The translations under genes and the position numbers were made by a program. DNA of 63,109 nt, counting the filler, from Rhabdomonas costata (Eukaryota): the NCBI GenBank assembly GCA_019059605.1. It is 39 parts of 39 records of this genome, joined end to end, with 100 filler letters (N's around TTAATTAATTAA, not from the genome) between each part and the next. Parts side by side here need not be neighbours in the genome. Positions count along the whole stretch, not along the records: positions 8,108 to 9,629 come from JAHMHO010013906.1; 38 more parts are not named here. One strand, written 5' to 3'. Every line of letters begins with the position of its first letter. Positions within the stretch are counted from its first letter, which is position 1. Positions 1 through 63,109 of the stretch are shown here, piece after piece. Under the pieces are notes generated by a model. The model saw only the letters and a list, made by a program, of their open reading frames with translations, ran no database searches and was not told where the DNA came from.

Positions 1-91
1 GTTTTGTTGGCGCGTTTTGTGTTTTTTTTTTTTGCCGTTTTCAGGCATTTTCGGCACGACTTGCCCGATTTAACGATTTTAAGGTCCTTTA

Positions 92-1128
92 AAGCCGCGC
101 AAGCCGCGGCCCTTGGGGGGGGATCATTGTGCCCACTGCCTGAGCTGCGCACATTTGCATCTCCCTGGGGTGTGACAGAGGATCCCGAGGTGCGGGCGGA
201 GCTTCCGCTGCGGAACCAGCGGCTGTCGCGGTTCTGGATCGAGCGTCAGGACAAGGCCGCCACGTCGAGGCCTGCGCTGCGCGGCCGCAGGGTGGTCGTG
301 ATGAACAACGAGGACGACTTTGCGATGATGCTTACGTGCGCGGCCTCCACTGCCCTTTTCGACATATTGCCCCCCCCCGGCCCACCCTGACTGCCTTGCC
401 CTGATTTGGGGTTGCTGCTGCTTCTTGTTCCGTCTTCTTTGCATTTTTGTTTTGGTTTCTTCTCTACTTCATGATTTTGGGAAATTGACACCGTTCCGTA
501 ACCCCCTGTAAATATGGTAGTCACAGTTTACGTAATGGTACAGCGGTTACGGGAAGTGGGTATAACCGATTGTTGTGCCTGGTTTGGTGGTGAAACGGGA
601 GGGAAGTTCACGCAAGTTCAAAACCAGGCCAAAACCACTTAACTGCATCCAAATCCAGGCCAAAACCCCCACACATACAAAACCGGGCCAAAAACATTCA
701 AACCATGCACGTATTGCAGATCAAAAACAACTCGGGAACAACTCCGATACCTCCCAAACCAGCTCAAATCTACTCCCCTGCAACACAAAACCAGTCCACA
801 GCATTCAGAATCCAGGAGGGGGGGGGCATGATTCCAGGTTTCAGATTCCAGGTTTCGGATTGACCGGGGGGTGGGGCATGATTTTCCGTCCCCCCCCTCC
901 CCTTGCCCACGTTAAGTACCCATGCGTGGAATGGGCATGTTAAGATGTGCTGTTGCGTGTTTGTGTTTTCCTTTGCGCGTGGCCAGGTACATGCTGCGGT
1001 GCCTTGGGCTGGTGGTGTCAATATATGACTTTGACCGCTTCCAGCCCAACTCTCAGGCCCAGGCCGAGGCGGACCAGGCTGACGTGGTGCTGATCGGGCC
1101 TGGGCCTGGGGATCCTACCAACCTTCAA
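92..1128 (+). CDS. Fused anthranilate/aminodeoxychorismate synthase (PhzE/TrpE(G)-like), linker plus start of glutamine amidotransferase domain; partial, 2 exons (~92-335, 987-1128)
   Basis: A GT-AG intron at 336-986 joins RNQRLSRFWIERQD...GRRVVVMNNEDDFAMMLT|YMLRCLGLVVSIYDF...DVVLIGPGPGDP. This has the GATase-I N-terminal motifs preceded by the RNxxLSxFW linker I recall from PhzE-type fusions. The exon 1 start is approximate. Confidence 0.7.
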
Positions 1129-1522
1129 GTCCACTGCCCCCATTCCACACCGTTTACAGCCTCACTATATGTTACCATCATGTACCTCATTTACGAACAA
1201 ATCACCTGTCCATCCTCAACTTGCGTCGAATACCACTACCATCCAGTTTTGCCTGATACTCGGCTTCAAGACGATGCTCAAAAGCTTGCCCTTTCGATCT
1301 CTTGGTCACTTTTTTGAATTCTTCCCCGAGCAAAATGCTTTCATGGCCATCTCTCGAATCCCATTTCGCTTGCTAACGCATGATTGTGAATGCCCTCGAT
1401 GGGCTTTGTGTATTAAAAGCCCCCCCCACACACACACTATAATATTCAACTTCTGATTAGGGCTTACCCACCTGAATACTATAGTGTGTGTGTGGGGGGG
1501 GCTTTTAATACACAAACCCCCC

Positions 1523-1622
1523 NNNNNNNNNNNNNNNNNNNNNNNNNNNNNNNNNNNNNNNNNNNNTTAATTAATTAANNNNNNNNNNNNNNNNNNNNNN
1601 NNNNNNNNNNNNNNNNNNNNNN
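1523..1622. other. Artificial contig spacer (N44-TTAATTAATTAA-N44); first of 38 identical spacers recurring about every 1.62 kb
   Basis: An identical 100-nt block with stops in all six frames separates segments of unrelated content and GC level. Confidence 0.99.
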
Positions 1623-2602
1623 GGTGGTGGGGTCGCGCTGGACCCCAACAGTGTCCGTGGGGTAGTAGAAGTCTTCCCGGGGGCGCATGAACATTCGGTC
1701 CCGCATCCGCTGCGTCTGAAAACGGGAAGGAATGTGATAACCTCACGAGGCTGGCATACGAATGCGAGCATGTGTCTGTTGTGTGTGTGCCGGTAGTCAG
1801 AAATGCAGGCTAAGTTTTGTGACAGTCATTCATCAAATGTGCTAAATTTCTTGAATGAAGCAGAGGCGTGTGCGCTTGTTTTCACGATTGACCTCCCGGC
1901 TGGCCTGTACGGCCTCGATAAGGTCGTCGTCGGTGACCTGCTCAAAGCAGCAGATGCACGTGAATGTGATCATCCCCATCACCATGAACGTGCACACGAT
2001 CAGGAACGGCACGGGAAAGTCCTCCAGAAGCTCTACCACCGCTGCCCGCACCGGCCCGGGCTCGCGGTATGGCCCCTCGTAGCCCAACCTCTCAGGGTCC
2101 TTCGTGAGCTCCGCGTTGTACCTCGGAATCCACGTCGCCCTGCAAAAAAAAAGTCTCACACACCACCCGCTTGCCTGATTGTGAGTATTATACATTATTT
2201 ATGAGAATGATACCGCCTCAAGGGCTGCGAGCTCGATTGCTCCAAGCGCGTTTCATCCGCACTGAATCGTTGGTAAACAATACGAGCTCCAAAAAGAACA
2301 AAACGAAGAGTTCGACACAACCTCAACCAAGAGCTTGTGTACAGACGCGGCAATACACATCAATGAAAGCAATCCCAAGAGGTTCTCTTTGGAGCGCACA
2401 AGGCTAGGACCAGCCCTGGGTTCTGGGAAACAGGATTGGCCCCACCTGGCATATTCAAACGCAGCCTCCACGTCGTGCCCCATGAAGAAGTTGTCGAAGA
2501 GGATGTCCGCTTGAACGCTCCATCCTTCGATGGCCAACCGATGCATGCAGGTCAGGTTGGCAGGGTGGGGCACCCTGGGCTCCACAGGAAGAGTCTGGTC
2601 CT
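1623..2602 (-). CDS. Calnexin-like protein, C-terminal part with transmembrane helix (exons 2602-2446, 2139-~1874, probably 1715-1623)
   Basis: LAIEGWSVQADILFDNFFMGHDVEAAFEYAR|ATWIPRY matches the calreticulin/calnexin C-terminal motif (ELWxxxxDILFDN). It is followed by the hydrophobic segment FLIVCTFMVMGMITFTCICC, with GT-AG junctions in phase. Confidence 0.65.
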
Positions 2603-3141
2603 CTAAAATAAAAGGGCCAAGAAAAATGCTTCCATGCTATTCAACGGTGTGGATCCAAAGTATGAGAGCGTGCCATCCGTGTCTGTTAAGATCTCCCAAA
2701 AACTTGCAGAAACCCATGGAGGAAAGATTTTCTGACTATTCCTATCAGCTTATGCTATGTAGTTCCGGGGAAATAAACAAACCCTCTCTGATTAACAGCG
2801 GACGCACGAATATTATATATTGGTATCAAGGCACACGAGTTCCTGCCTTCGTCATCCTGTCTGAGTGTGGTAGCAGTGACGTTATTTCCGCGCCCCGAGC
2901 ACAACACATTCCAACGACAGTCACAACATACCTGGCGGAGGATGGGCTATCGGTTCAGCGGAGGCACACCCTTCCTGCTCAGTCCCGCAAGACAACTCGT
3001 TGGTTTCCTGCAGTACAACAAACACAGCCTCATACCGCCTCAAGGGCTGCGAGCTCGATTGCTCCAAGCGCGTTTCATCCGCACTGAATCGGTGGTAAAC
3101 AATACGAGCTCCAAAAAGAACAAAACGAAGAGTTCGACACA
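2210..3141 (+). repeat. ~110-bp direct repeat (2210-2319 and 3032-3141)
   Basis: ATACCGCCTCAAGGGCTGCG...GAGTTCGACACA occurs twice with a single mismatch. Confidence 0.9.
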
Positions 3142-3636
3142 CCCNNNNNNNNNNNNNNNNNNNNNNNNNNNNNNNNNNNNNNNNNNNNTTAATTAATTAA
3201 NNNNNNNNNNNNNNNNNNNNNNNNNNNNNNNNNNNNNNNNNNNNGTGGTGGGTGTGGTTGGGGGTGTGGGTTACACAAGCTCCGCGTTTTCTTTTCACTA
3301 AGTTTACGTTGCATTTCACCGTGAAATCACACTTTGCATAAACTGAAATAAACGTACGCGCCTTTCCGTTCGAACCCAGGGGTTGGCAGCAGGTGGTCTC
3401 CATTTGGGTGGTCTCGTGCTGGCTCTGTCTTAAGCGAATTGCAATTGATGTTTCGGGATTGCGGGGCTTTAACCCGGACCCTCCTTTGCTTTCTTTGTAT
3501 TCTTGCGATTTTCTCCGGAGTGGGGAGCGGGACGTGCCCTCTGACCCCAAATGAAACGCTTGCAGGCTCTCATGGAGTTTCGGGGGCTTCTCTCATTTAC
3601 TTCACTCGTTTCTATGTGCGCGTGTGCTGAAGTTTT

Positions 3637-3872
3637 GGCTCTTCATCGCGAAGGGATTTGCATTAGTCTTTGTTAGAGTTAGATGGCGAATTGTAAGTTT
3701 GATGCAGTTTAGTGAACGCATCGAAAGCTGGAGATGTCCGTGTTGGGACGCTGCCGTTTAAGTCTGTTAACTTGCTCATAGTTCTTCTCTGAAAGGATTT
3801 CACGGCCGACCCTCATCTAAGTCGTTCTCCGTTATGGCGCACATCGAGCAACGAACAGTTGCCAAAAGATAT
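3637..3872 (+). ncRNA. Candidate cluster of single-hairpin AGA-box (H/ACA-like) snoRNAs
   Basis: Three hairpins each end just before AGA: GGCTCT/AGAGTT then AGA 3681; TTTGATGC/GCATCGAA then AGA 3732; GGC..TCGTT-CTC/GAG-C-AACGA..GTTGCC then AGA 3867. The region has no ORF. Confidence 0.35.
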
Positions 3873-4082
3873 TGAATTACTTAAGACACCCAACGCTTTA
3901 TATATATATCAAAGCACTCTCTGTCATATTTTCGCGCCTTTCGTCATCTTCGTCATCTGTCACCTCTCCTTTTGGAATATAACTCTGAATGTGATTGCCT
4001 GGATTCCGGGCGATGATCTCTCACAGGTGTAAAACTTGTCCCATTTCTTTTCACTTTCTTCGTGTTCCACTTTCCTTTTTGG

Positions 4083-4649
4083 ATGCCTCTACCACCATCT
4101 CCTGGTGGCATGCAACCCGTCCTCGAGTCCAGCCCTAGCAGCCCTCACCCCTTGGTCTCCAGCCGCCTTCCTCGCTTGAATAGCGTCCCCACCCCAGTTG
4201 CACCCTCAAAGCTCCTCTCCATTCGGCTATGCATCGTGCTGTGCTTCGCCTTGGTTGTTGTCGTGACCGCGGCATCGGTGGCTGCCGTCCTGATCACCTC
4301 GACATATAGCGTTGTCCAGGAGCTGCAGGCCGCCTCAGCGCAGACAGTCTCCCGGGTTCGGTCCGGCTCTGAATCCATTCTCTCAAACCTTTCCTCTGTC
4401 ACGCTGCAGATGCTCGACAACCTGGCCAACAGCTCCTTAAGCGAGGAAAGCGAGCTGTCCGAGTTCACGACTCTTCAAGTCAGCGAGATGGCCTCAGCAT
4501 TGATGAGCCGAGACCTTGACGTGATGGAGCAGCAGCTGGAGGTACAGATGAGTACCGTGGTGACTGCCTCCCAAGTGACTCTGAAGTACATCTCGGACTG
4601 GGGACTGAACATCTCTGTGTTTCCGGATATGCTGAAGATTGGTCGGCAG
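4083..4649 (+). CDS. First exon of a membrane receptor-type protein, possibly an adenylate cyclase-like receptor
   Basis: Basic residues precede an N-terminal TM helix (LSIRLCIVLCFALVVVVTAASVAAVLIT), then a helical ectodomain; the exon ends at a CAG|GT donor. The family assignment is inferred. Confidence 0.45.
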
Positions 4650-5000
4650 GTGTTGCTTTCTGTCTGCTTGCCCAATATCAGTATTTAATGTTCAGCGAAT
4701 TGGGTTGTGACCCGTGATCTCAATTCCTGAACATTAAATACTGATATTGGGCAAGCACACACCCACNNNNNNNNNNNNNNNNNNNNNNNNNNNNNNNNNN
4801 NNNNNNNNNNTTAATTAATTAANNNNNNNNNNNNNNNNNNNNNNNNNNNNNNNNNNNNNNNNNNNNTTGGGTTGGAGAAGGGAGGGGAGGGGAAAGGTTC
4901 TCTCTTTCATTTGCCATTGTAATGGGCTGGTCGTCCTCTGTTGGCGCGGTGGTCTCTGGTTCTGTCACTTTAGTTACTTTTTTCGCTCTTCAATTCCAAG

Positions 5001-6146
5001 GGACATTGAGGGGTTTAGCGCGCTTTGCGAACGGATCCACCCTGATCAGCTCGTGCAGCTGACCACGAAATACCTGCAGGCCATGTGTGAGATCATAGTG
5101 AACTCCAAGGGTACCCTGGACAAGGTGGACCCCCGACATGCTTCCCAGATTGTCAGGGACTGGCAGTGGATCGTGAGTCTGAATGCACTTTTCGAAAACA
5201 TGGGGTTTGGGTTCATTGCAGGGCGAGCCAGGAGTGGAAAACAAGCAGCGAATGAGCGAATGAGAGTGGAAGAGAAATTGCGGCGACTTTCGTGTTTCGA
5301 TTTCGGTTTAGATTGGGGAGAAATTCTGAAGGATCGCGCACTTCACCCGAGCAGAGGCACAGATTTTTTACTCGGGGCTTACAGTCGCCAGAACCAAACG
5401 AAATAGATGGCTGTTCCTCGTAACCTTTTGTACCCTTGCGGTTCCGACGTTGTTGATGCATACGCTGTTCAACGATCTAGTCAACACTGAGGTTTGCCAG
5501 GAGTGTTGCTTTCTCGGAGCTGCCGAAGCAGTCTGTGGCTCTTGTGAATCATAGGGGTTTCCGTTTTCGTTTTGCTGCTTGGTGGGTGTCTGGTTTCTTG
5601 GGCCCCATTTCAGTTCATTGGGGACTGCATCATGGCGCTGTGGAATGCCCCAAGGCGGCTAAAGGCCCATGAGCGCGCTGCCATCGGCGCGGCCCTGGAC
5701 ATGCAGGTCCGGCTGGTGGAGCTTCACAAGGAATGGCTGGAGGAGGGCATTCCCCCTATCAGGTCATCATCATTTTATGCTTGGGGGGCGCCCTTTATTA
5801 GAAGCGTTTTCATGGGCCACCTACCAACACAAGGATTTTCCACGAATTTCGTTTGTCCAGGGGGACATGCATAGCGGGATACAGACCTGACGCCTTCACG
5901 CCAGAATGCTTACCGCAAATATTACCTTCTTTTTGCCTAACCAACTTGAGCCCAAAACTGGATTAGTCTCGTCGTTAGCGTACATTCTGTTTTGGCTTCG
6001 CATCGTGGTCATTTTTTAGTGCCCTGGCCACTGGCCCATTCGCGCAGGGACGCACACATGACATCTCCGCAGGTTCCGAACCGGCGTGAACACGGACGCT
6101 GTCCTTGTGGGGAACTTTGGCTGCGAGCACCGCATCAACTACACAG
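5001..6146 (+). CDS. Class III adenylate/guanylate cyclase catalytic domain (exons 5001-5124, 5614-5762, 6073-~6146)
   Basis: DIEGFSALCE...GTLDK|FIGDCIMALWNAP...PPIR|FRTGVNTDAVLVGNFGCEHRINYT contains the canonical cyclase motifs, with in-phase GT-AG introns. Confidence 0.92.
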
Positions 6147-8107
6147 GCATGGTCTTCACACAGACACAGACCCACGCACGCTGACACCCACACTCCTTAA
6201 AGAATTCTGCCGTTGACTGCATATACGGTGAATGATACTTGGGGGTGGGGGTGCCCGTATAATGGGGTATTATAGCCATTATACTATAATGAAATTATAC
6301 TTTAATATTGCCCGGGTCACCTCAAAAGTACGAATTTTGCTCGCTGTAGATTAAAGTTTACGATTTCGGGCTTAGAGAGCGAAAAAGCNNNNNNNNNNNN
6401 NNNNNNNNNNNNNNNNNNNNNNNNNNNNNNNNTTAATTAATTAANNNNNNNNNNNNNNNNNNNNNNNNNNNNNNNNNNNNNNNNNNNNGTTGTTGCAAAA
6501 AAATTCCTGTACTGCTGGCCTGTACTGGGCAACCGTCCTGTCTGTTTCTGTGCAACAATGCTGCCACGGCTGATGATAGAATACTTGGTTTTTGGGCTTC
6601 ATCCTTCAAGGTCCAAGTCCTTCAAGGTGGGCATCATCTCTGCATCGCACTGGGCGGTGTTCAGTGTATCCCTGTGGTCGCGAGGTGGAGGCTTTTTGAG
6701 AGTGCCAGACGAGGGTAAAAATAAGAAGCGTTTTCCTTTCCTTTCAGCCTGTGTCGTCTAAGCGGTCAGCACAGGCTTAAATGCCATACAATGTTTTCTT
6801 GTTCTTTTGTGGGTCCTTCAGCGGGCTGGCGGGTCGGCGACACAATAGAAGAGAGGACTGTTTTTCTCTATTTTTCTCCCAAAGTGGATGAAACTTAACA
6901 GTATGATGGGTTTTGGCGGTGAAGTTGGGGTTAAGGTTTTTCTTCTTCGTTTTGGTTGTTTCAATATTTTGCAAGTTCCTGCTGTTTCTGGCGCTATTGT
7001 TAGCGATTTTTGTTTGCTCCTTAAAGTCTAGACTGAATCAGTTGTTGTTCCAACCTATTACCTCTCAGGTCAAGCGCGCCCACGAGACCACGGATGCAGG
7101 CTTTTCTTTCTTGCCCTGCAGAGGGAGCTCTACTTCGCGAGAAGGTATGTTTTTGTCTGCGAATATTCATCCCATGACCCCTCCTTCCCCCGTACATCAT
7201 TGGTTTTAATGCAGCATTTGAGGAGGGAAGAGAGAGCGATAATATAAAAATGCAGACCGATGAAGACAAATTGGACCCTACCCTGGACCCTACCCAACCC
7301 CCCTGACAGATAGAAAAACATGTATCAGCCAACATAGGGATACACACATTGCAACCGAACCCCTATTGAACTTCTATTAGAATCCCTGCCGTGCGGCTGC
7401 TGAAACTTTGAAGGATTTTTACTTTGTGCTTCTCTTTCTTGCCACTCTCGATCTTTTGCACTTGCCTTCACAGGAGCCGCTGCGATAACTTCTTTGCAGC
7501 CCCCCCTCCCTGTGGGGTTGCTTTGTACACCCCCATCTGTATGTGGTTGTGGGTCTGACCCTGTTTTGCCGCCCATGTCTATGTATATATGTTCCCAGGG
7601 GTGCGGAGTGATCCGCACCTGTTTACGTAATAAAGGCCAGAAAGCAGGACTAAGCTCTCGCTGCTTATATGTATGCTTCATCGTATTTTGCTTTGGCTTG
7701 GGCAATTCTGTTTGCTTTGTTTGGGCTCTGTATATGGTCCTTTGTACCGGTCTCTTCTCCTCTGTCACAGCGCCCTCGACGCTGTTGGTGTTGTTTTTTG
7801 TGAGGTGCGATGACAGTTACAACGATATGTCACATTCTGTGAAGTTGCTTTCATATATGGAGTGGAAAGGGTGCGATGGTGCCCGGCAGTGGGTCCTGAA
7901 AGAACAGGAGCGATGCGGAGGGTGTGTGGTGTCGTAGTGCCCCACCGCCCGAGCGGGTCTCCGGTGTTGAGCTGTTGGAGCAAACCGTGCACTACACCTG
8001 GCAGTTCNNNNNNNNNNNNNNNNNNNNNNNNNNNNNNNNNNNNNNNNNNNNTTAATTAATTAANNNNNNNNNNNNNNNNNNNNNNNNNNNNNNNNNNNNN
8101 NNNNNNN

Positions 8108-9628
8108 TTTGTTGTTTATTTAGTAAAAAATCAAAAGATGTATTAAATAAAATAAAAAATGTTTTATTAAAAGACACAGCTAATAAATTATATATGTCAT
8201 TAAATGATGTATATATTTTTCCATCATATAATGACATATATAATTTATTAGCTGTGTCTTTTAATAAAACATTTTTTATTTTATTTAATACATCTTTTGA
8301 TTTTTTACTAAATAAATAACAGACTGCATCTAAAAATGTATTTTCATCTAGACCACATTTTAAAAAATATTCAGATGTATTCACTAAAAAATTTTGTGTC
8401 ATTTTTATTTGTTTTGATAAAGTTGTATTCAAAAAATAATCTAAAAATTTCGGAAGAAATGCTAAACGTCCATATGTAACTTTATTTGTATCTTGTAGTA
8501 TATTATATATATTTTTTATAGTATATATATTAATTAATATATAATATAATATATTTTTCACATCATATGTTTGAGTTTCTTGTTGTTGTCTATTTTGTAA
8601 TGATGATAAATAAAAATCTTTTATTTTTTTATTTTTTGATAAAATTTGATCTTTTTTATAACAACAAGGCATCGGACATTTAAATGGATTTTTACTTTTT
8701 GTTAAAAATCCAATAAATGTATATTCACCATTTGATTTCGGATCACATGCATAATATAAATATTTATCAGATTTATTTTCATCATTACCACAATCATATA
8801 ATTTAATCATTTTTAATGTTTTTGTTTGTTTTCCCATTTTTACTTTTTTTTTTCATATATTCCTGTTTCTTGGTTTAGTACATAACCATTTTTTAATAAC
8901 ATGTTAATATCTTTCTCTGAATATTGTTGAGGTATTCGTTTCTGTTTTCCATTATTTTGACATGCACGTGACCATTGTGTTTGTCCTTCTTCTGGTTTAA
9001 AACCGATACGTTTTGTGTCCGTTTTTGTCATTTGTTTTATACTTAATGTTTTTGTTTCATGTTGTACAATGACATTTACTTTATGTCTTCTTTTAGCAAC
9101 ATTTACTAATTTTTCAATACTTGATATCTTATTTTTCACTGTTTGATTGTTTTTTATGTACATCTCAACATAAATATATATAACTTTATTCAAAAACAAT
9201 AAAATTTTATCAAGTTGTTCTTTATCACGTGATCCAGATATTCTTATTTTATATTTACTTGGTTCTTTACCTTGGATATCAATACCAATACCTGGTAATT
9301 TTTGTTTAGGTAATTCATCCATTCTTTTTAAAACTTTTCTATTTTTTCGTATTATTGTTGCTTGTTGTAATACTTTATTTATTTCAAGTTTTGCTCTTGC
9401 TTCTGTTATATTAAATTGTTTACTAATTTCTTCTGTTAATGTAGATATTGTATATTCATAATTTCTCAATATGTACATAATTCTTTGTACTATTCTGATT
9501 TGATCATCATATTTTGATATTCTTTTATATCTAAGATATGTTCCAAATTTACCAATTTCATCCTCACTTTGTTGTTTTGATTGTCTTTTTCTTGGATTGA
9601 TTACAAGTGATACATATGGAAAAAAATA
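8108..9628 (-). CDS. NCLDV (Mimiviridae-like) early transcription factor VETF large subunit, internal fragment, frameshifted at an A10 run (~8844-8853)
   Basis: Very AT-rich, intronless contig with motifs FFPYVSLVINPRKRQSK, GTYLRYKRISKY, KIRISGSRDKEQL, QWSRACQN, GFLTKSKNP, MPCCYKK and ILQDTNK, which I recognise from mimivirid VETF-L. Confidence 0.8.
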
Positions 9629-9882
9629 ANNNNNNNNNNNNNNNNNNNNNNNNNNNNNNNNNNNNNNNNNNNNTTAATTAATTAANNNNNNNNNNNNNNN
9701 NNNNNNNNNNNNNNNNNNNNNNNNNNNNNGGGTTGGTGTGTGTTTGGGGTGTGTGGTCTTCTTCTGTATACCTGCCCACCTGTGCTGCTTCGTGTGGTGG
9801 GTGCTGGCCTGATGACACAATTGCTCTTGTTATTAGCCTTGACGTTGTGGCGCCACATCTTGCACCCACTTCTCGTTTCCAG

Positions 9883-10716
9883 GACTGCGAAGCTGCGATC
9901 AAGGTGGTCCCCCAGTCGCGGAGCTTGTTTTCCCTATTCGGCCTTTTTCAGGTGGATGTTCCCTTCTCTCTGATGGGATGGGTGCATATATATCTCAGCC
10001 ACCAAATCATGCCTCTTTTTGCGCCTGCTTTTTTGTGCACCCTGTTTAGATGTGTCACCGGAAGATCTACGGCAACCTGTCTGCGCTGGGTCTCTTCCTG
10101 AGCTGCCCCTTGTACAGCCCTCAGCTGGCAGTCCTGCAGAACTTTTCCGTATGACTCGTATTCTACACACTGCCCCAGAACGTAGCAAATTGTTCGTTGG
10201 CCGTTTACGTTTACCGTTGTTAACATATTATTGTGCTTTGTCTTCCTCTGAAACAGGGTTTGGGCTGTGGCGACTGCGGTAAAGTGCCCCTTTTAAAAAC
10301 GCACAGACGGTGGAGATGTGGCTTTGATGCATTTTGTGTGGGTTTTCAGATTTTTACGACTATCCCTGACAAGGAGAAGGACGCCGCCATCTTCTCAGGG
10401 ATATTTGCACTTTCCTGGTATGCTGAGGGTCTTTCTGTGCTTTTGTGGCTTTTGCTTTGTTATTTTTTCCTCTTCGTTCTGGCGGTGCATTGAGCCGAGA
10501 TGCATTGGCATAAATCTCAGGAGGGGGTGGGGGGTCTGGCTTAGGTGGTGTGAGTTGCTCAACTGCTTTGGGGCCCCACCCGTGGCCTCGGCTGACCTGG
10601 AGTCCCTTCGGGCACGGGTCCGCGATGTGGCGGGGATGCTGGACCGCCTGGAGCTCGCCTTGGCAGAGCACCCGTCGTTCTCCTCGTTCCCCTCCATTGG
10701 AGGACAGAGCTCCGCG
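9883..10716 (+). CDS. FANCD2: FANCD2-like protein fragment (exons ~9883-9903, 10050-10148, 10350-10417, 10545-10716)
   Basis: The spliced peptide MCHRKIYGNLSALGLFLSCPLY...PDKEKDAAIFSGIFALSW|WCELLNCF...RARVRDVAGMLDRLELALAEHP parallels the FANCD2 segment GNLxxIDxLLxCP...NWFRExxNAF...RL. Junctions are GT-AG and in phase. Confidence 0.55.
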
Positions 10717-13301
10717 GTGCGAGTCATAGCCCCCCCCCCTTCTCTGTCTCTGTCCCTGTGCTCTGGGGTCACGAATGGCTCTCCACAATAAAGTTAGAAA
10801 CACTCTATTTCCGTCATAAATAACTGCTGGAGGTAACGCAGTGCTCCTTTCCCGGTTCCTACCGTACGGTATATTTAGCCCCGCTCTCCTTGCAGAAATC
10901 TCCGTTTTCTAGCAACCCGGAAGGCAAGACAGAGCACCACAGCACAGCACCGCGGGATGCAATTTTCCCGACACACAATGTGAAAATAAACGGTGAGAAG
11001 TATCAGAGCGGTTGTGATGAAACTGGTGGCTGCGCATGGAGCTGTAAGCAGACAGGAGTTTCGACGCAGAATAAAGTCTGTGCCAGTGTCTTAGTGTATC
11101 TTGCTCAAGAACCGGCAGCTAAAATTCAGCCCCACACATGACCCTGCACTCATCCGCCCTCACCTGGTCGAGGGACCACACTTACCGCATTTCCACGCAC
11201 GGGGTATGGACGCCGCAGCGCAGAACCCCCAGCGGCGGTGGCGATGGNNNNNNNNNNNNNNNNNNNNNNNNNNNNNNNNNNNNNNNNNNNNTTAATTAAT
11301 TAANNNNNNNNNNNNNNNNNNNNNNNNNNNNNNNNNNNNNNNNNNNNTGTGTTTTTGCAGCATTAGAGGGTGATGCACGGGCGGGGTGTGGAGCCACCAT
11401 ACTGTGTACCTCTTCACACCTCTATTGTCTTGTCTGGACCCCCAACTGCTTCTTGAGCCCGCTTTACATAACTCGAACGAGGTGCCGCAGACGCAGAAAC
11501 CACTTGACGTGGTCATTTTCTCCTTCTTTGGAATCAGAAAGGGGGTGTGCGGGTACACATTTCACTTTCTTTTGCCTCGCCACCGGAAATCTCACTCCTC
11601 TCCTCTCCGCGTCATAGCAAGCAACAAAACCTCTAAGAAGGTCTGGGTCCGTAAAATACACTGAAAGCAGTAAGGGTCCCCAAGATACACTTGATAGGGG
11701 GGGTCCCCATAATGCCACTCGCCTGATATTTATTGTGGGTCCGCACAATACGCTAAGATGGCAACAAAATACGCAAGGCCAGCTAATGTACATGGGGGGA
11801 AAGGCTTGAGATTAGGGTGTGAAGGTAGTGGAAAACGAGCGAGAAAGAGACAGAGAAAGAGAAGGCGAAATGAAAGGAAGAGAGAAGAGGAAAACGGAGC
11901 AGGGGCTGTGACGAAGAAAAAGAACAGTAAAAAATTTGGAAGGGAGTGAGTGTGTAGCGAAACGTTGAGTGTCTTGTGAATTTTTTCCGATAACTCCGGG
12001 AATTCGATGCACTTTCATCGCTGTTCCTTCTGTCTCAATGACCCTGTGTCCCTGGACCACCCGGGATTTCCGCCCCAGTTGTTGCCGAATGCTTTATTGT
12101 GCTCCTCTGTGTGGATTTCAGTGCCCCCAGTGTCCCTCCTGTCTGGGGCTTCCAGAGCACCGCGCCGTTGTGCGGGTAGCTCTGCAGTGGGACTATGCGC
12201 TGGTGGCCCTCTCCAGTGCTGACCGCCGGAACTCGCTGTGCTGGGGGGAGGCTGACCTTCCGCGGGTCAAGCTTGCCCTGACCACGGTGAGGGTAAAACA
12301 TCATTGGGAGGCACTCCCAGTGTTTGGCCTGGGGACCGGCGAAGGGGGCACCTTCCTCGGCCGCCTTTCAAGGTGTGCTGTTGTCCAACGGCTGCGGTTT
12401 TTTTTCTTTTGTACCAGTGATGATGATGATGACCTTTCTTTGCGGAGACCAACCTCTCCCATCACTACCGTGTTGCTCTTTCTTGTGGTCCCATTCGGAT
12501 TCCTTCTGCCCAACTGCCCAGCAACCGTTTGCAGCATTTAATTCTTTGTTAGGCTTTGTTGTGCATTGCCGTGGCTGGCCGTCGCCGCTTTTTGAACGAC
12601 TTCCGTTGTATAGTTTTGTGTATTTTCGTCTTTCCTTTTGAGCCATAACTCTTGGGAGGGTTGGATTTTTTTTGCTTGCGTCAGGCTGGTTTGACCTTTA
12701 TAAAGAATGCTGTGCTTCCCGTGATGTTCACACAGAAAGCATGGTTATTCCCTCTCTTTGGGGTGCAGTCTCCGCAGATTTGGGGTGGAGCTCGCCGCGG
12801 TTGCCGTGCAAAACTCAGGCCTGAGCCAGGAGCTCCTGGGCCGGGACTTTCCTCCGGTGCTTTTCCTANNNNNNNNNNNNNNNNNNNNNNNNNNNNNNNN
12901 NNNNNNNNNNNNTTAATTAATTAANNNNNNNNNNNNNNNNNNNNNNNNNNNNNNNNNNNNNNNNNNNNGGGGTGCATTTAACATGTCAGTCCCGGCACGG
13001 ACACGTTAAATGCACTCACCCAGGAAATGGCCCATAAATTGTCGCTTGCCAAGGTTTCCGACAGCCGTGGCTTCACGAGGAAGGAACTCTACGACATAAA
13101 AAACCCAGTTGAAATGCCTCGTTACCTTTGCTGCGCTTCAACCCGGGTTTTCGTGCATTCATACTGTCTGCACGTGGCCCTTGAGGTCAAACAAAACATT
13201 TCCAAAGTTTCTTGTGAGCCCAACTTTATCTGCGTAGCTATCCAGATGAGTGATAGTACTTTTTCTCTCGGAAACCAGTCTGAAGTTAAAAAAAAAAGTT
13301 A

Positions 13302-14375
<1,074 letters not shown>

Positions 14376-14589
14376 TATGAGTGGGAAAGAGGCTTTGGGT
14401 TGACGGTGAGATGCCCTCGAGGCTGGAAACTCTCCAGACACACACCCTAAAAACAAAAAGAGGGAGCCTGAGTAATCCAAAAAAAAACCNNNNNNNNNNN
14501 NNNNNNNNNNNNNNNNNNNNNNNNNNNNNNNNNTTAATTAATTAANNNNNNNNNNNNNNNNNNNNNNNNNNNNNNNNNNNNNNNNNNNN

Positions 14590-15880
14590 GGGGGTGTTGT
14601 ACATGATATTCAGTACTGTGAAGTTCTCTGAATCGCACCAGAAGCTCAGGCTGGAGCCGGATGGAACGGCGGAGCCCACCCCCAGAGTTGGCCCCGAGGG
14701 GCCCACCTGAAGGTGCCCGCAACTTGGAAGCAAGGCCACCGTCAGGTCAAAGCTCACCGGAATCACCAAGGTGCTGGAAGGGAGGTAACCAATCACAATG
14801 TACGGGTTGTTGGTATGTGAGATATTTGCCGCCACAATGCTGTGTCGGGGTACTGAGGCCCTTGAACAGGGGGCATGGTTCAGATTTCTGGCGTCGGCCA
14901 GGGAGAGGAGAATGCCCTGGGCGCACACAGCGGTGAGGCCGTCAGGGGAGTCCGTGTCGTCGTCGAAATGCCACTGCGCCAACAACCCCGGGAAATTCTC
15001 CGGGACTCTGTTCCACGCACACGCGCCAAATGCAACCCAGAAGCAAGTAAGGTCACATCCATCGCAATGCATCGCAATGGCGATAGGCGAGAACGCGGAG
15101 CTTCCTGCATTATGCAGTATTATTTCTAATGTGCTGTATTGCAGAACTAGGGCGTTCGTTTTGTTTGCTGACTGAAATCCCAACCGCTTTTTGCCCTGGA
15201 CACCCTGGTGTGAACTGTGCTCCATCGCTATTGTTCATATTCTGTGTTTTCTCACCTACCCCTCCACTTCTCTCTCTATTGGAAATAATGGCAATGCTTA
15301 TTGCAAGCAGTAAGGGTGAGCTATGAGTGCCTCCAAGGACAACCTGCGATGCATATTGCTCTTCAGCATCTGCCCAGTCACAGTGATGTTCCAGACCCGA
15401 AGCTCATCGACATACCTGAACACAAGAAAAGGACAAAATGGGACGCACTGTTGAGGTGAGAGGGCAAAACACCCGAGATAACCTACAATAACCTTCCCTC
15501 ACAAACTCTGTCTCGTCGCGCTTTCCCGTTATTGCAGAAAAACTGTGGACATAATCATGTTTGCGCGAAACGCGGGCACACATGAGAAGCATTCGAGACA
15601 AATGGGACATGGTACCCTGTCAAGCTGCTGGTGATGTCCGTGTTGAAGGAGTTTTCAGAGAACGAGGTGACGTATTTCGCCACAACCAGCGCCAGCCCAG
15701 AAGGAAGGGGCCCCCACTCCATGGAGGTGTCTGTACCCACCTGCTGCCCGTCCACGAAGAACTCCACCACTGAAGGACTCACGGACACCGCGAGGTGTCT
15801 CCACGCTGAGGAGGGTGGAATGCTCAGCTGGTTCGCCGCGCTCCCAACGTAGTACCTGAGGGGAATGGAGAGCAGCTGTT
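14590..15880 (-). CDS. LamG/concanavalin-like jelly-roll domain protein, multi-exon fragment
   Basis: WRHLAVSVS..VEFFVDGQQVG, then GYVDELRVWN..QMLKSNMHR (exon ~15415-15344), then GLLAQWHFDD: the classic LamG-3 motif order. Confidence 0.8.
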
Positions 15881-16224
15881 GCAGCACACAAGCAAAGAAG
15901 AAAAGAACCAAATATGCGGAAGTAAGCGAAGACACCACATACGTTTTGCTAAATTTCTTCTTGTGCAGTTCTGATTTCACTAAAGTTCCTTACTAAAAGT
16001 AACCGCCCGCCCCGCCACCATGACACGGCACAGTAGTCTTGACAATCAAAATAGCAGCCTTCGAAAAACGCAGCACCGAAAGAAAAGCAGGGAAACTGTT
16101 ACCCAAAACCNNNNNNNNNNNNNNNNNNNNNNNNNNNNNNNNNNNNNNNNNNNNTTAATTAATTAANNNNNNNNNNNNNNNNNNNNNNNNNNNNNNNNNN
16201 NNNNNNNNNNGGGGGTTTGGGTAC

Positions 16225-16348
16225 GTTCTGCGCCAAAACTCGAGCTCGAACAGAGGTCCAGGGCGGCGTCCCTTTGCCTCCAGTTCCTTGATCTGCGCGG
16301 AAGAGTCCATCACCATCAGCTTCCGGGCGTGTGCCATCCACTCGGCAG
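16225..16348 (-). CDS. Dynein heavy chain N-terminal region (DHC_N1) exon
   Basis: EWMAHARKLM..DSSAQ..PGPLFELEFWRR matches the DHC_N1 motif W...GPLxELxFW, and is flanked by AG and GT. Confidence 0.65.
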
Positions 16349-18169
16349 CTGTGGAAGCATCGGGACACATTGCGGCACTAGGTGGGATGGGAACAGGGAG
16401 GGACAACCCACAAGCAGACCTGAGCTCCAAACCACGGTAGGGGCCGTTCGCAGAAGACGATAACCCCCCCCCCCGTCATCTGCTGATCCTCCATTATCAT
16501 CTGGATGTGATGGCAATGACATGAAAAGAGAATGTGTGAGCGCAGTGATGAAGGGGATTCAAACGTAAATAGGCATTGAACATTTCCACCTAATGTTCGA
16601 ACGCCGCATTAGGGCGTTTGAGAAGCGGAGCCAGAGGCATACTGCATTTTCTTTTTTTCGGCGGTGGGGGGGGGGGAGAAAATCAAGTCCCAAGTCAAAG
16701 AGGGTCACCGCAGAACCTGTATCCATGCCCACCGCTCTGAGCTCTGAATTTCCCTGCATCATTGCAAAAGGAAACCGTGGTGACTCCCATTTAGCTGCCG
16801 CTGTAATCACCGCGTGCAGCAGTCAGCACAGCCGCGTACAGCTCGTGGAAGAACACTATAGCAAAAACGTCCTTCCAAGAAACCCCCTCTCCAAAGAAAC
16901 TTGTACAGCACTTGACACCGGGGAACCCGGCGCCAAGCGCTGTTGGTTGGAGGAGGGGGAGGAGTTCAGCCACACAAGGGAGCACAGCAAAGAATTGCAT
17001 GGACAACTGAGGAGCAGAACACACAAAAAATGGAAAGGTACACAGACATGCCAAGAGACTGCTTGAGAGAGAGAGAGAGAGAGCGGGAGGGAGAAGGAGA
17101 GGAAGGGTTGTCCCGGTGGCACAGTGGAGCGCTCAGCGTGGGGACGCTCGGGAGTTTTCCAGTGCCAACTCAAAGCGACCCGCGTATTGGGGAGAGAGAG
17201 ATGGAGAAAGGCGCAAAAAAAGGGTGCAACTGCAAACCAACGATATTTTGGTCAAAACGAGCCGAGGAAGGCTCAGGGGGCACACGCACTCATCGGTCCG
17301 CATCCAGGGAGCCCCAAAGGTCAGCAATTGCAAGGGGATAAGACCGCGTGTCATTCATCCCCGCGAGAAAAAGGAAAAAAAACGCCCGGGAAAAGCCAAG
17401 GACGGGAGCAAGGAGGATTGCCCAAAGGCCATGCCAAGGGCTGCACCCCCTCTCTCCCGCGCTCTACCGACAAGCTTATCATTATCAGTGCCTGCTTCCC
17501 GTACCCCTTCTCACTCCCAGACATCCTCATCCGGGCGCCACGCGTTCGGATACTACCAAATCCGGCCACTCTATCTCGCCCCACATTTGCCCCTGCCCTT
17601 AGATATACATCTTCCGCTTGCGGAAGAACAGAAAGAGCACCACGACCTGTGCGAGAAGATTGAAGGGTGTGGGAGAGTAGGAAGAACCGCACCTTTATCG
17701 CCATCGGTATCACTGTCTTAAACCCACAAAANNNNNNNNNNNNNNNNNNNNNNNNNNNNNNNNNNNNNNNNNNNNTTAATTAATTAANNNNNNNNNNNNN
17801 NNNNNNNNNNNNNNNNNNNNNNNNNNNNNNNGGTGTGGGGGTCATCTTCGGCAAGTGCCTCATTGCCACCGTCAGAGTAGAGTGTTTTTTCTGTGACAAG
17901 GTGCGAGACTGTGGACACAAGATGCACAACCCTTTCAGGCGCAAAAAAAAATATGAACAAGGAAGGGAAAGGCCCCACCCCTTGAACCCACCCCATTCCT
18001 GTGCTCAGATGCCCCACAATAATGGGGAATAAGGCAAGCACGCATTTTTGGCAGAAATAATCGCAAAATTTCGGAAAAATGTTTCTTCTCCACTATCAAA
18101 AAAAATTCCGTAAATAAATTCTGTAAATAATGATAAAATTGATCCCAAAAGAAAAAGACAAAGTGCATA

Positions 18170-18750
18170 CCAAGCGTTTTAGTCCAAGGGGAAATGGGAC
18201 GACCTTCGGGTTATCCCTCAGTCGATACGGAACATTGCAAGCGAAAACCCGCAGAATCTTCGGCGAGCGAAGAATCCAAGAATCGAAATGAGAATGATCA
18301 CCACAATGAATGAGGAAGAAGCTAACGTTGAGGATCGGAAGAATACCCCGCAAAGTGGCAACCCGTTTTGCTGAGTTTGTGTTCACAAGAATAATGGAGC
18401 GATTCTTGTATCGTGCTGGATCTTCCCTGGAAAAAAGATGAAAATTGAACGAAAGGGCTTGGTCTGCCCCATAATATTTACCATCGACTTTCAAGATACG
18501 ATAGAAAACAATCTTGACATTTTCAGGTGTGGTGGTAAAACCAAAAGGAATATACAATACCCGATTGCAAAATCAGAGAAGCGACCAATGTCGTATCCAC
18601 AAAAAATCGAATCTCCAGAAGCAGGGGAACCGTAAAATGAGGGCCCCTTGGCGAACTGTTCAAATGATATCCACTTGGCCGTGCTTCGAAAGAGTTCTTT
18701 CGAAAGACAACGTGGCAGGCCACCGGATAGTTCGGAGGTTTGAGAGGGGT
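18170..18750 (-). CDS. Putative glycosyltransferase-like (exostosin/GT47-like N-terminal region) fragment, with an apparent frameshift near 18557
   Basis: FFLIHCGD...WILRSPKILRVFACN...NPKVVPFPLGL followed by a GTATGC donor. The family call is tentative. Confidence 0.35.
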
Positions 18751-19161
18751 CAAGAAGGGATGAGCAAGTTTGGTTAGGTGAGGGGGCAGGCAATATTCCA
18801 GCTCGATGTTCCAGCGGGAGCAGTTGCTCGAGCCACTCTATAAGCTTCCGGCAACCTGAAAATGAAGACACGAGCACACCACAAAAAAAGTGCGGTTTTC
18901 TTTTTTCATAAAATTTACCCTTTCTGTGGCCATCTTTTAACTCGGCGGTTCACCAGACCTACACTGAAGCAGCGCTTTGGGAGGCCCAGTGAACATACAA
19001 AAGACCCCGGGCCTGCTTCGGCTTCGTCCTCAAGAACAAGGTAGGTAGGGGAAGAGCATTTCTGAAGTATATACCTGAATTTTTGGCACTGGACTCACAT
19101 CTCAAGTTCGACCTCTAAACTGAAATGAATGTCAGTAAGTCTCACCAGGACCCTTGAAAGG

Positions 19162-19215
19162 GTAAAGTAAAGTAAAGTAAAGTAAAGTAAAGTAAAGTAA
19201 AGTAAAGTAAAGTAA
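19162..19215 (+). repeat. (GTAAA)n microsatellite, about 11 units
   Basis: Directly visible perfect pentamer tandem. Confidence 0.95.
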
Positions 19216-20399
19216 TGGGTAAAGCAAGGCCACTCTGATCGACGGAAGCACAGGAACCCAGTTGGCACCGCCCAACGACAAACTTGACAGAACAAACGGA
19301 AGAAAAAAGCCGAGTCCCAAAGTGAGAAGTACCTTTTTCCTGTAACAGTTTTNNNNNNNNNNNNNNNNNNNNNNNNNNNNNNNNNNNNNNNNNNNNTTAA
19401 TTAATTAANNNNNNNNNNNNNNNNNNNNNNNNNNNNNNNNNNNNNNNNNNNNTGGTTGTTAGGGGTCAACTTCGGGCAGCCGCAACTCTCTGCCGTCGTG
19501 GGCTACAATGGAGATGGAATTTTTGGGAAGGGGTGGCGGTGCACCATTGCCATTGATGGAAAAAGCTTTCGTCCCCGTGAGAATTTCAAGTTCAGAAATT
19601 CTTTTATTTCGGGATTACAATAGAAATGACTGTAGTCCCCAATCCATAGGGAAAAGGTAGGTAACTGGCTGATACCCCTCAGCTGGCCACACCAGACCGA
19701 TTGTGAGGAAAGCAAGCAAGTCAAAAAAGACGAGTGCACCCATTGATGGGATACTACCACCTCCTGAATTCACCCCTAGCTGTACGGCTGAGCGGTTTCT
19801 TCATTTGGTCGAATCTCCAGGACATCATCAACGGTGTGATCGATATAATGCTGAGCACCTGGTTCTTGTGACCAGTGGTAATATATTAGTATCGCATAAA
19901 AATATCAGATAGAACTTAACAAATGGTTTTGTCTGTTTATCTCAGGATAGGCCTGCAGCTTTGGATGCTGCGGTCTCGACGCTTTCGCAGTATGCACTGC
20001 AGCTCATTTCTCACCTTTCTGCATTCTTTAGGTGGGGGACGGGATTTTGGAATGACCTTGCTTTTGCCTTCTGGTTTGCCGAAATCCAGAGATTCTGGTG
20101 TTTCTGTAGTATTCGAAAATTACAAACTCAATCCCGGAATTGAATTCCTCAGATGACAAAGTTGGCATGGGGACTTTCCTGTTAAAGATACACTGAAACG
20201 ATTTGAGCCTTTTCATTCCTTTATGATAGCATCTTCAGGAAAATACAGTCAGTCAAGAAGGAAGGTTCCGTTTTCAGTGTTCACATCACCCTAGAAAGAT
20301 CCATCAAGCTCACCGAAAGCAACCCCTCCAAAACTGGAATGCCTGACGCCTCGCGCGCCTGTGTAGAACCGGTGCTTGGGAGTCTGAGTGCTTGGGGTG

Positions 20400-20869
20400 C
20401 ATGAGGATGTCGGAGAGCTGGGGGGGGGGGATCGTGCAAGGCTGGACCTGATGTCCCATAACCACCAGCTGCAGGCCGAGCTGCGCGCGTCCAGAAAGGA
20501 GCTAACTTCAACCAAGATCGTGGCAGAGACGCTGAAGGCTCAGGTCTCGCATCTAATCCACACCCTTCAGGTGCCCTCCCCCCCCTCCCCTGATGTCATG
20601 GTGTCTCTGCGATTGCAACATCTGATTGTGATTGCAACAATGGCGTCCACACCAGTTTCGGTCCATCACGAAGCACCCACGAATAGGAGGGAGACAGCGA
20701 CCAGAAACGTAAGGGTGGTAGAATGTGGGTTGCAGATGGCAAACCAGAAGATTGCGGAGCAGCGCGAGGTCATCGAAGACTGCATGCTGGTCAAGGCTGA
20801 ACTCCAGCAGAAGCTGCAGTGGTGTGATCACGAGCTTGCCGCCGCGAGGCTCGCCGCAGCCGCGGATAG
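20400..20869 (+). CDS. Coiled-coil protein exons (~20400-20570, 20736-20869), function unknown
   Basis: Heptad-rich peptides (LQAELRASRKEL...; MANQKIAEQREVIEDC..LQQKL) with CAG|GT and CAG| boundaries. Confidence 0.55.
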
Positions 20870-21073
20870 GTGTGTCTTGCTTGTTTGCCCCTTTTCTAGA
20901 AGCCCCGAAGAGGCCCGAAGAATCGGAAACTGGATCAACCTCAGGGGCGCGATCTTATTTTAGGTAACCAAACNNNNNNNNNNNNNNNNNNNNNNNNNNN
21001 NNNNNNNNNNNNNNNNNTTAATTAATTAANNNNNNNNNNNNNNNNNNNNNNNNNNNNNNNNNNNNNNNNNNNN

Positions 21074-22594
21074 TTGTGGTTGTGGACCGCGTGGGGGTCC
21101 TGGAGGACCTCTACGAGTGCGAGCTGTGGTTCCAGGACGGCAAGCGCAAGGTGCTGGAGTGCCTGATGGAGGCCTACGAGCACACGATTCACCGCGCGGT
21201 TTGTGATTTGGGCGCGGGTTGTAAACTCCATTTTTGTCCCGTACGGTTTTTCGACGGCAAAGGACCCGTCATGGGGCCCGTAACATTTAGTGGCAACCCC
21301 GAGTTGAATTTTATGGGAAGCTTTCCTCATGGTGCATCTCTACGCCTAGTTATGGCATCGTGAAGGATCTATAGGAGTGGGCTGCAATAGGAGTGGGCTG
21401 CAATGCTTGACTGAGTTTTCAGGTGCCCCAGAGGCATTATAAAAAGTTTTGGGACTTCATTTCGTGCCTTTTGGGTCTAGCTGGCCTCACGAAAAAGGGA
21501 TTCTTGTTAGAACACTATTGAGACACGATACCACAGGCCGCCATCTGTCTTAGTGTGATCTGCATGTGCGTGATCATTGTGAGCAGCAGGTTGTACCAAA
21601 ATGGGGTTGTGTTTGTGTGTTGCCGATCGCTGCATCCCTATTCTTTTTTGAGACATGCCTCTTCTGTAAACTGCAGGACCAGGAGAGATTGAAGAAGGCG
21701 ATGATGGATCTGATGGCCGCTCGGCCATTGCTCGACTTGGAGGGCGCCTACTTCTCTGAGAGCTACTCATCGGAAATTGTGGCCCTGGAGCTGCAGTACA
21801 GTCTGATGCGCGAGGAATGAAGCCCTTCCTCCCCTCGCTTGTAGATGCCGCCTCGATGACTGGTGGCTCAGATTCTCGCCCCAGGGCCTCAAGGCTTTTT
21901 CAACCTTTGCGGAGGCACTTGCACTTCTTTCGCCCCGTGTTACCTGTGGCTCGTTTTCTTTGCTGTGCTTCACACTATCGTAGGTGATCTCCTCTCAAAT
22001 CTCGGACGAGCGCCGAGTGGTGGCCAACATTTACAAGTCTTCCTCCATCACCCGAGATTTCAATGGGCTCGTGGGCTACCCTGACTCTCCGCTGCAGGTG
22101 AAGAGAGAAAGAGTGAGACGCACAGTGGCCCATCCAGCTGCCCAGACTCCGAAGGGACGCCTTGCCCTGAACTGCAAGAGCCGACTTGCTTTTACCACAT
22201 TAATTCCTTCTGTGATGCGTCGACTTGCCACCGCAGGCTACATCCATTTTTCACACAGAGACAGAGAGAGGAGGACCAGAGGAGTTTGAGATGCTTTGGA
22301 ATGAAGATATAGCAGGCTACATCGTAAACTGAGAGTTTTGCACATCTATGCAAAAAAAAGGATATTATGCACATTTTTGTGACCAGCGGCATAAATACAG
22401 GGTTAAAAGACTTTTTCGGTGTGTAACTAGGCTTATAATGTGCCATCAGTACGTGGCTCCGCCGAAAGATCCCGTCCCCCCACCCCCCTCACTTTCTGTC
22501 CAGGACTCCAAGCTGAACCAGCCCTTGTTCCCAGGTGCCTCCAACACTAATGTGCTGGAGTTTTACTGCTCCCTGGGGGACCTTCACTACCTCA
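21074..22594 (+). CDS. Conserved helical protein, tentatively CCDC162-like; exons ~21076-21198, 21677-21814, 21984-22097, 22504-22594
   Basis: Four phase-0, GC3-rich exons: DLYECELWFQDGKRKVLECLMEAYEH..|..MMDLMAARPLLDL..YFSESYSSE..LMRE|VISSQI... The exon structure is clear; the family name is from memory only. Confidence 0.55.
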
Positions 22595-23114
22595 NNNNNN
22601 NNNNNNNNNNNNNNNNNNNNNNNNNNNNNNNNNNNNNNTTAATTAATTAANNNNNNNNNNNNNNNNNNNNNNNNNNNNNNNNNNNNNNNNNNNNGTTTGT
22701 TGGTTTCCGGCAGCAGTCATGACAGGGTGTGCTGAAAAAGACCGTGCACTGCTATGCGCTGTTTTTTTTCCGCAGCGATACACTGTTTTTTTTCCAGATG
22801 TGCGAGTAGCAGCAGTTTTCCGCTTCTCAACTTCTACATGGCGTTGGTCACATCTGCGCGTCATGTATTTGCATACGTACACATTCACACTCATTACCTG
22901 CACCGGATGTCCCGGTCGACGTGGGCCACACGAGGACCGGGTCGAGCGGCTTCGATGAAGATGGCCGCGTGGGGCGTGGCCATCCGCCCAAAACATCCTG
23001 GAGGGAGGGGTGCACTGTCATGACTCCTGGTGTGTGGGGTAAATAGCCGGAGTAAAGGGGAGGGGGGGGGGTGGCCGGATACCCTGCACCTCTTCCTCCA
23101 ACCCGCTTACGCAG

Positions 23115-24081
23115 CTTACGATCTGGCACTTGGTGGACGATGACGAGGTCGAGCCCGAGCCTGAGGCTGTGTCGGGCTCGGCACACCTCAAGGACCGTGA
23201 GCAGCAGATTCGGCAGAAGATCCTGGCCATGGGCAAGGTACCTCCCCCTCCCGCCCCTGCCCGTTTTTTTGGGGTGGGGGCAATGCCCTGAACGCAGATG
23301 CGGAATTTTTCTCAAAATAGTCAAAATAGTGATACCAACGTTGTGACGAAAGAACGAGTGGAAGGTGGTGAACTTTTATCGGAAGGCTTGACAGACTAAA
23401 AAAGTGAAAAGCATCTCGATGGCGGGTTGTTTGTTCTCGGTGGGCGGAATGGGAGCACCGCTCGCCCCAGACCCGCCTCTCAACAGTCTCTTAAGGAGCG
23501 AGGAAATCCGGAAGGGTCGTGAAAAAAAGCTATGACTGCTATCGGATCGGCTGGGGCGGTCAGGTGGCGCGGATGTACAAGACTCTGAGGCAGGAGAACG
23601 AGAACATCCTGAAGCTCAAGGGGTTGGCCGGAGGGAACCTTCCCGTGGGTATTCTGCAAGCTGGCCCCACTGCCATCCAAGACGCGGTGCGTACCTGGAA
23701 GTGTTGCGCGTGTGTGTGTGTGCGCGCGCGGTACTGAGTCAAGACCTCTTTTCTTTTTTCTTTTTTGCATTTTCTTGCGCGGAATTTCAAATATAAGCCC
23801 ATCAAAAAGTGCACTGCTTTTCTTTTTCGTAATGGTGTCGCTTAGTATTAGCGGCCTGCATAACGTTTTGATGTTTTGTTGAGTTTGTACACCGCCTTGC
23901 TCTGGTTTTGCGGTACTCGTGGCTTTGCTTGTGAGAGTCGTGCTGAACCATTGAAGCTCAACCGACTGCTGTGGTGCCATTTCCCGCCCTTCAGTTGAAC
24001 AACTTCGAGGGCTCTCGCCTTGTGGACAAGATCAACGAGCGCCGCCCCGCCTACAACGAGTCCATGAAGGGCCGAGACTGA
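23115..24081 (+). CDS. Calcineurin A (PP2B catalytic subunit) C-terminal regulatory region; exons 23115-23237, 23564-23686, 23995-24081 (stop)
   Basis: IRQKILAMGK|VARMYKTLRQENENILKLKGL..LPVGIL matches the calmodulin-binding region, and FEGSRLVDKINERRP matches the autoinhibitory domain. Confidence 0.9.
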
Positions 24082-24449
24082 TGCCCCTGCGGAGATTGAG
24101 GCACCCACCTGTGTCTGCCTCCTCCTCCCATGTCTCATCTCTCTCCGTTCATTCCAGAATGTCAGATGTGAGAGGCCGGCAACCTGCCTTCCTTCCTCCA
24201 CCCCCCAAAAAACCCNNNNNNNNNNNNNNNNNNNNNNNNNNNNNNNNNNNNNNNNNNNNTTAATTAATTAANNNNNNNNNNNNNNNNNNNNNNNNNNNNN
24301 NNNNNNNNNNNNNNNTTTTGGTTTTGATGAATGATGCACTACTGCAAACTTTCTGCGGCCCTTTCGTCCTCGGGTGCCTCGGGTGCCCTTTCTTTTGAAG
24401 AATACGGAACTGCGTTGCACCGATTCGGATGTTGGCTTTCGTTTCAGAG

Positions 24450-24826
24450 CTGAAAAAAGCCTTCGGTACTCTTTGCGTGCACCCTTAGCTTCTTTTTCGT
24501 CGCTGCTTGGACGGGTGGACGGTGTCCAGGGCGAGCCTGTGGAGGAGGTTCTGGAGGAACTTGCGGCGGAGCACAAGTTCGAGTCCCTCCGGAAGGACGC
24601 CCGGGTGTGCTCCGCCACGATGCGCAGGAAGGTGACCTTCAGTGCCCTGGCCCCGACGACGAGCATGTCCGGGGTGCTTCTGCCAAGCCAGTGCAGCGAG
24701 AACTGCGTGAAGAACTCCCCGAGGTGGGTTGTGGCCTGCCCCTCAGGGGCTTCGGTGTGGTTCCAGGAGAAGCTGGTCTCCCATCTCGAGACGCCCTGCG
24801 CGACACGTCGCGCCACTTCTCGCTCG
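24450..24826 (+). CDS. Probable exon of an unknown protein
   Basis: GC3-rich open frame (..EPVEEVLEELAAEHKFESLRKD..WFQEKLVSHLE) with a plausible GTAGG donor near 24827; no family recognised. Confidence 0.35.
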
Positions 24827-25935
24827 GTAGGCTTTGCCTCCTTTGTCGCCTGTTGCAGCAACGGGATCCCTCCCCTGCCCACCCATCCAATGGGCTTTAG
24901 TGGCACACTTCTGCAATGGCTTACGACTGTGCCCCAGGAAAAAGTGCTCAAGGGGATGCTTTTATCGTCATAGTGGTGTGCAGGGCTGAGCTGTTCGTGT
25001 GCTGCCGCAGGGAGGTCCCATATATCCCTTCCCCGTAACCTGCGCAATGAGTCGAGTGGGCGTGGCCTACCTGATGCATCATCCCCCCACAAGGTTTTTT
25101 TGTCCCATTGAAGAAGGTGTTAGGCTGAGGTGGGGGAGGACATAGAGTTTCTTTGGCGGTTTATACCGTGTATAAGCATGGGACTCATGAGTCCTGGCCT
25201 GTTGTCTGGTGAGCCGGCACCACACGCCTGACAACAGTGCTCTAGGCCTCTCCGCACTAGCACCCATTGGCTGCTAGTGTCAAATGTCAGGGACAGCCAC
25301 GCTGTCCTTCTTCTCTGGGTGGTTCCTTACCGTCCTTTAATCGTACATAATCAAACGCAAACAAAACTGTGAAACTATCACCCATCCAAACAAAAGCTTT
25401 TGGAACTCCACCGCCGAAATTCAACGAACCTGCCCAAACCATGTTAATCTTCCGAGCTTGTGGATCAGGCAAAGTACAATAACGACCGAATGAGGGTTGC
25501 CGACTTAACAACGAACCTTTTCAAGGGAACCCACCCTGGGCTGGAATGCTGTTCCTTTCTTGCAGTGGTGTCTTCTTTCGCGTGGCCTGTACCTGTCTGT
25601 CGTGTCCTTGTGCCGTCCGAGTGTCCGGTGTGCTACAGGGCACCCCTCCGCCAGCTCCTTTCCTACCCTCTTTGCCGAAGTTGAGGCAGCCCCCCCACAG
25701 CAGACCTAGCTGTCCGATGCCCTTGCCTTCCGCTGATGTATGTTATGATTTTTGTCAACGCCCTTCCTCCCCCATCTTATATTCACTTGAATTCCAAGGA
25801 TTGTTGCGATGTATTCAATGTCTACTCAGCTTGAANNNNNNNNNNNNNNNNNNNNNNNNNNNNNNNNNNNNNNNNNNNNTTAATTAATTAANNNNNNNNN
25901 NNNNNNNNNNNNNNNNNNNNNNNNNNNNNNNNNNN

Positions 25936-27456
25936 GTGTTGGGTGTGGTTGGGTTTGGTGGGCATATTGTTTCATTGCGTCCAATCAATCCACATTGACG
26001 CTTTTCAGGTGTGACCTCTCACTCTCCCTGGGTAACAGGACGGCTCTTGCTCTCGTTGATGTGGTTCGGGTGGCATCTTGGATCCTGGATGGCGGGCACT
26101 GCCCTATGTCCTATTGTCGTTAAGCTGCGCCATTATTCTGTGTGGACCCTGTCCTGGCAATTTTTACGCGTGGTCGAGCTTCGGGTCTCGAAGGACGACT
26201 GGAAGGTGTTGTGGAGTTTCGTGGTCTCTTGTCACAAACACCTGTTGCTAATGCACGGGTTTTCTTATGGCAGCATACAAGCGGCACTGGATTCTTTGGT
26301 TGCCCTGTCTTGTGGGTGGACTACAGCCCCACTATCCGAGAACAAGCATATGAGTCCCAAGCCGTCCGGCAGCTGCTGGTCTCTCTTAATCTTTTGGGTT
26401 AACTTCTGGCACTTATGCACCGGGAGAAATGTGTTTTGCCATTCTCCATTAGTAGTTTCTCGACGCCTCTGCTAACGTTGTTGGCAGTGCTTCACATCCG
26501 TGGATTCCGCCCACATGAGGCATTTCAGACCTGGGTGGCAACCAGCATTACTGCGCCAGTATTTAGCTGCCTAAGTCATGGAAATGAGAACGGAGCGGCT
26601 CCGGCGTTGGCATGTTCAACTTCCTGATCTCTAGAAGCTGCACGGGAAGGGTTTACAGTTGGTGGTTTACAGGTGGCTGTGAGTCTTTGTCTTTGTATTG
26701 TGGTACTTCCACTATTCTGAATGAGAAGGGCCAGCATTGTTGTTCCCTGGAGGCTGTGGATACCGCGGTGCGACGCTGTTGTGTCCGCGGTGTCTGGAGG
26801 ATGCATGAGGTTGCAAAACCCTCCCTCGAGTTTGGATACATTTCTGGCTTCCAGCTTCTTTGGTCACATCCATCGGTGTAAGTGGCTGCATGAGGGATTG
26901 GCCATGGAGCGGGTTTAAGCTTTCCTGGGGAGCATGCGTGAACGCTCGTCCCATGGGACTCGGGACGTTCCCTTGACCATATAAAAGTCTCTCCACGACC
27001 GCTTCCTCGCCTGTGTCGCCGATGTACTCAACTTAATGGAGAAATGGAGAAAAATGGAGAAAAGGATGCTGGCCGGATGAGATGCTGCATGCCTACGTCG
27101 TCATGATCCGCAAGGCCTCCGGTGGAATCCGGCCCCAGGTTCAACGCCACATCACGGTTCTGGACGTGGTGTACCGTCTCTGGTCAACCGGCACCATTCA
27201 GAGCTGGGTCTCCATACTTCAGGTGTCATACTTGGGCCCCTCTGTGATGGGATTTCTGGCGCAGTCCAGCATCAGCTTCTGTCCGATGCCATCGAGCTCC
27301 AAATGCGCCGTGGTAAACCTCTGTGTGTCGTCAAATTTGACGTGTCCAAGTGCTTTCTCTCCATTTTTTGGTGGGCAGTATTTGGTGCTATGGAGGAAGC
27401 GGGCATACCCATCGTGGTAATCAAGTGTTTTCAACATTTTTATGCCCACCAACAAC
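25936..27456 (+). mobile_element. Degenerate non-LTR retrotransposon (LINE) endonuclease/RT fragment
   Basis: VVMIRKASGGIRPQVQRHITVLDVVYRLW (RT domains 1-2, LIPK..RPI..YRxW) and VKFDVSKCFLSI (domain 3, DxxKxFDS) lie in shifted frames with many stops. Confidence 0.75.
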
Positions 27457-30400
27457 NNNNNNNNNNNNNNNNNNNNNNNNNNNNNNNNNNNNNNNNNNNN
27501 TTAATTAATTAANNNNNNNNNNNNNNNNNNNNNNNNNNNNNNNNNNNNNNNNNNNNGGTTTTTGGTGAACCCTGGTCAATACGTGGAGCTGTTTGGCTTT
27601 AGCTGTGCTGTTCGGTATCAGAGCTACTTTGCCAGAAATTTGTGCGGGTGCTGGAGCTTGAATGAAGCTGTCCTTTCCTCATTTCAATGCCGATACACCT
27701 CAATCATTTGACCTCAGGAGATTTGGGCATTTGGACATTGGTGGGAATACTCGTTCCATGTGGTGGAATGCAACTCTCTCCAATTTACGGGACCGTTTTC
27801 TTTCGCATTTCCTTCCCGTTGTCTGCTGTGCCCACGGCCGCGTTTCTGCTGCGATAATTGTTCTTCCTCCCCAGGTATATGGAGAGTTCGCGGAAGGAGT
27901 GCTGCCGGGGACTTCCCAAAGGGTTCAAGGCAGTGTTGAGCTGACAACTTAGGGGCCGCGGCCTTGCCCTGCCTTTCCCATTCGCTTTCTTTGTCCTGCA
28001 ACTGTGTGGCTGTAAATTGACATCCTTGCAGACTTCCATGCCGCGTTCACCCCGTTCCTTACCACGCGCGCTTTTTGCCCACAGGGAGGTGGAGTTTAGG
28101 AAGCAGTGGTCTTTACTGGTCAGAGTTGTCGTAGTCTTCAAACATAGCGGGTGCGTGGAAAAAAGACGAGTCGGCAACGGGACACTCCATTTTATTGAAC
28201 TCAGTTAATCGAAGCCGTTGACGTTCCAGGTAATGACTAAGCGCTTAAAATGTAACACACCAGCAGGTGTTCTTTTCTTTCCGGTGTCTTTTAGGTTAGA
28301 ATTGATTACTAAATGCTTCATAATGTTGCACTGCGATGGGGTATGCTGCCCCGTGGGGCAGATTGTGTGTGAGGCATCCTTGGAAATGTAACCTCCACCG
28401 CGGCGATGGTATATTCTGATGTGCAGCAAGAGTTGGACAGTGGAGATACGATCGGGGTGTCACTTTACTCACCGATCACGCTTTAAGTTAGCTGTGGGGT
28501 GGTTTGTTGCGATTGCGATTTTGTTTTGCTGTGTCGGTAGCTTAGTGATCTGTTCTGTCTTGCCTCTTGGCTGTGTGGATCGAATATGCATGCAAATACA
28601 TCAGTTAACAAGTAGACATCTCATTCAACTGCACTGTGCATCTCGCCCCCAACCCCAAGAAAAAAACGTGTGCGGTTCACATTCTTTCCTTGCTGAATGC
28701 CTTCCTTTTGTTTCGTCTCATTTGACATTAGGTCCCTCCTCTTTGTCCCAGAGCGCTGTGCAAAACGCCAATTTCGGTGCTTGTTCTGTCCCGTAAGCCC
28801 ATTTCGGTGATTATCCCGTGGGAGCGGTGAGCGGAACCAGCCACGCACCAGATGGACGATCCCTCGGGCTTAGCCCTGAAATCTCTCTCCCACCCAGCCC
28901 ACTCACCTCGTCCTCTTCACCCCAAGGCTCGAACTTACCACTGCGGTCTCGACCCTTCCGCTGCTTCCCACCCCTCCACACAGCCCGTATCCTTCCGGGA
29001 TAAACGCAAGCGGTTCAAGGCGCACATCAAAAGTCTCGGCAATCTCCTGGAGCGCCTCTGTCTCACACCACCCACACCNNNNNNNNNNNNNNNNNNNNNN
29101 NNNNNNNNNNNNNNNNNNNNNNTTAATTAATTAANNNNNNNNNNNNNNNNNNNNNNNNNNNNNNNNNNNNNNNNNNNNGGGGTTTTGGTCCTCTTCGGAG
29201 GACGAGGAGGGGAGTATGGGGGTCTCAGAGAAGTGCACGCAGGCCGAGGCGGGGGCCTGGCGGTGCCCACAGGGAAGCTCACTGGAGGGGCTGAGCACCA
29301 CCACCCGACCACTCACGATTTCATCTTTTTATTCACGCCTGGTCACATTTATCGATTTCTTCTCTCGGTCCAAGTTAAAAAGTTAAAAAATTACACGCAC
29401 AACTCAACTGCGTCAGAGGATCCCGATTCTGGAGGTGGGAAGACCACGGATGCATGTGTGCTTCCGCCGACCCAACAATTCATTGACCACCACTACCAAC
29501 ATGCTCACAACCGACCTAGCAATGTGCCCTTCAACAACTGTGGGGCCAGTCCAATGCACTGGGGGGGGGGGTGTTAACGCCTTAAAATCGTTAATCGGCG
29601 TGCTATAATATTGGATGCTTTGTGTTGGGGTACTTTCCCTAACCTTTCCTTTTCCCTTGGGCTGCCATTGCGTCTGTTTGGGGACCCGACTTCTTCACTT
29701 TTTCCTCTGGAACCTGCTCCCCCACCTCCACTCCCCGCGGAGATTACGGACTCAGCCTTAGTATTGGCAGCATAGTTTTGACCTTGTCGCTTAACGTCGT
29801 AAAACCGTTTAACACCCTTCCCTGACTGCATCGGACTTCTTCCGCAAGAAAACCCATTATCCCACTGTCCTACTGTAAACCTGCAAACCTTCGTTCAGCG
29901 GCGTTTACACGAGGTAGTCCCTCCGTTGGTGTGGCGCGGAGGGAGCCGTTCCTGGGAGCCGCGCTGGTGGTGGCCGAGGTTGTGGGGGTGGTCGAAGGCT
30001 TCCGGGGCCGAACTCGGGTTCGGATCACGGAGTGCGTCGAGGACATCACCCGAGCCCCCCCAGCGGTGCGAATCGCGGCGAAGGAGTACTCCGGAGCCTA
30101 TATCCCCCTCCAAACGGATGTCGGATTCGCAACTTGAAGAGAAGACTTGATCAAACCCATTCGTACCCACACTAATGGACCCAAAAAACGAAGCCAGAAA
30201 TATTGAAACCCGAGAAAAAAATCACCAAAACCCATGCGTTCCCACACAACTTAACGAAAAAGTGCAGCAAATCAAGCGTTTTCGGACTTAGAAGCCAAAA
30301 GCGATGGTGAATAAACTGGGTATGTGCGTGTACATAAGGTTGCAACTACGATGCCACACCCCCACACCTCAAAGTATTCTTTGACGAAGGGCGGCGACGC

Positions 30401-32147
30401 GTTGAGTAAGTTTGAGGGCACGTTCCTTGCACTGTGAGGGGGGTTTGTCTCTCTGAAGTGTGTAATTGTTTTCGAGTTTCCGCACACACGAGCGCGCGTG
30501 AAGACAAGAAAACCAAAGGGGGACTTCTTTAGCGAAGAGCGTCGGGCGAAGTCGGTTTCTGTCCCCGTTCCACACACAAGAACTACACAAAATAAGGTCA
30601 CCCCTTTCCCCCGCCCGGCCTCCTCACTGAAACCTACTCACGTCCACCGCCTCAAGACGGGAGCTTTTCACAGTGCCTCATCACATTCTCCCACAAAAAN
30701 NNNNNNNNNNNNNNNNNNNNNNNNNNNNNNNNNNNNNNNNNNNTTAATTAATTAANNNNNNNNNNNNNNNNNNNNNNNNNNNNNNNNNNNNNNNNNNNNA
30801 CTCTCGTGAAGGCCACAGAATTGTTGTGGCAGGTGCTCACATAGGCGCGCTGGGTTCTTTGCTTTTCTGGTTGTGGGTGACAATGTGTAGGGTTGCCTCG
30901 GGCGAGACTTTTGATGCTCCCGAGACACGGTGCCCCAGTGTTCGCTTCTCCGACCTGCCGTAACTTCAACGCACCAAAGCCATACGTACATCTGCGTGAG
31001 ATCCCCATGTTCCCATCCACAGTGTAACGTTTTTGTTTTGTCTGCCGTCTGAAAAGGTCTTTGATGATCTTTTTTTTGCAGTGTTCGGGGGAAGGTCTGT
31101 TTCGACACAATTCCAAGCCTTTTGTTTCCCTTATTATCCCACCTCTTTCTCTGTATTCGCATCATGGCGATGAGCCATAAAATGGTGACGCGGCGACTTT
31201 CCGACACTGAACTCAAGTCCCGCTTTTGCTCTCGTGTCATTCCAACTTCTCTATGTCATGGTGTCTCAATTGGCTCTCATGTCAAAATGACGTGCTTACA
31301 TCCCATGTCATTATGCGCGCACACCCTTTCGCCCATCTCGTTTTGTTCAGAAAATCGAAAAGGAAAAAGGAAAGAAACTCGAACCCGAACCCCAAGATCT
31401 CGTTCACGTCGACGTTTGGCAAGAAAGAGGACTCCCCTTTTCTCTGCTCTTGCTCGAACGTAAACATTCCCCGTGCTCGTTTCTTTTGCCAGCGCACTGT
31501 TGAAGTGTTTATCCCCTGTTTGCTCGGCGGCTTGCGCTTTTGCTTCGGCCGCCCGACCGCTGGGGCCTATCTTTGCTTCCTTTTTTTTGCCTTCCTCCCC
31601 CCCGGTTAGTCCGAAACAGCAAAGTTGTGGAGTTGAGTTTGTGTGATGTGATTACTGCGTGAATCATACCATTTTTCCCAGTTGCAGCCTGCGAAATTTC
31701 ACTCTCGAATCGCAGGGGAACATGACCCCTGTATTTGTTTATTCGGCTGTATGCCGTGGCTGAATATAACCCCACTATTTTGAGGTTAGAGGTTAGAGGT
31801 GAGAGCCTTCGTCAAAGCGTTAAATCATGCCCACAGACCGACTGTCTTCTGCAAAACGATGGTTCAAACACAGTACCGATATGTTAGGCCCAATTTCTTG
31901 GAAACCAACACGGGCATCATACTGGTGCAGGTGGGATGCAAGGATTCAACAACTTTTTTCCGAAATCGCCACCCTTTCACGATGCAAATTTTGTTTCCTT
32001 TCTCCAGAGAAGCTCAATGTCTTGCCCGTGCACTCTTTTTTTATGTGTGTGATGAACTTTGGCACACAGTACCGCCGTCTCCGGACATGTGCACCTTCAA
32101 CGTCAAAGTGTCCATGTGGGCTTTGCTCCATATTCTTCGACTGACTG

Positions 32148-32317
32148 ATGGCTTTTAAGCCCAGTTACCTTGGGATTGGTGCACTTGCCGCTGCCTTCGT
32201 AGGGATCCTGTATCTCTCTCTGGGATGGTCTGACTCCACGGCCTCCCTCCGGCCGATGGAGTCATCCGTTCCGCTGGGAGCACCTTCAGCACCCGACCCT
32301 CCCCATCCCCAACTCAC
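32148..32317 (+). CDS. N-terminus of a type II membrane or secreted protein (partial)
   Basis: ATG followed by the signal-anchor SYLGIGALAAAFVGILYLSLG and a Pro/Ser-rich stem; truncated by the spacer. Confidence 0.45.
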
Positions 32318-32595
32318 NNNNNNNNNNNNNNNNNNNNNNNNNNNNNNNNNNNNNNNNNNNNTTAATTAATTAANNNNNNNNNNNNNNNNNNNNNNNNNNN
32401 NNNNNNNNNNNNNNNNNGTTTTGTGGGTAGAAAATTTTTCCAAGAAGGGGCCAAGTAATGCAAGTGGTATATTGTTCTCGCTTTCATTTCTGGTTCGTCA
32501 CGGGTGCAAGCATTTCGTGGTTGCCTTTTGACACAATAATGTAACGTACTTCAACTTTAACAATGGTTTTTGTGTTGATTTGTCACTTTTGACAG

Positions 32596-32674
32596 GATTT
32601 CTTGTCGGAGCTGGAGTTCTGCTCACCGCAGTTGCAGCATACAACTCGCTGTTCACCGTGGAGGGTGGTCACAA
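32596..32674 (+). CDS. Prohibitin (PHB2-like) exon
   Basis: After TTTGACAG the frame reads FLVGAGVLLTAVAAYNSLFTVEGGH, the prohibitin N-terminal signature SxFxVEGGH. Confidence 0.75.
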
Positions 32675-32904
32675 GTGTGTCATTTTCATATTTTGACCTA
32701 TTGTGACTGTCCAAACGCTCACAAACAGATTCTCAGAGGTGTGGTCGGTTTTCGTATATAAATAACCACCTGTGCCAAAGCCAGCATTTGCAGATTTTCT
32801 TCTTTTGGACAGGTGTGTCTGAGATCTTCCTTCCCCAACCCGTCTATCCTCCTTTCCGCCAGCAGCGAAGGTGGAACAAAACGCAGCACGGCAAGGCAAG
32901 GCAC

Positions 32905-33660
32905 AATCACAGTGCAGCAGCAAGAAGTGCATCCGCGATGCAGCAGCGAATGCTACCGCTAAGGTCACGCCGTACAGTTCCGCCGTCTGTTGGGCGTCAT
33001 GACCGCGGCGTAGCTTTCCAGGAGTTGAGGTGGAATGGTGGCCAGCTGCAAAGACCCACAGTCCCGCTTGCAGCGCAGGCGTCGGAGATGAGGATGTGCA
33101 GACCACCGCACTCGGCAGCACCCTAACGTCAGCGAAAGGGCGAAGGACCACAGCCTCCTCGAAAGCCCGCCTGAGCAGCTCGTACCCAGCATGCGGTACG
33201 CCCCTTGGAGTGCGCGTGCCGACCCGTGAAAGTGGTTGGCAAACGCAGCCCAGCCCAGCATCCTGCAATGTTCGGCTGCACACAGCGGGCTGCAGCAGCG
33301 AACAGCCCAGTGAGTTGGCGGCGGCGGTCGGGTGTGCTGGACACCAGGCGGTGTTCGAAACGCTTGCCGATCCAGTCGATCATGAGCGTGGGCTCCAGCA
33401 CGCACTTGTGGAGTGAGACCAGGAGTCCACATCGATTTAGATATGCGACGCAGGCTTGCGTCGCAGTGCGGAGCAGGTCGGGGTCTGGCGATGCAAGTAT
33501 CAGGTCATCATAGTAGACCCAAGGTAAACCCCCGGTAAAGTTGGCCAGCGCGGCGGAGACGAGGCGCTCCATCTCCTTCTGCGCCAGGACGGGTGCCCAG
33601 CTCCACCCGAAGGGAAGGCGTTGCCAACGCCATTGGGTGCCCGCGTAGGTAAACACGAAG
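32905..33660 (-). mobile_element. Degenerate DIRS-like (tyrosine-recombinase class) retrotransposon RT-RNase H fragment
   Basis: WQRLPFGWSWAP..AQ, YYDDLIL, GLLVSLHKCVLEP, IDWIG, then frameshifted RNase H motifs ILISDAC and QQTAELYG..LHCD. Confidence 0.85.
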
Positions 33661-34887
33661 GGATGTCTATCCTGCTGGAAGGAGGTGCGCGCGGTCCTGG
33701 GGATGCAGGGAAAGCGGGTGAAAGTAGGCGGAAATGTCCAGTTTCGTGTAGAAGCGTGTAGGCCACCAGCGTGTGGACGCGGCGAGGGATGAGGTTGAGG
33801 GAAGGCGAAACGGTGGTGGTCTGAGTGTGTATAGAGCGTTCAGAGGACGCAGATCGCAGATGACACGTGCGGAGTGAGCGTCCTTTGCGATCTGCGTCCT
33901 CTGAACGCTCTATACACACTCAGACCACCACCACCNNNNNNNNNNNNNNNNNNNNNNNNNNNNNNNNNNNNNNNNNNNNTTAATTAATTAANNNNNNNNN
34001 NNNNNNNNNNNNNNNNNNNNNNNNNNNNNNNNNNNTGTTTGTGGTGGAGAAATGCTTCGCTACAGAAACAACGTCCGCCAAAGGAAAAATTTCCTACCGC
34101 GGGCGTGCTAACAACGTTTCGGAAGGCCTAAGGGATATGCAATTACCCCCCAGCGACTTCGCCCCGTTGTTCTGCGCTGTTTGATGATGTTTTCACTACT
34201 TTCTGACGGGAGGCATGAACATGTTACAGAGTGACGCCGTCCTGCTGAGAGGCGATCGTGGTGGAGGCGACGGTCCTCTTCTATTTGTGTACTGTTGAAC
34301 ACTTTGGATAGGGTCAACCCATGCAAAAGATAACAGCAAAGAGCACAGCCATCTCTCGGGCGGAAGGATGCTCCACATCCGTGATGCAGCATTGCCCATA
34401 CGTGTACGAGTTGTGCAGAACAAGGAGAGACGTGTTTGGGTTTGTGAAGCAGAGACTCTGGAAACACAGCGACACACTCGTGGTGCCATGGGCGCCCGAC
34501 TTAGTGCGCGCGACCGGAGAATTTTCAAGGTGTTGGACGTGCCAACCCAACCGACGAGCAGTGCCACAGCAGCGGCAGGTCAAATCGGGCTTCTGCAAAG
34601 CAACTGCGACATGCCATCAGATGGGCGGGGGTCACCACGGTCCAGAAACCGAAGACCTCGTGTCAGCGGATTCTGAGAACCCCCCCACCTGCCTGCGTAG
34701 AGAATCGAAATGGAATTCGAACCCACCCAACACTGGAATCTTGGCAGCCCGCCATCAACATGAGTGCAGAGCAGTGGAAAGCGAACAATCGCAACCAAAC
34801 AGGATAGCAGCAACCTCAGGATCGATGAGTACTTCCTCCCAGCCAATGACTCGGCTGTTATACTTTCGGTCTCGGGCGACGGAGTTG

Positions 34888-35404
34888 TCAGTCGGACCAA
34901 GGGCAGTTGGGGTGCTTGTTTTCCACGACGAAGGCCAGGGAACTGCTCAGCAGCCCCGCCATCACTGGGACACTGATTTGGAAGGGCATGTGGTAGAGGA
35001 AGTTGTGTTTCGCCTTGTACTTCATGCACGTGGCGCGTTGGAAGGGGTAGGCCTGTGGCGTCACATTCCCAACACTAAGACAAGAAAAGGACAGCATCGA
35101 CGGGGACGCTCAGAGAGAGAGAGAGAGAGCAGATAAGTTCCAGCATACATATATCCCACCAAATCTGCTCATTCATTTCGCTTCGGTAACCTTTGCGAGA
35201 CAAGCTACACAAAAAGCCGATAACTTATCCGTCTAGAATGGAGAAAACCACACAGCCAAAAGTACAATGAGACCAGGACGAGTACGTCCGACATGCCCCC
35301 GTTGGTGACCCAAGGCTCCAGCTCAACCTGGCACTTCCGCGTCACCAAGGGCAGGTGCACCGCAGCCGAACCACGGGGCAGGAACAGCGCATACACCGCT
35401 GCCC
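34888..35404 (-). CDS. C-terminal exons of a possible GT61-like glycosyltransferase
   Basis: AAVYALFLPRGSAAVHL resembles the GT61 GAxxxxxxFLPxGAxVIE motif; the last exon AYPFQRATC...CPWSD ends at a stop. Confidence 0.3.
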
Positions 35405-35746
35405 TATAAAAATGGAGCGAAGCTCTTTTCCCCATCGGAAAGAAACCCATGTGATTGTGATTGAGCATTCTCGACTCCCCGAAGAAAGGTAAGCTCTTGC
35501 GGGTGCTGGTTTTTGAAGCGACTGAGAGCTCCACATGGCAGGCCAACCCCAAACCCNNNNNNNNNNNNNNNNNNNNNNNNNNNNNNNNNNNNNNNNNNNN
35601 TTAATTAATTAANNNNNNNNNNNNNNNNNNNNNNNNNNNNNNNNNNNNNNNNNNNNTGATTTTCAAATAGAAAGGTGGCTGAAACCCATGTTCACCTGCC
35701 ACCAAGCGACCAAGACCACAGGTGGTTGAATTTAGGTAGCCCAGCA

Positions 35747-37111
35747 CTACAGCTGGGAGATGGAATTTGCAGTGTGCAGATAAGTAGAGGAGAAAATAGA
35801 GGAGAACATAGGGGGGGGGGCAAAATGCGTGCCGGGTTGATCTTGATCAGTTCAATCTCGTACACAAGTGTGGAATCTGGTGGAATCATGCCGTTGCAAA
35901 TGTCTGGGCACCCCCCACCCCCCACAAAAAAGAAATTAGCCTCCCAAGGTCGAAAACTGAAACGAGACGCTCGAAGCCATTAATCCTCCGCCACTCACTT
36001 GCGCATCAAAACGAAGCAAGAACGATAAGTTAACGTGGCACCCAACCGAAAAAGTCCAGCGATTCGCAGGAATTACGGCAGCAATAAGGAGTTTGTTGCC
36101 TACATGGCAACAAAATAACAGGAAGGTAACTTGGGAAAGTGCATCTCTTTGCAAAAAGCCAAAGGCAAAGGCCGCGCGAAAAGGCACCACAAACCAACCG
36201 AGTGAGCATTTGAACTCGTGTGAAAAGTTAGAACTCTGCAGTGGGCACCTGGAAAATCAAGCGCGTTGTGACCGGATCCCATTCTCAGTCCCCTTTGACA
36301 AATCTATGATAAACATCTGCGTAGAATTAAAATCTCAATTAGTTACTCTTGAATGGACGGAAGTCCGTGAGGCACAAACTTTGCTTGCCGTAGGCCCACT
36401 CCGGGCTGATGGTGAACTTGGCCTTCTCCCCAAGGGACATAGTAATCACTCCTTCACCCCAACCTTTGATCACCTGCAAATGGTGCAAATAAATTGATGA
36501 AAAACGTTAAATGGTTTAAACGTGTGTTTGTGATGATGACACTAAACGCGCCCGGTAGTCAGCGGGTAACTGGGAGGGAAATGATGAAAATGAGAGAATA
36601 GAACCAGCTCTTTATTCAAAAAACTGTCAGGTGGGACATAAATCGATCCAAAGAGATGATTCCGTGATTTGACACTGATGACATTTGATGACATTTATGT
36701 CTCTCGCCGGGTTGTGATAAGGAGGTATGGGGAGCTCCTGTTCAGAGTGTTTTCAGCTGAACACAAAATGCCTCGGTACATTTTTTTGGCGTTTTGTTTC
36801 GAACAGTTGACTTCACACACATCGGCACGGAGTGCCGCAATCGGCATTTTTTGGAATACTGCGCAAAAGAGAACAGCGGGGACGAAGGGACGAGGTCCAC
36901 ATCCCACCCTCGCTCCCGTGTGACACACCGCTCCGTACCCGATCTTGAACCGAAAGGGCTTGCCACGTTCCACGGTGCTGTCGAACTGCTTCCCATGGAG
37001 CACTGTGCCGGTGTAGTGCACCAAGAGCTCCATCCCATACACAGGGCGAGTCTCGCCATCTCCAGCCCTCAAAACCTCCTTCGTCAGGAATTCAGAAATC
37101 TTGGTGCTCAT
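35747..37111 (-). CDS. FKBP-type peptidyl-prolyl isomerase, apparently complete; exons 37111-36929, 36473-36380, 35903-35833, 35752-35747
   Basis: [55 protein letters not shown]..|..[17 protein letters not shown]: all FKBP12 motifs present and in phase. Confidence 0.93.
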
Positions 37112-37728
37112 TTTAGCGAGCGAAAGCTGAGCAGGTATGAGCAGGTACATCCATGCAGATCAAGATGACCACAAACCNNNNNNNNNNNNNNNNNNNNNNN
37201 NNNNNNNNNNNNNNNNNNNNNTTAATTAATTAANNNNNNNNNNNNNNNNNNNNNNNNNNNNNNNNNNNNNNNNNNNNGGGGGGGGGGGGGGGGGAGCGAG
37301 TAGATGAAAGGCAGTTGACACCTGCGCAATTCTCCTCGCTCCCTCGGCCCCAAAGCAGCAGCGAAAGTTCCCAGGATGTACGCTGTGATGACCGGTGAGT
37401 CTTTGGGTACTGTGTGTATGTCTCATCCATATCCATCACAGTGAACCAAAATCGGGGGGGGGTATCAGGGGATCCTTTTCTTTTCAATTGGTCTGCGTAC
37501 TCGCCCTGCTCCACCTATAATCAACATCTCAGAGGAGGAAGTACACCAACAACAACCATAAGCCGATATATACCAGCACCCCAAAATACTGCCCTGCCCT
37601 GGCCAACTCCGCACGCAGGCTGCCTATTTTGTCACCCATGACCTCAGGGCTTTCAGGCCCTGGGCATTACAACTTCAAGCAGCTGTTCCCCATTGCTTGT
37701 TTACCTTTCCCCGACGAGGCAAACACAC

Positions 37729-37923
37729 ATTGTACAGCAGAAAGTCAGCAAAGATCTCCAGGTACTGCAGCATGGCGTAGATCACCCAGAATACCAGCCA
37801 GGAGTTGTCCGAGCGCCACCCATTCGAGTCCACGCTCCGGAAGGACTGCACTCCGCAGTACAGCAGCAGCGCGCGCGTCAAGAAGGTTGCCAGGGAGCTG
37901 CGGATCTGCAGCATGCTCACCAT
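37729..37923 (-). CDS. HVA22/TB2-DP1 (REEP/YOP1 family) first exon
   Basis: YCGVQSFRSVDS...DNSWLVFWVIYAMLQYLEIFADFLL matches the SxxAxES..DxxWLxYWVxY..E family pattern and ends at GTGTGT. Confidence 0.75.
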
Positions 37924-38377
37924 CTTTCTTTCTGTCTGTCTCTCTCACAGAAGGGAAACTTTGTTTCTGTCTTATCCGAAGGAGGGGCTTTCTTGAGGGC
38001 AGGAGGGCTGTCAGACGGCAAAAGGGTGAGGGAAAGTGGCACAAATGTTTCTTTGCTTGATCGACGAGAGACTCAATCTGTGGTAGGGAAGCAGAGATCC
38101 AGCGAAAAGAGCAAGAAAAAGCGCATTTGACCGTCTGCAAGCAGTAACTCCATAAAAAAAGAAAATGTAAACCTTGAATCAGGTCCAGATGTCCCGCAAA
38201 GGAGGCGCAAGGGAGCAGACTCAGTCATAGGTATTAACAGGCACTCCTCTCCGTTTACAGCAAAGGCACTCAGCAGAAGCAACTCGACTGCTCATTGCAC
38301 AGGTACGCAAGGGCGGCGGTAGCAGATATCTTGGGGTGGGAGCCTAAGAGGGCAAGCAGTATTGGGTTGGGTGCAAG

Positions 38378-38531
38378 CTACGTGCTGGGGCGAGCCGCGG
38401 GTACGGGCAGGCGGTGCGTCCTGCAGTAGCGCTCGCAGGCCTCAAACGCGGAGGGCGGAAGCATCCGGTCGTAGGCCTGGCGGTGCTTCAGCAGCACCGG
38501 GCAAATCTCCTCACAGACCAGAGAGTTCTGG
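38378..38531 (-). CDS. Terminal exon of an unknown gene
   Basis: CAG|NSLVCEEICPVLLKHRQAYDRMLPPSAFEACERYCRTHRLPVPAARPST*, GC3-rich. Confidence 0.4.
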
Positions 38532-38898
38532 GCCCGGCTAAGGCTAGGGAAGAACCTGCACAAGCCATGCCGCACCCGTACCATCACAATGAGGGGGGAG
38601 TCAAACCACTATAAACAGATGTTCAGCGTCCAAAAGTCCGGCACAACACCAAAGAACAGCGGAGAGTGGAAGAATTGGAATAATGGTAGGAATGTAGGAA
38701 TGGGGGTGTACGAAATAACACCACGAACCCCTGGAAGTCGTCCCGTCCGCATTGACTTGATTCTCTCACCAGCCGGCACCCTTTTTCTCCCCAAAAACNN
38801 NNNNNNNNNNNNNNNNNNNNNNNNNNNNNNNNNNNNNNNNNNTTAATTAATTAANNNNNNNNNNNNNNNNNNNNNNNNNNNNNNNNNNNNNNNNNNNN

Positions 38899-40418
38899 TT
38901 TGTGTTGGCCAGGGATGTCTGCGTAACCACCCTCCTGGTCTCGAGAGGGTGGTGTGCATTGAAGGGGAGGTGGAGATTGTCAACCCTTCCGAGACCAGGA
39001 GGGTGGTTACGCAGACATCCCTGGTCAACACAAAACTCACCTTAGATGAGGCGTGACAACGGCTTCTCTACTGTGCAGTCTCTGCTGTACATGTGTGGTC
39101 TGCCTTTTTTCGGCGATTTCTGGGGGAGTAGGGATGTCTTCTTGATTTGACGTCTATGGAGGTGGTATCCAAGAACTTCAAGAAAATGCCATGTTGCCCG
39201 AATTTCCAGGAAGTGGCAATCTGCGTTTACAACGTCAACCGGACAAAACCCAAGGAACCCTGCCCCCTCCAATTCTCATCAAGTCGCGGGGTTTACGTTG
39301 TTAGGTTGGGGTGGACGGATAGATTCAGGTGCGCAACAGTTTGTTTCCGCTCCCCAAGAAATGAGCGCTCAAGCCGCAGATACTTCGCAAGCAATTGGCC
39401 GGGACCTGCTCCCCACGCTTGCGCCCGCACACACGCACACACACACACAATCACAAACAGTCCGCCTCTTCGCAAACTCTCACAACCGCTCCCTTGTGAC
39501 GGTGTTGATGGTTTTATGTCTCAAGTCGCTGTCGACGGAGTTACCTTTGTGTTCCTTTGTTGGTTTTCAGCAGCGGAGGTTCTGTTATTGTCAGCAAAAT
39601 GGGAAAAGCGAAAGCCGCGCGAGTACCAGTGGTCACCCGCCGGCTTGCGCGGCTGCTCCGCCCCAGCTGACGTGCGCATCGTTCTACAAGTTTGTGAAGC
39701 TGAGCAATCTTCCAGAGCTCCGGGATGAATTCCGCACGGCCTGCGCCCAACTGGGCATCATGGTGTGTTCTTCCGAAATGAGGTTGAAGTGGGTCTTTGT
39801 GAGAGTGACTTCCCTCCTTTGGCAGGAAGAAAAACCGGGGGGTGGGGGTCCTTGAATCTAGGGAGGCCCATCAAATTGTCCACCAACGCCACCAAAATGT
39901 GTGTTCAAATCCAGAGATGGAGGTATTGCCACGTAATTTCGCCCAAATGTTGTGCTGAAATCTAAAGAAAGTGGCCGAGGCATTTGCAATAAAAACCCAC
40001 AAACGCTGCGTTAAGTATGAACGATGGACCACCAGTGCCGAACTTGCTTGCTCCTGCTGAGCGCATAATTCACACTTTTATTGCATTAGCAGACGACAAT
40101 CTCGCCTTTTGCAGGATACGTGTAAAAGGCGTGGCAGCTGTGCTCGTAGCAAGAAGTTGTGAGCGTTTCGAGATTCCCGCAAAATAATCCCTTGAGCTGG
40201 AAATGCAAGACACGTTTATTCCATCCCGCCTTCCACAGAAGAAAACCATAGAGATAACACAGAAGCTGTAATTTCATTCTTCCGCCCTGAGACCCATTCA
40301 AATTCCCCGTCAGGTGCCACACTACTGTGACGGGGAATTTGCAATGGGTCTCAGGGCAACATTCTTCTGGGCACCGAAGGGATCAACTCCCAGATTGCGG
40401 GCTCCGAGGATGCCACCC
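38899..40418 (+). CDS. TrhO/YceA (UPF0176, TSTD2-like) rhodanese-family protein fragment; exons include ~39571-39762 and 40355-40418
   Basis: SFYKFVKLSNLPELRDEFRTACAQLGIM|GNILLGTEGINSQIAG matches the UPF0176 N-terminal motif FYKF...C..L..GxILLAxEGIN. Confidence 0.8.
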
Positions 40419-40775
40419 NNNNNNNNNNNNNNNNNNNNNNNNNNNNNNNNNNNNNNNNNNNNTTAATTAATTAANNNNNNNNNNNNNNNNNNNNNNNNNN
40501 NNNNNNNNNNNNNNNNNNCACCCATCTCCTGCCTCCGTCTCTGTGGGTGTGGGTTTGTTTGATACGAGACTGTGAAGGATTTAGGAATCTTCGGAATCCA
40601 ACCGCTGCCACTTTTAGTGTTTTACTTGCAATTGGCTCTGGCAACCTCCATTAGGTTTCTCCACCCAACACGGGTAGGGTATGGACTGGATCGCGGCAAT
40701 CACATTCTCCGAATTTTAGGAAAATAGGCTGGAGGAGACAGGTGGTGAGCCCCATGGTTTTACCGCGCTGTGCAG

Positions 40776-41720
40776 GTTTAACGACGAGTGGTGCTGCCAG
40801 TACAATTACCACGGGCACTCGTGCCACCAGTATGGCATTGCCATGGCAGAGTTTCTCTCGGGGCAGCGCGTCAACCAGTGCTTTCTTTACGACCGGTGTG
40901 TGTGTGGGGGTGGGTGGCTAAGCATACCCACAAAGACGCTGATGATAGCCGGGGGAGCTTCGTTGGCACCCAGGCTGAGGGAAAAAGCAGAACCAAGCAA
41001 AAGTCAGTGTGACACCTGCTTTCCTGGGCCTTTGGGGAGAGATGGCACACGTCGGTTGACTGATGTCGGGTGTGCCACGAGGACGGAGAGAGGCATTCGC
41101 CATATGACCGACATAGCTCATCAACTGTGATGTGTTTGAGTGCGTGTGTCAAACCGGTGGTCGTTGGCGGCGTACGCCAGGGCGGCGCGAAGGATGTCCC
41201 CGTAGACCCACACTGACTTGATGATGCAGATGAAGACGATCAGGAACTGCAGGTTGCGCACGGGCACGGCGCCGGGGTTCAGCAAGTTCTTGCCCGTGTT
41301 CGTGGCCAGGCTGAAGTTGTGGTGCTTGCCACTGCCGTTGATCCCGGCGAAGGGCTTACGCACAAAAGCACACACGCCCCTGTCCCTCTGTGTACTTTGT
41401 TTGGGGGGTTTCCTGCGCCTCCCGTCCCCCGCATACATTCTCAGTCAATGCGTTCAAGATCACCAAGCGCCCATCTGGGACCCAAACGCGTCACTTCCCG
41501 ACAGCGCTCCTGCCCTCAAGCAAGCCATCGCCGACCCAGCTCACCCATTTCGCGCGCACATAAATGTCCTATCATTCTTTGTGTGTATGTATGGGCGTGT
41601 TCTTGACACATCCACATTCCAGAATTGTTCCCCTCCATTCAACCCAGCAGGTGGCAAGTACCACACTGATACTGAGCTCATTTTCCGAGTTCGCAGCTGT
41701 ATCCAGAGCAGAAACAGGCA

Positions 41721-41722
<2 letters not shown>
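40776..41722 (+). CDS. Putative unknown gene interleaved antisense to GSIII (exons 40776-40895, 41445-~41553, ~41623 onward)
   Basis: AG/GT-bounded, phase-compatible exons FNDEWCCQYNYHGHSCHQYGIAMAEFLSGQRVNQCFLYDR|QCVQDHQAPIWDPNASLPDSAPALKQAIADPAHPFR lie only inside GSIII introns. Confidence 0.5.
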
Positions 41723-41755
<33 letters not shown>

Positions 41756-41905
41756 GCGTCAAAACTCGCAACCACCTGACCATCTTTGCAACACTTTACG
41801 CGCCTTGCAAACCTTCTCGTGCAGCAGGACAGCCAGCTGGTGGCGCTTGGCCACGCGCTCCATCAGATCCATCAGCAGCAGGTTGTGGTCTGCGGCGACG
41901 CTGAC
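40928..41905 (-). CDS. Glutamine synthetase type III; exons 41905-41813, 41354-41155, 40974-40928
   Basis: AADHNLLLMDLM..VAKRHQL..LLHEK|PFAGINGSGKHHNFSLATNTGKNLLNPG..ANDHR|LGANEAPPAIISVFVG are diagnostic GSIII motifs, in phase. Confidence 0.95.
41723..41753 (+). repeat. (TG)n microsatellite
   Basis: Directly visible. Confidence 0.9.
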
Positions 41906-42309
41906 CTACGGCGAGGCGAAGGCAAGAGCGCGGCAACAAGAAAACGGAAAACGGAGAATGACGGGATGTAGGGATGCGGGGCAAATATGTCAACGGTTCT
42001 AAAGACAAAAAGCCACCTCCATACCCGTCATACCCATTGTTGAATGGTGTNNNNNNNNNNNNNNNNNNNNNNNNNNNNNNNNNNNNNNNNNNNNTTAATT
42101 AATTAANNNNNNNNNNNNNNNNNNNNNNNNNNNNNNNNNNNNNNNNNNNNGGTTTTTTTGAATGTGGCGTTTTTTGTGCGGCTGACTTTGGCTTCAGTGT
42201 GCCTTTGCTGTGTCGTGAACAGCGCCCCCTCCCCCCTCACACACCCAAACTTATGCACACTGGAGCGAAACCGAAATGTTGCATTCCGTTCTTTTTTTTG
42301 GCCACGCAG

Positions 42310-42593
42310 GAGAACTCCCAGCTGTCATCCGCTCTTCGAGTGTTGCAAGCCAGCGAGTCGCAGCTCCAGAAGCAGGTCTGCAGGGGCATATATTTCCCGC
42401 TCACCAGACCGCACATCCACACCCACCCTCCCAGCATAGCTTGCTGGTGCAGGGTGATTTTCTAGTGCATCGAGGAATGAGAGCAGTGAGAATCCCTTTG
42501 GTCTCCTCACAGATCGCCTTGTACAGGGAGGACCTTGTCCGCTTGCAGTCTGTGGAGGAGGAGATGATGTGCCGCAGGCACGAAGTGGGCGAG
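42310..42593 (+). CDS. Coiled-coil protein exons (42310-42375, 42513-42593)
   Basis: ENSQLSSALRVLQASESQLQKQ|IALYREDLVRLQSVEEEMMCRRHEVGE with CAG/GT boundaries. Confidence 0.55.
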
Positions 42594-44361
42594 GTGCTCA
42601 TCACCCGACACACCCACCCACACAGGCACACACAGGCCCCCAAAAAAGAAGGCTCCGCACCGGCTACTCGCAGCAATGGAGCATTGTGATTTGCCGGTGG
42701 GAAAAGGTGGCTGTGCGACAAAGACCCGGGACCCATGGGGCAGCAGGGAGGTTACCACATGTTTAACATTCGATGGGGAGGCAGTACCCCACGGCGCCGT
42801 ATGCTCGAAAGGTGCCTCTCGTGTCTCGCGAGCACCCTTGTGGCCAACGTCCGCTCCTCAGCCCACAGTAGCCAACACTCTATCAGGCAACAGGGAGCAC
42901 GCTATCCACCTAACAGAGACACAGAGAGAACGAGAGCGTTCGAGGGTCGCATCTTTGATGTGCCCTTCATGAAAGCTTGTAATGCCCCTCGTCCAGTTCT
43001 CTCCTTTTTCTTTGTTCGTCTGCTGTTTGCATTGTATTAATGTGCTGGCGCACGACGTTCGGCGTCTGAGTCTGGGGTACACGAATGCCCTTCTAATTTC
43101 ACACACTTACACACAAAGAACGGTAATATTTTCCTTCAACCCAGCAGCCGCGCAACCTTGGCTTTTTGGGGTGATTTCAGATCAGACCCCATGCCAGGTT
43201 GGGCTATTGCCATTTGGGGTTTGTGGACTGGCCAGCTGTGACTATAATTGCGAATGTAATTGAATACTCGAGGGCACCTGCACTTGTGCCCTCTTACGTT
43301 CGCAATCCGGAACATTCCACCCGCTCCGCTCATTTTTGGTTTCGCAGCTCTATAACAAACTGTCGCTTGTCACTCTCAGGTTCTGGAGCGGTGTCACAAC
43401 AAGGATGCCCGAATCCGCCGCGCAACAAAGCTGCTGACCCGCCTAAGGCAGCAGCTGCAGGAAAGGTCCGCAGTGCGCCTCAGGTGGGGGGTTGTCTTCA
43501 AGCAATGCGGCTCCTCCGTGTCACGGCGGAAAGGCTATTTTGGCGCTTCCACAGGCCGCAATTGCATTCCAAGCGATACACGGTGGTGATCGCAGAACAG
43601 CGCAGAGAGTAAGGATAGGCACCAGCTTAGCGTTTCACTCAACCTAACCAACGGACGGATAACCCACAAAANNNNNNNNNNNNNNNNNNNNNNNNNNNNN
43701 NNNNNNNNNNNNNNNTTAATTAATTAANNNNNNNNNNNNNNNNNNNNNNNNNNNNNNNNNNNNNNNNNNNNTCTTCTCATGGCAGTTACTGGTATTGCAC
43801 GCCCGCTGGTGACTCGAGTCCCTTCTCATGGGTGGGGGACGTGCTGCTGTGGAAGCTGGAAACCTGTGGTCGTCGTTCCTGGGCGGCGTTCCTTCTCGGC
43901 AGGTGGCGGGAACGCGGGGCCGTGGTGGACGCGAAGGAAGGCCTTTCTTGAGGACTTACAGAGGCGCTGCCAGCAGTACCAGCGAAGTCAGGAACGCAAT
44001 CGGAAATGTTGCCACAGGGACCGCCACACCCCATGGCTTCGGTTCATCACGTGGCCCAGTGGAGAAGGATGTGCCCACCCGGCTGAGGCAGGTCGAATTC
44101 TTGCTCGCTGATTCCTATCGGGTGAAAGACACACCATCTTCAGCCTCCACAAAGCTCTAGAGATGTGGATGTGAATGGGAGAGTTGGGACAAAGCTTGGG
44201 CTGCAGTTTTCAAGATGTTTTTACGGTACGCGAGAAAAGCTGTGAATTGAAATATTAATTAAGATTAATTATGGCATTGTGAACGGTGATGATGTAGTGC
44301 GCGAGTGTGAGATATCCTCGATACCTTTCACTTTCACTTTCACTCTTACTTTCTTTTATGC

Positions 44362-44950
44362 CTTCTTTGCAGCGGCCATGGCCAGGCACATGGTTAGGCA
44401 AATGAGAAGCAATGCCGCTGTTGTGCTGCTGGTTCTTTCAACCCTGCTGTTATGTCTGCTGAACGTCGCTCCAAGGGTTCACGAGACTATAGTAGTCGTC
44501 CTGACTGAAGTGGTGGATGCTGTGAGACGTGAAATTGGTGGAAGCTAACCCAGCCTCCTGAAGTGTTCTTCAGTGGAGGACACTTTCTTCGTTCCTTAGG
44601 AAGTTAAGGAACCTTATCCTTGAAAGATGATAATATTGTGATGCCATCACCCTTGATTGTCTTGCACACATGTGTAGTTGGTTTTTTCCTTTGTTGCGTT
44701 CGGACCGGCCTGTGACGACTGAGTCGGCTGTAGTGATATTACATTCTCAGTCTTACAACTTGAGGATAGAGGTGATAACTGTATCTAGAGTAGAGCGGTA
44801 TCAAGGAGTGAGTCGACGAATGGATGGGTTCCGGTAATCTGGGCAAATAACTTGTCAGCGGACTTTACTTTTGCAGGCCGTGGTCTCTGAGTGACTCCGT
44901 GCCAGTATTATGGTTCCAGTATGAAAGCTTTCCAGGGAACCCAAGACTTT
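44362..44950 (+). ncRNA. Candidate snoRNA cluster (AGA-box hairpins, possibly interspersed C/D-like RNAs)
   Basis: Hairpins TTTGC..GGCCATG/CATGGTT..GCAAA then AGA 44405; AGGA..GTTCCTTA/TAAGGAAC..TCCT then AGA 44625; GACTGAG/CTCAGTC then AGA 44768. Several CTGA motifs lie in the same intergenic tract. Confidence 0.35.
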
Positions 44951-45087
44951 TTACCAACTTTGCGCAAAGATCGCATTAGGTCGTTTTTCCTGATGTTTGG
45001 GAGATTTAGTCTTTATTGCCACTTCCTTTTTCGGTCCCACGCCCCCAACCCCCTGGCTCGAGTGCCTCGCTGTCTCGCTCCTTCTCG

Positions 45088-45292
45088 ATGATAATCCGGA
45101 CCTCTTCGCACGCATGCATGAGCTTTTGCTTTCGCCGCGGCAAAGCCTTGGGTGTCCTGGCCCCCGCTCGAGAGAGGCGTCCCTTTTCTTCTCACTCTGA
45201 CCCCTACTCCGTGCTTGGACTGCGCCCGGGATGTACCCCGGAACAGCTCAAGGCGAGGTACCACCAGCTTGCTATGGCTTGCCACCCAACAC
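45088..45292 (+). CDS. DnaJ (J-domain) protein with a putative mitochondrial presequence, partial
   Basis: DPYSVLGLRPGCTPEQLKARYHQLAMACHP, preceded by an Arg/Ser-rich N-terminus almost free of acidic residues. Confidence 0.85.
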
Positions 45293-45460
45293 NNNNNNNN
45301 NNNNNNNNNNNNNNNNNNNNNNNNNNNNNNNNNNNNTTAATTAATTAANNNNNNNNNNNNNNNNNNNNNNNNNNNNNNNNNNNNNNNNNNNNGTGGTGGG
45401 TGTGTTTGGGGTGGTTTGTGTGTGTTTGGGTTGGGGGCGACAGTAAAATGCAAACGAGAC

Positions 45461-46791
45461 CTGCACGTCAGACACTCCCTCTGGTTCCCAGCGGCAAACA
45501 GCGGTGACAGTAACCATATCCACGATCACCACAAAGTCCTGTAATAAGGATGCAACCAGCGATTAGCGCAACCAGCAAATTCCCAATTACAAGCATGAAG
45601 CACCCTCGCAGTCTCCGGTGGAGACGTTCTTTGCCACAAGTGTCAACTTCCATTCAAGATGCGGGGCCAAATCAAGGAGGACACACGCTGCCCTTCAAGG
45701 TCACTCTGTCCTCGGGCGAGCGCACAGTCACCTTGCCCTCCTGGTGGTGCTCCACCACGGCCATGTACTTCCCGTCACGAGTGAAACTCAGCAGTGGCTC
45801 CCCCTCACGCACGGATTTCGGGTGCTTCAACTGCTTCACGTCCGCCTATGGGTAGTTCCATGGTTGCATAAAAAATAGGAGGCCAACCTTCGCTCAGATC
45901 AAAGCAAGTTTCTACGATAATGAGAGGTGCGGCACCGTAAAACCCTTACGGCGTTGAGGTCGATGCACTTTGGTAAGAAACTCTGGCGCACCTGGTCCAG
46001 CAAGCACCATATCGTCAACCGAAGGCTGAAGTCTGCGACGGTGAGGATATGCCTGCCGTCGGGCGTCCAGCGAGCGTAGGCGAGGCCGGCCAGGCCCTCG
46101 TCGATGCGTGCAACCTTGTGAAAAAATGGAGACGAGGAGCAGAGAGGGCCAACGTCAACAAGAGGAAAATTAAAGGGCAAAACATTTTGGGTTGTACATA
46201 TGAGAATGGGAGAAAACAGAGAGAGCTTACTGCATGTCAGGCCCACTTGGAGGGTTATCCAAGGCTCGAAAGACGCTGGCGACGATTCGACTTCGACATT
46301 TATTGGAGTGTGCTCCGTGGTGCCCGAGACACTCGCTGTTTTGGTTTCTTCCTGATTCCTGACCTTTTCATTCTCCTTCCTGCACAAAGATCCACGTTGA
46401 AGAAAGAGATAATACAGCCGCTTTTTCTAGGAGTGGCATACTGAAACCTGAGCTCCCCTCCCTCCCAGATAAAAATCACGGACACAACAAGAGACGGTTT
46501 TGAATCACCATCACCAGCCTCTCCGTAAATCTGTCAAAAAGCAGAGAGCACATCGCTATCCCCGTTCACAGTAAATGATTATTACAGAAACGCTGCTCAC
46601 AGAGTTTCCCATGACAGTCCCAGGTCCTGCTTCAGGAAAACCTCCAAGAGCCCCTCTGCTGTACAAGTACCGCAGCACAGGCAAAAACGAAAGAGACCTG
46701 AGCGATGCTGTCCACAGCGAAGACTTGGATGACGGCACGGCCAGTCAGCACACACAGCAGGTACTTTGAGTCAGAAGACCACTCCAAAAAT
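45461..46791 (-). CDS. WRAP73: WRAP73/WDR8-like WD40 protein; exons 46791-46698, 46114-45992, 45845-45732, 45538-45461
   Basis: LEWSSDSKYLLC..IQVF..|..IDEGLAGLAYARWTPDGRHILTVADFSLRLTIWCL|..KHPK..FTRDGKYMAVVE..K|DFV. Confidence 0.8.
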
Positions 46792-47013
46792 CTGCAAGCC
46801 CCCCGCCCCCAGATTCCACTCGTATCGAAATCAGGACACCGCTGAGTGAGCATCACGGTCAAACCATTGCCCACAAGCGAGTCCAGCGAGAGTGTGAAGC
46901 CACCCCAAAAACANNNNNNNNNNNNNNNNNNNNNNNNNNNNNNNNNNNNNNNNNNNNTTAATTAATTAANNNNNNNNNNNNNNNNNNNNNNNNNNNNNNN
47001 NNNNNNNNNNNNN

Positions 47014-48532
47014 ACGTAGGTTGAAACATTTTTAAGAAATCATAATGTTTTGTAATATTGATATCATAAAAACTGCTATTAAAACCAAGTACAGGGAATT
47101 GAAACCATTTTTTAATTTTATTGATTTCACGTTGCTTTTTGAATTTTTGGTTTTTGTCGTCGAATGTAAATATTATCTCATCATCGTCTTTATACAAAAT
47201 GAAACAATCATCTTCTTTAATCATTTTTTCTTTCTTTATCATTTTCATTTTAAGATTATTTACCAAATATTGTTTAATATATGGGTAGTATTCAGCTATT
47301 ATTTTCTTATAAGCTTTCTGTTGCGCATCATACATACAATCTACTAATGATTTTATGAGAATATTTGTATCTTCATTAACAACGTGTATAATTTCATTAT
47401 TCATATTTGTACCAAACGAAAACGAGATAGGGACTTGTTTGTTCAGTAAAGTTGTGTTTTCGCCTTTCTTTTTATTAACTTCTAAAGCTATAGACTCAAA
47501 ATCAAAAACAGCAAAATAAGGATACATAAAAGATTTTGTTTTACATTTCGAAAAATCAAGTATTTTCTTCATTATATTATTGTCGTGTGTAAATTCTTCT
47601 ATTTCTGCTGGGAAAACATCTTTATAGAGTTCTCCGCATTCACCTTTTTGATGATTAACTAATGTATCAGCTCTGCTAAATGTTTTCATGCAATTTTCGC
47701 ATCTAAATACTTGGCATAGTTTATTTATATCCTTGATGAGAACAAAATGATCTTCATACAATCCTAAAATCATCTTATTATCTTCTTTTTTATTAATAAT
47801 TCTATTTCTTATAGCTGTTATACTTTTTTCCTCGATTACGAGATTATAAACATTGATTGAAATATTAAAGAATAATTCAATATTTTCTATTTCATGCATG
47901 TCAATACCTTGGTACTGTTTGTGATTAATTTCTTTTTCATTTTGGTTGTAATATTTGTAAAATAGTTCTTTTGATATTTTAATAAGTTTTTTATTTTCAA
48001 TATTTGGATTATAAAATTTAGCTAAACATCGCCAAAAACATAATTTATCGTCTTCTTTTGTTTGAATATTAAGTGCAGTATAGATCATCTTTGAATTTAA
48101 TAGTACATCTGGTAATTGTATCTGTGCACCTATTGGATCATGAAGTTGATATATTTTAACAAACATTTGATAAATTCCTATTGCTTTTGTGTTTGAATTT
48201 TTACTTCCATCAATTGTTTTTGTGCTAAATTCCGCATAATCAAGTAAATTTAGTTTTTCAATGAGTTTTATTAAATCATTGCCATTTCGTATTAGCATTG
48301 GTTCTTTAAGTAATCTTGTATCATCACAACCATTGCCTATACTATACGTATATGAAATATCAGACCAAAGATCATCATTAACATGAACTGTCTCAAAAAC
48401 GTAACCATATGATACATTAATTTTAAATGCGAATTGTTGGGCATTGTATACTTTTCTAATGTTAGTTTCAATATCTTTATATTTTCTTATATTATTAAAA
48501 AATATAGATGTGATATCTTTGTAATTTTGAGT
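47014..48532 (-). CDS. Protein-primed family B DNA polymerase N-terminal/exonuclease region (Polinton/Maverick/adintovirus-like) with a C2H2-like zinc finger
   Basis: AT-rich contig, open in one frame throughout: FAFKINVSYGYVF, DDKLCFWRCLA, LYEDHFVLIKD, CENCMKTF..LVNHQKGEC, ExoI FAVFDFES, ExoII VLGFNSSFYDIN. Confidence 0.85.
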
Positions 48533-48933
48533 GANNNNNNNNNNNNNNNNNNNNNNNNNNNNNNNNNNNNNNNNNNNNTTAATTAATTAANNNNNNNNNN
48601 NNNNNNNNNNNNNNNNNNNNNNNNNNNNNNNNNNGAGAGAACGAGTGTGCGATAGAGGGATGCCCATGTTTTTCCTGCATACTGCGCCCACTGATCCATT
48701 AAAGGGCCACCGTGTGGATCGTGTGGGTGTCCAACCCTGCACGAAAAGCCCGGGCGACAAGTCGCAGCGACCCGAATTTTCGCCTTGCAAGGACTTACAA
48801 TCCCCAAAATAAAAACATGCAACATGTGCCAAAAAAATCATTACCCCTCCTGGCTCCTGACCCCTGACCCGTAGCGACAGACGACATCATCCCTTTGCTT
48901 GAAAAAAGGAAGCAGCGGGAAGTCACGAAATAC

Positions 48934-49957
48934 CACATCTCTCGTTCGACGTCCGGCCCGGTGGGGCCGTAAGGAGGTGCGCCCGCGTCCAGGCTGTCCA
49001 GCTCCGCGTCGGCCTTGTCTAGAGTCTCCAGCAGCTCCTTTTGCTGCTGCGCGACACAGTCCAGCCTGCTGTCCAGCTCCTAGGAGCGCGCAATAGAGCC
49101 CTAAATACGGCAGCACAGACTTTGTTGTCCACACGGCGCCATACAGGCTACGACCCAAATAATCTTTCTTATAGAAATAGCCAGAAAATATCGCTATCTT
49201 GTGGGAAAAAATGCAACAAACGCATTACACATTGCGGTTTCTGGCGCCTGCGTTATCGCTTCTGGCAGAAGGTAATTGGTCACGCCCAAGCACAGCTGTT
49301 ACGTGAAGTAGTCAGAAGCAAAACCATGTCATTCCCCTCTCAATCAACTAAACCGATAGTTCTCTGCTCAACCACAAAGCAAAGAGAATTGCTCTGCGAA
49401 TAAATTAAATAGCAATCAATTATTTATTTAAAATAACACAAAGAGCGGAGAATGGATGCTCGCCAGAACTGAGACACACAAACCGGTGGGGGGGTGGAGG
49501 GAAGCACACCCGGTTGGTTTTCTCAATCTGCGACACGTCTGCGTCGAGCTGCACCAGCTGAGAAGAAAGTTCAGGAACCCAGAAGGGTGGGTTGGTGTAT
49601 TTCTTAAAAACAACGAGCTGGAAGGCATTGAGGCGCTTTCAAATGTACTAATTAAGGTCCCGAGCAAAGGCGCGATTATGTGTATGGATGTACTCCTATC
49701 TGCTGCATTTCTTACGTGCCCGTACTACGCATCATTCCGGACTCTCTCGCATCCATCCACTGTGCGCGTATGGAGTGTATCACACTAAGCTGAGTTCCCA
49801 AAGCTTCCGACCACTTTCTCCTCCATTCTGTCTTTTCATTTTGTGACTGTACTCCTTCGCTGACACGGTAATTGCATCTCCCGTGCACGTGCCTGAGGAT
49901 GAGGATTTTGCTGTCGCGGTTTCTCTGAACGCAAAACGGCAGGCGTTCTTAAGTGTG

Positions 49958-49989
<32 letters not shown>

Positions 49990-50145
49990 TGCGTGCATGC
50001 GTGTGTGCCTGTGTGATGGACAGACCTTGTCCCCGAACCCCCGGATGTGCCCATCCCAGGCCTCTACCCGCAGGGCCAGCCTGTCGAACTGCTGGATGTC
50101 CCGCACCAGGCCGTCGATCCAGTACTGCAGCGCCTCAGGAAGGGT
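48934..50145 (-). CDS. NUP62: Nup62/Nsp1 C-terminal coiled-coil region; exons 50145-50026, 49557-49510, 49079-~48934
   Basis: LQYWIDGLVRDIQQFDRLALRVEAWDGHIRGFGDK|LVQLDADVSQIEKTNR|ELDSRLDCVAQQQKELLETLD..DVERE parallels Nsp1_C (W..L..F..A..VxxWD..I..QQxEL..D.ERE). Confidence 0.75.
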
Positions 50146-50277
50146 NNNNNNNNNNNNNNNNNNNNNNNNNNNNNNNNNNNNNNNNNNNNTTAATTAATTA
50201 ANNNNNNNNNNNNNNNNNNNNNNNNNNNNNNNNNNNNNNNNNNNNGGGTTGGTTTGCCTATAGCACGGCTCTCTCAC

Positions 50278-50831
50278 CATCCTCCGTGTCAGCGTATTGA
50301 AGGCCTGCGTCAGCGTGTCGATCTCCTTGTACACGGAGCGGGAAAAGGGCTGCACCTGCACCACGTCCAGAACGCACAACAGCTCCACCTCGCGGACCAG
50401 GCGGATCAGTGGGGCGGTGAAAAGGCTAACCAGGAGGATGGTGAGCAGAGCCGTGCTATAGGCAAACCAAGGCCCACGTAAAAAATAAATCATCACTTTC
50501 ACGGAGGAAAAGAAAAGCAGCAGTGGAGCTTTCCGAAGTCTGTAGACTGCAGCAGGGCAGTCCAGACCATGTGAAACCAAAGGATTCCAAAGGAAACCAC
50601 TGACTGGGGACAGGGACAAAAAGGTTGTTTCGAGAGTACTAGCTTTACGTAATCGCTTTAGAAAAGTCCGCCGTCAACATTCTGGTCTGGTTAACGGTCT
50701 GGGGTCACCTAAGGAAGCAGAAAAACACGAACCCGAGAGTGACCAGCACCACCAGTCCCACGGTGATCGGGAGCCCGTTGTTCACCATGGAGCTCCATGA
50801 CGAAGCATCCGTTCCCACCACCACAACCCAC
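50278..50831 (-). CDS. Membrane receptor fragment: end of ectodomain, TM and HAMP-like linker (adenylate cyclase-like)
   Basis: WVVVVGTD...ITVGLVVLVTLG|TALLTILLVSLFTAPLIRL..E...SVYKEIDTLTQAFNTL, with the HAMP pattern PLxxL...EIxxLxxAFN. Confidence 0.65.
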
Positions 50832-52045
50832 TGCAAGCCCTAAACGTGCACCATTAACGGAGCATTCAACGTTTCTTGTATTTATTCTTCGATTCCAACC
50901 GAGCCCATGAAAATGGGAGGAAATCCCCCTTGCAGGAAGGAGAAATAAAAACCAACGGTACAACACGATATTCTCGAAGACCGAAAAGGGAAAAATCACA
51001 GGAGAATCCTACCAGGTGCAGTGGCATGGGGTCGGCCGGCTTAAAGGCACAAGGAAAGCTAACCCTCGATACACCCCGAAATCGAGAACTTAGTCCGTAA
51101 CGCTTCGAACTGAAGTCTTTTTGGCGTGTTTTTATGCCGCTAGGCTTCGGTGGCATATGCTGTTTCTTGGCGAATTCGCAAGGTTGTAAACTCTCGATTA
51201 TACGGTGTAGCCTAAAAGGGTGACGAGAGATCCCCGAGGGGCAACCTGAGCAACCTGACCAACCTGAGCATGCGTAAAACCCAGCAAGTAGCAGGTGATG
51301 ACATATTCACGTGGGTGTGAATCTGGGAACCAACAACCCCCCGGGAGCCATTTCAGACCCAAACGTTTCAGCCTCACGGTCGTTAATCAGCGTTTCCCCC
51401 GTTTTGATGCCTAACTTGGTTGATTCCGTGCTGAAAGGTTCCTTCGTTTCAGTGCCGCCGAAGCTGCTCGCCCGACTCACCTCACCATCTTAAAGCGCAG
51501 GACTTTCCCACCCACAGAGTCACAATTGTGGAGGCTGTGGATGAGCTTTCCTCAAAAAGCGTCCCCTAACATCCTTCGTTGTAGCCCCCTCAAGCGACAA
51601 GGGAAATACCGCAGACCAATATTCTGTCGAACAGTTGAATGAGGAAACGCTCGAAGGTGAGCCAGAACCATATTTAAGGGCATCCTTTTTACTTTAGTTG
51701 CGGAAGTTCAAAGGGCGGGAGAGGTAGGGTCTCGAGAAGGAAAGGTCTCGAGACCCCACCCCCCCCNNNNNNNNNNNNNNNNNNNNNNNNNNNNNNNNNN
51801 NNNNNNNNNNTTAATTAATTAANNNNNNNNNNNNNNNNNNNNNNNNNNNNNNNNNNNNNNNNNNNNGACAAGTTCAGACATTAAGCACAAAACCGCGCGG
51901 CTTCAATCTTGTTGTGGGAACCAAAACCTATCTACACTTTAGAGGTTTCGGGTACCAAAATACTATATACTTTGGCATCTTGATGAGATTCGGGCATGGA
52001 GCTAATATGCAACTTAAGACGACCAAAGAGGAAAAGGGGAAAAAA

Positions 52046-53110
52046 ATGAAGGATATTTTTATCAGTGGTCTGCATAAACAGATATACTAAGGAAATAAAC
52101 TAAGAAAATAATAAAAATTTATAATATGAGTAATACAAATATTCTCAACATAATATACAATGAATTTTTCAAACGACTATAAGATGAAAATTGCCACGTG
52201 GGAAAAGAAGCTGCCAGAAATTGTAAAAGACGACAATTATAAATGGATAGTAAAGAATCATAAGAAAACTTATTCATAATAATTGTAATACATTTACATG
52301 TATTATGAATACACACATGATGAACACATTACGTGTATGAATATATAACAACACATCATGAGAACAAAAACACGTTAAAAGGGCGCATATCAGTGTTTTC
52401 TGGAATTCTGAGAGAATTAGATACACTGAAGAATTGAAATATTCAAAAATAGCTACCGATCTTAATTGAGAGTTACAGGCCGAAAGAAAACAAAATTTTG
52501 TTTCCTCTGACCGAAAGCAAGAAACAAGAATTGTTTCCACAGAGGAAACAAAAATTTGTTTTCTTTCAAGATGTTGTGAAACGTCGTGAAGACTTATTCG
52601 AACACGATCAACTAGCAATAATTTGAGCTGGGTTTTACTGAGTTTTTACACAATGCAACCACCAATAAGAATGGAGTACAAAAACATGAAAGCTGTCACC
52701 GCACTTCCCAAAAAACTAAACAGAATTCTCTGCTGCGTAACAAATAAATACGAAGTAGTTATTCGAGACGACAAAGTTGTTAAGAGCCATGGACCAGATC
52801 AATTTGAGTTATCTGATGAATAGAACAAAGTAATAAATGAAGCATTGCAAGCGTTTTCAAGAAAATATCTATTATCTGCTCAACGTAATAGGAGTACCCA
52901 ATAAATGAAAAGGGCCTGAATCTTTATTGAAACAGTGCTTCAGCCCCCAAAAAGTATCCGTTAATCCGTTAATATTCTGATATCTAGTTATATTACGAAT
53001 TCCTATTCTGATCCAAGGATGACATTAAAAATGAAAAATGAACTGGCGCGAAAGATGCGACACTGTGCGACGATAGCTCAACGTGAATACCCAAAAATTG
53101 ATGTATCGAA
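52046..53110 (+). pseudogene. Decayed tyrosine recombinase/integrase of Polinton-like virus/virophage type
   Basis: AT-rich; across stops and frameshifts it reads LLSFYTMQPPIRMEYKNM (catalytic R), IRDDKVVKSHG (K), VSVNILISSYIT (LRxSYIT with R>I, interrupted by an 8-bp duplication TCCGTTAA), ELARKMRH (H) and REYPK (Y). Confidence 0.7.
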
Positions 53111-53488
53111 CGCTGCTCATCCTGATAATTTAGTATAACTTCACGCATGCAACCGCAACAAGAAGTTACACCCCAATTGTTATTGAACCCAGGGAGTATT
53201 TCTTGCTCTCACGTTATAGTTGTAACACTCCACCCAGTGTCGCAAGGGCTGGGGTTATGACCATTATGCCTATTTCGAAAGCATACATGCTTTCTAAAAT
53301 TTGGCATAATGTTCATAATGGTTGTGGACCGTTATTAGAACTTTCCTGGATCATTCCCAGAACATTCCTAGATCGTTCCCACCCCACNNNNNNNNNNNNN
53401 NNNNNNNNNNNNNNNNNNNNNNNNNNNNNNNTTAATTAATTAANNNNNNNNNNNNNNNNNNNNNNNNNNNNNNNNNNNNNNNNNNNNT

Positions 53489-55008
53489 TTGTTTTTTGCA
53501 GAAAATCTGGAGCGTGTGACCCAATGTGAGACTCCCCCCTGCAACGCGGGCAAGTCACCCGTGCTCGACCTCTCGGGCCAACGCCAGGAGCGTTCGCCCA
53601 AATGCGCTGATGACGAAAACACAGCCCTTCCACTGGTGGCATTACATCAAGGACTGCGAAGTACGTGCGACACCGATACCGATGAGAGTTCCTTTCAGGC
53701 AAATTCCATTGTCACCTTGAATGTGTTGTCGACTGTTTCCGGAAGTGATGCGTTGCATTGCGTGGGTATTGCCACAGGGAGTCCTTCCTCTTCTTCTCGC
53801 ACTCTCCAGGTGCCGGCCTCCCTACGACCAAGCGCCGCTGTCGACGCCACGGCTGGGGCGTCTGATGTGAGCAGTGCTATCGCGGCGGTGATGTTGCCAG
53901 CGGAGCGCGTCTCCCCTGGGACGAGTGATTTCGATCTCTCGCTCGACGTGAGAGTTCCTGATACTTTATCGGGTAACCCTCTGAGTAGTTCCCTGGAACT
54001 TTCTAGCGCCTCCCTAGTTCCTGTTTCCGTGGTATATGCTCCCCTGGGGTCTGGCCTGGAAAACAGGTACTGCTTTTCCGACAGCGGAATGTCCCCGGTA
54101 GATCCTAGCCCTCCGTCGGTGGCTTCTTCCACCACTTTATGCAGCTCGTCTGGTGTTAAAGTCACGCAAAAAACTCAGGAGAAGCAGCTGCAGAGGAGCG
54201 AATGTGAAGCACTGTGCCAGCTTGATCGTCGACCCCAAGGCCAAGGCCCCGTGTTCTGTCCTTGTGACAGGAGCACGAAGATTTCAAAAGGTGATACGGG
54301 AGGGTCCATTCCCGACAGTGGTTGTATTTCTGAGCTCGACAAGATTGCAATGCAGATGGAAGCTCTGCTTGCTCGTGTCTCCGCCATTCGTATTCCAGAG
54401 ACCCCCAGTCCCATAACTGTGGAGCATTCCTCTTCTCCGGAAATGGGAAGGTCCCCCGTCGTGAGAGGGGCTCGCCCCTTTGTTGCCTCCGATTGCTCTT
54501 GTGAAGATAAAGCCGTGCCGGTCTCATCTTTTTTCGAGGTGGTTGCTTCAGATCAGCGGTGGAAGGAGGCCAAGCAATCGGTGGACTCTTGCGAAAATTC
54601 TCCATTGTCTTTCAGTGGCCAGTTCGGACCCTTACCTCGGCAGAACTCTCCAGTTCCTCATCCACGTGGCTCTGTTCCATACTCCCCCAGCAGGGCCCAG
54701 CCGTCGCCACATTCCGACAAGCCTGCATTGGTTCAAAGGACCCATCAGGTCCCGGTGAACTCTTTTGAGAACCTGTTCTACAGAGAGTCGTTCGTCGCTG
54801 AGATCATTCCCAACTCCTTCCGACCAGAGCAAGCCGCTGCCCCATTTGCAGCGCCCAGTTTGTCTGCCAGTGTTGTCTCTGGATATCTTCGCAAGAGATC
54901 CACTTTGACGGCAAAAGGTGGAGCTCTCCCGTGTCAGAAGCCCGCCCTTCAGTGCACGAGCTCTCGGGGCCCCAGAGGTTCCACCACATCATGGATGGCC
55001 CAAACAAA
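53489..55008 (+). CDS. Long Ser/Pro-rich, likely disordered exon of an unknown protein
   Basis: About 505 codons open across the whole contig; no domain recognised. Confidence 0.6.
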
Positions 55009-55935
55009 NNNNNNNNNNNNNNNNNNNNNNNNNNNNNNNNNNNNNNNNNNNNTTAATTAATTAANNNNNNNNNNNNNNNNNNNNNNNNNNNNNNNNNNNN
55101 NNNNNNNNTTGTTGGGTGTGTTGGGGGGTGTGTGGTCTGGTTGCCCGGGGTGTCCGAGAAAATAGCTATCCCGCGCCCGGTGGTGCACCTCCGGATCCCC
55201 CCGGGCTCCTTTCTGATGCTGCGCGCATATCGCCCGCCGCAGCGGCACCATATGGCAATGGGCCCAGTGGGTACCGCAAAATATGGTCTGGTAAAGCCAG
55301 GATTCACGGGGTTGAGCGGCTGTGGTGACGTGTGGGTGTCTCCTTTGCCCTCTGGTCGTCCTACGCAGGCTTGCCGCTCAAGCTAGGGTGCTCACAATAG
55401 GGTGGGGTGGCATCACAAAGCAGGAAGCGGGACTTCCAGCGTCCAAAACGCGGCGCCTTACCGGTCTTATCCAAAATGGCACAATGGAAGACAATGTGGA
55501 AAGTTCTTTTCTGCGAATGAACTGCATTGTTTCAGAGGGCAAAGAAACCAATGCCAAACAAACTTGGGAATTTATTGAGACTCACCACCACTTGTCAACC
55601 ATATCACCAGGTGAGCCCCAGATGCAGCTGCCTCCAAAGGGAACACGGAAGCCCCAATTCCTATTAAGGGCCAGAGGGACATACAAAGGACTCATGCAAT
55701 ACAGCGGGTTCATGCCGCACAACATGGCACACACAAAACATGCACATGAAAACCCTCTCTTGAAAACCCTCTCTTCTGGTTTTCTCCTCCTTTATGTACA
55801 CACGCATGCGTCTGCACATCCTTTGTAGAGAGACAGCATTACGGGGTGCGACAAAGGGGTGGTACCTAGTGTCAACCTTCTGCCTGTGTCCGAATTTCCG
55901 CAGAAGCTCTTTGCGGTTGCCGCCCACTCTTTTCT

Positions 55936-56628
55936 TTATGCCCGTTTAGGCTGCTGCCGCCTCTGCCGCAGCAGCTCCTCCACTGCTACGTGGCCGTTCT
56001 GCCGCGCCCACTCCTCTGCGCTGACCCCGTTGTTGTCTTTTGCCACCGAGTTCGCACCGGAATCTGCCAGCATCGCAGCAATCTCACGGTGCCCTTTCTT
56101 CGCAGCGGCGATCAGAGGAGTGGTTCCCAGGTCCGTTGCTATGTTGACCTCGGCCTGGCTGTGGAGCAATGACTCCACGATTTCGAGATGGCCATTCTGA
56201 CAGGCCATGAACAGAGCAGTGACCCCAATCACCGACGCGCGGTTAACGTCGGCCTGGTTGTGCAGCAGCAGCTCCACGGTGTTGCGGTGGCCATTGTCGC
56301 AGGCTATATACAGAGGCGTGCAATTTCTCTTCGTCGAGAGGTTGATGTCGGCCTGGCTTTTCAGCAGCAGCTCCGCCGTGTCACGGTGACCCTCCTGGCA
56401 AGCGATGAAAAGAGGCGTGTGCCCGTTGTTGGCCCCCAGGTTAACGTCGGCCTGGCTGTGCAGCAGCAGCTCCGCGGTGTCGCGGTGACCATTCTGGCAG
56501 GCAATGAAAAGGGGCGTGTATCCATCCTTCTGCGCACGATGCAAGTTTGCCTGATGGAAGCAAAGCTCAGCCGCGGCCGCGGTGTGTCCGTACCGCGCTG
56601 CGAGGTACAGCGGAGAGCACCCCCCCCA
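55936..56628 (-). CDS. Ankyrin-repeat protein, C-terminal part (about 7 repeats), intronless here
   Basis: Repeated GxTPLFIACQNGHRDTAELLLHSQADVN units; the frame is open from the contig edge to the stop at 55936. Confidence 0.95.
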   Translation of the reverse strand, partial: WGGCSPLYLAARYGHTAAAAELCFHQANLHRAQKDGYTPLFIACQNGHRDTAELLLHSQADVNLGANNGHTPLFIACQEGHRDTAELLLKSQADINLSTKRNCTPLYIACDNGHRNTVELLLHNQADVNRASVIGVTALFMACQNGHLEIVESLLHSQAEVNIATDLGTTPLIAAAKKGHREIAAMLADSGANSVAKDNNGVSAEEWARQNGHVAVEELLRQRRQQPKRA

Positions 56629-56959
56629 NNNNNNNNNNNNNNNNNNNNNNNNNNNNNNNNNNNNNNNNNNNNTTAATTAATTAANNNNNNNNNNNNNNNN
56701 NNNNNNNNNNNNNNNNNNNNNNNNNNNNTTTTTTTTTGCATCTACCTATTCCAATTAATTTGCGTTATCAGACATATACTTCCTGGGGTGATGTATAATT
56801 TTCACTGCTGTACCTGCAGAAATGATTTGCATATTTCTGATTTACGCATCTTCTAGTACCGGAGAGCTAGCCCCAACGTATAGCATACCTTGCATTGGCA
56901 TGCGAAACGAAAGATTGCTTTCCTCCATAATCTCTCCTGTGTTTCGTATCGCTTCGTTA

Positions 56960-57369
56960 ACGCTCTCCGCTCGCTTTACAGGCTCTACTGTGCAGAGTCT
57001 GAGCAGAGCCACTTTTCTCTTCCATTGGAACGGTTCTGCGAGTCACTGGTACGTGAGAGTTCCGCTCGGCTTTCCGGGATCCGGTCTGCGCAACCGTCCC
57101 AGGAGTCTCTCGTGGTTTGTGTCTCGGCAAGGGGTGTGGCTGCTGCGGTGGCCGCCCGTTATCCTACTTTAAGTTTCGTGGTGTGCTGCACGGACGAGGC
57201 TGAGTCTCGTAATCCCGAGCGGATACTGACTTCTGAAAGATGGGATGGCGCTGTTGCAGAGTTCTTGCGTGCCCGGCAGCAGCAGCAGTCGCAGACGCAG
57301 ACGCAGCTACCGCTTTCAGGCTCCTCCAGCGAGAACCTTCTCACACTTCCATGTCACTTGGACCTTAAG
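56960..57369 (+). CDS. Probable exon of an unknown protein
   Basis: Open, protein-like frame ending at AAG|GTTTG; no family recognised. Confidence 0.35.
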
Positions 57370-60122
57370 GTTTGCTTCAGATCCAGTGCCCCTCAACTTG
57401 TAGGATGTTATAAAGGAGTTTCATATGCAAAATTGTTGTGATTTGTCGCACTCCCCATTGTAATTCTGGTGCTGCGGAAATCTGTTGCAGTCACTGGCGT
57501 GGACAGATACAGCAGGATGCAGTTGTTGACGAAGTGATGTCAATGTGAGTAGAATGAAGTCAGATTTTCAATTTATTCGCATCAAAGGGCACACCGAAAC
57601 ATACTTCAGGCGGAAAAAGGACGATAAATTTTCTATTGATTTTCATTGCATTTTCTGAAACGTTTATGCGTGCGGGCAGTTTGACGTAGCCGTGGCGGCG
57701 GTGAAGAGGGTTTGGCCCCCTTCGGGTGCCTGCAGGCTGGCTTTTGACGGGAGGGCAGGCGCTCCGCAGTGGAGCAAGAGCCTGTTCACTCGGCTGTGCT
57801 ACGACGTTGTGCAGCCCCACTCGTCTCTGCTGGTCTGTGATTGTAGCTCCTTCTCGGCCCCGCTCCACCCCCTCTCCCTGTACCGTGTGGACGGGTATCA
57901 GCACTCTCCGATTGTCCATCTACTGCTAAAGCGTTTGTAGAATCACCAACGGTCCCTTCAGCAGCCCTTGAGTTTATCTGAAATAATACAGCGTTCTTAG
58001 TCGAAATGCATACGATGCCTTAAAAAAAATAGAGAAACTTCCTGCCTTCTCTCTCTGTTATATACCTGTCGATACAACCGCGCCCAAAAATGATCAGAGC
58101 ATGCCATGTTCGAAGTCAGGGAATTGCTTTAGCCGAGCGTATTTCTTTCCCGCGGGCATTTCATTTGGCTTCGCACCGCTGTGGCAGGTTCTGAGATACG
58201 CTCAACCACCGTCGGGTGGACTGAGCGGCGCCTCTGAGAAGCCATGGGNNNNNNNNNNNNNNNNNNNNNNNNNNNNNNNNNNNNNNNNNNNNTTAATTAA
58301 TTAANNNNNNNNNNNNNNNNNNNNNNNNNNNNNNNNNNNNNNNNNNNNTTGAGGCATTTCCCAGGACTAGCCGTTGGAGGGCAGCTGGTGGTCTCAGGAG
58401 CAGTGGTGGTGCTATCGGAGCCCCTCAACCCCTACTTCCTCTCAACCTCTCTAAATCCTTTCCATGGGTTCGGTTGCGCAATTGCCACAGGTCTTAGCTG
58501 GAAGGAGGGAGTGGGTCTGGGGCATGCAACAGGGCGTCTTCCGCGCGTCTTTTTGGCACCCTTTGTTACGGGGCGGGCAAAAGGGCGGCCAAAGAACCCC
58601 AAGAAGGCGTCGAAACGCATGTGGGCCGAGCAGCGGTGCGTGGTGGATCTGCGCGGACGCAAGAACCTGGGTGGAAGAATTGTCTCGGCATGATTCCGGG
58701 GCGGGGAAGGGAACGGAGGGAGAAGCAGGAATGATTTAAAACAACCCGGTATGTTTTACGCGGTCCCAAAGCCTCGGTCTTACGTCCCCGGCGTTGTGTG
58801 GGGATCCGCTGGGACACCTACCGTAATAGGCCTGACAACGGGGGTCCTGCGCCCGGTCCGGCGTGGCATATAGGAGGTCCCCACCAAACGTTCTTCCGGC
58901 CGCTCTGGCATCCCTCTGTTACGGACACTCCGGGCGAGGTTGGCCCATGTCAACAACGCTTCCGTTTTAGCCAAAATTCCCACCTAGCGGGCGATTCCCG
59001 CGCAAACAAGCGCCAACGACCCACCATATTCGGAGGGGTCGCCCGCAACCTCCGGCCTAGGGATGAAGGCGAAATACCGAGAAAGTTGTGGACACGTTTG
59101 TTCTGTTCTGCTTTGCTTCATCCTTCATCCTTCATTCCAGGCGCAAATAGTTTGACGAGTGTAACCGGCAGGCCCGGTTTAAAGGAGATAGACATTTGGT
59201 GCGACATCTTGCAGTCCTTTGTATGCGGGGTTTTGGCTTCTTCCATGGCATCGTGCTTTGTGATCTGTTTCGGGTGGTTAGCGCGCCTGGGCTTGGTTTT
59301 TGCGTATGAGCTTGTTCGCTCTGTTCGTGTTTGCGTGTTCTGTGTGCCATTTCCCTTACTTTGTGCCCAGATGCGTCCCTTCTATTACTGCTTTTCGATC
59401 TAGAACGTTTTCGACTGCGGGAGGCTTGTGGAACTTTGCGCCCAGAGATGGGATGCGGCCCTTTGGCGCTTTGACGCGGACAATATTGTCAGCTTGCCCA
59501 CCTGCTTACCAACGATTGTCTCTCCTCAGGTTTACCACAACGTCTGTGAAAAACGCTTTGAAGCGGTTACTTTTGGCATACGTGTCAAGTGCCCACGAGA
59601 GATTTTCAGGTGACGTACCAATGCGATTGAAAATACACACAGTAAGCCAGGGGCTTACACAAACATTCACATATGGACGTTACCACCACAGGTAGGCATT
59701 TCGGATACCTAGCCTACTGGATCTGATCCAGACTCACTGTCAGAGCGATTGCGCTTGAGCACCGCGCTAGGCCCTGCAACACCAAAAAAACGAAGAAGTG
59801 AATAAAATCAGGACGCATGCGGAAGGGTGCCGTGTGCCCAAAGACCGTTGAAAGTGGAAAAAAAAACANNNNNNNNNNNNNNNNNNNNNNNNNNNNNNNN
59901 NNNNNNNNNNNNTTAATTAATTAANNNNNNNNNNNNNNNNNNNNNNNNNNNNNNNNNNNNNNNNNNNNGGTTTTGGGGAGTAGGCAGCTTCTTTTGCGTT
60001 TTCTTTGTATTTTTCTGTGGCTGGGCAGTGGTATTTGTGTAGGGGTTTGTCTTGGGTTATGAGATATGGGCGAAAGGGGTATGTGTCTTGTCAACCCTTC
60101 CCCATCACTTCTGCCTCCTCAG

Positions 60123-60707
60123 AAATAGTCTCGGCGACCAGGAACCACATCCAGATGGGCTTACTTAACCTGGACCAAGCCGTGCAAGACAAGATCATGG
60201 ACACCCACAAGGCCTGAGTCACAACCCCCCCTCTCTCTTGCGCTCTTCTGGCTCGGAGCTGAGCTGCTGCGTCTTCTTTGGACATCTTGATGCTCCTCGG
60301 TTTCCTGTTCGGAAGGCAGTGTGACTGCGCATGTGGCTGCGCATCCGTGGCATATCTGCAATGAAAGTACTTACCAGGCACCTTGTTTTTGGCCCCTCCC
60401 CCCCAGGCACCTGGAAAGTTTTCATTAAGCCCGGAAAGGTCAAGGAAACAAACTCAGCTGCTGTGGTGGTTCAATTTTCGGCTCTTGATTAATTGTTCAA
60501 CTCCACAAATGCTTTAGTGCACAATCCTTTTGGTTTGCCTTTTCGGGGTGCTGCGGGACAATAAAAATGTTTTCTGCCCAGCGGTACCACGAGCACTTCC
60601 GGCACCTGTACCTCACTCTGGGCGAGCTGGCCTACCGCAAGGAGCAGGGTATGGGGGAGCTCGAGCGCAAGATCGAGAATGCCAAGATCCAGCAGGAGCT
60701 GCTGATG
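60123..60707 (+). CDS. Paraflagellar rod (PFR)-family protein, divergent; exons 60123-60211 and 60582-60707
   Basis: ..DKIMDTHK|RYHEHFRHLYLTLGELAYRKEQGMGELERKIENAKIQQELLM matches the PFR motif VHxEYLxxFRxLYxTLGxLxYKKE..EIDRNI...IQLE. Confidence 0.75.
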
Positions 60708-63109
60708 GTGTGTGTACCCGCCTCCTCCGCTGCCGTCCCTTCTTCCCTGCACCCCTTACCTGAAAACTCACACTCACACTCACACATACGCATGCAACCA
60801 TACGAACTCTCGCATGAATCTATCTCCAGTAATGGTGCCAAATGGTGTGATATCGGTAGGCCGCTGGGGCCTTCCGAAACTCATGCCTTGAAATGCAGTG
60901 TTTTTATCTGGTTTTTGTGTGCCGGTTGAATTTTTAGCGGCAGCAGGTGTCCTCCGTGATGGAGGCGTCAGGCATCGTCACGATGCCCAAAAAAAAAAAA
61001 GAGAAGTGACTCCGACCTCCGACGAGTTAACAGTAAACTGACTCAATTGTCTGTTAGTCCAAGAAGAAAATCATAATAATAATAATACCAATACACGACA
61101 CCACACGCACTGAGATACCACCCGCTGCACTGGGAAGACCCTGCTCAGAAAAAACAAAGCAATAAATAAAGTCCACGTTCATGTTCAACCCCACAGAGAG
61201 CTCAGAGATACAAAGTGTTAGAAGAGAGCAGAAAGCAAATCACCCCAAGTTTTGCCTCCCCAGCTCACCGCATTGCCCGTGTCAAAACCACGTAGAGCCT
61301 GTTTCCCAAAAATATGCTCATAATCCCTAACATCATCAAACAAGGTCACGTTTCAACGGAAACCTGCTCCCGACTCTCCGTTCCCTCTCAACAGGGACCC
61401 TTTTTTCGAGTTGATTTTGCAGGTTTTCTCTGGGCGGGTGTTTCATTATCAGCTTTGGGTGAGTACGAAGGTGATAATGACACACCCACNNNNNNNNNNN
61501 NNNNNNNNNNNNNNNNNNNNNNNNNNNNNNNNNTTAATTAATTAANNNNNNNNNNNNNNNNNNNNNNNNNNNNNNNNNNNNNNNNNNNNTTTTGTTGTGT
61601 AACAAACAACAGGGGAACACGTCACTTTTTGGTGAGGCTGGCGCTCATTGCCATGGATGAGGTTGTGTATTGAGAGGGCACGATCTCAGCCGCCGTCTTC
61701 GCGCTGCGCTGTACCGCCCCCACGGAACAAATGAGAAAAACACGTCGCAGCATGTCTACCATGCATTTTAATGGAGGGGCAAACCCAACATTGAACATGA
61801 GCGTGCGTTATAGTTGCGCCGCTCTGGACAGTTTCAACGCTCCAACGGCTGAGTCTGTCCCCCCCTGTAACGATCGTTCAAAATTTTGTTTGACGAAGTT
61901 AAAATTTAAAAGTCAAAATGTCATTACGATCAGCAAAAAGTTGGTAGTGATGGTCGTCCCAAGAGTTTGACAAACCGCGATCAATGAGCATGCAGGAGCA
62001 CCCAGATCCATGAACTAAATCACCCATACATTCAGAAATTGATTAGGGAATGAATAATGATTGATTAATGAACGAATACCTACCGGGAGAATAATGCAGC
62101 GTTTGCTTCACAAAATGATAGCACCACTGGATGCCTTTGACGTGCGCTTGCCCCTATTTTTAGATAAAAACGGGATTAAACAAGTCCCTTGTGCACAAGC
62201 ATGTGTCGCACAGGTTTCAAGAAATACTGGATACTCAAGTTGATTAGTATTGAATTCATAATTAATGTTTCCAGTAAAATTTGTATATGTCACAGCTTTG
62301 GTGGGGTTGATTTAACGATGACCGTAGAAATGGACCACTTGTAATATATTACCTTTCAAATATTGTTTTGTGCAAAGCTTAGTTATTTGCAATATTGTTT
62401 TGTGTAAAGCTTAGTTATTTGGTTCTGGGTTAACTTGTAATTCTGAATTTTTCGGCTCATCTTTCATATCATTAATTATGTCTTCGAAATCATCATTTCT
62501 TACACCTCCATGTAAAAATTCGCTTGTTATAATATACTTTAGTTCTTTCTTCAAGGATGAGTATTCTGTTATAGATTTTTAATTTACTCTGGATAGCAAA
62601 ACTCTCTGATGACGTGCTGATGAGGTGCCGGCTGATGGCTTCGTTGTGGGTACTCTTTGCGTCGTGGAGCTTTTGAAGTTGGGGGCAGCTCGCCGCTGTG
62701 GTTGCTGCTGCTGCGCCTGCTCTTGTCGATGTGCTTGCAGGGGCCGTTGGGGAGGAGGAAAGCCTGATCTCAGGGCTTCGAGGTAGGAAGGAGGAGACTG
62801 ACAGGAAAGCTGCCGTCCATGCCACAGGCACCATGCAAACAACATGCAGGGACACGCATGGGTGGCTCCACAGGTTACATCAGCTTTTTTAGCCCTTGGT
62901 TTAGTTTTGGAACTGGTTTTTGTTCGTCTACGTTCTCTTCTACTGGTTTAACTAGGTTTTTCTAGGTTTGGCACTAAGTATTTTTTTTTGGTGAACATAA
63001 ACACAACAAGCAAAGGGGGGATCCCGCCCATGGCGGTCTCTATCTTCGCTAGCAAACACTGCAAGAATGCAGGAAACTCCCGAATGAGAACCCGCCCTGT
63101 GCGGTCACA

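Follow-up and report, generated by a model that had tools for sequence, protein, structure and literature searches.

A contig with part of a Mimiviridae-type early transcription factor gene, likely from a giant virus sequenced together with a GC-balanced eukaryote

Here we describe a contig of 1,522 bases that carries part of a gene for the large subunit (VETF-L) of the viral early transcription factor, and that we read as DNA of a Mimiviridae-type giant virus, sequenced along with a GC-balanced eukaryote. The DNA likely came from virus present in the sample and not from an insertion into the host genome, a reading to which we give a probability of roughly 0.7 and which we favour over a recent host insertion, itself rather unlikely. 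An exogenous origin is preferred because of two features only, namely the base composition of the contig and its near-intact reading frame.

The window, by which we mean the whole stretch of 63,109 bases that was analysed, is made up of 39 separate contigs of 1,511-1,532 bases each, set apart by spacers that consist of N runs around TTAATTAATTAA. The finding concerns one entire contig, positions 8108-9629, with such spacers on either side. The initial annotation had rightly taken it as a contig of its own, while placing its end at 9628, one base short of the true end at 9629. Its GC content is 21.7%, whereas that of the other 38 contigs lies between 25.4 and 57.3%, with 36 of the 38 within 43.9-57.3%, which bears out the contrast drawn earlier between a very AT-rich contig and GC-balanced neighbours (21.7% versus about 52% GC). 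That it lies amid host DNA is true of the list of contigs only, as there is no physical link to the adjoining ones. No GC-rich or host-like stretch occurs within its 1,522 bases, a length of 1.5 kb being short enough for a junction to lie further out.

Two open frames are found on the minus strand of this contig, of 262 and 248 codons, which together encode about 475 residues. When the contig was shuffled 2,000 times, the longest open frame had a mean of 69 codons and a maximum of no more than 153, so these frames are not a matter of chance. The first (8843-9629, 262 codons) runs uninterrupted from 9629, the end of the contig, to a stop codon at 8840-8842, and would encode a hinge, the second of two TBP-like lobes and the helices that follow. 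The second opens at 8852 and continues to the other contig end, and its 212 codons at 8217-8852 hold the P-C-C motif region, a TA-rich insert and what appears to be the start of an OTU-like fold. The change of frame falls within a run of ten T at 8844-8853 (A10 on the coding strand of the minus-strand gene), the sole homopolymer of at least 8 bases in the contig. This is the only frame break, with no stop codons elsewhere in the approximately 475 codons, in keeping with the single frameshift in an A10 run that had been proposed. Relatives continue across the place of the break, as seen in alignments to two of them (P0003 and P0129), and a homopolymer length error or slippage is its most likely cause. 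Because both pieces match adjacent stretches, in order, on the same proteins, we consider them to be one gene with one frame break and no intron; the earlier description of the gene as intronless holds, both frames being collinear on one protein without an intron-sized gap.

For the sequence searches, the first piece (window positions 8840-9628, minus strand) was compared with proteins of 460-2,000 aa at E <= 0.001. It matches 788 proteins, the best with an E value of 3e-86 and 57% identity. Among the best 120 of these 788 matches, most are 1,800-2,000 aa long, and some are encoded on contigs as long as 1.3 Mb. With the second piece, 148 proteins were retrieved at E <= 0.001 by exhaustive HMMER searching, the majority matched at positions of about 850-1,300 in proteins of 1,600-2,100 aa. 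When BLASTP was run against proteins of at least 900 aa, 223 were matched by both pieces, and in the best 15 of these 223 the two matches are adjacent and in order. In P0003, the first piece aligns with residues 714-975 (59% identity) and the second with residues 980-1187 (39%), the latter also aligning with residues 937-1136 of P0129 (40%). The two pieces are thereby collinear with the middle of a protein form of about 1,900 aa, as for the long VETF-L of the Mimiviridae type, and the AT-richness of the contig fits these viruses as well. Of the gene for that long form the contig holds about one quarter, and it differs in its single frame break and in the TA-rich insert, which is in frame.

Among the matches listed, the closest relatives are metagenome proteins, with at most 59% identity in the first piece. 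The labels found among 30 relatives are 'viral metagenome', 'Megaviridae environmental sample' and, in one case, a metagenome-assembled genome (MAG) of a 'Magnetococcales bacterium'. In a FastTree phylogeny of 196 region sequences, from which named isolates are absent, the window sequence groups with P0129 and P0137 at an SH-like support of 99. Its end branch in this tree measures 0.60 against a median of 0.22, placing it at rank 40 of 196. Averaged over 192 relatives, identity to the window sequence amounts to 52% for region 1 and 37% for region 2; the averages for family members are 60% and 48%, respectively. As diverged as the window sequence or more so are 28 of the 192 members in region 1 and 10 of the 192 in region 2, and a lower ratio of region-2 to region-1 identity is seen in 4 of 192. 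From these alignments, the gene appears to be a fairly divergent member of the family, the second part of which, with the TA-rich insert, seems to have evolved somewhat faster. An ordinary divergent virus could show such a pattern, which fits relaxed constraint only weakly. Open frames far longer than those in shuffles, and a terminal branch that at 0.60 is not unusually long, count as support for the gene having recently been under selection.

What, then, identifies this family as the large subunit of the early transcription factor? The link to poxvirus VETF-l is thin when judged by sequence, and it is structure, together with two weak sequence matches, that carries it. One of these is the match of the second piece to Pfam PF04441, at 15.1 bits (E 0.007) and thus under the cut-off of 25 bits; as this model is named for the poxvirus protein, a miss by a distant branch is not decisive. 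The other is to vaccinia VETF-l (6rfl_K), where the second piece aligns weakly with residues 412-450, which include the P-C-C motif, and 476-523 (E 0.008). PF04441 gave no match for the first piece, nor for five full-length relatives scanned singly at E 0.01, and a profile of 32 family members compared with PDB sequences retrieved no VETF-l chain at E <= 1. In the ESM Atlas the first piece found no usable match, and for the relative P0101 the automatic cluster names read 'early transcription factor large subunit', without taxa.

For the structural comparison we used an AlphaFold model (m1ea7f13ac3af; 835 aa, pLDDT 82.4) of P0200, a relative that corresponds to residues 434-1230 of P0003, to which it is 39% identical, and that contains the whole of the window fragment. 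The first piece corresponds to about residues 286-546 of the model, in which a TBP-like fold spans residues 96-443. Foldseek against the PDB returned vaccinia VETF-l (7amv_K) as the best solved match, with an E value of 4.7e-9, followed by TATA-binding proteins. With VIA-align, the TATA-binding proteins reached Z scores of 10.1-11.7 over 173-185 aligned residues within model residues 92-443, the best aligning 181 of 181 residues with model residues 99-443 (Z 11.7). Alignment to 7amv_K gave a Z score of 10.5 over 428 residues, and for a VETF-l segment (8rqk_K, residues 365-463) 98 of 99 residues aligned to model residues 490-625 with 26% identity (Z 9.1). The P0200 model is therefore similar overall to the solved vaccinia protein, on the evidence of 7amv_K and 8rqk_K, and displays a bipartite TBP-like domain with an extended hinge, of which the window covers the hinge and the second lobe only. 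Such a domain, with two lobes joined by an extended hinge, is what a passage of PMC12917281 describes for VETF-l, which works with the TFIIB-like Rap94. As far as a predicted structure goes, the assignment of the family to the VETF large subunit is settled by these comparisons, and with it the identity that had been read from motifs in the initial annotation.

Residues of about 640-835 in the P0200 model, downstream of the P-C-C segment, resemble the domains of OTU deubiquitinases, with Z scores of 9.1-10.8 over 127-135 aligned residues, and the window at about 8217-8580 covers the start of this OTU-like fold. We know of no report of an OTU-like domain in the VETF-L of Mimiviridae.

Structure also places the gene within the family of viruses. 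In BFVD, the P0200 family model matched Moumouvirus 'Monve' (E 6e-77, 35% identity) and mimivirus R327 (E 5e-72, 35%). The Mimiviridae entries, which also include Gaeavirus, Megavirus courdo7 and a Megaviridae environmental sample, lie at 25-40% identity, those of Moumouvirus, mimivirus R327, Megavirus and Gaeavirus at 28-40%. Entries of asfar-like, marseille-, pitho-, irido- and poxviruses lie at 8-18%, a range that also includes Pyramimonas orientalis virus, Tetraselmis virus and ChoanoV1. We furthermore modelled the window's own first piece with AlphaFold (pLDDT 74.1). At E <= 0.001 this model has six matches in BFVD, all six to Mimiviridae proteins and at 34-51% identity: Megavirus courdo7 (48%), mimivirus R327 (50%), Moumouvirus (48%), a Megaviridae sample (34%) and Gaeavirus (51% and 44%). 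With mimivirus R327 (Q5UQR4), Moumouvirus 'Monve' (H2EE59), Megavirus courdo7 (H2EBH8/H2EBH7) and Gaeavirus (A0A3G5A329), the first piece shares 44-51% identity at E values from 2e-6 to 3e-22. The suggestion of a Mimiviridae-like gene is upheld by both models, as all six matches of the first-piece model and the higher identities of the P0200 model (25-40% versus 8-18% elsewhere) agree on it. With the vaccinia protein A7 or VETF-l (7amv_K, 6rfl_K and 8rqk_K; PF04441; NCVOG0261), the family has in common the hinge-split TBP-like fold, the P-C-C segment and the order of domains. The vaccinia protein differs in its length, of 710 aa versus about 1,900 aa in the family of the contig gene with its long extra N- and C-terminal regions, and overall its identity to the P0200 family model is about 12-14%.

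That the family as a whole is viral is further indicated by the DNA on which its members are found. Relatives with 45-51% identity are encoded by five IMG/VR loci, four of which bear the names of giant-virus bins. A search for the NCLDV major capsid family gave three matches each in a 315-kb contig (L003) and a 1.1-Mb giant-virus bin (L004), and no match in 14 control genomes. MutS, a hallmark of Mimiviridae, turned up in one of two searchable records that bear homologues, which lends weak support. In the cluster of P0040, one member is split into proteins of 1,355 and 526 aa (MBA42836.1 and MBA42835.1) on a 137.6-kb contig of the 'Magnetococcales bacterium' MAG. We infer that this is probably a giant-virus contig that was mis-binned into a bacterial MAG. 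An excerpt of PMC3493329 lists A7L/VETF-L as NCVOG0261, present in five of six families and with 'no obvious homologs outside NCLDV', which accords with the earlier claim of an NCLDV core gene that lacks a cellular counterpart. The check for best hits to cellular proteins, which had been put forward as a possible refutation, likewise came out in favour of a virus, given that the strong matches listed form one family with virus labels where named, the one Magnetococcales MAG excepted.

Two features of the contig deserve separate mention, as they bear on how its sequence is to be read. At 8499-8554, on the minus strand and in frame with the gene, is a TA-rich tract of low complexity, amounting to an insert of 14 residues relative to the nearest relative, P0129. 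Tandem Repeats Finder describes it best as a period of 18 with 2.9 copies and 78% matches, and alignments to both P0129 and P0003 show a gap opposite the tract. The initial annotation had reported a small AT-rich duplication at about 8498-8552; an AT-rich tract is indeed present, and is better described as an in-frame insert of low complexity. At the left end of the contig, the stretch 8110-8209 is a reverse-complement copy of 8222-8321, forming a fold-back with arms of 100 nt that are 98% complementary (two mismatches) and a loop of 12 nt. Homology to the relatives can be followed through the right arm (8222-8321) and across the loop, and stops within about 10 bases of the inner edge of the copied arm, at residue 1187 of P0003. 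The left 110 bases or so of the contig are accordingly a fold-back that is not collinear with viral sequence. A script scan of all 39 contigs found fold-back inverted repeats at 0-5 nt from a contig end in five (1401-1520, 4661-4761, 8108-8323, 33812-33932 and 38899-39034), four of which are GC-rich, with arms of 35-95 nt or more and loops of 26-46 nt by the script's figures. Because five of the 39 contigs have a hairpin of this kind at an end, the one at the left end here is most likely an artefact of assembly or library preparation, and no property of the virus.

Among the other contigs of the window, a second AT-rich one (47014-48534, 25.4% GC) has a single frame of 506 codons on the minus strand that is open from end to end and encodes a C2H2 zinc finger. 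This frame is 56-59% identical to about residues 135-631 of ENA proteins that are 972-1,283 aa long, and its identity to proteins from Caenorhabditis briggsae and a sea cucumber is 25-29%. In one distant relative there is a match to Pfam PF03175 (protein-primed DNA polymerase B), and the relative P0274 has a Y-x-D-T-D-S motif downstream, as read from alignments. Going by these sequence matches, the frame looks like the N-terminal half of a polymerase of the Maverick/polinton, virophage or linear-plasmid type; it is virus- or transposon-like and not an NCLDV core gene. A third contig of low GC content (51867-53387, 35.4%) has no open frame of more than 123 codons and no Rfam match, and indeed no Rfam family was matched in the whole window. 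For eight ORFs of the GC-rich contigs, the only Pfam matches above cut-off were to a reverse transcriptase and to ankyrin repeats, and a sixth ORF had two weak sub-threshold matches, to RLL and DUF6107. The reverse-transcriptase fragment lies at 33129-33839 on the minus strand (RVT_1, E 9e-10), with matches to two ENA proteins, one of them 70% identical, and the run of ankyrin repeats at 55936-56628, also on the minus strand.

Where did the viral gene come from? A giant endogenous viral element, recently inserted into the host nuclear genome and starting to decay, would account for the frame break as a real frameshift, as a decaying insertion is expected to show one too. It would also suit the somewhat greater divergence of the second piece compared with most relatives (a lower mean identity is seen in just 10 of 192 members, and a lower region-2 to region-1 ratio in 4), and the contig sharing its end-hairpin artefact with host contigs. 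Giant-virus insertions are moreover in print for the euglenozoan Euglena gracilis (PMC12455990), although the elements described there belong to the Asfuvirales and are not of the Mimiviridae type. Set against such an insertion are the lack of host-like sequence in the 1,522 bases, a GC content of 21.7% versus about 52% with no amelioration, some 475 codons that are open apart from the homopolymer where shuffles average 69, and a terminal branch that is not unusually long. On balance we regard an endogenous element as improbable, if clearly worth keeping in mind.

The contig may also be viral and yet unrelated to the sequenced organism, having come from a virus whose host was some other protist in a non-axenic sample, or by carry-over from other libraries or reagents. 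With respect to the nature of the DNA it falls under the virus reading that we favour, and we hold it to be a tentative option, ahead of the host insertion. In its favour, this is the only contig with an NCLDV core gene among the 39 of the window, and the metagenome proteins that are its closest relatives reach at most 59% identity among the matches listed. Nothing speaks directly against it; the common end-hairpin artefact shows only that the contigs went through the same assembly process. AT-rich contigs in protist assemblies are often organellar, and with a Pfam match that stays below threshold one might think of an AT-rich cellular or organellar gene instead. We reject such a non-viral origin as next to inconceivable, in view of a family whose strong matches as listed carry virus labels where named (the exception being the one Magnetococcales MAG label), best named structural relatives that are Mimiviridae proteins, and the NCLDV-only listing of NCVOG0261 in PMC3493329.

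By our preferred reading, the contig would be a genuine genome fragment of a giant virus of the Mimiviridae type (order Imitervirales), co-assembled with a GC-balanced eukaryote. The fragment would represent about 475 residues from the middle of an early transcription factor large subunit of about 1,900 aa, spanning the hinge, the second lobe of the TBP-like domain, the P-C-C segment as the best conserved part and the start of the OTU-like fold, and the gene would be orthologous to mimivirus R327 and distantly homologous to vaccinia A7 (VETF-l). If vaccinia is a guide, the full protein may pair with a helicase subunit of the D6 type, use its split TBP-like domain to bind viral early promoters, and recruit the viral RNA polymerase that is packaged in the virion. 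The source of the DNA could be a virus that infects the sequenced organism or a co-occurring one, or particles that had been taken up. That the virus infects the sequenced organism itself, and that this organism is a euglenozoan other than Bodo, we would call a long shot.

Giant viruses of euglenozoans have seldom been described. According to a 2021 review (PMC8061765), no DNA virus of Euglenozoa other than Bodo saltans virus has been documented, and for Discoba as a whole it is the sole documented infecting giant virus according to a 2025 paper in J Virol (PMC12455990). By its published description (PMC5871332), this member of the Klosneuvirinae (Mimiviridae), the one giant virus isolated from a euglenozoan, resembles our contig (21.7% GC) in its low GC content relative to the host, with 25.3% versus approximately 50%, and it encodes an early transcription factor that is thought to read the motif AAAAATTGA. 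For Euglena gracilis, the 2025 paper describes eight insertions of Asfuvirales in an eroded state (PMC12455990), which are giant-virus DNA in a euglenozoan assembly. These Euglena elements are integrated and eroded, however, whereas the contig is of the Mimiviridae type, with an almost intact frame and no host junction in its 1.5 kb.

The contig is a further member of a known and large giant-virus gene family, and as such a lead and not a discovery. Its practical value is that of a flag, in that the low-GC fraction of the assembly needs to be binned and screened before its contigs are counted as host DNA. If the assembly is euglenozoan and the virus truly associated with it, the contig would give a lead to another host of Mimiviridae. 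Were the virus to infect the sequenced organism, this would make a second pair of giant virus and host in Discoba, of the Mimiviridae type and distinct from the Asfuvirales relics of Euglena gracilis, and the AT-rich contig at 47014-48534 could then belong to an accompanying virophage- or polinton-like element.
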